Shown here: one piece after another, positions 1 to 39,981 of the stretch
Position numbering within the stretch: the stretch's first letter is position 1
Layout: every line of letters begins with the position of its first letter
DNA from: Thermotogota bacterium
GTDB lineage: Bacteria; Thermotogota; Thermotogae; Petrotogales; Kosmotogaceae
Direction of reading: 5' to 3'
Assembly: GCA_034660555.1 (NCBI GenBank)
Contig: JAYEJL010000135.1
Location: 1-39,981 of the forward strand
DNA length: 39,981 nucleotides
Program-made: the position numbers and the translations under genes
The notes under the pieces: generated by a model
Database searches by the model: none
What the model was told of the DNA's origin: nothing
What the model saw: the letters and a program-made list of their open reading frames with translations, nothing else

Positions 1-13
1 TTGACACAAAGAG

Positions 14-405
14 ACGTTGTACGTCAGTGGGTTGTGGGTTGTGCGGAAGTACAAAAAACAAAATACTGATATGAGATTTGAGGAACAATCGGATTTGCTG
101 CTTAAGGGACAGCAAGGATATGCGAGCTGCGCTCGGATTTGCGCTTCGCGGATTAAAACACTAAATTCACACCCCCAGCTAAGTACAGCTGGCCACCCTC
201 GAGGGTGGAATCTTTAAAGCAGACAAAACACGTTGTCGGTTGTTGGTTGTATGTTGTGCGGAAAGTTCAAAAAATACAAAACGAGATCCGAGAAGGACCG
301 AAGAGACGAGAATCCGGGATAAAAGTCAAATGCACACTTTCCCCCTGCTTCGCAGGTACCTTCCTCAAGGAAGGAATTTTAAATCAAGTAAAAAAACGTT
401 GTGCG
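14..405. repeat. Modular intergenic repeat mosaic (REP/BIME-like), about two copies plus a partial third
   Basis: ACGTTGT followed by 7-nt-period NGTTGTN repeats ending GTTGTGCGGAA at ~14-49 and ~230-263, partial at ~396-405; each full copy ends in a double hairpin (175-208, 344-374) followed by AAT(C/T)TTTAAA. Confidence 0.7.
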
Positions 406-434
406 TTTTAAATACTATCCATTGCCCATTACTG

Positions 435-540
435 AAGTTTCGTCCAACGCTTGCCTTACGGCGCGCTTAGTCCATCGACATGTATTTAAAAACCAATGAT
501 ATGCGACTGCGCCCGTATATACGCATCAGTAAATGAAGTC
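435..540 (+). other. Degenerate integron attC-like hairpin
   Basis: GTCCAAC (RYYYAAC) at 442-448; arms TACGG/CCGTA, GCGC/GCGC, AGTC/GACT, CAT/ATG with bulges; right end GTAAATGAAG is one base short of GTTRRRY. Confidence 0.4.
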
Positions 541-589
541 TTGGGTAAAATCAGGTAGAATTGAAATAATCTCCAAAGGAGTTTTTAAG

Positions 590-1372
590 TTGAATTCAAA
601 TCTTAAGAAAGATGCACAAGAAAGTATAAAAGCAGAAATCAAAAAAGCATCTGACGCACTTCAAAAAGCGGAAAATATGATAAGAGAAGATTTGGGAAAA
701 AACGCTCCTGAAGATAATGTCTTGCTACCTAAAGACTCAGTTTTGAAAATGCCCAGGCGTTATTTTCGTAAACTGGCTACGATAAGCAAAAAATACAAAC
801 TCTTCTTACTACACGACAAAATATTGGCTAAAAATCTCTCCTATTCTATTCAGTATACAGATTTCATTAATTATATTCTTTACAGAACAGAATTCGGTCG
901 TGGTGGGCTTTCAATAGGAGCATTATTTAGAAAACATGCGATTATTACTGCCACGACGATAGTTGAAGGTATGATTATGGGATTTGTTGAAAAAACTTAT
1001 TTGAAGTGCTCTGAGTGTAAGAAATTTGGGAAAAACTGCAAAATTAAAATTTCCTCTGTATATTATAAAAACAGAAGTATTTTTAAAAAGTACATTGATT
1101 ACCAATCAAGCTTAAACTTTCACAAGGCTCTTAAATACTTGAAATCAGCCAATATTGTTAGTTATGAAAAATATAAACAACTAAATAAGTTGCGAAACTA
1201 TAGAAATCAAATACATATCCAGTACATTGATAAAGAAACCAAAAGTAGACAAAGGGATTTTATGAACGAGGATTATTCTCTCGATATTTACAACAAAGTT
1301 ATTTAATCTCTAGAATATGTTTCAAAATCAATTGATCGTCTATTAGACTCCTGTGAGAATTTTTACAACTAA
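590..1372 (+). pseudogene. HEPN-like domain protein, probably truncated by premature TAA at 1304-1306
   Basis: AAGGAG then TTG at 590; helix AIITATTIVEG and motif LNKLRNYRNQIH; frame continues 21 sense codons after the TAA to TAA TAA at 1370-1375. Confidence 0.5.
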
Positions 1373-1652
1373 TAACTCCTGAGTTTGACAGTTGACATTT
1401 TGAAACACCCATAAATAGAGGATCTTAAATTTAAAGTCTGACATTTTGTCACTACATTTGGTGGATTATGAGGATTCATGGTACAAATTTGAATTTGATT
1501 ATTCTTTCGTCGGAATTCTTCTCAAATTTTCTTTCTGCAAACAATTGCAATTTCAGTAATTTTCCTTAAACGTGAAACCGTCATTAATTTCATTTAGCTC
1601 TGAAAAAAGTTTCGACTGTTTAGTTTTTCATAGTTCTATAATTGTAAATAGA

Positions 1653-1675
1653 AAAGGGGCTCATAAAGCCCCTTT
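1653..1675. terminator. Rho-independent terminator downstream of the DUF2202 gene
   Basis: AAAGGGGCT-N5-AGCCCCTTT inverted repeat with A/T tracts on both sides. Confidence 0.8.
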
Positions 1676-1692
1676 ATCTTTTGAATTCAGTT

Positions 1693-2253
1693 TTATTTGT
1701 TTGATAATATTTCGTTTGCAAATTTTTCTGTTATATACTGATAATCATAATTGGCATTATATTTTTCAAGCTGTCTATTGAATGCTCTAAGATGGTTTTC
1801 TGAACCTTTTTCGAGATTACTGTAAACAAAAAGCAATTCTTCGTTTTCGGCTTGCTCCATAAGTTCAAGCAGATCCTTAATATACAGTTCTTCTATGGGC
1901 ATTCCAACTCTTACAGCATCTACTATCGTTTTACTTCCCATAGTTACCAGTTCGTTATAGAGCGTCTGTAGATGTTCATCAGTGAATTTTCCACGTTCTC
2001 CCAGCACGGGATCCTCCAGGTTGTATTTGTCTATCAGGAATTTCACTCTATCCATATGATTTTGCTCTGCACTCGCTATATTGCTAAAGGTCCTGAGACC
2101 CCAGAGTTCGTAAAGTTCAAGATAAACGTCCCGGGCTAATTTTTCTTCTTCTCTCATTAATAGAATGCCTGATATTTCTTCATCACTTAATGTAGCTGCG
2201 AAACCACTCATAACTAACAATAAAACTGTTGATATAGCGATTAACCTTTTCAT
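1693..2253 (-). CDS. Secreted ferritin-like DUF2202 protein
   Basis: Signal peptide MKRLIAIS; MREEEKLARDVY, EQNH and SENHLRAF motifs; AGGAG RBS before ATG at 2253. Confidence 0.85.
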   Translation of the reverse strand: MKRLIAISTVLLLVMSGFAATLSDEEISGILLMREEEKLARDVYLELYELWGLRTFSNIASAEQNHMDRVKFLIDKYNLEDPVLGERGKFTDEHLQTLYNELVTMGSKTIVDAVRVGMPIEELYIKDLLELMEQAENEELLFVYSNLEKGSENHLRAFNRQLEKYNANYDYQYITEKFANEILSNK

Positions 2254-2301
2254 TGTATTCACTCCTTTTTTTGGATTTCAAATATATGATACAGAGAAAT
2301 A

Positions 2302-2341
2302 CTTAGAAGAAGCTTAAAGGTTGCTTTGAAAAAGCTTAGAA
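2302..2341. promoter_or_regulatory. Four direct repeats at 11-bp period (OmpR/PhoB-type site candidate) upstream of DUF2202 gene
   Basis: CTTAGAA (2302), CTTAAAG (2313), CTTTGAA (2324), CTTAGAA (2335). Confidence 0.55.
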
Positions 2342-2360
2342 TATATGTGTAACTTCTAGT

Positions 2361-2378
2361 ATAGGACAATTGTCCTAT
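2361..2378. promoter_or_regulatory. Perfect 18-bp palindrome, candidate operator of the adjacent Crp/Fnr regulator
   Basis: ATAGGACAATTGTCCTAT, 44 bp upstream of the Crp start. Confidence 0.7.
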
Positions 2379-2422
2379 TTGATTTAAAATACTCAATATA
2401 TACTTTTCCCAGGAGGAAAGAA

Positions 2423-3118
2423 ATGAAAATTAATAGAGACAAACATAAAATAGAAAGCTATGTGCTAAGATTTCGGCTTCAAGAGATCATCGGCAAAGAT
2501 CTCACAGGATCTTTTGAAATACATCATTTTGATAGAGATGAAAACATTTATTCTATTGATGAAAAACCTGACTATTTATATTTTCTCGTTAGGGGTAAGG
2601 TCAAGATCTCTTTACTTCTGAAAAATGGAAACAGAATGCTCATGAGATTTTCCATACCTTTCTCTGTTTTGGGTGATCTGGAATTATTGAACGATTACAC
2701 TGTACAAACATCCGTTTCAGCTGTTTGCAAAACCGAACTTCTTGCTTTAGATATCTCTGTTGCAAGAAAACACCTGATGGATAAACCAGCTTTTTTGAGA
2801 ATGATAATAAAGGAACTGGCTTTTAAGCTATACCATAACGACATTGTTAGAACACTGACGTCTTCAGCTCCACTTAAAAAGAGAGTAGCAATGTATTTAT
2901 TGTTGATGACTTCAGACGAAAGAAATGAACGAATGCTTGATGAACTGGAGACTGAAAGTCAAACGGAGATTTCAGAATTACTCGGCGCAAGCTACCGTAA
3001 CGTTAACAGAATTATGAAAGAGCTTAGCGATGAGGGTGTAATAACTATAAATAGATCTCAAATTAAAATAATAAATTTTGAGAAGCTGAAGAAAATAGCT
3101 TCAGATCTTTACGGATGA
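2423..3118 (+). CDS. Crp/Fnr family transcriptional regulator (YeiL-like)
   Basis: cNMP-binding fold (YLYFLVRGKVKI, VLGDLE) plus C-terminal HTH (SQTEISELLGASYRNVNRIMKEL); AGGAGG RBS. Confidence 0.9.
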   Translation: MKINRDKHKIESYVLRFRLQEIIGKDLTGSFEIHHFDRDENIYSIDEKPDYLYFLVRGKVKISLLLKNGNRMLMRFSIPFSVLGDLELLNDYTVQTSVSAVCKTELLALDISVARKHLMDKPAFLRMIIKELAFKLYHNDIVRTLTSSAPLKKRVAMYLLLMTSDERNERMLDELETESQTEISELLGASYRNVNRIMKELSDEGVITINRSQIKIINFEKLKKIASDLYG

Positions 3119-3125
3119 GGTAGAT

Positions 3126-3566
3126 ATGATTACAGGATTGTTATTCTCAATAATAGCAGGAATAGTGATTGCGGTACAAAGTGTATTCAGTGCCAGACTG
3201 GGTGAGCAGGTTGGTTTCTATGGCGCTAATTTTTTGATTCATGGAACCGGGTTTTTGCTTGCCATGTTTTTACTACTTCTTTTTGGAAAAGGCGAGCTCA
3301 GTATGTCATCTCTAAAGGGGCTTAATCCGATTTATGCCACAGCTGGGTTTATCGGAGTAGTGATTATTTTCAGTATCGCTCAGGGTGTTTCCAGACTTGG
3401 TGCCACTCGTGGGGTTTTGATCATCGTGATAACTCAAATAATTTTTGCCCTGGTGATAAACACAGGTGGCTGGTTTGGAGAACAACAAATCACTATTACA
3501 CCTGCAAAGGGAATTGGTTTGCTGCTAATGATATGTGGAATCATAATATATCAATTAGCTAGCTGA
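3126..3566 (+). CDS. DMT family small transporter (YdcZ/DUF606-like)
   Basis: 146 aa, about 5 TM segments, AGIVIAVQSVFSARLG and GWFG motifs; coupled to the Crp gene. Confidence 0.85.
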   Translation: MITGLLFSIIAGIVIAVQSVFSARLGEQVGFYGANFLIHGTGFLLAMFLLLLFGKGELSMSSLKGLNPIYATAGFIGVVIIFSIAQGVSRLGATRGVLIIVITQIIFALVINTGGWFGEQQITITPAKGIGLLLMICGIIIYQLAS

Positions 3567-3633
3567 CATAGACGGTAAAGAATAGCCGTTATATAAGTTG
3601 TTTAATGAAATTCAGCGATCAAAGGAATTTCAG

Positions 3634-4338
3634 TCATTTCCCAGCTATGAAGTAAAATAATGAGCCATTTTCATACGGTAAACTACTAAATTTTAAGCCT
3701 TCATTGGAAAATAATTCTTTAAGTTGTTTTTCTGAATGTAATGTTCCTCTTATTCTTTTCCTGGAGGCTTTTTCATAACTTCTTCTTTCTGGGACGGGAA
3801 TACTACAAAAGAATCGTCCGCCTTTTTTCAGCGTTCTGCTTATCTCATGTATTACTTTTTCAAGATTTTCAAAAAAATTAAGTGAAAGGTGGCACATTTC
3901 AAAATCAAAGCTTTCTTCAGCAAAAGGTAAATCATCTGCACTTGAAAGAAACAACTCATAATTTTTAAAACCTTCATTTTTCAATCTTTTATTTGCTTTC
4001 TTTAGCAATCGTTTACTTATATCTACACCACAATAGAAGTTGGTGCTATCAAGATAATCTGCAGTTAGGCAGCTTCCAGGAGCAATTTCCAGGACATAAT
4101 TGTGTTTTACTTCAGATATATTTTCTTTTATTATCTCGTAATGCCTTTTATAATCACTTTCAAACAATTTTGGAAATACATTCTTTTCCATAAAAAAGTC
4201 ATATAATCCAGAAAACGTTGAACCATGAGCTTTAGGGTATTTTTTCAGTTTTTCATCTTCAATCAGGATATTGATATTCGACTTCTTTTTTACACTTACA
4301 CCATCACGCAATTTCACAGCATTCACATTATCACCCAC
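3634..4338 (-). CDS. Class I SAM-dependent methyltransferase (start uncertain)
   Basis: VLEIAPGSC motif I, GVDIS, SADDLPFAEESFD, EISRTLKKGG. Confidence 0.85.
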   Translation of the reverse strand: MGDNVNAVKLRDGVSVKKKSNINILIEDEKLKKYPKAHGSTFSGLYDFFMEKNVFPKLFESDYKRHYEIIKENISEVKHNYVLEIAPGSCLTADYLDSTNFYCGVDISKRLLKKANKRLKNEGFKNYELFLSSADDLPFAEESFDFEMCHLSLNFFENLEKVIHEISRTLKKGGRFFCSIPVPERRSYEKASRKRIRGTLHSEKQLKELFSNEGLKFSSLPYENGSLFYFIAGK

Positions 4339-4347
4339 AACAACAAA

Positions 4348-4770
4348 TTATACAGATAATCGTTTTATGTAAGACTTTATTTCTGGTACTGCTTTTATCG
4401 TACCATAGACCTTTGCTTCTTTTATGACCTTTTCAGCCAACTCAGGTGGAACATCCTCATCAACTATTAACGTTCCGATGACAAACAACTTAATCCGAAA
4501 ATTAATTAGTGAATACTTTTCCAGCTGTGATTTGCTGAGTCTCAATACACCGATACCGCCAACTGTTTTCTTATCTGCCTCTTTTTTTCTTGATACAACT
4601 TCCTTTAGATTTTCATCGGAAACTACTGCTTCATGCGAATGCATCTGGTTTCTTATAGCTGTCCTAATGAAATCAGATCTGCTGCTGTAGAAACCCTGCT
4701 CAACCAAAAAATCAATTTTTGCAAGATCAACCGAGCTTAAATTCAGTGTAATCTTTTCCTGTCCTCCCAT
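4348..4770 (-). CDS. CopG/ribbon-helix-helix transcriptional regulator
   Basis: EKITLNLSSVDLAKIDFLVEQGFYSSRSDFIRTAIRNQ; GGAGGTGA RBS before ATG at 4770. Confidence 0.85.
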   Translation of the reverse strand: MGGQEKITLNLSSVDLAKIDFLVEQGFYSSRSDFIRTAIRNQMHSHEAVVSDENLKEVVSRKKEADKKTVGGIGVLRLSKSQLEKYSLINFRIKLFVIGTLIVDEDVPPELAEKVIKEAKVYGTIKAVPEIKSYIKRLSV

Positions 4771-4979
4771 GATTTCACCTCCATATACCATCCATTTAGA
4801 ATATTTATAACTTATATATAGAATACCATATATTATTACCTTTTCCAAAAAAATCCTTCATACCTGTCAATAATCAAACACAAACAAAATGTTCAATTAA
4901 AATTAAATGTTGTCTGTAAAAAAATGATGTATTCTACAATATAGTTTGGTGTAAAATCTTGTGAAAGGATGTGCATTTT

Positions 4980-5465
4980 ATGAGTACACTTATTGTTTAC
5001 ACCAGTAAAACAGGAACAACGGAGAAATGTGCAAAGAAACTGTCAGAATCACTGGGAAATGATGTGAGATTAATTGATCTCAAGAACGCTAACAGAGAAA
5101 ACTTAGATAACTACGACTCCATAATACTCGGGGGTTATATTCACGCTGGAAAAGCTCCTTCAAAACTTAAAAAGTATATCAAGAAACATCCTGAACTAAC
5201 GAAGAAAAAACTTGGGATATTTCTCTGTTTTGCAGATGTCAGCGAAAAACTTGATGAATATCTTGCCAAAAATTTTGACGAAGAGTTTCTTAAAAACTGT
5301 GATGTTAAAGGGCATTTTGGTGGAGAATTCCATTTTGACAAAATGAATTTTATGATTAGAAAAATAATAAAGAAAATGTCAGAAGGTCATCCAGAACCAA
5401 AGGTAAAAGAAGAAAACATTGAGAAATTTGCCAAAGAATTTGGCGCTGAAAAATCTAGCATTTGA
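4980..5465 (+). CDS. Flavodoxin-domain protein (HemG/Flavodoxin_5-like)
   Basis: IVYTSKTGTTEKCA FMN phosphate loop; YDSIILGGYIHAG; FGGEF. Confidence 0.85.
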   Translation: MSTLIVYTSKTGTTEKCAKKLSESLGNDVRLIDLKNANRENLDNYDSIILGGYIHAGKAPSKLKKYIKKHPELTKKKLGIFLCFADVSEKLDEYLAKNFDEEFLKNCDVKGHFGGEFHFDKMNFMIRKIIKKMSEGHPEPKVKEENIEKFAKEFGAEKSSI

Positions 5466-5493
5466 ACTAAAAACTACACTCCAAAAAATAAAG

Positions 5494-5525
5494 AAACCAC
5501 CTTGAAAGATCTTCAGGGTGGTTTT
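5494..5525 (+). terminator. Rho-independent terminator
   Basis: AAACCACCTTGAA...TTCAGGGTGGTTTT hairpin just after the flavodoxin stop. Confidence 0.75.
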
Positions 5526-5655
5526 GATATTTAAGTTATTAAACAAAACAAATTTCTTATTTGAAATCGAATTAATAATCTACATTTCAAAATTATGTCT
5601 TTTACATTAAAAAATGTTAGAATCATACTGTATAAAAACGTTGGGGGTGGGTTAG

Positions 5656-6663
5656 TTGATACCTGAGATTACACTGGATATGGTTAGGGTTACAGAAGCT
5701 GCAGCTTTAATGTCCAGTATTTACCTTGGTAGAGGAGACAAAGAAAAGGTTGATCAAAGTGCTGTCGATGCCATGAGAGGCATTCTTGATCTCATCGATG
5801 TTAAGGGAACGATAGTCATAGGAGAAGGCGAGAAAGACAAAGCCCCCATGCTCTATCCAGGAGAGAAAGTAGGTAAATGGGGAGACGATGATCCTGCAAT
5901 TCAGATAGCGGTTGATCCTGTAGATGGAACAAGGGTAGTGGCTAATGGTCAACCTAATGCTTTATCTATAATCGCAGCTGCAGAAAACGGAAAAGTTGCT
6001 CCGCTTCCTACACACTATGTAGAAAAACTTGCTGTGGGAAAAGAACTCGCCGGGAAACTGAATATAAATAACTCAGTAAAGGAAAATCTGCTAACAGCTT
6101 CTAAAATACTCGACATAAAGCTTTCAGAGCTCACGATTACATTACTGAATCGAAAAAGAAATGATTATCTTGTTGAGCAAATCAGATCTATAGGTGCAAG
6201 AATCAGATTCATTGAAGATGGAGATGTTGCCGGTGCTATTTCCTCAGCATTAGAAGAAAGCGGTACGAATATTTACATGGGCATAGGTGGTTCTCCTGAA
6301 GCTGTTCTTGCAGCAGCAGCTCTTCAATGCATGGGTGGAGAAATTCAGGTGAAGTGCTGGCCAAAAAACAAAGAAGAAGCCGTTAAAGTAAAAGATGCTG
6401 GGTTCAAGTTAAACAAAACATATTATACCCAAGATCTTATTTCAGGAGACGATGTTATTTTCTCAGCTACAGCTATAACGGATGGCTCATTTCTTAGGGG
6501 AATAAGATACAGTCATCATCAGGCGATGACAGACTCCATTGTTATGAGATCAAGTACGAAAACAATGAGAAAAATTACTGCCTATCATGATCTTGAACAT
6601 AAAACGATAACAACAAAAACCGGTGGCGAGAAACCATTCATAAACAAACTCAAATGGATCTGA
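5656..6663 (+). CDS. glpX: Class II fructose-1,6-bisphosphatase
   Basis: VRVTEAAA, GTIVIGEGEKDKAPML, AVDPVDGT, DGDV, GIGGSPE motifs. Confidence 0.95.
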   Translation: MIPEITLDMVRVTEAAALMSSIYLGRGDKEKVDQSAVDAMRGILDLIDVKGTIVIGEGEKDKAPMLYPGEKVGKWGDDDPAIQIAVDPVDGTRVVANGQPNALSIIAAAENGKVAPLPTHYVEKLAVGKELAGKLNINNSVKENLLTASKILDIKLSELTITLLNRKRNDYLVEQIRSIGARIRFIEDGDVAGAISSALEESGTNIYMGIGGSPEAVLAAAALQCMGGEIQVKCWPKNKEEAVKVKDAGFKLNKTYYTQDLISGDDVIFSATAITDGSFLRGIRYSHHQAMTDSIVMRSSTKTMRKITAYHDLEHKTITTKTGGEKPFINKLKWI

Positions 6664-6896
6664 TTGTTCATTAAGAATCCTTAAATTGTTAAATCCGTAA
6701 TATCATGATTTGATAGGTTATACGATTTTCAATTATTCAAAATTCATAGCATTATTTTATTAGAACATCATTATTTCAGTAATTTTCGAACACAACTCAT
6801 TAGAAACTTAATTAAGTGACTGAGGGATCTAATCAAGTTAGGTCTTTCGCATTTTTCTCTTGTAAGGTTATACCGTATTAATACCTACAGTAAGAA

Positions 6897-7532
6897 CTAT
6901 TTCCTCAGCAATAAGAAATATCGGTAGCTTGATTTTTCGTCAAGGTAATCTTCAATCTGTCTGATGGAAATAATATCAAATTCTTTGAACAACCTCTTAA
7001 TGTCATCATAATCAACGTAATAATGAGGAAAGATATTTACCTCCTCTTCTTTTTTTAGTCTGACATTTTCACTAACCATCACGCTGTCAGGAGCAGTGTA
7101 CGAAAAGGTACGCTTTGACAAAAGTGTAAGAAAAATTTCTCCACCTTTCTTCAAGACCCTACTAATTTCTTCAATAACCTTACACATACCTTCTGAATCG
7201 ACATGATAAATGGAGTGACAAGATAAAATTGAATCGTAAATCTCATTATCAAAAGGCAAACTAGTAATATCGCCTTTCACGATATCAATATTAAGGTTAT
7301 TCTCTTCTACTGACTCCTTTAGTATTCTCAACCCACTTTCCGACAGATCATATCCAGTTACCTGAAATCCATTTTCTGCAAAGAAAATTGAATGGCGACC
7401 CATACCACAACCAAGATCAAGAAATCTTTTATAACCTTTTTCCTTCCACCTGTGAAGTAAATAATAAACATCTTCTGATGGTCTGTTCCAGATGTCTTCT
7501 TTAACTCTGTTCCAGTTCCACCATTTGTTCAT
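6897..7532 (-). CDS. Class I SAM-dependent methyltransferase
   Basis: FLDLGCGMGRH motif I; GYDLS; GDITSLPF; RVLKKGG. Confidence 0.9.
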   Translation of the reverse strand: MNKWWNWNRVKEDIWNRPSEDVYYLLHRWKEKGYKRFLDLGCGMGRHSIFFAENGFQVTGYDLSESGLRILKESVEENNLNIDIVKGDITSLPFDNEIYDSILSCHSIYHVDSEGMCKVIEEISRVLKKGGEIFLTLLSKRTFSYTAPDSVMVSENVRLKKEEEVNIFPHYYVDYDDIKRLFKEFDIISIRQIEDYLDEKSSYRYFLLLRK

Positions 7533-7599
7533 TGTCCTATATTACCTTTTTGATATTGTTTATAATAAAATAACATGTCCAGGCAAAAAAATATTTGAT

Positions 7600-8565
7600 C
7601 TATAAACTAAATCTTATACTCGGATCATTAAAAGCGAGCATGAAATCTGCAATGAGATTTCCTATGATTATCATAACACCGCTTAGAAGAACAGTCCCCA
7701 TAGAAAGGAAGACATCCTGCATTCTAAAAGAATTATAAGCGAGACTACCAAGTCCGGGCAATTTGAATATAACTTCAACGAAAATTAAACCACTAAGAAT
7801 TGCAGAAAAAGCAAATCCAAAATCAGTAATAATGGGATTGACCGCATTTTTCAAAACATGCTTTCTTGTAAGTAACTTTTCTGGTAAACCCTTTACTTTT
7901 GCAAACTGCACATATTCTTTCTGAAGTTCTTCCAGAAATTGCCCCCTCATTATACGCATGATAGACCCTATCCTCGGAATGACAAGAATAATAATTGGCG
8001 GTATTAAATGTAAAGCTCTATCAAAAACTTTTTCAGTAAAATTCATGTAAATGTAGGTTGGAGATTTTGTACCACTGCTTGGAAGTAAAAGTGTAAGAGA
8101 CATAATGTAATACTACACATATGCTAGAAAGAAATCCGGTAATGACATTCCTAAAAAGCTCAAAAATGAAAAACTTTGACTTTTAAAAGAATACTGATGT
8201 TTGGCCACATAAATTCCCATTGGAATTGCTATCGTTCATGACACAATTAACGAGGTTAAGCCCATCATTAAAGTGAAAGCAACTCTAATCCAGATAATTT
8301 CTGTAACAGGCTGCCCAAAACCCCATGATACGCCCAGACTGCCTGAAACAACCTGTTTCAACCATCTACCATACTGTACAATAAAAGGCTGATCCAGTCC
8401 AAACCTGCGTTCTAATGCTTCTATCTGTTCTACCGGCATTCCAATAAGCCTGAAACGATCGAGAAAATCCCCCGGTGCCAGGTAGATTATGAGAAATGCG
8501 ATAAGAGATATTCCAAACAAAACTGGTAATGTAAGCAAAAGCCTTCTAACAATATATCTTAGCAT
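7600..8565 (-). pseudogene. Oligopeptide/dipeptide ABC permease (DppB/OppB-like) with two in-frame stops
   Basis: ORFs 8236..8565 and 7600..8103 share a frame; TGA at 8236-8238 and TAG at 8113-8115; the intervening region reads TIAIPMGIYVA...GMSLPDFFLA; EAA-like loop YVQFAKVKGL. Confidence 0.9.
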
Positions 8566-8682
8566 CTTACTACTCCAATTCTTATAGTTTCTACAATTAT
8601 AAAGTATTTTACTCTCAATTCACTACTTTTTAATATTATTCAGGCAAAAGGCTTATCACTGACTTTTTGTTAAACATATTAG

Positions 8683-8715
8683 AAAAAAGCGCGGACGATC
8701 ATCCATATCCGCACT
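8683..8715 (-). terminator. Rho-independent terminator after fucI
   Basis: Minus strand GTGCGGAT...GTCCGCGC followed by T6. Confidence 0.7.
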
Positions 8716-8764
8716 GATTATATAGCAGGTAGATTTTTTTCCAATATTTGATTAAATGAAATTC

Positions 8765-10543
8765 TTAATAATTTCCATATAGTGGCCCGAGGGCTTTACA
8801 GGCTCTGTAATCTGCGCTCTCCAGATTTTCAGTACCAAAAGCAGCCCAGGTTTTTGGTCTGAATATCCTGTCTTTTTCTACATTGTGCATGGAAACCGGA
8901 ATTCTCAAGATAGAAGCAAGGGCTATTAATTCTGCCCCAATATGGCCATAACTTATTGCACCGTGATTGGCACCCCAATTGTTCATGACTGAGTAGACAT
9001 CTCTGAAAGCTCCTTTTCCAGTTAATTTAGGAGCAAACCATGTTGTAGGCCATGATGGATCGGTTCGTTCGTCAAGAGCTTTGTTTACTTTTTTATCCAG
9101 TTTTACAGTATAACCCTCTGCGATCTGCAATACGGGACCCAATCCCTTGACAATGTTTATTCTACACATTGTAGCGGGCATTTCACCCTCAGTAAGAAAT
9201 TTACTTGAAAATCCACCGCCTCTAAAATATTCTACATTTGCGGGACACCATTCTGTTGCTTTAAGACATTTTTCCATTTCATCTTCAGTGATCTCCCAGA
9301 AGGGTTTCATAACAGAATTACCATTTTCGTCTTTTTCTTTACCTGTACCGTCTAGTGTTGTGGAACCTGAATTTTTTAAATGTATTACACCATCTTTTGC
9401 TTTGCCTTGAAGTGATTTACCTGTAACTCTTTTAACAGCTTCAGGACTCCAGTAGGTTCTCACATCAGAAAATATTTGAGCTGTGTTAGTAAGCAAGTAA
9501 CCAAACAACATGGAAACTGCATTCAGGGAATCGTTTTCAGTCGCCACAATAAAAGGATTTCTTATGCCGTTCCAATCAAAAGAAGAATTGAGTATTGCTT
9601 CTGAGAAATCACCGTTGGGAAAGTGATCTGTCCATTGTCTCTGACCCTGAAATCCGGAGGCTATTGCATAATGTCCCTCTGCTTCTTCACCGTAATTCAT
9701 CTCTTTCAATTTTGGATTTCCTATCATCATATCTCTGATGATCATTGTCATCTTTATGATGAATTCCCATTGTTTATCCTTTTCTTCACGGTTGAATTGT
9801 TTTTCCTTTGCGTTTATATCAATACCTTCCTTGCAGTTTTTACTTACCCAGTCAAGTGCTTTTTTGTATTCTTCTTCATCATATATTTCTTCTTCTATTC
9901 TTCTTATGATTTCGGACATATCACTGTATTCAACATGCATTCCAAGATACTTCTCAAAAAAATCTTCATTTACCACTGATCCGGCTATTCCCATCGAAAC
10001 AGAGCCAATGGACAAATAGGCCTTTTTCCTCATGAATGCAACAGCAAGAGCTGCTCTTGCAAATTTCAGAATTTTAGTTTTTACATCTTCGGGTATAGAA
10101 AGATCATCGGCGTCTTGAACATTTTTTCCATAAATCGCAAAAGCTGGAAAGCCTTTTTGATCGTGTGCTGCAGAAACAGCTGCAAGAAAAACCGCACCGG
10201 GTCTTTCACTGCCGTTAAAACCCCAAATAGCCTTGGGAATAAGAGGATTTTCATCCATTACCTCGGAGCCATAGCACCAGCAAGGGGTTACCGTCAATGA
10301 TACTCCAACATTTTCTCTTTCAAATTTTTCAGCACATTTTACTGATTCGGCATAACCACCTATTGTTGTGTCTGAAATACATGTTTTTACAGGTGAACCA
10401 TCAATATACATCAGCTCGTTTTCAAGCAAATTGGCAACTTTTTTAGCAAGCTCCATTGTTTGACTCTCAAGTGATTCTCTTATGCCTTTTCTTCTACCGT
10501 CAATTACCGGTCTAATACCAATTTTCGGAAAATCTTTTATCAT
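8765..10543 (-). CDS. fucI: L-fucose/D-arabinose isomerase
   Basis: [60 protein letters not shown]; 592 aa. Confidence 0.97.
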
Positions 10544-10574
10544 CTATTTTCACCTCCTATAATTTGCAGTCATT

Positions 10575-11318
10575 TTATTTTCCAAGATTATTAGAAATTC
10601 TTTTAACAGAATCCATTAAAAGCTTTTTGTATTTTTCTAATTTTTGTCCTTTCATTCTTATTTTGGGTCCTGAGATACTAATTGAAGCAACAACTTTCCC
10701 TTTATTGTTAAATATGGGAGCACCAACACACATTATACCTTCATCATGTTCTTCGTTATCTAACGCAAATCCCTGCTTTTTAATTCTTTCTAGCTCTTTT
10801 TCGAATTCTTTTTTATCAGTGATCGTATTTTTTGTATATCTTTTCAATTCAATACTTGACAAGATTTCTTCCTGCTCTTTATCAGGTAAAAATGCAAGAA
10901 TTGCTTTACCAACGGAAGTGCAATAAATTGGCGAGCGTTTTCCTATCCATAATTTTGCCTGAAGGTTGTGGCTGCTTCCCATTCCCTCAATAGATGTAAC
11001 TTCGTTCCCGTCAAGCACTCCCATGTGGATAGATTCTTCAGTATACTTGCTCAATTTTTCTATCTCCGGAAAAGCTAATTCCCTAAGTTCCAGTGTTTCA
11101 AGATAAAGACTCCCCAGTTCAAACAATTTAATACCAATTCTATACTTAGAAATTTTATTGTCCTTACTTAATATATTAACCCTATTCAGTGCCTCAGCAA
11201 TTCTATAAACAGTAGATTTGTGTAATCCTGTTTTATCTGTCAGTTCTTTTAGAGTCAACTCAGGCTTATCTAAAGAGAAAGAGTCAAAAATTTTAATTAT
11301 TCTTTCTATTGCCTGCAC
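10575..11318 (-). CDS. IclR family transcriptional regulator
   Basis: N-terminal HTH (LTLKELTDKTGLHKSTVYR); CTSVGKAILA; GFALDNEEHDEGIMCVGAPI. Confidence 0.95.
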   Translation of the reverse strand: MQAIERIIKIFDSFSLDKPELTLKELTDKTGLHKSTVYRIAEALNRVNILSKDNKISKYRIGIKLFELGSLYLETLELRELAFPEIEKLSKYTEESIHMGVLDGNEVTSIEGMGSSHNLQAKLWIGKRSPIYCTSVGKAILAFLPDKEQEEILSSIELKRYTKNTITDKKEFEKELERIKKQGFALDNEEHDEGIMCVGAPIFNNKGKVVASISISGPKIRMKGQKLEKYKKLLMDSVKRISNNLGK

Positions 11319-11331
11319 TAAATCACCTCAA

Positions 11332-12627
11332 TCAACCAGCATAACCAAATATTCTTGGAAGCCACAGAACGATATCCGGGAAATACGTAATCAATATTAA
11401 ACCAAGTATCTCAATGGGAATAAAGTATCTCAGCATTTCACCGAATACTTTGCTTACTGGCGTTTTACTTAGAGCGCTAGTAATGTAACCTGTTTGACCG
11501 TAGGGCGGTGTATCAAGCGCTAACATCAAGTTTACAGTAGTAATTACACCAAAGTGAACCAGATCTATCCCCACAGCTTCAACCAGTGGAAGCATTATCG
11601 GAATTACCACAAGTTGAATAACTGATACATCAAAAAACATGCCCAGCAAGAAAAACATAATGTTGGTACTCAACAAAAGTAAAAACCTTGAGTCAAGCAT
11701 TCCCGAATCTATGAAGAAATTAGTTATTAATAATGGAATTTCTTCTCTGGCCAATACATATTTTACTATTAATGCTGCTGCAATCATAAAACTAATAAAT
11801 CCAACCGAGTAAACTGTTTTCATTATGATCTTTTTAAACTTTTTGAAGCTCATTTTCTTGTACACAATAATGCTTATTAATAATACATAGCCCACCAGAA
11901 CCGCTGCAGCTTCTGTCGGCGTAAAAATACCTCCATAAATTCCTACCAGAAGCATAATTGGAGCCAACAAAGCGGCAAAAGATCTTCTAAAACTCTTCAA
12001 CAATACCTTAAACGGATATTTTTTCCCTTTAGGATATCCTCTTTTTTTTGAAAGATAGTAAACCATTCCAGCTTCAAGTAATGCTATTAACAAACCTGGT
12101 ATTATCCCTGCCAGAAATAGATATCCCAGCGATGCTCCGGTTAACATTGCGTATATAACCATGGGAATACTTGGTGGAATTATTGGTGAAATCGTAGCTG
12201 AAGCACATGTAACAGCGCTGGCAAATTCTCCATCATATCCATCGTCCATCATGGCTTTTATCTCTATGGCACCGATTCCTGAAACATCAGCTATCTCGGA
12301 ACCACTCATGCCAGCAAAAATTATACTTGTGGCAATATTGGTATAAGCAAGTCCTCCTCTGACCCCACCCATTGATTGCTTCACAAAGCCAAATATTATA
12401 TCTGTTACATCTGTATCGTTCATTAAATTTGCAGCGAAAATGAACATAGGAACAGCCATTAGAACATCTTTACCGCTAAGTTCAATCGCCATTACGTCCA
12501 TAAATGACCCAAGACCGACTCCGGCAGTAATGAAATAGGTGAAACCACCCATTACCATTGCAAAAGCTATGGGGAAACCAAGAGCAAAAGCGCCAAGAAA
12601 AACTATAAAGAATAATGCTAATCCCAT
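11332..12627 (-). CDS. dctM: TRAP transporter large permease
   Basis: AVPMFIFAANLM, FAGMSGS, IIPPSIPMVIY, TPTEAAA, TPPYG; 431 aa polytopic. Confidence 0.95.
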   Translation of the reverse strand: MGLALFFIVFLGAFALGFPIAFAMVMGGFTYFITAGVGLGSFMDVMAIELSGKDVLMAVPMFIFAANLMNDTDVTDIIFGFVKQSMGGVRGGLAYTNIATSIIFAGMSGSEIADVSGIGAIEIKAMMDDGYDGEFASAVTCASATISPIIPPSIPMVIYAMLTGASLGYLFLAGIIPGLLIALLEAGMVYYLSKKRGYPKGKKYPFKVLLKSFRRSFAALLAPIMLLVGIYGGIFTPTEAAAVLVGYVLLISIIVYKKMSFKKFKKIIMKTVYSVGFISFMIAAALIVKYVLAREEIPLLITNFFIDSGMLDSRFLLLLSTNIMFFLLGMFFDVSVIQLVVIPIMLPLVEAVGIDLVHFGVITTVNLMLALDTPPYGQTGYITSALSKTPVSKVFGEMLRYFIPIEILGLILITYFPDIVLWLPRIFGYAG

Positions 12628-13145
12628 GGCTCTTCCTCGTTAGCGGATTTTTTTACTGTAATTAATTCTCTTGTGTCTTTGTAAATCCATATCAAATTAT
12701 GAATTATCATTAAAATTAAGAATAATGGAAAGCAAAACAAAAGATAACTCCAGGGTATTTTTAATACATTAGATCTTATCATTCTATAAAAAACGATATC
12801 GTCCCATATCGGAAAAAACGTAACAAAAAGCATGACAGTGAAAAATGCGTTGAAAATCAGATCAAACACAATTTGTAGTTTTCTCGAAACCATGTCATAG
12901 ATAACATTGAATTTCATGTGTGCTCCGAATCTTCTAGCAAGAGGCGCCCCAAGGAAAATAATCCATATGAAAGAATATCTGGATATCTCAAATAATTCCG
13001 GTGATGGATTGTTGAACACATACCTCATTACTACCTGTACAAAAAGCGCAGTAAATAACAGAAGCAAAAAAACAGAAGCAACCCGATATTCTATGAAATC
13101 AATTATGAATCTCCCTGTCTTTTTCAACGCTCTCAAAAATGCCAT
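12618..13145 (-). CDS. dctQ: TRAP transporter small permease
   Basis: QVVMRYVFNNP, EISRYSFIWIIFLGA, 4 TM segments; GGAGG RBS before ATG at 13145. Confidence 0.92.
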   Translation of the reverse strand: MAFLRALKKTGRFIIDFIEYRVASVFLLLLFTALFVQVVMRYVFNNPSPELFEISRYSFIWIIFLGAPLARRFGAHMKFNVIYDMVSRKLQIVFDLIFNAFFTVMLFVTFFPIWDDIVFYRMIRSNVLKIPWSYLLFCFPLFLILMIIHNLIWIYKDTRELITVKKSANEEEPWD

Positions 13146-13168
13146 CTCATTTGAACCTCCTGCTAAAA

Positions 13169-13198
13169 TCACGGAAAGATCTTACGATCTTCCCGTGA
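13169..13198 (-). terminator. Intercistronic hairpin (stabiliser or partial terminator) between dctP and dctQ
   Basis: TCACGGAAAGATC...GATCTTCCCGTGA. Confidence 0.65.
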
Positions 13199-13220
13199 AA
13201 AAAATAAACAGTTGTCGATG

Positions 13221-14219
13221 TTATTCTGTTGGATAATTCTGTATAAATTCGTAGAGACCTTCGCCCCATTTTTCGTTGAATTGCGGCTGTGAATAGTATT
13301 CAGCTGCATGTTCCATGAATGCTTCTTTATCTGGAATAATTATTTCCATGTCATATTCATCAACAAATTGTTTTAAGAGTTTGGCTTCCTGTTCCAGCAC
13401 CAATTCATTCATGTAATACCTTGCAACCAGCATAGCTTTTTCAATGTAAGTACGATACTCCAGAGGCATTTCCTGCCAGAGATCTTCATTGATAACAGGG
13501 TTTATCATACCAATTGAGTGATCAGTTAATGTTATGTATTTTGTAACCTCAACGAATTTTGCGGATAAATCTGTGGGTAGGGGGTTGTCCTGACCATCAA
13601 TTGTACCGGTTCTAAGAGCCAGATAAACTTCTCCAAATCCCATTGGAGTCGGTTTAGCACCCAATGCCCTTCCCATATCCAGGAAAGCTTCATTATTTGG
13701 CATTCTGATCTTTACTCCTGCCAAATCTTCTGGCTTTTTGATTTCGCCAGCTCTTGCAGTCGTATTTAACTGTCTCGTTCCCAGATACCAGGTATCGAGA
13801 ACTCTTAAACCAGTTTCTTCAGCCAGTTCATCAAACCACTCTTTTACAAAAGGACTGTGCATTACCTGATACATATGATCCAGATCTCTGAAAATGTATG
13901 CAGAATTCAAAACTCCCATCTTTGGCATATTTGCAAGATCTGCAAACCATGACGGAGCTGCGTCTCCTGCCATTTCAAGATCTCCACGCATTACAGATAA
14001 CAACGATGTCTGCTGATCACCCAGCTGTCCTGAATGGAAAATTTTGACTTCAATTTCGCCTCCACTTAAATCTTCAACAATTTCCTTGAATTTTTCCATT
14101 GCTTTAACTTGAGGTTGCGTAGGTGCAGCAACAGTGTTGAATCTCAAAGTATATTCAGCTTGTGCGAAAATAAACGAAGCCAATAAAACTGTAATAACCA
14201 CAAAAAGTACTTTCTTCAT
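13221..14219 (-). CDS. dctP: TRAP transporter substrate-binding protein (DctP/SiaP-like)
   Basis: Signal peptide; SGQLG, GTRQ, KIRMP (carboxylate-binding Arg), GEVYLALRTGTIDGQDNP. Confidence 0.95.
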   Translation of the reverse strand: MKKVLFVVITVLLASFIFAQAEYTLRFNTVAAPTQPQVKAMEKFKEIVEDLSGGEIEVKIFHSGQLGDQQTSLLSVMRGDLEMAGDAAPSWFADLANMPKMGVLNSAYIFRDLDHMYQVMHSPFVKEWFDELAEETGLRVLDTWYLGTRQLNTTARAGEIKKPEDLAGVKIRMPNNEAFLDMGRALGAKPTPMGFGEVYLALRTGTIDGQDNPLPTDLSAKFVEVTKYITLTDHSIGMINPVINEDLWQEMPLEYRTYIEKAMLVARYYMNELVLEQEAKLLKQFVDEYDMEIIIPDKEAFMEHAAEYYSQPQFNEKWGEGLYEFIQNYPTE

Positions 14220-14256
14220 AAAACATCTACCTCCCAGTTATAAAATGGATGATTTT

Positions 14257-15171
14257 TTAGATTTTGCCGTTTTCTTTCAGGGATTCTTTTAGTACTTCAA
14301 TTTCATCTTCCTGGAGCTCTGCAAGTGGTGGCCTCACCCGAGCAACATCCAGCCCTGAATGTAAAGCAAAGGCTTTCTTTACACCCGGCAAAGGATTTTC
14401 GAAACGACCGTTTCGTCCAAAAAATGCTTTGAATAACTTATATAGTCTTCTAAAGGTCTGTGTTGCTTCTTTTACATTTCCTGAATAATATTTATTTAGC
14501 ATATCCTTCATTATGTCTCCTATAACGTGAGAACCCCCGCTAACTACTCCGACTCCTCCCTGAGTCAAAACGGATAAAACCATCAAATCATCACCTGAAT
14601 AAACCACCATTTTTCCATCTGTCGCACTTAAAAAAGCTGAAGTTTGTAGAGGATTGATACCAGCCTCATCCTTCACTCCAACTATGTTGTCCACTTCGCT
14701 TAATTCTGCCAGTGTTTCCGGTTCAATATTTGTGGCTGTAAAAAGTGGAATGTTGTACACCATGATAGGCAAACTCGTACTATTGGCAACTCTAATGAAG
14801 TGATTTTTTACTCCATCCTGTGTCGGATGACAGTAATAAGGAACAACAACCATTGCAGCATCATAGCCGATTCTTTCAGCTTCTTTTGTTAATTTGATAG
14901 TTTCTTCTGTAAACGCAGTTCCCGTACCTGCTATCAGTGGTCTTTCATTACCCACTTCTTCTTTAACAGCTTCAAATAGCTTAACCTTTTCGTCGTAGGA
15001 CATCGCATAAAACTCACCGTTTGTCCCTGCAACAATCAATGAATCGCAATAATCCTTTTCAATTAGAAATCTTGCTATTTGCTTTGTTTTTGCGTAATCA
15101 ATATCGTAGTTCTCTTTGAAAGCAGTGTTTATTGGTATCAAAACTCTTCCAAAATGCTTTACAACATCCAT
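14257..15171 (-). CDS. DHDPS/NAL-family pyruvate-dependent class I aldolase (probably not DapA)
   Basis: GTNGE, VVPYY, YNIPLFT, Schiff-base Lys in VGVKDEAG, SGDD. Confidence 0.85.
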   Translation of the reverse strand: MDVVKHFGRVLIPINTAFKENYDIDYAKTKQIARFLIEKDYCDSLIVAGTNGEFYAMSYDEKVKLFEAVKEEVGNERPLIAGTGTAFTEETIKLTKEAERIGYDAAMVVVPYYCHPTQDGVKNHFIRVANSTSLPIMVYNIPLFTATNIEPETLAELSEVDNIVGVKDEAGINPLQTSAFLSATDGKMVVYSGDDLMVLSVLTQGGVGVVSGGSHVIGDIMKDMLNKYYSGNVKEATQTFRRLYKLFKAFFGRNGRFENPLPGVKKAFALHSGLDVARVRPPLAELQEDEIEVLKESLKENGKI

Positions 15172-15186
15172 CTTTATTCCTCCTTT

Positions 15187-15227
15187 ATTTCATTCAGTGA
15201 AATGCTATTTCTACCAATGAAATTATA
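15187..15227 (-). promoter_or_regulatory. Tandem IclR-type operators next to the -10 of the aldolase-TRAP operon
   Basis: ATTTCA-N5-TGAAAT (15187-15203) and ATTTCT-N5-TGAAAT (15207-15223); minus-strand TATAAT at 15222-15227. Confidence 0.65.
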
Positions 15228-15594
15228 TAATTTTTGATTTAAAAAATAAAATCGGTTTAGAAGGAATTACGAAGAATCACAGTATATAATTTATGATTAC
15301 TACCGACAGTCAACTTTTTTTGTACCCTTACGATTAACGATTAATTCAAATTCTTACTAATAAATTGATCTCCCATCCAGATGCAAAGCAAAAAAATGGT
15401 TAAATCTTATATAAACGTTTCTAGAAATACTTCCAAAGAAAGAATAACTGAGACTGAGAACTATCAGGATAGTTTGCAATAAATTTTGGTTGTCTCTTAA
15501 CCCATATCCGAAATTTTTCCCTTTTATGTCCTTTTAACTACCTAAAAGCCATCTGTTATAATCTTTTTATCAGGTATAAGAGGGAGGATTTTTT

Positions 15595-16038
15595 ATGAAA
15601 AAGATAGGCATTATTATTTGTGGACGTTATCAAAGCTGTGGCGGAGGTAAATGCTTTAGAGCTATGCGTGAACATGTGGGTGGTTTTGCCCTTTATCCTC
15701 CTGAAGAAGATTTGCAGCTCGTGGGTTATTCTTACTGTGGTGGCTGTCCTGGCGGAAATGTAGAATATGTTCCTGAAGAAATGAAAAAGAACGGGGCGGA
15801 AGTAATTCATCTTGCCACAGGACTGGTGGTTGGATATCCTCCATGTCCAAGAATCAAACATTTTAAGGAGTTTATAGAGAGTTATTACGATATTCCCGTT
15901 GTCATAGGAACACACCCAATTCCATTAAAGTATTTCAATGCTCATCAAAAACTATCTTTCTGGGAAAAAACGGATATGTATTCACTTGCTGAACACCTTA
16001 TGAATGAAGACAGAGAAATAATGAAATCTTATAACTGA
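15595..16038 (+). CDS. CGGC domain (Cys-rich, putative metal-binding) protein
   Basis: IGIIIC...CGGGKC...CGGCPG...IHLATG...PPCP...GTH. Confidence 0.9.
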   Translation: MKKIGIIICGRYQSCGGGKCFRAMREHVGGFALYPPEEDLQLVGYSYCGGCPGGNVEYVPEEMKKNGAEVIHLATGLVVGYPPCPRIKHFKEFIESYYDIPVVIGTHPIPLKYFNAHQKLSFWEKTDMYSLAEHLMNEDREIMKSYN

Positions 16039-16130
16039 TTTATACATTGATTTTATCCTATTTTGTTAACCTTTTTTTATCTGTTCTGAATATCATTAAT
16101 CATATCAAAATTCTATTTTGTTAATATCAA

Positions 16131-16162
16131 TACCCGGTCTTCACTTTTTAGAAGGCCGGGTA
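16131..16162. terminator. Hairpin, probable terminator after the CGGC gene
   Basis: TACCCGGTCTTC...GAAGGCCGGGTA; U-tract is weak. Confidence 0.5.
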
Positions 16163-16274
16163 TAAAGTAGAATAATGCATATAGAATAAACTTTCACGAT
16201 ACATTTCTTTTAGATTGCTAATATTCGTTCTTGATAAACTCTCTTGGAAGGTAGAACATGAAATTAGGAGGGAT

Positions 16275-16661
16275 ATGATGAAAGAGGTAACTATTCGTAC
16301 AAGAATGAGTTTCCACGATGCTCATTACGGCGGAGGGCTTGTGGATGGTGCAAAAGTTCTTCAATATTTTGGAGATGTTGCCACAGAACTGCTTATCCGT
16401 AACGATGGCGATGAAGGACTTTTTAAGGCTTATGACAACATTGAATTTCTGGCACCAGTTTTTGCCGGGGATTTTATAGAGTTTACTGGAAGAATAGAGA
16501 AAACAGGAAACACTTCAAGAAAAATGTCATTTGAAGCAAAAAAAGTGATTAAAGCAAGACCAGATATATCTGATTCCGCAGCTGAAGTACTCGATGAGCC
16601 GGTAATTGTTTGCAAAGCAAGCGGAACCTGTGTGGTTCCAAAGGAAAAACAGAGGGGGTGA
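16275..16661 (+). CDS. kal: 3-aminobutyryl-CoA ammonia-lyase
   Basis: [31 protein letters not shown] hotdog fold; first gene of the lysine cluster; AGGAGG RBS. Confidence 0.93.
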
Positions 16662-16665
16662 AGTA

Positions 16666-17481
16666 ATGGAGAAACTAATAATCACTGCAGCCCTTACCGG
16701 AGCAGAAGTTACAAAGGATATGCAACCGAACCTACCCGTCATTCCTAAAGAGATTGCTGAAGAAGCTTACAAATGTTATGAAGCAGGTGCTTCCATTGTT
16801 CATGTTCATGCGAGAGAAAGTGATGGTACTCCCACCCAATCTCAAAAAATATATTCCGAAATCAAAAAACTTGTAGAAAAGAAGTGCAACATAATCGTTC
16901 AACCTTCAACGGGTGGAGCTGTCTGGCATGATTTAGAAGAAAGGTTACAGCCTTTAAAAATCAATCCAGAGATGGCCACATTGACCACGGGCACATGTAA
17001 TTTTGGCGATAGTATTTTCAGCAATCCCATGGACTATATTATGCGTTTTGCGAAAGAAATGAACGAAAGAAATATAAAACCAGAAATTGAGGTTTTTGAT
17101 AGAGGGATGATAAATAACGCACTTTATCTGGTCAAGAAAGGGATTCTTGAGCTTCCATTACATTTTGACTTCGTGATGGGTGTGCCTGGAGCTATTCCAG
17201 GTAAGTTTAGAGATCTTGTCTATTTGGTTGAGAGTATCCCGCCAGGATGCACTTGGGCGGTTGCAGGAATTGGTAGATATGAATTGCTTCTTGCCACTCA
17301 TGCTGTTGCCATGGGCGGACATGTAAGAGTTGGTTTTGAAGACAATATATATTATCGAAAAGGCGAACTGGCTACATCCAATGCCCAACTCGTAGAAAGA
17401 ATCGTAAGAATAGCAAAAGAGCTGGACAGAGAAGTGGCAACACCTGACGAAGCAAGAAAAATTCTTAACATCAGGAGGTAA
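16666..17481 (+). CDS. kce: 3-keto-5-aminohexanoate cleavage enzyme
   Basis: KLIITAALTGAE, HVHAR, QPSTGGA, GHVRVGFEDN. Confidence 0.95.
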   Translation: MEKLIITAALTGAEVTKDMQPNLPVIPKEIAEEAYKCYEAGASIVHVHARESDGTPTQSQKIYSEIKKLVEKKCNIIVQPSTGGAVWHDLEERLQPLKINPEMATLTTGTCNFGDSIFSNPMDYIMRFAKEMNERNIKPEIEVFDRGMINNALYLVKKGILELPLHFDFVMGVPGAIPGKFRDLVYLVESIPPGCTWAVAGIGRYELLLATHAVAMGGHVRVGFEDNIYYRKGELATSNAQLVERIVRIAKELDREVATPDEARKILNIRR

Positions 17482-17484
17482 ATC

Positions 17485-18519
17485 ATGAAAACCGGATCTC
17501 CCTACGGAATTCATAGAGTACTCGAACCAGAAGGTTCACTACCACAGTCAGCACAAAAGATCGACAACCAGATGGAGATCTATTCAAATGAAATACTAAT
17601 AGATGTAGAGATTTTGAACATAGATTCAGCAAGCTTTACACAAATAAAGGAATCCTGTAATGGGGATCTCAATAGAATAGCCAGAACCATCGAAGGTATT
17701 GTTGAAGAACGCGGGAAGATGCAGAATCCAGTAACCGGTTCCGGAGGTATGCTTGTTGGAAGGATTAGCGAGATAGGACCGGAACTCTCAAATCGCCCAA
17801 TAAAAGTTGGAGACAGGATAGCTACTCTCGTATCTCTCTCTCTTACACCACTAAGAATTGATGAAATTATAAACATAAACGCTGATACCGATCAGGTAGA
17901 TATTAAAGGAAAGGCAATACTTTTTGAAAGCGGTATATATACGAAATTACCTGAAGACATTCCCCAGAAACTTGCCCTGGCAGTACTGGATGTTGCAGGT
18001 GCTCCAGCTCAGGTAAAAAAACTGGTGAAACCCGGGATGAATGTTTGTATTATAGGTGGCGGGGGAAAATCAGGAATTCTTTGCGCATACCAGGCAAGTA
18101 AAATCGTGGGTAATACCGGTAAAGTAATAGTAGTTGAAAATTCTTTAAAAAACGCTGAAAGAATCGAAAAACTGGGCATCGCTACAGATGTTGTTGTTGC
18201 TAACGCAAAAATACCTGTTGATGTACTGGAAGGCGTTAAAGAAGTAACAAACGGAGAATTATGTGATGTTGTAATAAACAACGTAAATGTGGATGCAACG
18301 GAAATGTCTTCAATTCTCATCACAAAAGATGAAGGCACTGTCTATTTTTTCAGTATGGCAACCGATTTTACCCGTGCTGCCCTGGGTGCTGAGGGAGTAG
18401 GAAAAGATATTAACATGATCATCGGAAACGGATACACTAAAAACCATGCACGCTTGAGTCTCGATATTATTAGAGAATCAAAGGAAATTAGAAAATTATT
18501 TGAACAATTATATATATAA
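17485..18519 (+). CDS. kdd: L-erythro-3,5-diaminohexanoate dehydrogenase
   Basis: [47 protein letters not shown]. Confidence 0.95.
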
Positions 18520-18533
18520 ATTGGAGGGTTTGT

Positions 18534-19808
18534 ATGAGAGATTACAAAAAAATATCGCTCTGGAAGGATGTTACAGAAGAGCAGTGGAATGACTGGCACT
18601 GGCAAGTTAGCAACAGAATCACCACTGTTGATAGATTAAAAAAGGTATTAAATTTAACCCCTGCTGAACAGAATGGAATAAAGAACTGTCTTGACACGCT
18701 ACGAATGTCTGTCACTCCTTATTATGCAACACTAATGGATTACGATAACACGAGAGATCCTATCAGAAGGCAGGCGGTCCCGACCGAAAATGAACTGATG
18801 TTCGATCGTTGGGACATGGTAGATCCTCTTGACGAAGACGAGGATTCACCAGTAGTCGGATTAACACACCGCTATCCTGACAGGGTTCTTTTTCTGGTTA
18901 CCGATCAGTGTTCAATGTATTGCAGACATTGCACGAGAAGACGCTTTGCAGGTCACAAAGATAAGCCACGATCGAAGAAAGAATTGGATGATGCTATTGA
19001 ATATATAAAAGAGACACCTCAAGTTAGAGATGTTCTGCTTTCTGGTGGAGACCCATTATTACTAAGCAACTATGGACTTGAATACATAATAAAGGAACTG
19101 AGAAAAATCAAGCATGTGGAAATCATAAGAATAGGAACACGCACGCCTGCTGTTTTACCACAAAGAATAACTCCCGCTCTTGTAAATATGCTGAAAAAAT
19201 ATCACCCTATATGGTTAAATACTCATTTCAACCATCCCAAAGAAATAACACCTGATTCAAAGAAAGCATGCGAAATGCTTGCAGATGCGGGAATACCGTT
19301 AGGCAATCAATCGGTATTGTTGAAGGGCATAAATGATAGTGCTTACATAATGATGGAACTGGTGCACAGGCTGGTTGAAATCAGAGTAAGACCATATTAT
19401 ATGTATCAGTGTGACCTATCTCAGGGTATCAAGCATTTTAGAACATCCATAAGAAAAGGCATTTCAATTATGGAGTCGTTAATCGGGCATACATCAGGCT
19501 TTTGTGTGCCAACATTTGTGGTAGATGCTCCCGGAGGAGGCGGAAAAATAAGGGTTATGCCCCAGTACATGGTATCGGAATCTGATAAAACTGTTGTTCT
19601 CAGAAACTATGAAGGTGTGATAACTACTTATCACGAACCGGATGATATAACCACAGATGTCAATGATACAGAATACAGAAAGAAGTACAAACTTACAGGG
19701 GTTGCCGGCTTAATGCAGGGCAAAAAAATAAACATTGAACCTTCAGACCTTGAACGTAGAAAAAGAATCAAAAGCTGGAAAAGCAAAACTTCTGCAAAGA
19801 AAAAATAG
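18534..19808 (+). CDS. kamA: Lysine 2,3-aminomutase (radical SAM, PLP)
   Basis: [15 protein letters not shown] radical SAM motif, [18 protein letters not shown] lysine. Confidence 0.97.
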
Positions 19809-19906
19809 ATGTTCTGTGTTCTTTTGTAATAGGTTTTCATAATCACTCCATTAATTTATCGGGGAGGTGAAGGCGCGGTTCTTATGAACATCAAAGCGCC
19901 AAATAT

Positions 19907-20320
19907 GTGAAATATAAAGAGATTGAAGTGGGTAAAGTATATAAGAAAAAAACAAGTGTTACCGATGAAATGGTGAGAAAATTTGCCGAGATTACGGGTG
20001 ACGATAATCCTGTTCATTTGAACGATCAGTATGCAGCGACTACAATATTCAAAAAAAGAATATCTCATGGGGTTCTTGTTCTTGGATTGATATCAGCAGT
20101 TCTGGGAAGAGAGTTTCCTGGCCCCGGAACAATCTATCTTAATCAGAATGCTTCATTTAGGCGTCCAGTGTATCTTGATGAACCCATAACAGTTGTTATA
20201 GAGGTTCTGGAAAAAATCCCTGAAAAGTCTCGCCTGAAGTTATCAACAAATGTAATAAAGGTCAACGGAGAACTCGCTATTGATGGTGACGCGCTCGTAA
20301 TATTCAAAGATGAAGAATAG
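19907..20320 (+). CDS. MaoC/PhaJ-like (R)-specific enoyl-CoA hydratase
   Basis: FAEITGDDNPVH hydratase-2 motif, RISHG, FPGPGTIYLNQ. Confidence 0.9.
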   Translation: MKYKEIEVGKVYKKKTSVTDEMVRKFAEITGDDNPVHLNDQYAATTIFKKRISHGVLVLGLISAVLGREFPGPGTIYLNQNASFRRPVYLDEPITVVIEVLEKIPEKSRLKLSTNVIKVNGELAIDGDALVIFKDEE

Positions 20321-21332
20321 CAAAAAGTTACTGAAAGATATTACAAAGCACAAATGTGTTTCGATTGTCGGACTTGAAAAAAACACCGGAAAAACAGAAA
20401 CAATGAATTTCATCACTCGCAACATTCACAACAAACTTAATGTTGCTATAACGTCCATAGGGCTCGACGGTGAATTCTTTGATCAGATAGCGTACACCCC
20501 AAAACCACCTGTTAATATTTTTGAGGGTATGATATTCGCAACATGTGAAGCATTCTACAGGGAAAAGAAATTCCTGTCAGAAATCCTTTATATTAATGAA
20601 CACAGAACACCGCTTGGAAGAAGCGTCATTGCGAAAGCTAAAGAAGACGGACAAATAGTTTTAGCTGGACCGGTCATAAATGCATATCTCAAAGAATTGT
20701 TGAATGATTTTTGGAAGTTAAACAGTGATCTGATTATCATAGATGGAGCATTTTCGAGGATAAGTCATTCTTCACCGTTGATCTCCGATGCAGTAATACT
20801 TGCCACGGGCGCAACGGTTTCTTTAAATATAAATATTCTTGTCAATAAAACTCTTGAGATAACAAGAATTATGAACCTTAAAGAGTACTCAGGAACATCA
20901 GTAAATTGCGAACGATTGGGACGCGGTCTGTATCTTATAAACGAAAAAAACGGTGAAATAACGAATTTACCCTTTGATTCCACAATCACCTCTACGGAAG
21001 GTATTGAGGATTACTTAATAGGCAAACAAACACTTTTCTTATCTGGGGCTATAACAGGCAGTTTTTTAAGAATGTTAGTTCAAAAAGGACTGGCAAAGGA
21101 TCTTACTGTAGTTGCTAAAGATTACACCAGAATTTTTGCATCACTTGGAGATATTGAGAGGTTTGAAAGAAAGGGTGGAAGGTTAGAAGTGATGTACAAT
21201 GTTAATCTCATTGGTATCACTATCAATCCATGGTCCCCCACGGGATACAAATACAGTTCTGCTGAATTAGTTGACGCGCTACAAAGCAGGGTAAAAGTTC
21301 CCGTGGTTGATGTACTGGCGGAGGATAACTAA
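20310..21332 (+). CDS. KamB-like P-loop protein of the lysine fermentation cluster
   Basis: SIVGLEKNTGKTET, TSIGLDGE, IIDGA; position between kamA and the MutS-like gene. Confidence 0.75.
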   Translation: MKNSKKLLKDITKHKCVSIVGLEKNTGKTETMNFITRNIHNKLNVAITSIGLDGEFFDQIAYTPKPPVNIFEGMIFATCEAFYREKKFLSEILYINEHRTPLGRSVIAKAKEDGQIVLAGPVINAYLKELLNDFWKLNSDLIIIDGAFSRISHSSPLISDAVILATGATVSLNINILVNKTLEITRIMNLKEYSGTSVNCERLGRGLYLINEKNGEITNLPFDSTITSTEGIEDYLIGKQTLFLSGAITGSFLRMLVQKGLAKDLTVVAKDYTRIFASLGDIERFERKGGRLEVMYNVNLIGITINPWSPTGYKYSSAELVDALQSRVKVPVVDVLAEDN

Positions 21333-21333
21333 G

Positions 21334-22749
21334 ATGCGAAATGAAGAAATAAGAGAGATTACAGGATTGAACGCACTGTTGCAAAAGATGAATTGCAGCT
21401 CCATACCGGGAAAGAAGCATGTAGCTGATATAAAATTTTACAAAACAAAGGAAAACATCAAAAAGGAACTGGATGCGCTAGATTCCTGTTTAGAATACTT
21501 CCGTAACGATGAATTAGTGAATAAAATAAAAAAGCTTCTCTACTCATTGAGGAATATATCTTATACCCTTAAAAAATTGGAGCATTCAGATTGCATTCTT
21601 GATGATATCCAGCTATTTGAATTGAAGGAATTTGCTCTACTGAGCGAAGAATCAAGACAGGTTATGTATAATTGCCCGAAATTTCTTGAATTAAAGAAGC
21701 TGGACGATGTCGTCAAACTGCTAGACCCTGAAAACACAAAATTAAGGCATTTCTATATCTATGATACCTACGACAAGGAACTCGAAAAACTGAGGAGTGA
21801 AAAGAAAAAGCTTCTGAAAATACGGAATGATCCGGAAAAATTGCGTAAAATTGAAACGAGGGAAGAGGAAATCGAAGAAAATGTTCGAAAGCGTTTGAGT
21901 AAATCTCTTTTTGAAAAAAGTAATAGGCTCAAAGACAACTTCGAACGACTTATAAAACTGGATATATATATCGCAAAGATTGAACTGATCAAGAAATATA
22001 AACTCAACAAACCTTCGATTGCTGAAGACGAAATTAGTTACAAAGGCTTGTTCAATCCCCTTTTGAAGGAAAGTCTTGAACGTATAAAGAAAAAATTCCA
22101 GCCTGTAAGCGTGAGTATAGACAATGGTTCAACGATAATAACGGGTGCTAACATGACAGGAAAATCAGTATTATTGAGAACCTTAGCCCTGAGTCAACAG
22201 CTTTTTCAGATGGGATTTTACGTACCCGCGGAAAATGCAAAAATAGTACCCGTCGATACGATACATCTTATTTCAGGGGATTACCAATCCATGTTGAGGG
22301 GACTCTCCTCTTTTGCAGCAGAAATGATAGAACTGGATAGAGCTGTTAAAGACACTGAGAGTGGACTAAGAGGATTGTTGCTCTTTGATGAGCCAGCAAG
22401 AAATACTAATCCATATGAAGGTCATGTCATTGTAAAGGCATGCATTCTCTTCTATGCAAACAAAAAAACATTCGCAGTTGCTGCAACCCACTACGATTTG
22501 AAGGTTGCAAACAGCAAAATAAAGCAGTATCGTGTAAAAGGGTTGATTGAAGACAGTTTAACACAGGAAGAAATACACCCTGAAAATATTATCGATTACG
22601 TTGATTATTCCTTGCAGCGTGTAAGTCCAGAAGAAACAGTTCCAAAAGAAGCGTTAAGAGTTCTCAAGCTCCTTAAACTGGATAATCCATTATTTGATAA
22701 AGCAAAGAATATATTACTCGAAGACAGGAGGAATCATGAAGATGAGTAA
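21334..22749 (+). CDS. KamC-like MutS-domain-V ATPase (putative lysine 5,6-aminomutase reactivation factor)
   Basis: GANMTGKS Walker A, LSSFAAEM, LLLFDEPARNTN, ATHYD; no mismatch-binding domain. Confidence 0.8.
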   Translation: MRNEEIREITGLNALLQKMNCSSIPGKKHVADIKFYKTKENIKKELDALDSCLEYFRNDELVNKIKKLLYSLRNISYTLKKLEHSDCILDDIQLFELKEFALLSEESRQVMYNCPKFLELKKLDDVVKLLDPENTKLRHFYIYDTYDKELEKLRSEKKKLLKIRNDPEKLRKIETREEEIEENVRKRLSKSLFEKSNRLKDNFERLIKLDIYIAKIELIKKYKLNKPSIAEDEISYKGLFNPLLKESLERIKKKFQPVSVSIDNGSTIITGANMTGKSVLLRTLALSQQLFQMGFYVPAENAKIVPVDTIHLISGDYQSMLRGLSSFAAEMIELDRAVKDTESGLRGLLLFDEPARNTNPYEGHVIVKACILFYANKKTFAVAATHYDLKVANSKIKQYRVKGLIEDSLTQEEIHPENIIDYVDYSLQRVSPEETVPKEALRVLKLLKLDNPLFDKAKNILLEDRRNHEDE

Positions 22750-24298
22750 ACTGGGACTTGACTTCACAAAAGTAGAAAGAGCAAGAGAGCTTTCCAGGAA
22801 GATAGCTGATGATGTTCAAACATATGTAGAACAACATACAACAACAAGTATTGAAAGAGCTATTTGCAGACTATTGGGTATTGATGGCGTAGATGAAGAG
22901 GGTATTCCGTTACCAAACATCGTTGTAAAACAGCTAACAGACAATAATCTTCTAAATGAAGGAATATGCCGTTTTCTCGGGAATACGATTTTAGAAACGG
23001 GCATGGATGCTCAAGAAATTGCTAATAAAGTCTCCAGCGGGGAGCTTGACATAACAAGGTTAAAAATGCATCCGCTGGATGAAATCAAGTTAACACTTAA
23101 ACCTCTTGTTGATAAGGCTGTTAATCGCGTCAGGAAAAATAGGGATAAGCGAGAAGATCTTCTAGATAGAATTGGTGAAGGACCAAGACCTTATTTATAT
23201 GTAATTGTTGCGACAGGAAACATATACGAGGATGCCATACAGGCCAAAGCAGCTGTAGAACAGGGAGCAGATATTGTTGCTGTTATCCGATCAACAGCAC
23301 AGAGTTTGCTTGATTATGTGCCCTACGGAGCAACTACCGAGGGCTACGGAGGTACCTATGCTACCCAGGAAAATTTCCGGATTATGAGAAAAGCTCTTGA
23401 TGAAGCTGGTGAGAAGGCTGGGAAATATATAAGATTATGCAATTACTGCTCGGGATTATGTATGCCTGAAATTGCTGTCATGGGGGCTTTTGAACGGCTA
23501 GACGTCATGTTAAACGACGCCCTTTATGGGATTCTTTTCCGGGATATTAACATGAAACGTACGCTGATAGATCAGTTTTCCTCCAGGGTTATCAATGGGT
23601 TCGCCGGTGTAGTAATAAATACTGGTGAAGATAATTATTTGACAACTTCGGACGCATATGAAGCTGCACACACGGTTCTTGCATCGCAGTTTATTAACGA
23701 AAGACTGGCGCTTCTTGCTGGAATATCCGAGGAACAGATGGGACTGGGTCACGCCTTCGAGATGGACCCCTCAATGAAAAACGGCTTCCTGTATGAGCTT
23801 GCTCAAGCGCAGTTATCCAGAGAGATATTCCCCAAAGCTCCACTCAAGTACATGCCACCAACGCGCTACAAAACAGGAAATATATTTAAAGGTCACATAC
23901 AGGATGCCATGTTTAATGTCATTTCAATAATGACAAATCAGGCCATCCAGTTGCTGGGAATGCCTACAGAGGCAATCCATACACCCTTTATGGGCGACAG
24001 ATATCTATCCATAGAAAATGCTCAGTACATTTTCAACAATATGAGAGACATCAGCAAAGAAATAAGCTTTAAAGATGGAGGAATAATACAAGAACGAGCG
24101 AAAAAGGTACTCGATGAGGCAATATTTTTGCTTGAACACATATCAGAGGGAGGTTTGTTTAGTGCGCTTGAAAAGGGTATCTTCGCAGATATTAAGCGGC
24201 CCAGAGATGGCGGAAAAGGTTTGGACGGAGTTGCCGAGAAATCTGAAGATTACTTCAATCCCTTTATCTCTGAAATGCTAGGAGGGAATTTGAAATGA
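22736..24298 (+). CDS. kamD: Lysine 5,6-aminomutase alpha subunit
   Basis: YVIVATGNIYED, AVIRSTAQSLLDY, NYCSGLCMPE, INTGEDNY, KYMPPT. Confidence 0.96.
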   Translation: MKMSKLGLDFTKVERARELSRKIADDVQTYVEQHTTTSIERAICRLLGIDGVDEEGIPLPNIVVKQLTDNNLLNEGICRFLGNTILETGMDAQEIANKVSSGELDITRLKMHPLDEIKLTLKPLVDKAVNRVRKNRDKREDLLDRIGEGPRPYLYVIVATGNIYEDAIQAKAAVEQGADIVAVIRSTAQSLLDYVPYGATTEGYGGTYATQENFRIMRKALDEAGEKAGKYIRLCNYCSGLCMPEIAVMGAFERLDVMLNDALYGILFRDINMKRTLIDQFSSRVINGFAGVVINTGEDNYLTTSDAYEAAHTVLASQFINERLALLAGISEEQMGLGHAFEMDPSMKNGFLYELAQAQLSREIFPKAPLKYMPPTRYKTGNIFKGHIQDAMFNVISIMTNQAIQLLGMPTEAIHTPFMGDRYLSIENAQYIFNNMRDISKEISFKDGGIIQERAKKVLDEAIFLLEHISEGGLFSALEKGIFADIKRPRDGGKGLDGVAEKSEDYFNPFISEMLGGNLK

Positions 24299-25041
24299 AA
24301 AAAATCGACGCAAAAGCCATTAGACCATATGGAGATACGCTAAACGACGGAAAGATTCAACTAAGTTTTACACTGCCTGTTAAATCTGGCGAAAGAGCAA
24401 AAACAGCGGCTAAAAAACTGATGATAAAGATGGGGTTTTCAAATCCACAAGTAGTCTATCAGAAATCGTTAAGTGAAGGCTTTACGTTTTTTGTAGTCTA
24501 TGGAGATTGCACACATACTATTGATTATACAAAAATTGAGGATACGGGTATCGCAATAACCAGAAGAAGCATGAAAGAGATTGACAGTCACATAAAAGAA
24601 AAAATCGGAAGAAAAATCGTGGTGGTGGGTGCAACAACAGGATCAGATGCTCATACTGTTGGACTTGATGCCATAATGAACATGAAAGGATTCGCCGGTC
24701 ATTACGGACTGGAGAGATATGAAATGATTGAAGCCTACAACCTTGGGAGCCAGGTTCAAAATATGGAACTGATAAGAAAAGGAATAGAAGTAAGTGCCGA
24801 TGCCCTGCTTGTATCCCAGACAGTTACAGCAAAAAACGCTCATGTTAAGAATCTTACAGAGCTGGTCGAGCTTCTCGAGGCGGAGAACATTAGAGATAGA
24901 TTCATCCTCATTGTCGGCGGGTCAAGGATAAGTCACGAACTTGCCAGAGAACTTGGTTTTGATGCGGGTTTTGGTCCGGGAACATATGCAGAAGATGTTG
25001 CATCTTTCATACTTGACGAACTGGCAGAAAGAAACAAATAA
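24295..25041 (+). CDS. kamE: Lysine 5,6-aminomutase beta subunit (cobalamin-binding)
   Basis: PYGDTLNDG, DAHTVG (DxHxxG), NMKG PLP lysine, DAGFGPG. Confidence 0.96.
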   Translation: MKKIDAKAIRPYGDTLNDGKIQLSFTLPVKSGERAKTAAKKLMIKMGFSNPQVVYQKSLSEGFTFFVVYGDCTHTIDYTKIEDTGIAITRRSMKEIDSHIKEKIGRKIVVVGATTGSDAHTVGLDAIMNMKGFAGHYGLERYEMIEAYNLGSQVQNMELIRKGIEVSADALLVSQTVTAKNAHVKNLTELVELLEAENIRDRFILIVGGSRISHELARELGFDAGFGPGTYAEDVASFILDELAERNK

Positions 25042-25043
25042 AA

Positions 25044-26324
25044 TCAATTTTTAAATTTTTTCCATTTCTGAAGCATATCTTTATAAACATCTTCTGGAAT
25101 CATCGATCCACCCGTTAACCAGACAATATGGTTGGCTTTTTCTTTGATATTACACTGCTCTGTTGTTTGCAAAGGACCCGTAATTCCTGCAGCAGCGGAA
25201 GGCTCAATCTTTTCATTAATTACGTTTTTGACCACCATACTTAGATATGCCATCGTAGAGTCTTCCACCGTATAAAAACCATCTGCCAGAAATTTCATCA
25301 TGTTACATGATAGTTTTGATGGTTTAGAAACCGCGAGCCCATCCGCAATTGTTTTTCCATCTATACCAAAATCACGAACGTCAATTCTCTCACATTCTCC
25401 AGTTAAAACACCAAGAATCATTGCGGGTGCTTTAACAGGTTCTGCAAAATAACACCTGACATGCTTACCAAAGATATGTTTCAACCCAAAGGTAATTCCT
25501 CCAGGTGCACCCCCAACCCCGCAGGGAAGATAAACATAAAGAAGGTTATTTTCATCAATTGATATACCTTTCTCTTTAAGCTGCTTTTTCAGTCTTAAAG
25601 CTGCCGTGGCATAACCAAGAAAGAGTATTTCTGAATTTTCATCATCAACAAAGTATGATCCTGGATCACTTCTTGCGATTCTCCTACCTTCTTTCACCGC
25701 TTCTGAATAACTTGCTCTATGTTCTATGATATCTGCTCCTGCCTTCCTAAGCAGGGATTTTTTCCATTCTTTCGCATCGGTGGACATGTGGATTTCGACC
25801 TGAAACCCAAGTTTCTTTCCGATTATTCCAACACTCAAACCAAGATTTCCCGTTGAACCAACAAGTATTCTGTAATTTGAGAACATTTTCCTGTATTTGT
25901 TCTCACCAAGTATTCTGTAATCACTGCCCGTAAATCCTGCATTTTCAATTGCCAGTTTCTCTGCAAGAGCAAGCACTTCGTAGATTCCTCCACGGGATTT
26001 GATTGAACCAGTTATGGGAAGTTTGTTGTCGCACTTAAACAACAGATCTCCTTTTATCGGCTTATGGTATTCCCTCTCGAGAAAATCTTTCAATTGATCT
26101 GCGTATTTCAACTCAGATTCAATAATACCCTGCTCTACTTCAGGGAAGAACCTTTTTAAAAGTGGAGAAAATCTTTTCCAGCGATTCTCTGCGTCAATAA
26201 TATCGCTGTATTTAAGTTTTTGATTTTCCAGGTAATCAGCTGGATTATCTATCACATTGTCATTCTTCCAGAACACACTGGTGAACTTCTTTATCTTTTC
26301 AATAATTTCTTCCTTATTTTCCAT
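25044..26324 (-). CDS. dsdA: D-serine ammonia-lyase
   Basis: GSIKSRGG PLP lysine, GSTGNLGLS, FVDDE, LPCGVGGAPGG, TIADGLAV, EPSA. Confidence 0.92.
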   Translation of the reverse strand: MENKEEIIEKIKKFTSVFWKNDNVIDNPADYLENQKLKYSDIIDAENRWKRFSPLLKRFFPEVEQGIIESELKYADQLKDFLEREYHKPIKGDLLFKCDNKLPITGSIKSRGGIYEVLALAEKLAIENAGFTGSDYRILGENKYRKMFSNYRILVGSTGNLGLSVGIIGKKLGFQVEIHMSTDAKEWKKSLLRKAGADIIEHRASYSEAVKEGRRIARSDPGSYFVDDENSEILFLGYATAALRLKKQLKEKGISIDENNLLYVYLPCGVGGAPGGITFGLKHIFGKHVRCYFAEPVKAPAMILGVLTGECERIDVRDFGIDGKTIADGLAVSKPSKLSCNMMKFLADGFYTVEDSTMAYLSMVVKNVINEKIEPSAAAGITGPLQTTEQCNIKEKANHIVWLTGGSMIPEDVYKDMLQKWKKFKN

Positions 26325-26474
26325 AAATATCACCTTCAGAATTTTATGTCTCTATTCATATTATAACGAATCAACGAATTAGTTATTGTGAAACAGATAA
26401 ACATCTCATTTTCTACCACTTTAGTCTAATCCCTGTTGTGATAAAATTTACTCATTAAGCGCGGAGGATGATAG

Positions 26475-27374
26475 ATGAATACCCTTGTTGTAGTTAATCC
26501 AGCTGCCTCAGCGGGGCGAGCTATTAAAGATTACAAAAATACCATCGAAGAATTATTACATAAATATCTGGGCGACTTCAGTGTTAAATACACTTCAGGC
26601 GTCGGTGATGCTGCAAGATTTGCCATTAAAGGAGAACGCTTCGATAGGGTGATATGCGTTGGTGGAGATGGTACTCTTAATGAAATAGTTAATGGTCTTC
26701 ATAACGCAAATCTGGACATTCCAATCGGGCTTGTAAGTGTTGGAACAGGGAATGATTTTAAGAAAACACTGGGTCTGGTAGGCAGTTATGAGTATATGAT
26801 CCAGAGAATTTCCAATGGAAAACCTAAAGTGTTTGATTTGCTTGAAGCGACATATAAAGGTCTTGATGAAACAATAATAACCAGGCTTGCTGTAAATATC
26901 ATTGGTGCTGGATTTGACGCTGCTGTTTCACAAAGAATTAACGATGCGCGATTTAAAGTAAGAGGGAAAATGTCGTATGTGCTTTCTTTCCTACCAGAAT
27001 TCATGACTACAGGTACCTATCCTTTTGATTTTTCAACAAATGACAACCTCGTTCAAAAATCTTATTATTTTGTGGCATTTGGCAACGGAAAATATTTTGG
27101 TGGAGGTATGATGGTCTGTCCGGATGCAAAACCGGATGATGGGTATATAGATGCGGTTGGTATTGGTGGAATGCCAAAACTAAAACTACTGTATCATTTT
27201 CCCAAAATCTACAAAGGGAAGCATATCTCAGTAAAGGAAGTTGATCACGCCAAAGCCAAGGAATTCGATGTAAAAAGCAAAAAAGAAACGCCCATAGAAA
27301 TGGACGGAGAAGTTGTTGGAACCCTGCCACTGAAAATCAGGATAAAAGAAAAAGCTCTAAAGATATTATTGTAG
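26475..27374 (+). CDS. Diacylglycerol/lipid kinase family protein (YegS/DagK/BmrU)
   Basis: VNPAAS, GGDGTLNEIVNG, GTGNDF, YFGGG, DGE. Confidence 0.93.
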   Translation: MNTLVVVNPAASAGRAIKDYKNTIEELLHKYLGDFSVKYTSGVGDAARFAIKGERFDRVICVGGDGTLNEIVNGLHNANLDIPIGLVSVGTGNDFKKTLGLVGSYEYMIQRISNGKPKVFDLLEATYKGLDETIITRLAVNIIGAGFDAAVSQRINDARFKVRGKMSYVLSFLPEFMTTGTYPFDFSTNDNLVQKSYYFVAFGNGKYFGGGMMVCPDAKPDDGYIDAVGIGGMPKLKLLYHFPKIYKGKHISVKEVDHAKAKEFDVKSKKETPIEMDGEVVGTLPLKIRIKEKALKILL

Positions 27375-28244
27375 AACTTTTAGATTGACTATACCCGCTT
27401 CAATATAAATATTTGAATTCGCCCCAATATCATCACCTAGAGTGAATTTACCTTTATCAACAATGTTCACATCTTGTGCATCCACTGTCTTGATACCAGC
27501 AGATATATTAAAGTTTGCTCCAATTTCTGTTGCTAACTTTATCTCTGATCTAATGATTCCAGCATTCATCTTCAATTCAACGGGTGTCACCCTGGATAAA
27601 CTTATCTCCGAGTTGATTATTCCTGCATTAACGAGAACCTTCGAAATTTTGAGTACAGAAAGATCCATATTACATCGGGTGACAAATTGTTTGGTTTCAA
27701 TCTCATAGCTGTAAGCAGGGGACAATTCAAGCTCGATTTTTCTGCGCCCGTTCATAAAAAATGTGGTCTGTTCATGTTTCACGGTGAGTATTAACACATC
27801 ATCTTCTATCTTTCTTTCAATCTCCAGAGATGTTCTAGAAGGCCCTGTATAACTTAATTTTCCGGGGCTGTTACCAGAAATTACACCTTCATGGGGCTTA
27901 ACTACAAGTTCTCCAACAGCTGATTCCACAATGATTTTTATCTCTTTCCCCTCATAACTCTCAAGCTTTATTTCCTCTCGCATCGAAGCAGTAAAAGGTG
28001 TTGCCATATCGGAAGGCCAGAAAACCAGAAAAGCGACGAAACAAACTATTAGAATCCCGTTGACATATTTAAGCCATTTAAGACCCTTAACACTTGATAA
28101 TATTCCCATTCCAATAAATATTAATATTATGGGCCATAGAAAGATGAAGTTATATAGTACGTTGTAGAGTATCTCGGGGCCAAAGTAACCAAATATGAAC
28201 AACAGACCAAATATTACCAGTAACGTACCTATGGCGACCTTCAA
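27366..28244 (-). CDS. LiaF/LiaI-like membrane protein with extracytoplasmic beta-rich domain
   Basis: N-terminal TM segments with WPIILIFIG; C-terminal repeats of NAGI/SAGI/EAGI; downstream of pspC. Confidence 0.6.
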   Translation of the reverse strand: MKVAIGTLLVIFGLLFIFGYFGPEILYNVLYNFIFLWPIILIFIGMGILSSVKGLKWLKYVNGILIVCFVAFLVFWPSDMATPFTASMREEIKLESYEGKEIKIIVESAVGELVVKPHEGVISGNSPGKLSYTGPSRTSLEIERKIEDDVLILTVKHEQTTFFMNGRRKIELELSPAYSYEIETKQFVTRCNMDLSVLKISKVLVNAGIINSEISLSRVTPVELKMNAGIIRSEIKLATEIGANFNISAGIKTVDAQDVNIVDKGKFTLGDDIGANSNIYIEAGIVNLKVLQ

Positions 28245-28250
28245 GTTTTA

Positions 28251-28679
28251 TCACTCCTTCTCGAAGGATTTATAGATAATAATTCCTCCGCCAGCTACAA
28301 GTACAACTCCCAGAAGTATTTTCCATGACAGTGAAAACCAGCCTGCAGGTAAAAAGGCATTTAAAAGGAGAAATATTCCAATTATTATAATGATGGCTGC
28401 CAGTATTATTTTGGAACTTTCTGGTGACACAACTTTTCTATTTTCTTCCTCAGTAACTTCTTTAACTGTCTCTTCCTCTGTTTTTTCTGTCTCTTCAAAC
28501 GGTTTTCTTGGCATTATGATCATCGCTATTAAATACAGAATGATACCTGCACCACCGGCAAAAATAAGTAAAAAGAATATTAGCCTAATTATGGTTGGAT
28601 CTACATTTGCATATTCTGCAATGCCACCACAAACACCATCGATCATTTTTTCCTTACGAGATTTATAGAGTCTTTTCAC
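28251..28679 (-). CDS. pspC: PspC domain protein
   Basis: KRLYKSRKEKMIDGVCGGIAEY...DPTIIRL...YLIAMIIMP. Confidence 0.9.
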   Translation of the reverse strand: MKRLYKSRKEKMIDGVCGGIAEYANVDPTIIRLIFFLLIFAGGAGIILYLIAMIIMPRKPFEETEKTEEETVKEVTEEENRKVVSPESSKIILAAIIIIIGIFLLLNAFLPAGWFSLSWKILLGVVLVAGGGIIIYKSFEKE

Positions 28680-28795
28680 TAAATCACCTCCAAACTTTTA
28701 ATCCCGTTCTCATTTTGGTTAGATAGATAATAACATGTTAATTATAACAGTGGGATAGTTTTTTTATTGTGATAAAATCTTTGAGAGGTGATATT

Positions 28796-30682
28796 TTGCA
28801 AATCACTGAAAGAATCAGTGGCTGGTTGAGAAATTTAATATTGTTACTTGTAGATTTCCTTTTAATATATCTATCATACACTCTGGGAATGTACCTGCGA
28901 TACGGTATTTTCTCTTTAAATGAACCAGAGTTTTTCCAGAACGGTTTGTTCTTTTCTCTTATTATATTGATTTTGCTTGTTGCTAATGGTGTTTACAGAA
29001 TTTCCTGGAGTTATTCAACATCCCGTGATCTGCTAATAATCTTAAGAGGAACGGTCATTGGTTATCTTGCTGGATTTCTATTTGGCAGATTTATGTTATT
29101 GTTCGGTATTAACATATTTACGGTTCCCTTTACAGTTGCCACAATGTGTTTTGTCGGAGCGACATTTTTCATTGTGTTTTCCAGAATATTGTGGTTATCC
29201 CTTCTATTTTATAGATCCAAAAGGGGCGAGCCTTCCTCACGCAAAATACTCATCATTGGCGCCGGCGATGCTGGGACATCCATAGCAGACGAAATAATAA
29301 GGAATCCGCCCTTTGGTAAAGTGATAGGGTTCCTTGATGACTCACCAAGAAAACAAAAAAAGAAGATTCATGGAATACCTGTTCTTGGTCATACAGAAAA
29401 GACTATGGAAATTATCAAAAATTATAACGTTGAGCTTGTGATTATTGCTATGCCTTCTGTAGAATCGAAAGAAATCAGAAGAATAATGAAATACATTGAC
29501 CGGGACAAGGTTAGGGTACAGATACTTCCTGCGCTAATTGAATTGATAGACATGAAAGCAAGCCTTGGTTATCTCCGTGATATCAACATAACAGACATTT
29601 TAGGAAGAGAAAGTGTGCAGATTGATAAAAGGAAAATCAAGGAATACATAGAAAATGAAATTGTTCTGGTAACGGGTGCTGGTGGAAGCATAGGAAGTGA
29701 ACTTTGTAGACAGATAGTGATGTTAAATCCCAAAAAGATCATCCTTCTGGGTAAAGGTGAAAACAGTATTTTCAGTATTTCCAGGGAGCTTCAGGACAAA
29801 TACCCTTCACTTAGGGTTTCACAGGTCATAGGAGATATCCAGGACAAAAAAAGGATGGAATACATCTTTTCGATATTCAAACCCACGATTGTCTTTCATG
29901 CTGCTGCCCACAAACATGTACCACTCATGGAGAAAAACCCCATTGAAGCATTAAGGGTCAATACATTGGGTACTTATAATGTGGCACATAACGCTGTCAA
30001 ACATAAATGTAAGGCTTTTATAATGATCTCTACGGATAAAGCAGTGAATCCAACTTCTGTAATGGGTGTATCCAAAAGACTTGCTGAAGAACTTCTACGT
30101 TCTCTTGCAAGAAATGAGAATACTTCAAATACAAGAATAGGTATGGTAAGATTTGGCAATGTTCTGGGGAGCAGAGGAAGCGTAATCCCTCTTTTCAAAA
30201 AGCAAATAGAGAATGGTGGCCCCTTAACGGTTACTGATCCCAGAATGAAACGTTATTTTATGACTATACCGGAAGCTGTGTCACTTGTTCTTCAAGCAGG
30301 TTCATATGCTAGTAACGGCGAGGTATTTGTTCTTGATATGGGAAAACCAGTAAAAATTGCTGATCTTGCAAAGGATATGATAACCCTTTCAGGATATGTA
30401 CCTGACCAGGAAATAAAAATAAAGTACACAGGTGTTCGTCCCGGAGAGAAACTCTTTGAAGAATTGAAATTGGATTCAGAAAATTTTGAAGATACTGATC
30501 ATCCAAAGATACTAAAATTTATAAACGATAATACTCTAAATAAGGAAGATACGGAAGAACTACTCCGTAAAATTGAAAAGATTGTGAAGGAGCAGAATCC
30601 CGCTCTCATAAATGAAATAATCAAAACGTATTTGCCTGACGCAGTTTCCAAAATCGTGAAGACATACCCTGAACTGGATTAA
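28796..30682 (+). CDS. UDP-N-acetylglucosamine 4,6-dehydratase (CapD/PglF/WbpM family)
   Basis: N-terminal TM segments, IIGAGDAG, TGAGGSIGSE, HAAAHKHVPLME, STDKAVNPTSVMGVSK, RFGNVLGSRGSV; GAGGTGA then TTG at 28796. Confidence 0.95.
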   Translation: MQITERISGWLRNLILLLVDFLLIYLSYTLGMYLRYGIFSLNEPEFFQNGLFFSLIILILLVANGVYRISWSYSTSRDLLIILRGTVIGYLAGFLFGRFMLLFGINIFTVPFTVATMCFVGATFFIVFSRILWLSLLFYRSKRGEPSSRKILIIGAGDAGTSIADEIIRNPPFGKVIGFLDDSPRKQKKKIHGIPVLGHTEKTMEIIKNYNVELVIIAMPSVESKEIRRIMKYIDRDKVRVQILPALIELIDMKASLGYLRDINITDILGRESVQIDKRKIKEYIENEIVLVTGAGGSIGSELCRQIVMLNPKKIILLGKGENSIFSISRELQDKYPSLRVSQVIGDIQDKKRMEYIFSIFKPTIVFHAAAHKHVPLMEKNPIEALRVNTLGTYNVAHNAVKHKCKAFIMISTDKAVNPTSVMGVSKRLAEELLRSLARNENTSNTRIGMVRFGNVLGSRGSVIPLFKKQIENGGPLTVTDPRMKRYFMTIPEAVSLVLQAGSYASNGEVFVLDMGKPVKIADLAKDMITLSGYVPDQEIKIKYTGVRPGEKLFEELKLDSENFEDTDHPKILKFINDNTLNKEDTEELLRKIEKIVKEQNPALINEIIKTYLPDAVSKIVKTYPELD

Positions 30683-30696
30683 GCAGGAGGTAGCAA

Positions 30697-31236
30697 ATGG
30701 ACTTTTATATTGATTTTGTCACAACATATCCCTTCACTTCAGCCATAGCACAGTTCGCAGTACTGGGAACACTGGGGGAAATTCTTGCCACCAAATTGGC
30801 TGGAAAGAAAGGTTTATTTACTTTATACTTCGTTCTCTCAAAGGCTCTTGTATGGGGTATACTGGCCGTGCCTATAAAAATAGCTTTTATAGGATTTGAG
30901 GGTTTCGTTGCAGCGCTGGTTTTGAACGGGTTGCTACCTGAAAGCGTTATGGAAGGATTCGCACATGCTTTGACCAGATCAATTTCCATGAATCTTCAAT
31001 TCGGTCCATTTCTTGTTTTGATACACAGGGCACTGGATAACCTTGTAACGAGAGAGAATAACTGGAAAAATATCGATAAAGCATTTTACAGTTTACTGTG
31101 GTTCTGGATTCCTGCACATACACTCACTTTTTCACTACCAAGGGAATTTCAGATAGGAATGGCAGCACTGTGGTCCTTTATGCTTGGACTGATTCTGGCT
31201 TACTTTTCACGAAAGAAGGAAGGAGTTGAGGCTTAA
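30697..31236 (+). CDS. Mpv17/PMP22-like membrane protein
   Basis: QFAVLGTLGE; WFWIPAHTLTFSLP...ALWS; about 4 TM segments. Confidence 0.7.
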   Translation: MDFYIDFVTTYPFTSAIAQFAVLGTLGEILATKLAGKKGLFTLYFVLSKALVWGILAVPIKIAFIGFEGFVAALVLNGLLPESVMEGFAHALTRSISMNLQFGPFLVLIHRALDNLVTRENNWKNIDKAFYSLLWFWIPAHTLTFSLPREFQIGMAALWSFMLGLILAYFSRKKEGVEA

Positions 31237-32399
31237 TGTTTGTTCCTTTAGCAAGTCCAGATATTACTGAAAAAGAAATTGAAACTGTAAATAAAGTTCT
31301 ACAATCAGGAATGCTCTCAATTGGAGAGTACACAAAGAAATTCGAGGAAAAGATAGCTAAATATTCAGGGCTTTCTTATGCAGTAGCGGTTAACAGCGGT
31401 ACTTCAGCCCTCCATTTGATAGCCAGAGCACTGAACATGACTTCAGGAGATATAATGATAACATCATCTTTCACGTTTATTTCCTCTGCCAATGTGGCTC
31501 TTTTTGAACATGCTCTGCCTGTTTTCGCTGATATTGATGAAAAAACACTAAATATCACTCCGGAGACACTTGATCACGCCTTAAAGGTTTACGAGAAAAG
31601 GGGTATGAAGACAGAAAAACTATCACTTCCAGTTTTTACACCAGGTTATTTCATGGCAGTGGATATCTTCGGACATCCTCTTGACTGGAATGGAATAACA
31701 AACATTTGTGAAAACCACAAAATCAAAATTATTGAAGATTCCTGTGAAGCACTTGGAAGCGAATATAAGGGCAATAAAGTAGGAAGTTTTGGTGAAGCAG
31801 GAAGTTTCGCTTTTTACCCCAACAAGCAGATAACTACGGGGGAAGGCGGAATTATCGTAACGGATAATGAAACCATAGCGAAAAACACAAAAAGCATGAG
31901 AAATCAGGGTAGAGGCGTAGAAGAGAACTGGCTGGAACACGTAAGACTTGGTTATAACTACAGAATAGATGAACTTTCTGCAGCCATTGGTTCTGTACAA
32001 ATGGATCGGTTCGATGAGCTGTTTAACAGGAGAAGTGAAGTAGCCAATCGCTACAACTCATTATTTGAAAATGTTGAAGGTGTTCAAACTCCTTACATAG
32101 CAGATTATGTAACAAAGATGAGCTGGTTTGTTTATGTTATAAGGTTTGATGAAACATTAGATAGGGATAAAATCATGGAATACTTAAACAATCATGGTGT
32201 TCAGTGTCGTGACTATTTCAAACCAATTCATCTCCAGCCATTCTATAAAAAACAGTTTGGTTATACAGAGGGCATGTTCCCGGTAACAGAAAAGGTATCA
32301 AAACAAACATTGGCAATACCTTTTCACAACAATTTAACCGTGGTAGAACAGAATTATGTCGCTGAAACATTGAAAGAAGCCATCGAGCGTGTTGGATGA
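31236..32399 (+). CDS. DegT/DnrJ/EryC1/StrS nucleotide-sugar aminotransferase (PglE-like)
   Basis: VNSGTSALH, IEDSCEALG, FAFYPNKQITTGEGG, GYNYR. Confidence 0.95.
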   Translation: MFVPLASPDITEKEIETVNKVLQSGMLSIGEYTKKFEEKIAKYSGLSYAVAVNSGTSALHLIARALNMTSGDIMITSSFTFISSANVALFEHALPVFADIDEKTLNITPETLDHALKVYEKRGMKTEKLSLPVFTPGYFMAVDIFGHPLDWNGITNICENHKIKIIEDSCEALGSEYKGNKVGSFGEAGSFAFYPNKQITTGEGGIIVTDNETIAKNTKSMRNQGRGVEENWLEHVRLGYNYRIDELSAAIGSVQMDRFDELFNRRSEVANRYNSLFENVEGVQTPYIADYVTKMSWFVYVIRFDETLDRDKIMEYLNNHGVQCRDYFKPIHLQPFYKKQFGYTEGMFPVTEKVSKQTLAIPFHNNLTVVEQNYVAETLKEAIERVG

Positions 32400-32403
32400 T
32401 TGA

Positions 32404-33300
32404 ATGCTGCTTTTCATTATAGCCTTTTTCTTAACCCTGGCTGCCATATATATATTTGGGAAAATTGGTATAAAGTACGACCTTATGGATAAACCTGCGG
32501 GACAGTTGAAACCCCATGAAAGACCTATTCCTTATACCGGAGGTATGGCAGTACTGGCCGGAATAACACCCGCACTTTTTTATACATCACCTATACTCTT
32601 TGCTGTTTCAGGCATGTGGCTGGTGGGGTTTTTAGATGACAGATTTGGAACTCCTCCAGTGGTAAGACTTCTCTTGCAGCTTGTTACAGGATTCTATCTT
32701 TCTTTCTTTGTATTTAATCACCCGATTTTAAGTTCGATTATCCTAGCTTTTACGTTTGCAGTAATTATAAATGCCTATAATATGATAGACGGTATGGATG
32801 GTATCTGCGGAGTAATATCCTTTGTTTCTTCTTTAGCACTTATTGTAGGCGGTTTAACTGACAATCTTTATATTGTGTTTTCCGCTGCTATACTGGCATT
32901 CATATTTTTCAATTTTCCTCCAGCCAGAATTTTCCTAGGCGACCAAGGAAGCTACATTGTGGGAACTGTTTTCGGTATCGCGCTGATCCAAACATATCAA
33001 GGGCAGCATCTATCACTGGTTATAGCTATTATATGGTTGCCTGTGCTGGATCTTATTCTTGGATTTATAAGAAGGGTGAAGGCAGGAAAATCACCTTTTT
33101 CCGGAGACCGAGACCATTTCTACGATAAACTGTATAGACTGCTGAACAATAACAAAAGAGCCACCGTACTCGTAGCGAGTTTAATGGCTCTTGTGTACTC
33201 ATTTTCTGCAATTTTCTTCAATGGATATGTTCTTTATGGGTTTCTCATTGTTCTATCGATAATCCAGGCATTCTCTTTAAAATCGCTGAAATCTACTTAA
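32404..33300 (+). CDS. MraY/WecA/TagO family polyprenyl-phosphate HexNAc-1-phosphate transferase
   Basis: PYTGG, GFLDD, NAYNMIDGMDG, FNFPPARIFLGDQGS, DRDH. Confidence 0.92.
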   Translation: MLLFIIAFFLTLAAIYIFGKIGIKYDLMDKPAGQLKPHERPIPYTGGMAVLAGITPALFYTSPILFAVSGMWLVGFLDDRFGTPPVVRLLLQLVTGFYLSFFVFNHPILSSIILAFTFAVIINAYNMIDGMDGICGVISFVSSLALIVGGLTDNLYIVFSAAILAFIFFNFPPARIFLGDQGSYIVGTVFGIALIQTYQGQHLSLVIAIIWLPVLDLILGFIRRVKAGKSPFSGDRDHFYDKLYRLLNNNKRATVLVASLMALVYSFSAIFFNGYVLYGFLIVLSIIQAFSLKSLKST

Positions 33301-34225
33301 ACCATCGTATTCTAAAAAGAATAACACCCATTATGATTGCAGTAACTGCACCGATACCCATTGTTATATAGAAAGCATAGGGATTGCTCTGCAATGGCAG
33401 ACTAATATTCATACCATATATTGAAGCGATTAACATGGGAATTGTTAAAACCAGGGTAATGATGGTCAGGATCTTCATTATTAAGTTGAGATTGTTGGAT
33501 ATAACTGAAGCAAAGGCATCCATCATACCACTCAATATATCACTATAGATCTGTGCCATTTCAATTGCCTGCCTGTTATCGATAATTATATTTTCAAACA
33601 GCTCTTCATCTTCCTCATAAAGAGTCAATATTTTTGCGCGTTTTAGTTTTTCATACACAAGCTCGTTGGATCGCAAAGATGTGGTGAAATAAACCAGGGA
33701 CTTTTCCAGTTCTAGCATTGCGATTAATTCTGCGTTTTTAGTTGACTTATGGAGTTCGTTTTCTATTGTGTTTGACTGCCTGCGAATCTCTTTTAAATAT
33801 CTCAAATAATATATGGTAATGCGTTCAAACAACTTCAATAAAAACCTGAATTTCTTTTTTGTTGAAAATCCTGCAAGTTCTTTTTCCAGAATGCCCGAGA
33901 TAATTTCATTTTTACACGCTGAAATTGTTACTATCATTTCAGGAGTTATGACTATACCAAGGGGAAGAGTTTTGTAAGGTACTTCAGGGTCTTCTTTATC
34001 AAAAAATGGGATTTTAATAATTATGTATATATTGTTCTCATCCTGCTCAAAGCGAGCTCTCTCTTCTGGGTCAAGAACATCGTAAACAAAATCTTCTTCA
34101 ATTCCCAGTTCCATTAATAACGCCATATCATCTTCACAGGGATTCTGCACATCTATCCAGGTTTTCTCCTGCAAATTATCGATTTCTTTTAAGGTTCTGT
34201 CTTCAGTAAGGAAATAACGAATCAT
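33293..34225 (-). CDS. corA: CorA family Mg2+ transporter
   Basis: SIYGMN signature, two C-terminal TM segments, DPEERAR, SVISNNLN. Confidence 0.95.
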   Translation of the reverse strand: MIRYFLTEDRTLKEIDNLQEKTWIDVQNPCEDDMALLMELGIEEDFVYDVLDPEERARFEQDENNIYIIIKIPFFDKEDPEVPYKTLPLGIVITPEMIVTISACKNEIISGILEKELAGFSTKKKFRFLLKLFERITIYYLRYLKEIRRQSNTIENELHKSTKNAELIAMLELEKSLVYFTTSLRSNELVYEKLKRAKILTLYEEDEELFENIIIDNRQAIEMAQIYSDILSGMMDAFASVISNNLNLIMKILTIITLVLTIPMLIASIYGMNISLPLQSNPYAFYITMGIGAVTAIIMGVILFRIRWFK

Positions 34226-34311
34226 ACTTTACCCTCCTTTGCTAAAAAAGTTATTAAATCAAAATAAAATTAGTACATTGTGGAGGGTGTAACACATTCA
34301 TAAACATCCTC

Positions 34312-34350
34312 TCAAGGCGGTAAATCACCACTACTACTGTATAATTCCAT
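34312..34350 (-). CDS. Putative corA leader peptide MELYSSSGDLPP
   Basis: AAGGAGGT SD, 5-nt spacer, ATG at 34350, 12 codons, CCG CCT TGA; lies between the promoter and corA. Confidence 0.7.
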   Translation of the reverse strand: MELYSSSGDLPP

Positions 34351-34369
34351 ACTCCCACCTCCTTGCAGA

Positions 34370-34380
34370 ATTATATCACA
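34370..34380 (-). promoter_or_regulatory. Extended -10 promoter for leader-corA
   Basis: Minus strand TGTGATATAAT (TGnTATAAT) just upstream of the leader SD. Confidence 0.7.
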
Positions 34381-34411
34381 GTTACGCTTGTGAATATTCT
34401 CGGATTGATCA

Positions 34412-35155
34412 TCATAAACGCTGTTTTAAGACTTCAAAAGCTATTATCGAAGCTGCTGAGACAGTTGGAAGTGAATAATTAACATTTCTACCGTAAGGAA
34501 TCTTAAATTTTAGATCTGCATTCTTCTTGAATGTTCTTGACACTCCTCTTTTCTCTCCTCCAATAACAACAAACAGCGGAACAGTAAGATCGATATCAAA
34601 TAATGAAATAGAATTTTCTTTTGATGAGCAGGCAATCTTCAGTCCTTTTTGTTTGAAGTACTGTGCAGCTTCTTCATCCGTTTGAACCACAGCTGTTGGT
34701 ATAAGCTCAGAAGCACCAGCAGATGCCTTTGCCACGATGTGGGAAGCATTCATCCAATTCCTCGGTTTTAGAATAAGACCGTCCACACTTGCTGCATGAA
34801 AGGTTCTAATTGCATAACCGAAGTTAAATGGATCTTCTATTCCATCAAGCATTACAACAAAGGGGGCTCTGTCTCTATTACCAAGAGAAAGTTCTTCAAG
34901 CTTAAGATATTCTCGTTCTCCAGCAATAGCCAGAATACCACCATGGGTTTTACCCGTGGCCAGATTATCTATAAAGTCTTTTTCAACCAATTCAATCTTA
35001 GCTTTCCGTGAGCCTGCAAGTTTAACAAGATGGTCAATTGTTCCTCTATTCTTTCCTTTTTGAATGTAAATCTCTTTTATTTTCCTACTTCGCGCAATCA
35101 ATGAAGATTCAACACTTATGTACCCTTCGAGGATACAGTGATCAATTTTCTTCAT
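34412..35155 (-). CDS. TrmH/SpoU family RNA 2'-O-methyltransferase (RlmB-like)
   Basis: [35 protein letters not shown]. Confidence 0.9.
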
Positions 35156-35981
35156 TTTTATGTTCCTTCCTGTTATTTGAAAACCATTCGGAAGCGAAAT
35201 CTACCAGAACCTTTTGTGGAATCATCCTGGCTTTTGCTACACCAAGCTTTCCTTTTCTAACCAGGTGTGACATCTGGTTTTCAAAAGCGTTCCCCACATC
35301 TTCGAAATCATCCGACGACAAATCAAGATCCTTGAATGTTACCCATTCTCTTTTTCCATTGACCATTACTGGTGCTCCCTGTTCTATCAATTCTTTTGAT
35401 GGATAATCTGAAAGGTATTCAACAAGGTGAAGAGATGTATTTTTTGAATAACCAACGCCCAACAGCAAAATCCACGCTCCAAGTTTATAGAGCTTTCCAA
35501 GGGGCGAATCAGGCCCCAACGAATAGGATAAATGATGACCCTCCGTGATATACTTTGCATATTTTCCCCAGGCAGTAAAGGAAACCTGTGGATGTTCACT
35601 TCTTACTACATTATGTTGCTTTCTGAATGTTTCAGCTATGATTCCCATACCCCTTGTTGGTGTTAATGAAGGATCGAAGACCGGCATATTGTCTCTCATT
35701 ACCCCCCACCAACTTTCGGGTACAGGTGGATTGCTTCAGTCCGAGGGTTCAAAGTAATCTGATGAATGAGCAGGCATGACAAGTGTTCCCTTCTCCGTTA
35801 AAATCTCCTCAAGGGCTTGAATAACCGTAACTGCTCCACCGCAAACCCATCCCAGCGATTGAAGAGATGAGTGCACAATTACCGTTAAGCCCTCTCTCAT
35901 TCCGAGTTCATTAAAATCCTTCTTTAAACTATCCTTTGTTATGGGAACATCACTCTTTAAGACGGCCTCTTTTTCATCCAT
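35142..35981 (-). pseudogene. AAC(3)/YokD family N-acetyltransferase with an in-frame TGA
   Basis: Two same-frame ORFs; VHSSLQSLGWVCGG...[14 protein letters not shown]...RSEHPQVSF...NTSLH; TGA at 35736-35738; GGAGG RBS before ATG at 35981. Confidence 0.9.
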
Positions 35982-36081
35982 AGTAAAAATCCTCCACTTC
36001 CCAGTGATTCTATACAAAAAAATGGTTGACTTAATGTTATCTGAAGTCAACCCATTTTACAATATTAAATATATTATGGCG

Positions 36082-36947
36082 TTAAAGCTTAAAACCTGAT
36101 TTATTGTTAGAATTATCCAGTTTAAAACTCTGACTTTTCTCAAAAGGTCTGAATCCGCTTTTCCTCTGTAGATAACCAAGAACAATTTCCTTAAAATTTG
36201 CAAACCTTCCTGTTTCTTCTGTTGTTTTTACAAGGGTTTCGTTACCCAGGGTAGAAACAACCTCTCCTGCCTTCACGCTCTCTTCCTGGGTTAGGATTCT
36301 ATGGTTTTCCTTTGCTTCATCCATGCTATCGGTATATATTACATGCCCTTCAAGAATAATGGCAAAGGAGTGAGCAATCTCTTCCAGATCAAAGATTTCA
36401 TGTGATGATATGATCATTGTTTTACCTTCTTTAATTACGTAATCTCTGAGAACTTCCATTATTTCCTGTCTTATAACCGGGTCCAGGTTCTGTGTCGGCT
36501 CATCCAGCAATAATAAATCCGCTCCGCTGGCAACAGTGAGAGCCATGTGAAATAGAGTTTTCATTCCCATGGAATAAACCTCAACCCGTTGAGAAAGATC
36601 GAATTTGTAATGCACGGCAAAGCCGTTAAAGATCTTCTCCTGCCAGGTAGGATAAAGCATTCTCCAGATTCCCACGTAATCTTCACCTGTAAATCCTCTA
36701 AAATTCAGTCTGTCTTCAGTTAGTACAGCTATTTTTTGTTTTGCCTTTGAATCGAGTTTCCCGCCAAAAACGTTTATTGAACCATTATCTGGTTTAAGCT
36801 CACCATAAATACATCTTAGTGTTGTAGTTTTCCTGCACCATTTGGCCCAACAAAGGCGAAAATCTCTCCTTCTTTTATGTTGAGTGAAATATTATTAAGA
36901 ACGGTTTTTGAACCAAACCTCTTGCTCAATTCTTCTATTCTGATCAT
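36082..36947 (-). pseudogene. ABC transporter ATPase (YtrB-like), frameshifted in Walker A
   Basis: ATG at 36947 reads MIRIEELSK...GPNGAGK then stops; one extra A in the run at 36828-36831 restores GKTTTLRC in frame with YSMGM/LLLLDEPT/SSH. Confidence 0.9.
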
Positions 36948-37540
36948 TATTTCTGTACCCCTTCTTTAACAACACTATATAGGAAACAATTAGTAATCCA
37001 GCAGCTACAGCGCTTACTATAAAGACATTACCTTGATGGATAGAACTAATGTAGTAATAAGGGTTGGACCATCTAACATTGAAACCTCCACTTACAAGTC
37101 TATTCCCTTCACCTCCTGCAATAAGATCCACCAGGAAAATCAGAAGCGGTATACCAAAATTGTCCAGTCCCGCTGTAACACTCAATACCGCGATTGCATA
37201 ATAAGCGGTGGCAAATATTACCGATCCTAACAAGTACAGTGACATTAATTCAATGTTTACTCCAAAAGAGTCCAGCGCTTATAAACTCCGTTACTGAAAC
37301 GACAGCAATAAGAAAAATATATGAATACCAGAACAGACTTGAATATGAAAAGGGGAGTGCCAGTAAATTTGACATTTTCTTATTCTGCGTATCTGAAGGT
37401 AAAAAACTTGTGATCAACAGAAAAATAAAGAACAATCGCACTCTATAATCAGGAATCAATAAAAACAATGAAAATATCGCAAGACGCCCCGCCTTTTCAC
37501 TAAATTCTTTCATGAAATATGCTTCAACCTTTTCAAGCAT
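36895..37540 (-). pseudogene. ABC-2 type permease, frameshifted
   Basis: Two hydrophobic ORFs offset by one frame near 37264-37267 (CTCTTTTGGA); removing one T joins ...GLF-GVNIELMSLY; LLALPFS motif. Confidence 0.75.
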
Positions 37541-37889
37541 TTTTCCACACCTCCTCAAGTAAAATCTTCGCCATGGGAAGATTTACATTGTTCTTCTTAA
37601 GTTCACTGGCAGTGCCTTCTATTAGCTCAACCAGTTTTTTATTTACTATATGTGATTCTTTTACGAAATAACCTACTCCCTGTTCTGCCTCCAGCAAACC
37701 TTCATAGTGAAGTTTTTCAAAGGCCTTCAACACCGTGTTGGTATTTACTCCAAATCTTGACGCTAATTCCCTTACGGGAGGAAGCTGGTCTCCAATTTTG
37801 AGTCTTCCAAACATAATTTCCTTTTTCACGATATTCATAATCTGTATATATGCCGGAACTCCTGAATGTTTATCTACTTTTGTCAACAT
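37533..37889 (-). CDS. GntR family regulator, YtrA subfamily
   Basis: PAYIQI, GDQLPPVRELA, VNTNTVLKAF, GVGYFV; short C-terminus; precedes ABC genes. Confidence 0.93.
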   Translation of the reverse strand: MLTKVDKHSGVPAYIQIMNIVKKEIMFGRLKIGDQLPPVRELASRFGVNTNTVLKAFEKLHYEGLLEAEQGVGYFVKESHIVNKKLVELIEGTASELKKNNVNLPMAKILLEEVWKNA

Positions 37890-37902
37890 ACCATTCACTT
37901 CT

Positions 37903-38901
37903 TTAATAACGTCTTTCTGTAATCGAGACTATGCCACTTTTGTTTATAGACAATGTACCTGATGACCCGGGAATCCAGATGTCAAGATCACCTCGAGAGG
38001 CATTAATCGAGAAATTTCTGCTTCCTGACCAGTCATCGAGATATTTTATTGTCCCGGTAACCGAAGTGCCCCTTAATGAAATCTGCTCTGTAAGTTCTGT
38101 TTCAACATCTAAATCTATACTTGTTCCACTGATTCTAATATTTTCTGAAAACATACTACCTTCGATATTGACTGAGGTTCCATCAATCTGAACATTACGC
38201 GAATTCAAATTGCTTTTAGCGTTAACAGACGTACTTCTTATTGAGATAAGCTCTTCTGCATTAATATCTCCGCTGATCTTAACGCTTGTACTATCAACAA
38301 CGAATTTATTTGTATGTACGTATCCTTCCATATCCACAAAAACTGAATCAAATTTTATTTCTTCAAAGGTTTTTTTTGTGCCGATGGTAACAATAGCTTT
38401 TGTATTTATATAACTATCAGGAAGTTCAATACGTAAAATTCCGTGGATTTCATTTAGTTCGAGCTCGTCAGGGATATGTATTCTTTCACTTTCAGGATCA
38501 AACTCAACTTCAAAGGCTAACCCATCAAAGTAAAGATAATCTGCCGCATCAACATATGTATCAGGATGTAGCGTTTTTGCGGTGTTTGAGCTATAGGAAC
38601 CTCTTCCAGTTGAGAACGAATTATCAAAAAATTGTTCCAGTCCCGGTCCAATAAAATTTGGTATATTCCAGAAAGGTGGCTGCAGTATTCCTATAGCTGA
38701 TAAAACAACGATTGGTAAAACAATAAACACAACTGACAGGGTTATCAAAAGCCACGCAAATTTTTTCAGGGTGGTGGCAAAAATTATGATCCCCGCCAGT
38801 ACAAAAAGTACTTTCAGAACTGCGTAAGGAATTACTATGGCCAGAATTCCCAGGATAGCTGCGATGATTAGTTTTGTAATTAAAGGATATTTTGCGTTCA
38901 T
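37903..38901 (-). CDS. Membrane-anchored protein with DUF4097-like beta-strand repeats
   Basis: Three N-terminal TM segments; repeated (D/S/G)TSV-x-I units; GGAGGTG RBS. Confidence 0.65.
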   Translation of the reverse strand: MNAKYPLITKLIIAAILGILAIVIPYAVLKVLFVLAGIIIFATTLKKFAWLLITLSVVFIVLPIVVLSAIGILQPPFWNIPNFIGPGLEQFFDNSFSTGRGSYSSNTAKTLHPDTYVDAADYLYFDGLAFEVEFDPESERIHIPDELELNEIHGILRIELPDSYINTKAIVTIGTKKTFEEIKFDSVFVDMEGYVHTNKFVVDSTSVKISGDINAEELISIRSTSVNAKSNLNSRNVQIDGTSVNIEGSMFSENIRISGTSIDLDVETELTEQISLRGTSVTGTIKYLDDWSGSRNFSINASRGDLDIWIPGSSGTLSINKSGIVSITERRY

Positions 38902-38926
38902 CTGTTACACCTCCATATAATCTTAT

Positions 38927-38966
38927 TGTTCTATATAATTAGAACACTAAAACTTTATTTTGTCAA
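38927..38966 (-). promoter_or_regulatory. Promoter with YtrA-type operator
   Basis: TTGACA (38966-38961), 17 nt, TCTAAT; overlapping palindrome TGTTCTA-N6-TAGAACA at 38927-38946. Confidence 0.75.

Positions 38967-39981: not shown

Follow-up and report, generated by a model that had tools for sequence, protein, structure and literature searches.

A candidate operon for scavenging a 3-deoxy-2-ulosonic acid, possibly Kdo, in Thermotogota

Kdo (3-deoxy-D-manno-octulosonate) is the universal core sugar of lipopolysaccharide, present in nearly every Gram-negative envelope; certain capsules and the rhamnogalacturonan II of plants contain it as well. In the literature searched, neither a gene-level pathway for its breakdown nor a gene for the Kdo aldolase (EC 4.1.2.23) has been described. 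The activity, which converts Kdo to pyruvate and D-arabinose (Ghalambor and Heath 1966, cited in PMC12199768), is known from an enzyme preparation only, with no sequence family defined. The reaction that we propose for a Thermotogota aldolase, called ALD below, is identical.

In its overall design the locus described here resembles the sialic acid cluster of Haemophilus influenzae (SiaPQM/NanA/NanE/NanK), which likewise combines a TRAP solute-binding protein relying on arginine, a Schiff-base pyruvate lyase of the DHDPS/NAL superfamily, an aldose-converting enzyme and a kinase. It differs in that ALD resembles DapA more than NanA, that the isomerase FucI replaces the epimerase, that the regulator belongs to the IclR family and that the substrate is presumably not N-acetylated. 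A second point of reference is the D-arabinose catabolism of E. coli, which runs via the L-fucose enzymes FucI, FucK and FucA. The locus lies in a window of 39,981 nucleotides, the whole stretch of DNA that was analysed, from a Thermotogota bacterium of the Kosmotogaceae (contig JAYEJL010000135.1). We propose that the locus is a self-contained, IclR-repressed unit that would take up from the surroundings, as a remnant of dead cell walls, a 3-deoxy-2-ulosonic acid with eight or more carbons, most likely Kdo, an interpretation that we consider about evenly poised between right and wrong.

Organisation of the operon and its transcription signals

The six co-oriented open reading frames of the preliminary description (aldolase, dctPQM, iclR and fucI) were all recovered on the minus strand. 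The first, ALD (14257..15171), encodes a class I pyruvate aldolase of the DHDPS/NAL superfamily with 304 aa (PF00701, TIGR00674). It is followed by the genes for DctP, a TRAP solute-binding protein with a signal peptide (13221..14219; PF03480, 237 bits; TIGR00787, 211 bits), for the small membrane subunit DctQ (12618..13172; PF04290, 81 bits) and for the large membrane subunit DctM (11332..12627; PF06808, 297 bits; TIGR00786, 341 bits). The TRAP set is complete: all three subunits P, Q and M are encoded side by side, and the binding protein keeps its arginine. Next come a KdgR-like regulator of the IclR family (10575..11318) and FucI (8765..10543), a canonical L-fucose/D-arabinose isomerase of 592 aa (NF008220, TIGR01089). 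From ALD to fucI the intergenic gaps measure 37, 48, -10, 13 and 31 nt, dctM overlapping dctQ by 10 nt; the start of DctQ is ambiguous, being either a GTG at 13172 or an ATG nine codons downstream. The operon had been thought to be closed by a terminator, and RNA folding does place a GC-rich hairpin followed by U6 after fucI (8682..8715, minus strand; MFE -15.1 kcal/mol), which makes a plausible intrinsic terminator. This confirms the terminator in part: the z-score of the hairpin is -1.0 and the pattern scan missed it, presumably on account of a loop of more than 8 nt.

Both the HTH_IclR and the IclR_C effector domains (PF09339, PF01614) are matched in the regulator, which reaches 200 bits against the KdgR model NF011671, under the cut-off of that model. 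Its gene adjoins ALD and the TRAP genes in the window and at loci L001-L003, L060 and L061, and has a divergent orientation at L072. A candidate tandem palindromic operator (15187..15227, minus strand), composed of ATTTCAyTGrwAGAAAT and ATTTCAyTrAATGAAAT separated by 3 nt, abuts a TATAAT hexamer, immediately ahead of the ribosome binding site. By-eye comparison found the motif upstream of ALD in 11/11 IclR-linked loci, and in a scan with a position weight matrix the two boxes are the two best-scoring sites genome-wide, no further strong intergenic site being found. The IclR protein is probably a local repressor of the operon.

The aldolase and its relation to DapA

ALD matches the PF00701 profile of Pfam with 239 bits and the dapA model TIGR00674 with 238.2 bits, above the cut-off of 206.15, which explains its public annotation as DapA. 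Every named homologue listed in public databases is called DapA; the earlier suggestion had been that automated annotation would hide the pathway. These scores and names, together with a quick tree in which the ALD clade (100% SH-aLRT) is sister to true DapA sequences, speak for a reading of ALD as the DapA of lysine synthesis, merely lying beside unrelated transport and fucose genes. ALD also shares with DapA the fold and the catalytic residues and is 38-41% identical to Bacillus DapA. Its Schiff-base lysine (K167, in VGVKDE) and catalytic tyrosine (Y139) are where the preliminary description saw them and are invariant across the homologue alignment (A2); T50 is also kept in ALD.

What separates the two proteins is the site of Arg138 (E. 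coli numbering), which in the YNVPxRT motif of DapA binds the carboxylate of aspartate semialdehyde. The motifs quoted earlier for ALD are real: GTNGE occupies residues 49-53 and YNIPLFT residues 139-145, with Phe144 replacing the arginine. A phenylalanine is found at this position in 118 of the 120 closest ALD homologues, while the true DapA sequences of relatives retain YNVP(G/S)RTG. The residue following GTxGE is likewise Phe in ALD and not Ser. GTNGE itself, although present, turned out to be a peculiarity of the Kosmotogaceae, other orthologues having GTTGE. The genetic context points the same way, since it is catabolic and the genome, which is 95.5% complete, has no DAP pathway: the best match to dapB reaches 29 bits, where the cut-off is 122, and the search for lysA gave no match. 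ALD is the sole gene of the DHDPS family there. In three of five complete relatives checked, a dapA with the YNVPxRTG motif is found beside dapB in addition to ALD. With this separate dapA-dapB pair, the lost arginine, the missing dapB and lysA and the conserved linkage of ALD to TRAP and isomerase genes all against it, a role in lysine synthesis is so improbable as to be nearly negligible. On this evidence, ALD is not DapA. ALD was also tried as a NanA and falls below both models, with 133 against a cut-off of 281 for NF003164 and 114 against 382 for TIGR00683.

Import, cleavage and isomerisation

The carboxylate-binding arginine of DctP noted previously in KIRMP is retained, R172 being invariant in 18/18 aligned sequences. 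R149 and N212 are conserved too, the three residues being, we assume, equivalent to the carboxylate triad of SiaP. Among family models DctP matches only the generic DctP ones; within the phylum its orthologues show 67-78% identity. The closest solved sequence is 4pf6 (172 bits, E = 2e-49, ~33% identity), the TRAP binding protein RD1_0742 of Roseobacter denitrificans, an EFI target whose structure was presumably solved with Kdo bound. It differs in its surroundings, as its plasmid-borne Rhodobacterales relatives adjoin GH78 and another DHDPS-family gene with no FucI; Rhodobacterales homologues 37-39% identical to DctP have as partners a GH78 rhamnosidase and a DHDPS family other than that of ALD, which tells against the Kdo reading. 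The next solved relatives are the SiaP sialic acid binders (131-156 bits, 28-31% identity, Z ~30). This proximity could be taken to mean that the operon serves the uptake and lysis of a sialic acid, either Neu5Ac or Kdn. Such a function is very unlikely, as ALD lies far under the NanA cut-offs, the operon lacks NanE, NanK and NagA/B, and neither ManNAc nor mannose is a FucI substrate.

FucI is an unambiguous member of its family, with 1081 bits against NF008220 (cut-off 775), 1036 against TIGR01089 (cut-off 850) and matches to PF07881, PF07882 and PF02952. Its nearest solved relative is 3a9r, a "D-arabinose isomerase" (942 bits), and it is 63-69% identical to the FucI encoded next to distant metagenomic ALD homologues. 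The operon had been described as devoid of fucK, fucA, fucP and fucU. This is true of the operon itself, but counterparts of two of them are encoded on another contig, C76, where a RhaB/FucK-like FGGY kinase (43% identity to the kinase of the regulon in relatives) lies beside a FucA-like class II aldolase. The genome shares with the E. coli D-arabinose route a canonical FucI, a kinase and a class II aldolase of the appropriate types; it differs in having no FucP, FucU or FucR and in that the aldose would form inside the cell from an imported acid. An E. coli-type fuc regulon was rejected, FucP and FucU being missing and the FucK-like and FucA-like genes being unlinked to fucI. Within the genome, no FucP permease and no GH29 fucosidase were found, and the sole gene of the RbsD/FucU family encodes a ribose pyranase beside an RbsR-like regulator, which leaves FucI without an evident external substrate.

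These elements can be assembled into a pathway. DctPQM, whose parts and carboxylate-binding residues are all in place, would import the acid. ALD, a putative DapA-derived Schiff-base pyruvate lyase that has its catalytic residues and has lost the arginine of DapA, would then split it into pyruvate and a neutral aldose (D-arabinose in the case of Kdo), and FucI, by its family membership, would turn the aldose into a ketose (D-ribulose). The ketose might then pass to enzymes encoded outside the operon, with the C76 kinase and aldolase as candidates, which would phosphorylate it and split it into DHAP and glycolaldehyde; alternatively, a pentulokinase might yield ribulose-5-phosphate.

FucI requires an aldose of at least five carbons, so the imported acid must have at least eight. 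Kdo, whose cleavage yields D-arabinose, a classic substrate of FucI, is the one common acid that fits both the size and the isomerase. The genome has no Kdo-8-P synthase, and any Kdo would therefore be exogenous. The previously suggested order of events, in which an acid would be imported and cleaved and the resulting aldose isomerised, is well supported by the neighbourhood and phyletic data and by the lack of dapB, lysA and fucose uptake genes. As to Kdo itself, we infer it from the chemistry and from the nearness of DctP to 4pf6 and the sialic acid binding proteins.

Distribution, neighbourhoods and alternative substrates

Among 151 Thermotogota genomes, 38 encode ALD and 44 a DctP orthologue, both being present in 37 of the 38 ALD genomes. 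An isomerase of the FucI superfamily is encoded in 35 of the 38, the remaining three genomes being only 71-80% complete. As these genomes are related, they cannot be treated as independent observations, and the phyletic counts make the evidence look stronger than it is. Conservation of the neighbourhood was checked as well, and the linkage of ALD, TRAP and isomerase recurs across the phylum: among 23 distinct genomes, the isomerase lies inside the stretch retrieved around ALD in 18, and DctPQM in 17, with 2 more having it ~11 kb off in the same supercluster. The isomerase near ALD is a FucI-like type of 470 aa, the canonical FucI being found in the window's genome and in that of L003 (G041). 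Six of the seven genomes that have DctP without ALD were compared. In five of these six another DHDPS-family aldolase follows dctM, and four have an adjacent isomerase and four an FGGY kinase of the XylB/AraB-like (pentulokinase-like) type; at L174 the order is DctPQM-aldolase-isomerase-kinase.

Some neighbourhoods show an L-fucose connection, for which the Kdo reading has no explanation other than pathway sharing. ALD is the first gene of an operon in Thermosipho and Cloacimonadota that also encodes a neutral-sugar-type ABC transporter, FucU, a TAL-like aldolase and a PfkB kinase, and a GH29 fucosidase lies within the ALD cluster of Thermotoga sp. KOL6. This clustering of ALD with FucU, a fucose-type ABC transporter or GH29, and the AKR and GFO oxidoreductase genes downstream of the TRAP genes at L072, would suit an operon with two co-regulated functions, in which ALD cleaves a C6 2-keto-3-deoxy acid imported by the TRAP system and FucI serves L-fucose catabolism, with lactaldehyde as the shared end-product. 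One such C6 acid is 2-keto-3-deoxy-L-fuconate, which gives pyruvate and L-lactaldehyde. DHDPS-family aldolases for this compound are known in Campylobacter and Veillonella. We regard this arrangement as improbable, because neither a sugar-acid dehydratase nor a fucose dehydrogenase is encoded in any of the compact operons, because FucI would be left substrate-less in a genome with no fucose transporter, fucosidase or FucU, and because minimal operons of TRAP, aldolase, isomerase and kinase (L174) make no sense unless the aldolase supplies the isomerase with its substrate.

Beyond the phylum, distant metagenomic ALD homologues (43-51% identical) recur together with canonical FucI, IclR and acid transporters of the DctPQM or TctABC (TTT) type (L112, L120, L124, L132, L136, L139, L145, L148 and L156), and BNR_2 sialidase-fold proteins are neighbours at two distant loci. 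Against the Kdo reading, in 13 of 23 larger distant metagenome loci neither TRAP nor isomerase genes are near ALD, and some neighbourhoods contain genes for outer-membrane receptor-like proteins, CBM96 proteins and sulfatases instead.

Corrinoid methyltransferase cassettes are found in f11 Thermotogota and at several metagenome loci, which hints at an O-methylated substrate. At L066-L068, DctP orthologues ~70% identical to that of the window are encoded in operons with MtaB/B12-binding/MtaA/RACo cassettes; at L136, L139 and L145, URO-D-type methyltransferases, B12-binding proteins and RACo flank ALD-FucI-TRAP; and contigs C78 and C144 of the window's genome encode homologous corrinoid proteins. 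Together with the L-fucose gene links in the ALD clusters of relatives, these cassettes would be compatible with the same catabolic logic applied to another ulosonic acid, either O-methylated Kdo, of which the 5-O-methyl form occurs in green-algal scales, or an undescribed C9 3-deoxy acid giving L-fucose or L-galactose. We consider this unlikely: a methyltransferase is missing from the operon of the window and from most of its Thermotogota counterparts, Kdo is far commoner in nature, and we know of no natural C9 3-deoxy acid that gives L-fucose.

With Kdo as the substrate, ALD may be the missing gene for the Kdo aldolase, and the operon with its isomerase and kinase partners may represent the first defined Kdo catabolic pathway, distributed widely among anaerobic Thermotogota and among uncultured lineages of sediments and digesters, with corrinoid O-demethylase variants taking methylated ulosonic acids. 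We put this forward tentatively, with somewhat less than even confidence. If true, an orphan enzyme activity would gain its genes, a systematic mis-annotation as DapA would be corrected, and a sialic-acid-like catabolic design would have been rebuilt from a DapA paralogue and a fucose isomerase. It would also explain the use of necromass by anaerobic scavengers such as Mesotoga and Kosmotoga.

Layout and control of the operon

All six open reading frames of the proposed aldolase-dctPQM-iclR-fucI operon are present and co-directional on the minus strand of this AT-rich window (35–40 % G+C), each with a strong family assignment: a DHDPS-family aldolase (hereafter ALD; 15171..14257), DctP (14219..13221), DctQ (13172..12618), DctM (12627..11332), an IclR-family regulator (11318..10575) and a canonical FucI (10543..8765). 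With successive gaps of 37, 48, -10, 13 and 31 nt, they form a real operon, as the preliminary description had it, and its flanks are occupied by unrelated genes on both sides. On one side, a CGGC-domain gene and a lysine-fermentation cluster lie on the opposite strand. The latter (16215-19808, plus strand) directly adjoins the operon and encodes 3-aminobutyryl-CoA ammonia lyase, 3-keto-5-aminohexanoate cleavage enzyme, 3,5-diaminohexanoate dehydrogenase and lysine 2,3-aminomutase. On the other side, an OppB/NikB-like ABC permease (7600-8565, minus strand) is split into a 109-aa N-terminal and a 167-aa C-terminal ORF by a gap at 8104-8235, and has probably decayed or suffered a frameshift.

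A plausible counterpart of the terminator said to close the operon is seen by RNA folding, as a GC-rich hairpin followed by a U6 tract 3' of fucI, but the hairpin is not among the terminators listed by a pattern-based scan. At the other end, two 17-nt palindromic boxes stand in tandem 5' of ALD, abutting a TATAAT hexamer, and each of the 11 IclR-linked loci compared has such a tandem pair ahead of ALD. When the genome was scanned with a weight matrix built from 17 distinct boxes, these two were its best sites; no other strong intergenic site emerged, the remaining high scores being intragenic. A wider IclR regulon was therefore rejected, and the operon is, judging from the genome-wide uniqueness of its tandem boxes, a self-contained, locally regulated unit. 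A weaker operator-like box, ATTTCATTTAATCAAAT (8746-8762, minus strand; matrix score 16.5), lies just past the fucI stop codon and may be due to chance.

An aldolase that carries the name of DapA

ALD passes the dapA HMM (238 bits, cut-off 206), and every named homologue in the public databases is called 4-hydroxy-tetrahydrodipicolinate synthase. Aligned to solved DapA structures, ALD retains K167, the Schiff-base Lys, and Y139, the Tyr, while YNVPxRT has become YNIPLFT and GTTGES has become GTNGEF. Phe occupies the position of the DapA Arg in 118 of the 120 closest homologues. The Asn of GTNGE is a peculiarity confined to Kosmotogaceae, the other orthologues reading GTTGE. A separate dapA, for which a search had been proposed, was not found. 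In the source assembly (2.1 Mb, 95.5 % complete; nearest public contigs named Kosmotogaceae) ALD is the sole DHDPS-family gene, with neither a dapB above cut-off nor a lysA. This absence, together with the adjoining fermentation cluster, suggests that lysine is fermented but not synthesised by this organism.

Among five complete relatives, three carry a separate dapA beside dapB in addition to ALD; the other two have ALD and lack a dapB above cut-off, although in one a further DHDPS-family match exceeds the dapA cut-off. The true DapA proteins of relatives retain YNVP(G/S)RTG. In a quick maximum-likelihood tree the ALD clade (SH-aLRT 100 %) is sister to true DapA sequences, a placement to be taken with care given the long branches. 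The exchange of Arg for Phe, the lack of dapB and lysA and the separate dapA-dapB pairs of relatives led us to reject the DapA reading: ALD is misnamed in public databases. The loss of the Arg would fit a neutral aldehyde as the partner in its reaction. No ALD orthologue occurs in the plasmid collection, where the matches are true Bacillus DapA (38–41 % identity).

Distribution within and outside Thermotogota

In a sample of 151 Thermotogota genomes, ALD orthologues (at least 52 % identity) were found in 38 and DctP orthologues (at least 59 %) in 44, the two co-occurring in 37 of the 38 ALD genomes; such counts ignore the kinship of the genomes and thereby overstate the evidence. The sole exception (G100) has another DctP, 28 % identical, adjoining ALD. 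After dctM, this genome also carries a gene of the LarA family of nickel-pincer 2-hydroxyacid racemases/epimerases (L069:13519-14799). A FucI-superfamily isomerase is present in 35 of the ALD genomes, the three without it being 71–80 % complete, and has a broader distribution overall (81/151). Cultured carriers include Kosmotoga pacifica, a Mesotoga, Thermosipho atlanticus and Pseudothermotoga caldifontis.

The neighbourhood of ALD, mapped in 23 distinct genomes, proved conserved: an isomerase lies inside the retrieved stretch in 18 and DctPQM in 17. The linked isomerase is mostly a FucI-like protein of 470 aa in which the three FucI domains are all present; in the window's genome and in that of locus L003 (G041) it is of the canonical type (592 aa in the window). 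In two Thermosipho genomes DctPQM is found about 11 kb from ALD in the same supercluster; most of the remaining cases are contig ends, G100 and its different DctP accounting for one. The conservation of DctP is unusually high (67–78 % identity), which argues for a single ligand throughout. Of seven genomes with DctP and no ALD, six were retrieved: a different DHDPS-family aldolase follows dctM in five, and an isomerase is adjacent in four, as is a XylB/AraB-like FGGY kinase. The order DctPQM-aldolase-isomerase-kinase of one such locus (L174) reads, as far as gene order can tell, as import, cleave, isomerise and phosphorylate.

Two Petrotogaceae-labelled MAGs have a second cluster directly upstream of the orthologous operon (L003:900-7756, L007:895-7748). 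It comprises IclR, an amino-acid-type ABC transporter, a DapC-like aminotransferase, two more DHDPS-family genes and a ROK kinase; its substrate may be an amino sugar acid.

A different arrangement prevails in Thermosipho and a Cloacimonadota MAG, where ALD is the first gene of an operon that also encodes the isomerase, LacI, an RbsB-type ABC transporter, FucU, a TAL-like aldolase and a PfkB kinase. A neighbouring operon holds the TRAP genes, a second DHDPS-family aldolase type (ALD2), which is also known from Pseudothermotoga, and an FGGY kinase. The TAL-like aldolase and PfkB were considered as parts of the TRAP module and rejected, since they accompany the ABC/FucU module and are absent from the compact TRAP operons. 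The clusters of the contig labelled Cloacimonadota (L004) and of Thermosipho (L006) are nearly identical in make-up, and their ALDs pair with 100 % support on short branches in the quick tree, which speaks for either a recent transfer or mis-binning of the contig.

Of 80 loci retrieved by a metagenome scan, 69 have a motif-bearing ALD. In the 53 whose ALD is less than 56 % identical, a FucI-superfamily isomerase occurs within seven genes in 10, seven of them with canonical FucI (63–69 % identical to that of the window); TRAP genes occur in 9, IclR in 21 and a second DHDPS-family gene in 16. Among the gene orders are ALD-FucI-(URO-D-like)-DctPQM (L112, L145) and IclR-ALD-ALD2-LacI-FucI-...-DctPQM (L136); a TctABC acid transporter replaces TRAP in three loci (L134, L135, L148), and BNR_2 sialidase-fold proteins are neighbours in two (L097, L155). 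However, neither TRAP nor isomerase was seen in 13 of the 23 larger distant loci, where ALD stands beside outer-membrane receptor-like proteins, CBM96 proteins or sulfatases. This counts against a reading of acid import, cleavage and isomerisation, and the wider ALD family, judging from its gene contexts, is probably not confined to a single role.

Some ALD-isomerase-TRAP operons of Thermotogota family f11 (L066-L068) and of metagenomes (L136, L139, L145) contain a corrinoid methyltransferase cassette, made up of methyltransferases of the MtaB or URO-D type, a B12-binding protein and a RACo activator, which suggests that methylated sugar acids are O-demethylated anaerobically in those lineages. 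The window's genome has cassette homologues on two other contigs (C78 and C144; B12-binding protein 51–57 % identical).

DctP homologues in the plasmid collection are 37–39 % identical and have a different gene context. On two Rhodobacterales plasmids (L161, L162) the DctP homologue is divergent from a conserved trio of a DHDPS-family gene, likewise with Phe at the DapA-Arg position (YNFPxF), GntR and a GH78 alpha-L-rhamnosidase; the substrate there may be a rhamnosylated acid sugar.

The proposed imported acid and its fate

DctP keeps R149, R172 and N212, residues that in alignments fall on the RxP and NP motifs of SiaP and of 4pf6, a TRAP binding protein from Roseobacter denitrificans (RD1_0742), and the transporter is, on these residues, of the organic-acid type. 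The nearest solved relatives are 4pf6 (172 bits), which we take to have been solved with Kdo bound, then sialic-acid SiaPs. In the portion of one preprint available to us (bioRxiv 10.1101/2021.12.03.471092), RD1_0742 appears only among alignment names. If ALD is a pyruvate lyase, the substrate would be a 2-keto-3-deoxy acid. FucI enzymes act on aldoses of at least five carbons with the L-fucose/D-arabinose configuration, and the best solved relative of the window FucI bears the title D-arabinose isomerase; release of pyruvate and such an aldose would thus require an acid of at least eight carbons. To our knowledge, no common natural compound fits other than Kdo, which yields pyruvate and D-arabinose. 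The window's genome has no FucP, GH29 fucosidase or FucU, hence no other visible supply of substrate for FucI, and no Kdo-8-P synthase, so that any Kdo would be exogenous. The reverse order, in which a uronic or 5-keto-4-deoxy acid would be isomerised before cleavage, was rejected on chemical grounds, as the cleavage products would be implausible.

Three gene contexts sit less easily with Kdo as the substrate: the ABC/FucU operons of Thermosipho and the Cloacimonadota MAG, the corrinoid methyltransferase cassettes, and the cluster of Thermotoga sp. KOL6, which contains a GH29 fucosidase. A fucose-related substrate still has room. D-arabinose enters E. coli metabolism via the L-fucose pathway, and we read the KOL6 fucosidase, by analogy, as a sign of an acid module feeding a resident L-fucose pathway. 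Literature searches for the gene of a Kdo aldolase, or for the breakdown of Kdo, yielded only papers citing the activity; PMC12199768 cites enzymology from 1966 and 1990. No paper joining octulosonate, D-arabinose and fucose isomerase was found, nor one joining FucI with a TRAP transporter and a DHDPS-family gene, in a search that covered literature other than Vetting et al. (2015), which may discuss a Kdo-binding protein and its neighbours.

An FGGY kinase, for which a genome search had also been proposed, is encoded on contig C76: a RhaB/FucK-like protein (43 % identical to the Mesotoga/Kosmotoga regulon kinase), whose gene has as neighbours a FucA-like class II aldolase and a partial regulon-type LacI. 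Since strong intergenic operator sites are confined to the operon, this kinase and aldolase are not visibly under the same control. The acid would be imported by the TRAP system, cleaved by ALD to pyruvate and an aldose, and the aldose isomerised by FucI; the C76 enzymes could then complete the pathway to DHAP and glycolaldehyde. We regard this general logic of import, cleavage and isomerisation as likely, and Kdo itself as a tentative choice, somewhat short of an even chance. The best reading of the operon is a catabolic module, similar in design to those for sialic acid, that acts on a 3-deoxy-ulosonic acid of eight or more carbons.

Follow-up and report, generated by a model that had tools for sequence, protein, structure and literature searches.

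A conserved proline-ended leader peptide ahead of corA in Thermotogota: a candidate ribosome-based control of a Mg2+ transporter

To our knowledge, the sensing of Mg2+ by leader peptides has been documented experimentally in enterobacteria only (mgtL, corL, mgtQ and mgtP). MgtL and CorL of Salmonella and E. coli are encoded by short proline/acidic ORFs 5' of a Mg2+ importer gene; they act on transcription via Rho and long alternative stem-loops, and the critical motif of MgtL (MEPDP) is N-terminal. Translation of these leaders is reported to be inverse to expression of the transporter, with Mg2+ sensed via the ribosome (PMC11552253; bioRxiv 10.1101/2021.02.02.429294). For corL, translation is reported to relate inversely to the expression of corA, which responds to intracellular Mg2+ (PMC11552253). 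The mgtQ ORF (8 codons) is intergenic in the mgtCBRU operon, before mgtB and beside a hairpin that sequesters the ribosome-binding site (RBS) through mutually exclusive pairings. It is described as controlling mgtB translation via this hairpin and ribosome-destabilising acidic codons, with mgtQ translation promoting mgtB and a dispensable Pro codon (PMC8092293). In TnaC, RAPP-type leaders and CutF, a small upstream ORF brings a C-terminal Pro to the P site while the A site holds a stop or Pro codon (PMC8092293; PMC12992588; PMC9973294), and in CutF the stall is reported to remodel an RBS stem-loop (PMC9973294). Finally, the M-box (ykoK) riboswitch, a metal-binding RNA fold thought to be off at high Mg2+, lies upstream of Mg2+ transporter genes.

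Here we analyse a short ORF ahead of corA in Thermotogota, for which our literature search found no paper describing this leader. Judged by analogy, it appears to work like MgtL, CorL and MgtQ but to belong to a different, sequence-unrelated family that acts at the translational level. It shares with MgtL and CorL the short proline/acidic ORF 5' of a Mg2+ importer gene, but occurs in a different phylum, has no match to the Rfam Mg_sensor family and has its conserved part at the C-terminus. With mgtQ it shares, in its extended form, a short ORF beside a predicted RBS-sequestering hairpin, but the Thermotogota ORF is predicted to lie 5'-terminally on the mRNA and has a Pro-Pro-stop end, and the anti-Shine–Dalgarno (anti-SD) competitor would be the SD of the leader ORF (uORF) or a GAGG segment after its stop. 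Like TnaC, RAPP-type leaders and CutF, it would bring a C-terminal Pro and a stop codon together in the ribosome, but its motif is RPP-stop or LPP-stop and any arrest is putative. Like the M-box, the Thermotogota element lies ahead of a Mg2+ transporter gene and, on the reading proposed here, would be off at high Mg2+, but it would need translation.

The window, that is, the whole stretch of DNA analysed, comprises 39,981 nt of a member of the Kosmotogaceae (GCA_034660555.1, contig JAYEJL010000135.1, positions 1 to 39,981). All elements of the locus lie on the minus strand. An extended -10 promoter element TGATATAAT of the form TGnTATAAT (34370-34378) is followed by the uORF Shine–Dalgarno sequence AAGGAGGT, then G (34357-34364), which is also a possible anti-SD partner. 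The uORF itself (34312-34350; ATG at 34350, TGA at 34314-34312) has 12 codons plus the stop and encodes MELYSSSGDLPP. It ends in CCT TGA (34317-34312), a Pro-stop as TnaC-like termination stalling requires. Immediately 3' of the stop lies the segment GAGGATGT (34304-34311), and the 86-nt spacer to the corA ATG (34225) also contains the anti-SD ACCCTCC (34282-34288) and the corA SD GGAGGGT (34231-34237). The corA gene (33293-34225) encodes 310 aa with a GMN motif (Pfam CorA, 3.7e-57). Direct reading of the sequence thus reproduced each element of the first-pass annotation, from the promoter to the length of the spacer.

Upstream lies a gene for a SpoU/TrmH-type RNA methyltransferase (34412-35155, minus strand; Pfam SpoU_methylase, 5.8e-24). 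This neighbour is not kept in other genera, and upstream sequences differ from genus to genus. Transcription is predicted to start at about 34364-34362, which would place the uORF SD at the extreme 5' end of the corA mRNA. The extended -10 at 34378-34370 was missed by a simple promoter scan, because its -35 is poor. A terminator scan of the leader gave no terminator-like site.

Orthologues of corA (E <= 1e-30) were present in 59 of the 151 genomes of the phylum. A homologous leader ORF preceded the orthologous 310-aa corA in 39 of the 57 loci examined, spanning four of our coded families of the phylum, while 18 loci lacked it; one more corA locus has ACG where the uORF ATG would be expected. 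Nearly all uORFs are preceded at 6-8 nt by a GGAGGTG-type SD, and 35 of the 39 have an extended -10 (TGnTAnAAT) 28-56 nt 5' of their start. The leader is also specific to its position. The 17-nt uORF start occurs as a single exact copy per genome in 19 of the 151 genomes, each time ahead of corA, and the pattern P-L-x-R-P-P-stop with an SD matched in 17 of the 151 genomes, in 16 of them at corA (2 matches for the reversed control pattern). At ten other places in the phylum the 17-mer matched with one mismatch; the nine of these that were inspected all lacked an SD with a similar peptide and were set aside as chance. A scan of metagenomes with the 17-mer returned 103 stretches, of which 15 were real leaders (10 distinct sequences); all came from near species already sampled and hence added no diversity for analysis of covariation.

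On this comparative evidence, the MELYSSSGDLPP ORF is conserved and not a chance ORF, in line with the leader peptide proposed in the first-pass annotation, and it is almost certainly translated. With a conserved short ORF, an SD of its own, a position downstream of a promoter and translation that we infer, the locus falls into the functional class of leader-peptide control of a Mg2+ transporter.

The 39 loci encode 23 distinct peptides, which are hydrophilic and 12-19 residues long. Arg is encoded by AGA (10 times), CGA (8) and CGT (1), Ser by both AGY and TCN, and both Pro codons differ in their third base between loci; such synonymous variation at Arg, Ser, Leu and Pro codons implies that selection acts on the peptide itself. 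Retention of the amino acids through switches between AGA and CGA and between AGY and TCN also rules out an element in which only the RNA matters and the ORF is incidental. Some constraint at the RNA level is nevertheless indicated by the first 17 nt, which 18 of 19 loci of the family share unchanged, synonymous sites included. A small protein with a function of its own, acting for example on CorA, would have precedents in the small regulatory peptides described for the Salmonella mgtCBRU operon (PMC8092293). By contrast with MgtR and MgtU, which that source presents as hydrophobic membrane peptides (PMC8092293), the Thermotogota peptide is hydrophilic and differs in length between loci; the fixed position of its stop relative to the corA RBS fits a role in cis. 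We regard an independent function of the peptide, or an incidental ORF on a functional RNA, as highly improbable.

The conserved C-terminal part reads ...[DE][DE]PL[PS]RPP-stop or ...DLPP-stop, with GDLPP in the window. The Pro-Pro-stop end to which the first-pass annotation drew attention holds for 30 of the 39 peptides but not for the other nine, which end in PPL (7), LP (1) or PN (1); Pro-stop occurs in 31 of 39 in total. Termination is reported to stall at a C-terminal proline, perhaps more strongly when RF3 is missing (PMC7246954), and strong arrest is reported for RxPP sequences (PMC12992588). RF3 scored above the model cut-off in none of 31 relatives. A RAPP-like RxPP core (x = A, G, S or P) was absent: the compact leaders described below end in [PS]RPP-stop, where R directly precedes PP. 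Short nascent chains rich in D, E and P are further reported to destabilise the ribosome, more so at low Mg2+, the published criterion being 4 such residues out of 6 (bioRxiv 10.1101/2021.02.02.429294). This density is reached by 19 of the 39 peptides; in the window, MELYSSSGDLPP has at most 3 D/E/P per six residues, which is below it.

These features raise the question of which signal such a peptide would report. The same device could respond to proline or tRNA-Pro charging, to EF-P, to release-factor or general translation capacity, or to a small ligand, or another CorA substrate such as Co2+ or Ni2+, acting on the nascent chain in the exit tunnel in the way tryptophan acts in TnaC. The Pro-Pro end is the most conserved feature of the leader (37 of 39 peptides contain PP, and Arg precedes it in 19 of 20 compact ones), and at termination a peptide of 12-19 residues would still lie wholly within the exit tunnel, making any sensing intraribosomal. 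Moreover, mgtP and MgtL are described as responding to proline codons or charged tRNA-Pro, and TnaC as stalling at Pro-stop with a ligand (PMC8092293); the strong arrest reported for RxPP (PMC12992588) points the same way, but the Thermotogota peptides have RPP-stop or LPP-stop in place of RxPP. Against another signal, corA is the sole downstream gene, pattern searches of the 151 genomes place the leader nowhere else, and there is no obvious reason to tie a proline or EF-P sensor to a Mg2+ channel. We therefore consider a signal other than Mg2+ improbable, while Mg2+ itself is, by analogy with the enterobacterial leaders, somewhat favoured as the signal. At this length the peptide cannot emerge from the ribosome, and so cannot monitor export.

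The leaders fall into two layouts. In 20 compact loci the distance from the uORF stop to the corA ATG is 20-30 nt, with the stop 7-15 nt 5' of the corA SD, while in 19 extended loci it is 71-90 nt; all 19 extended uORFs have exactly 12 codons. The window has the extended layout, for which folding predicts that an anti-SD strand closes the corA RBS. Most lineages carry a compact leader without any anti-SD, a point absent from the first-pass annotation, and the compact layout is probably ancestral. Its stop-to-ATG distance leaves no room for the Rho-type control of MgtL and CorL, which is hence unlikely; the Thermotogota leader looks purely translational. The Arg-Pro-Pro codons were considered as an anti-SD in compact leaders and rejected, since only a weak ACC.CC:GG.GGT pairing was predicted, in about half of them.

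We folded 18 extended leaders, and all 18 contain an anti-SD strand with an RBS-closing helix. Pairing of the anti-SD core with the corA RBS reached P >= 0.74 in 14 of the 18 leaders and 0.92 in the window, where the corA SD had an unpaired probability of 0.01 in the free full-length leader. The claim that ACCCTCC closes the corA RBS was thus borne out in predicted folds. The anti-SD:SD duplex of the window had a marginally favourable energy (-18.0 kcal/mol; dinucleotide shuffles gave -12.5 +/- 2.8, and 17 of 300 did as well), and in 11 of the 18 leaders the duplex was better than 95% of its own shuffles. Alignment of all 18 leaders with MAFFT and RNAalifold left the genera out of register near the anti-SD, and we therefore used subset analyses and per-sequence duplexes instead. 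In a 9-sequence alignment, 95.1% of cells were paired, compared with 48.6-73.6% when the partners were slid. Covariation, a check proposed in the first-pass annotation, was weak: in the best-aligned genus a single pair had changes in both partners, and the observed score was reached by 345 of 500 column shuffles.

The first-pass annotation also proposed that the post-stop segment competes for the anti-SD. The alternative pairing GAGGATGT:ACACCCTC (7 of 8 positions) is identical in the five loci of the window's genus and absent from other genera. In full-length RNA, P(GAGG:CCTC) was 0.08, 0.34, 0.80, 0.71 and 0.04 in these five loci. In folds of nascent prefixes, the anti-SD core paired with the post-stop segment in all five (P 0.43-0.66), so that GAGG is its predicted first partner. 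The predicted folds therefore support the proposal for the window's genus, but it does not carry over to sister genera: these have retained the peptide, and there the predicted competitor is the uORF SD. Nascent folds gave anti-SD:uORF SD pairing with P of 0.87, 0.84 and 0.30 in the three loci of genus g3, and of 0.49-1.00 in eight of the nine loci of genus g5 (0.01 in the ninth). Consensus folds likewise pair the uORF SD with the anti-SD. At equilibrium, alternative anti-SD partners were negligible outside the window's genus. Of the features of an mgtQ-type switch, the RBS-closing helix is thus predicted for every extended leader folded (18 of 18), alternative partners outside the window's genus are predicted in nascent prefixes only, and compact leaders lack the helix.

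Blocking a ribosome footprint at the uORF stop did not reveal a consistent switch at equilibrium in the window's genus. Access to the corA RBS changed from 0.31 to 0.30 in the window, so that the suggestion that a ribosome at the stop alters access to the corA SD failed in this fold, and from 0.26 to 0.26, 0.27 to 0.29, 0.43 to 0.37 and 0.30 to 0.42 in the other four loci. In nascent folds with the stop footprint blocked, the anti-SD paired with the uORF SD in four of the five loci (P 0.70-0.83), which implies that repression would also need a second, queued ribosome on the uORF SD.

The footprint folds of genus g5 bear on a reading of opposite sign. There, the 5' strand of the closing helix begins 1-7 nt past the uORF stop in all nine loci, and blocking the footprint at the stop slightly raised access to the corA RBS in all nine (to 0.20-0.63). 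In these models the rise runs opposite to the proposed sign. Possibly, then, corA is translated only after the leader has been read to its end, and a longer Pro-Pro pause yields more CorA: the paused ribosome would unwind the base of the closing helix in extended leaders, or hand over or reinitiate 20-30 nt downstream in compact ones, much as in classical translational coupling. The closed state is dominant at equilibrium in 14 of 18 leaders, so that some opener would be needed, and genus g6 (3 loci), which has lost the uORF, has, read by eye, neither a leader ORF nor an anti-SD motif upstream of corA. CutF offers an analogue, as its C-terminal proline-rich stall is described as unfolding a stem-loop that shields the cutO RBS (PMC9973294). 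However, the stop footprint did not open the RBS in the window's genus, where access was level or falling in four of five loci and rose in one. The corA gene retains its own strong SD in all compact loci, which argues for independent initiation, and a leader aborted at low Mg2+ in the manner of MgtL would cut the importer during Mg2+ scarcity. Such positive coupling therefore seems unlikely to us.

We favour a model in which the leader acts in cis on translation initiation via ribosome occupancy, chiefly that of a ribosome parked at the hard-to-finish Pro-Pro end, and rate this explanation overall at slightly better than even odds. That a cis-acting leader peptide controls corA translation is likely in its own right. 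In the compact form, the parked ribosome would sterically hinder the corA RBS. In the extended form, ACCCTCC would close the corA SD unless first captured by a 5' element, which may be the post-stop GAGG in the window's genus and could be the uORF SD in all extended-form genera. Ribosomes on the leader would cover these 5' elements, leaving the anti-SD free and corA shut; on a vacated leader the 5' elements would capture the anti-SD, and corA would be open. Cytoplasmic Mg2+ may act via the stability or speed of the ribosome as it makes a short, acidic nascent chain with prolines, as in MgtL, such that low Mg2+ would vacate the leader and yield more CorA. This sign, with leader occupancy shutting corA and low Mg2+ raising CorA, is proposed tentatively, at slightly less than even odds. 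Rather doubtful is a stronger version of the occupancy model, in which the peptide is a termination arrest peptide whose release depends on free Mg2+, with the peptidyl-transferase centre and the nascent chain as the Mg2+ sensor. If true, one ancient peptide would have been wired to corA twice, by RBS occlusion and by a three-way SD/anti-SD/SD switch, and it would be the first termination-arrest Mg2+ sensor and the first leader-peptide control by Mg2+ outside Proteobacteria.

The absence of an M-box riboswitch, as claimed in the first-pass annotation, was confirmed by Rfam searches: neither the window nor any of 20 related loci matched the M-box model (RF00380). More generally, the window gave no Rfam hit at gathering score, and the 20 related loci gave none either. 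At E <= 10, the region 34100-34550 gave three chance-level matches to unrelated families and none to Mg_sensor. Across the phylum, an M-box was present in one of 151 genomes (G080), ahead of a carbon-nitrogen hydrolase gene and not of corA. The leader family is thus conserved over much of a deep-branching phylum that largely lacks the M-box, with two wirings of the same peptide. If the proposed control holds, this would support the ribosome as a general, repeatedly evolved Mg2+ sensor. With 12-19 codons and a stop 7-15 nt from the SD, these leaders would also make a very small test system for the effects of proline ends, acidic residues and Mg2+ at termination, and for annotation they represent a small unannotated ORF to be added ahead of corA in Thermotogota genomes.

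Six RNA sequencing runs shared 0.06-0.10 of the words of the stretch, and four were examined against it. The library contigs over the leader come from relatives that are about 92% alike. Between contig ends at 34345 and at 34319-34325 lies a 39-nt piece of far higher depth. We considered these contig ends as transcript ends and rejected that reading in favour of a break in the assembly graph at a conserved 39-mer; as an assembly effect, the ends are uninformative on start site or expression.

Outside the phylum, the uORF of this family was absent from all 79 corA relatives inspected, none of which had a Pro-Pro-stop uORF, so that its conservation, which the first-pass annotation had suggested looking for in Thermotogota and other anaerobes, is confined to the former in our sample. 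Different uORFs, of an MDxDP type, precede 8 of the 79 corA relatives, in Clostridia-type records. Judged from these sequences, acidic and proline-rich leaders have been recruited by the corA gene family more than once.

In the window, corA occupies 33293-34225 on the minus strand (ATG at 34225; Pfam) and is separated by an intergenic gap of 186 nt from a SpoU-type methyltransferase gene on the same strand (34412-35155; Pfam). Every leader element listed by the first-pass annotation was found in its place by reading the minus strand of this gap: an extended -10 element TGATATAAT (34378-34370), the Shine-Dalgarno sequence (SD) AAGGAGGT (34364-34357) of a short upstream ORF (uORF), the uORF itself with peptide MELYSSSGDLPP (ATG at 34350, TGA at 34314-34312), the post-stop segment GAGGATGT (34311-34304), the anti-SD ACCCTCC (34288-34282) and the corA SD GGAGGGT (34237-34231). 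The observation is confirmed, and the interpretation attached to it is partly supported. The ORF listing contained no competing long ORF on the leader strand except a 34-aa GTG frame beginning within the SD. The claim that the leader lacks an M-box also held, as no Rfam family reached its threshold across the window and a permissive leader scan gave only three chance-level matches.

The CorA search began with 41 related genomes and was extended to the phylum's full set of 151, 59 of which contained corA orthologues at E ≤ 1e-30. Upstream DNA was compared for 57 loci from 56 of these 59 genomes, leaving out three genomes with partial or contig-edge matches. In total, 39 of the 57 loci carried a homologous uORF before corA, preceded by a strong SD of the GGAGGTG type. 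At one locus (L090) the frame was kept with ACG replacing the ATG of the other uORFs. The 18 loci without a uORF fall into a single genus within the window's family, three genera in a second family and a further family in its entirety.

The 39 members encode 23 distinct peptides, such as MELYSS[SN]GD[LI]PP in the window's genus and ME[LI]YSSEG[DN]LPP, MELYSSESEPP[PL], MELYSSESDLPP, MDYFSCSEDPLSRPP, MESNSSEVPLRPP and MSSESYTSSYSDEPLPRPP. The Pro-Pro-stop end described for the window was found in 30 of the 39 peptides, whereas the other nine end in PPL-stop (7), LP-stop (1) or PN-stop (1). Arginine is encoded by AGA (10), CGA (8) or CGT (1), serine by AGY or TCN, and leucine by TTA, TTG or CTG, while the third position varies in both terminal proline codons. 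Hence, the amino acids of the uORF are the conserved entity. The penultimate proline codon was CCT, which would create CCUCC, in none of 38 uORFs. A TGnTAnAAT extended -10 element precedes the uORF start by 28-56 nt in 35 of the 39 loci, and the uORF should therefore be inside the corA transcript, with a predicted start site placed by this motif.

Of 19 loci of the family, 18 shared the same 17 nt at the uORF start (34334-34350, minus strand; loci L002-L019), synonymous sites included, despite CorA proteins that are only 57-73% identical between those genera. No pairing partner of this start conserved through all genera was found. In 19 genomes this 17-nt start had a single occurrence, located at corA every time; of the ten places with one mismatch, all nine that were examined were chance matches. 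A degenerate P-L-x-R-P-P-stop pattern with an SD after it matched 17 genomes, with 16 matches at corA and one elsewhere, versus two matches of the reversed control. The leader element is specific to corA.

Two leader layouts were distinguished. In the compact form (20 loci) the distance from the uORF stop is 7-15 nt to the corA SD and 20-30 nt to the ATG, and the spacer is A/T-rich without conserved structure. The extended form (19 loci from four genera of the window's family) has a uORF of 12 codons in all 19 loci and a spacer of 71-90 nt with an anti-SD strand. Stop codons were TAA or TAG in all 20 compact leaders and TGA in 16 of the 19 extended leaders.

Duplex folding per sequence, with one of two identical loci omitted, predicted a helix closing the corA ribosome-binding site (RBS) in all 18 extended leaders. 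It is formed by ACCCTCC:GGAGGGT in the window's genus (five loci), by GCTCCACCCTCC:GGAAGGAGTGGAGC in a second genus (three loci), and by ~25 bp including the GTG start and codons 2-3 in a third, long-helix genus (nine loci; -23 to -36 kcal/mol). Compared with dinucleotide-shuffled spacers, 11 of the 18 leaders were better than 95% of the shuffles, the window leader was marginal (17/300) and six others were no better than chance. In the best-aligned genus, 95.1% of the cells of a nine-sequence alignment were paired versus 48.6-73.6% with slid partners; covariation proper is weak there, with one pair changed on both sides and values as high in 345 of 500 column shuffles. The strands differ between genera in a matching manner, which lends the helix support of a kind other than a statistical test.

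In predicted full-length equilibrium ensembles, the anti-SD core paired with the corA RBS with P = 0.92 in the window and at least 0.74 in 14 of 18 extended leaders, in agreement with the proposal that the anti-SD closes this site. The first-pass annotation further proposed that a ribosome at the leader stop covers the post-stop segment, freeing the anti-SD and switching corA off. The underlying GAGG:CCTC pairing had probabilities of 0.08, 0.34, 0.80, 0.71 and 0.04 in the five loci of the window's genus, but had no counterpart in two of the three other genera and a weak one in the third. RNAalifold paired the anti-SD instead with the uORF's own SD, by seven pairs in 9/9 sequences of the subset containing the window and by six pairs in 7-9 of 9 sequences of the other subset. 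In folds of nascent RNA ending just before the corA SD, the anti-SD paired with the post-stop segment in all five loci of the window's genus (0.43-0.66), and with the uORF SD in the second genus (0.87, 0.84 and 0.30) and in eight of nine loci of the third (0.49-1.00; 0.01 in the ninth). Blocking a ribosome footprint at the stop moved the nascent anti-SD to the uORF SD in four of the five loci of the window's genus (0.70-0.83). In full-length RNA, a blocked footprint left access to the window's corA RBS unchanged (0.31 vs 0.30). These results imply that the post-stop pairing is a real and locally plausible kinetic competitor, and that the conserved logic is, in these folds, a three-way choice between uORF SD, anti-SD and corA SD.

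Folds at equilibrium do not decide between the two possible directions of control. Both architectures would place a ribosome on the last leader codons immediately beside the corA RBS, linearly in the compact form and via helix and competitors in the extended form. We prefer a model with a parked ribosome. When Mg2+ is replete, ribosomes would bind the very strong uORF SD efficiently, translate as far as the Pro-Pro end and depart slowly, keeping the leader occupied. In the compact form, judging by the size of ribosome footprints, the parked ribosome would collide with any 30S subunit at the corA RBS; in the extended form the occupied leader would cover the 5' competitors, so that the anti-SD shuts corA. 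At low Mg2+, ribosomes on the short acidic, proline-containing nascent chain would stall early or drop off, vacating the leader and opening corA.

Published work supports the parts of this model: C-terminal proline slows termination, and the study suggests that this stalling may require RF3 to be missing (PMC7246954), short D/E/P-rich chains destabilise ribosomes, more so at low Mg2+ (bioRxiv 10.1101/2021.02.02.429294), corA expression is inversely related to corL translation (PMC11552253), and mgtQ exerts its control through an RBS hairpin (PMC8092293). The RF3 (prfC) model reached its curated cut-off in none of 31 genomes of the window's order, where its best matches were EF-G-sized paralogues. 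The weak points of the parked-ribosome model are the nine of 39 peptides without Pro-Pro-stop and the window peptide itself, with at most three D/E/P residues per six versus the four of the criterion, a density reached by only 19 of 39 members. An opposite sign of control, in which a pausing ribosome would open the helix or hand over to corA by analogy with CutF-cutO (PMC9973294), would suit the long-helix genus no less well, given its helix layout and the slight increase in corA RBS access in 9/9 of its loci when the footprint was blocked in full-length RNA.

The element belongs with known leader-peptide control of Mg2+ transporters, as a variant with Mg2+ as candidate signal and a proposed sign of control. 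It would work similarly to MgtL, CorL and MgtQ but falls outside these families, from which it is set apart by the lack of an Rfam match, another phylum and a different peptide whose conserved part is C-terminal. Rho-dependent attenuation has no room in the compact leader. TnaC and RxPP peptides, which act as termination or proline arrest leaders, resemble the element, although it does not fit the RxPP definition (PMC12992588). In full-text literature searches (main texts), we found no description of a leader peptide for a Thermotogota corA or Mg2+ transporter, nor of Pro-Pro-stop leaders adjoining an SD. The interest of the element lies in its phylum-wide conservation and its unusually small, apparently purely translational design with two wirings. 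An M-box riboswitch was found in one of the 151 genomes (L291; G080:C227:525-691), on a 2.2-kb contig before a carbon-nitrogen hydrolase gene instead of a Mg2+ transporter gene; this contig may be foreign or mis-binned DNA.

Outside the phylum, one genome per prokaryote species was scanned and the best 80 corA relatives were kept. One was a 91%-identical record labelled "uncultured Thermotogaceae bacterium", placed in the phylum by its label alone; the other 79 came from Bacillota, Cloacimonadota, Desulfobacterota, methanogens and others. None of these 79 had a Pro-Pro-stop short ORF within 250 nt upstream, save a trivial three-codon MPP. Different uORFs starting with MD[SCAG]DP, MEGDP, MDSGP or MKSDP preceded eight of the 79 (L115, L141, L143, L146, L153, L168, L177 and L180; Clostridia/Bacillota-type records, 18-32 codons). 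Their N-terminus resembles that of MgtL, and they are unrelated to the Thermotogota peptide. Hence, acidic, proline-containing leaders have been acquired independently within the corA subfamily.

In two Thermotogota genera whose corA has no leader ORF (L060-L066 and L068), the corA SD is, as judged by eye, part of a short hairpin formed locally (ACTCC, 4-7 nt, GGAGGT) within the last ~35 nt before corA. Such a hairpin hides the same SD in a different, simpler manner and could act like a thermometer. The genome of the window also contains a second, distant CorA-like frame (G000:C181:31070-31882; 23% identity) with one in-frame TGA. Finally, an aminoglycoside N-acetyltransferase-family gene in the window (35142-36050, minus strand) is apparently split into a 185-aa ORF, matching positions 60-231 of 232 of Pfam Antibiotic_NAT, and a separate, non-overlapping 104-aa ORF just upstream, which could reflect a frameshift, a pseudogene or an assembly error.
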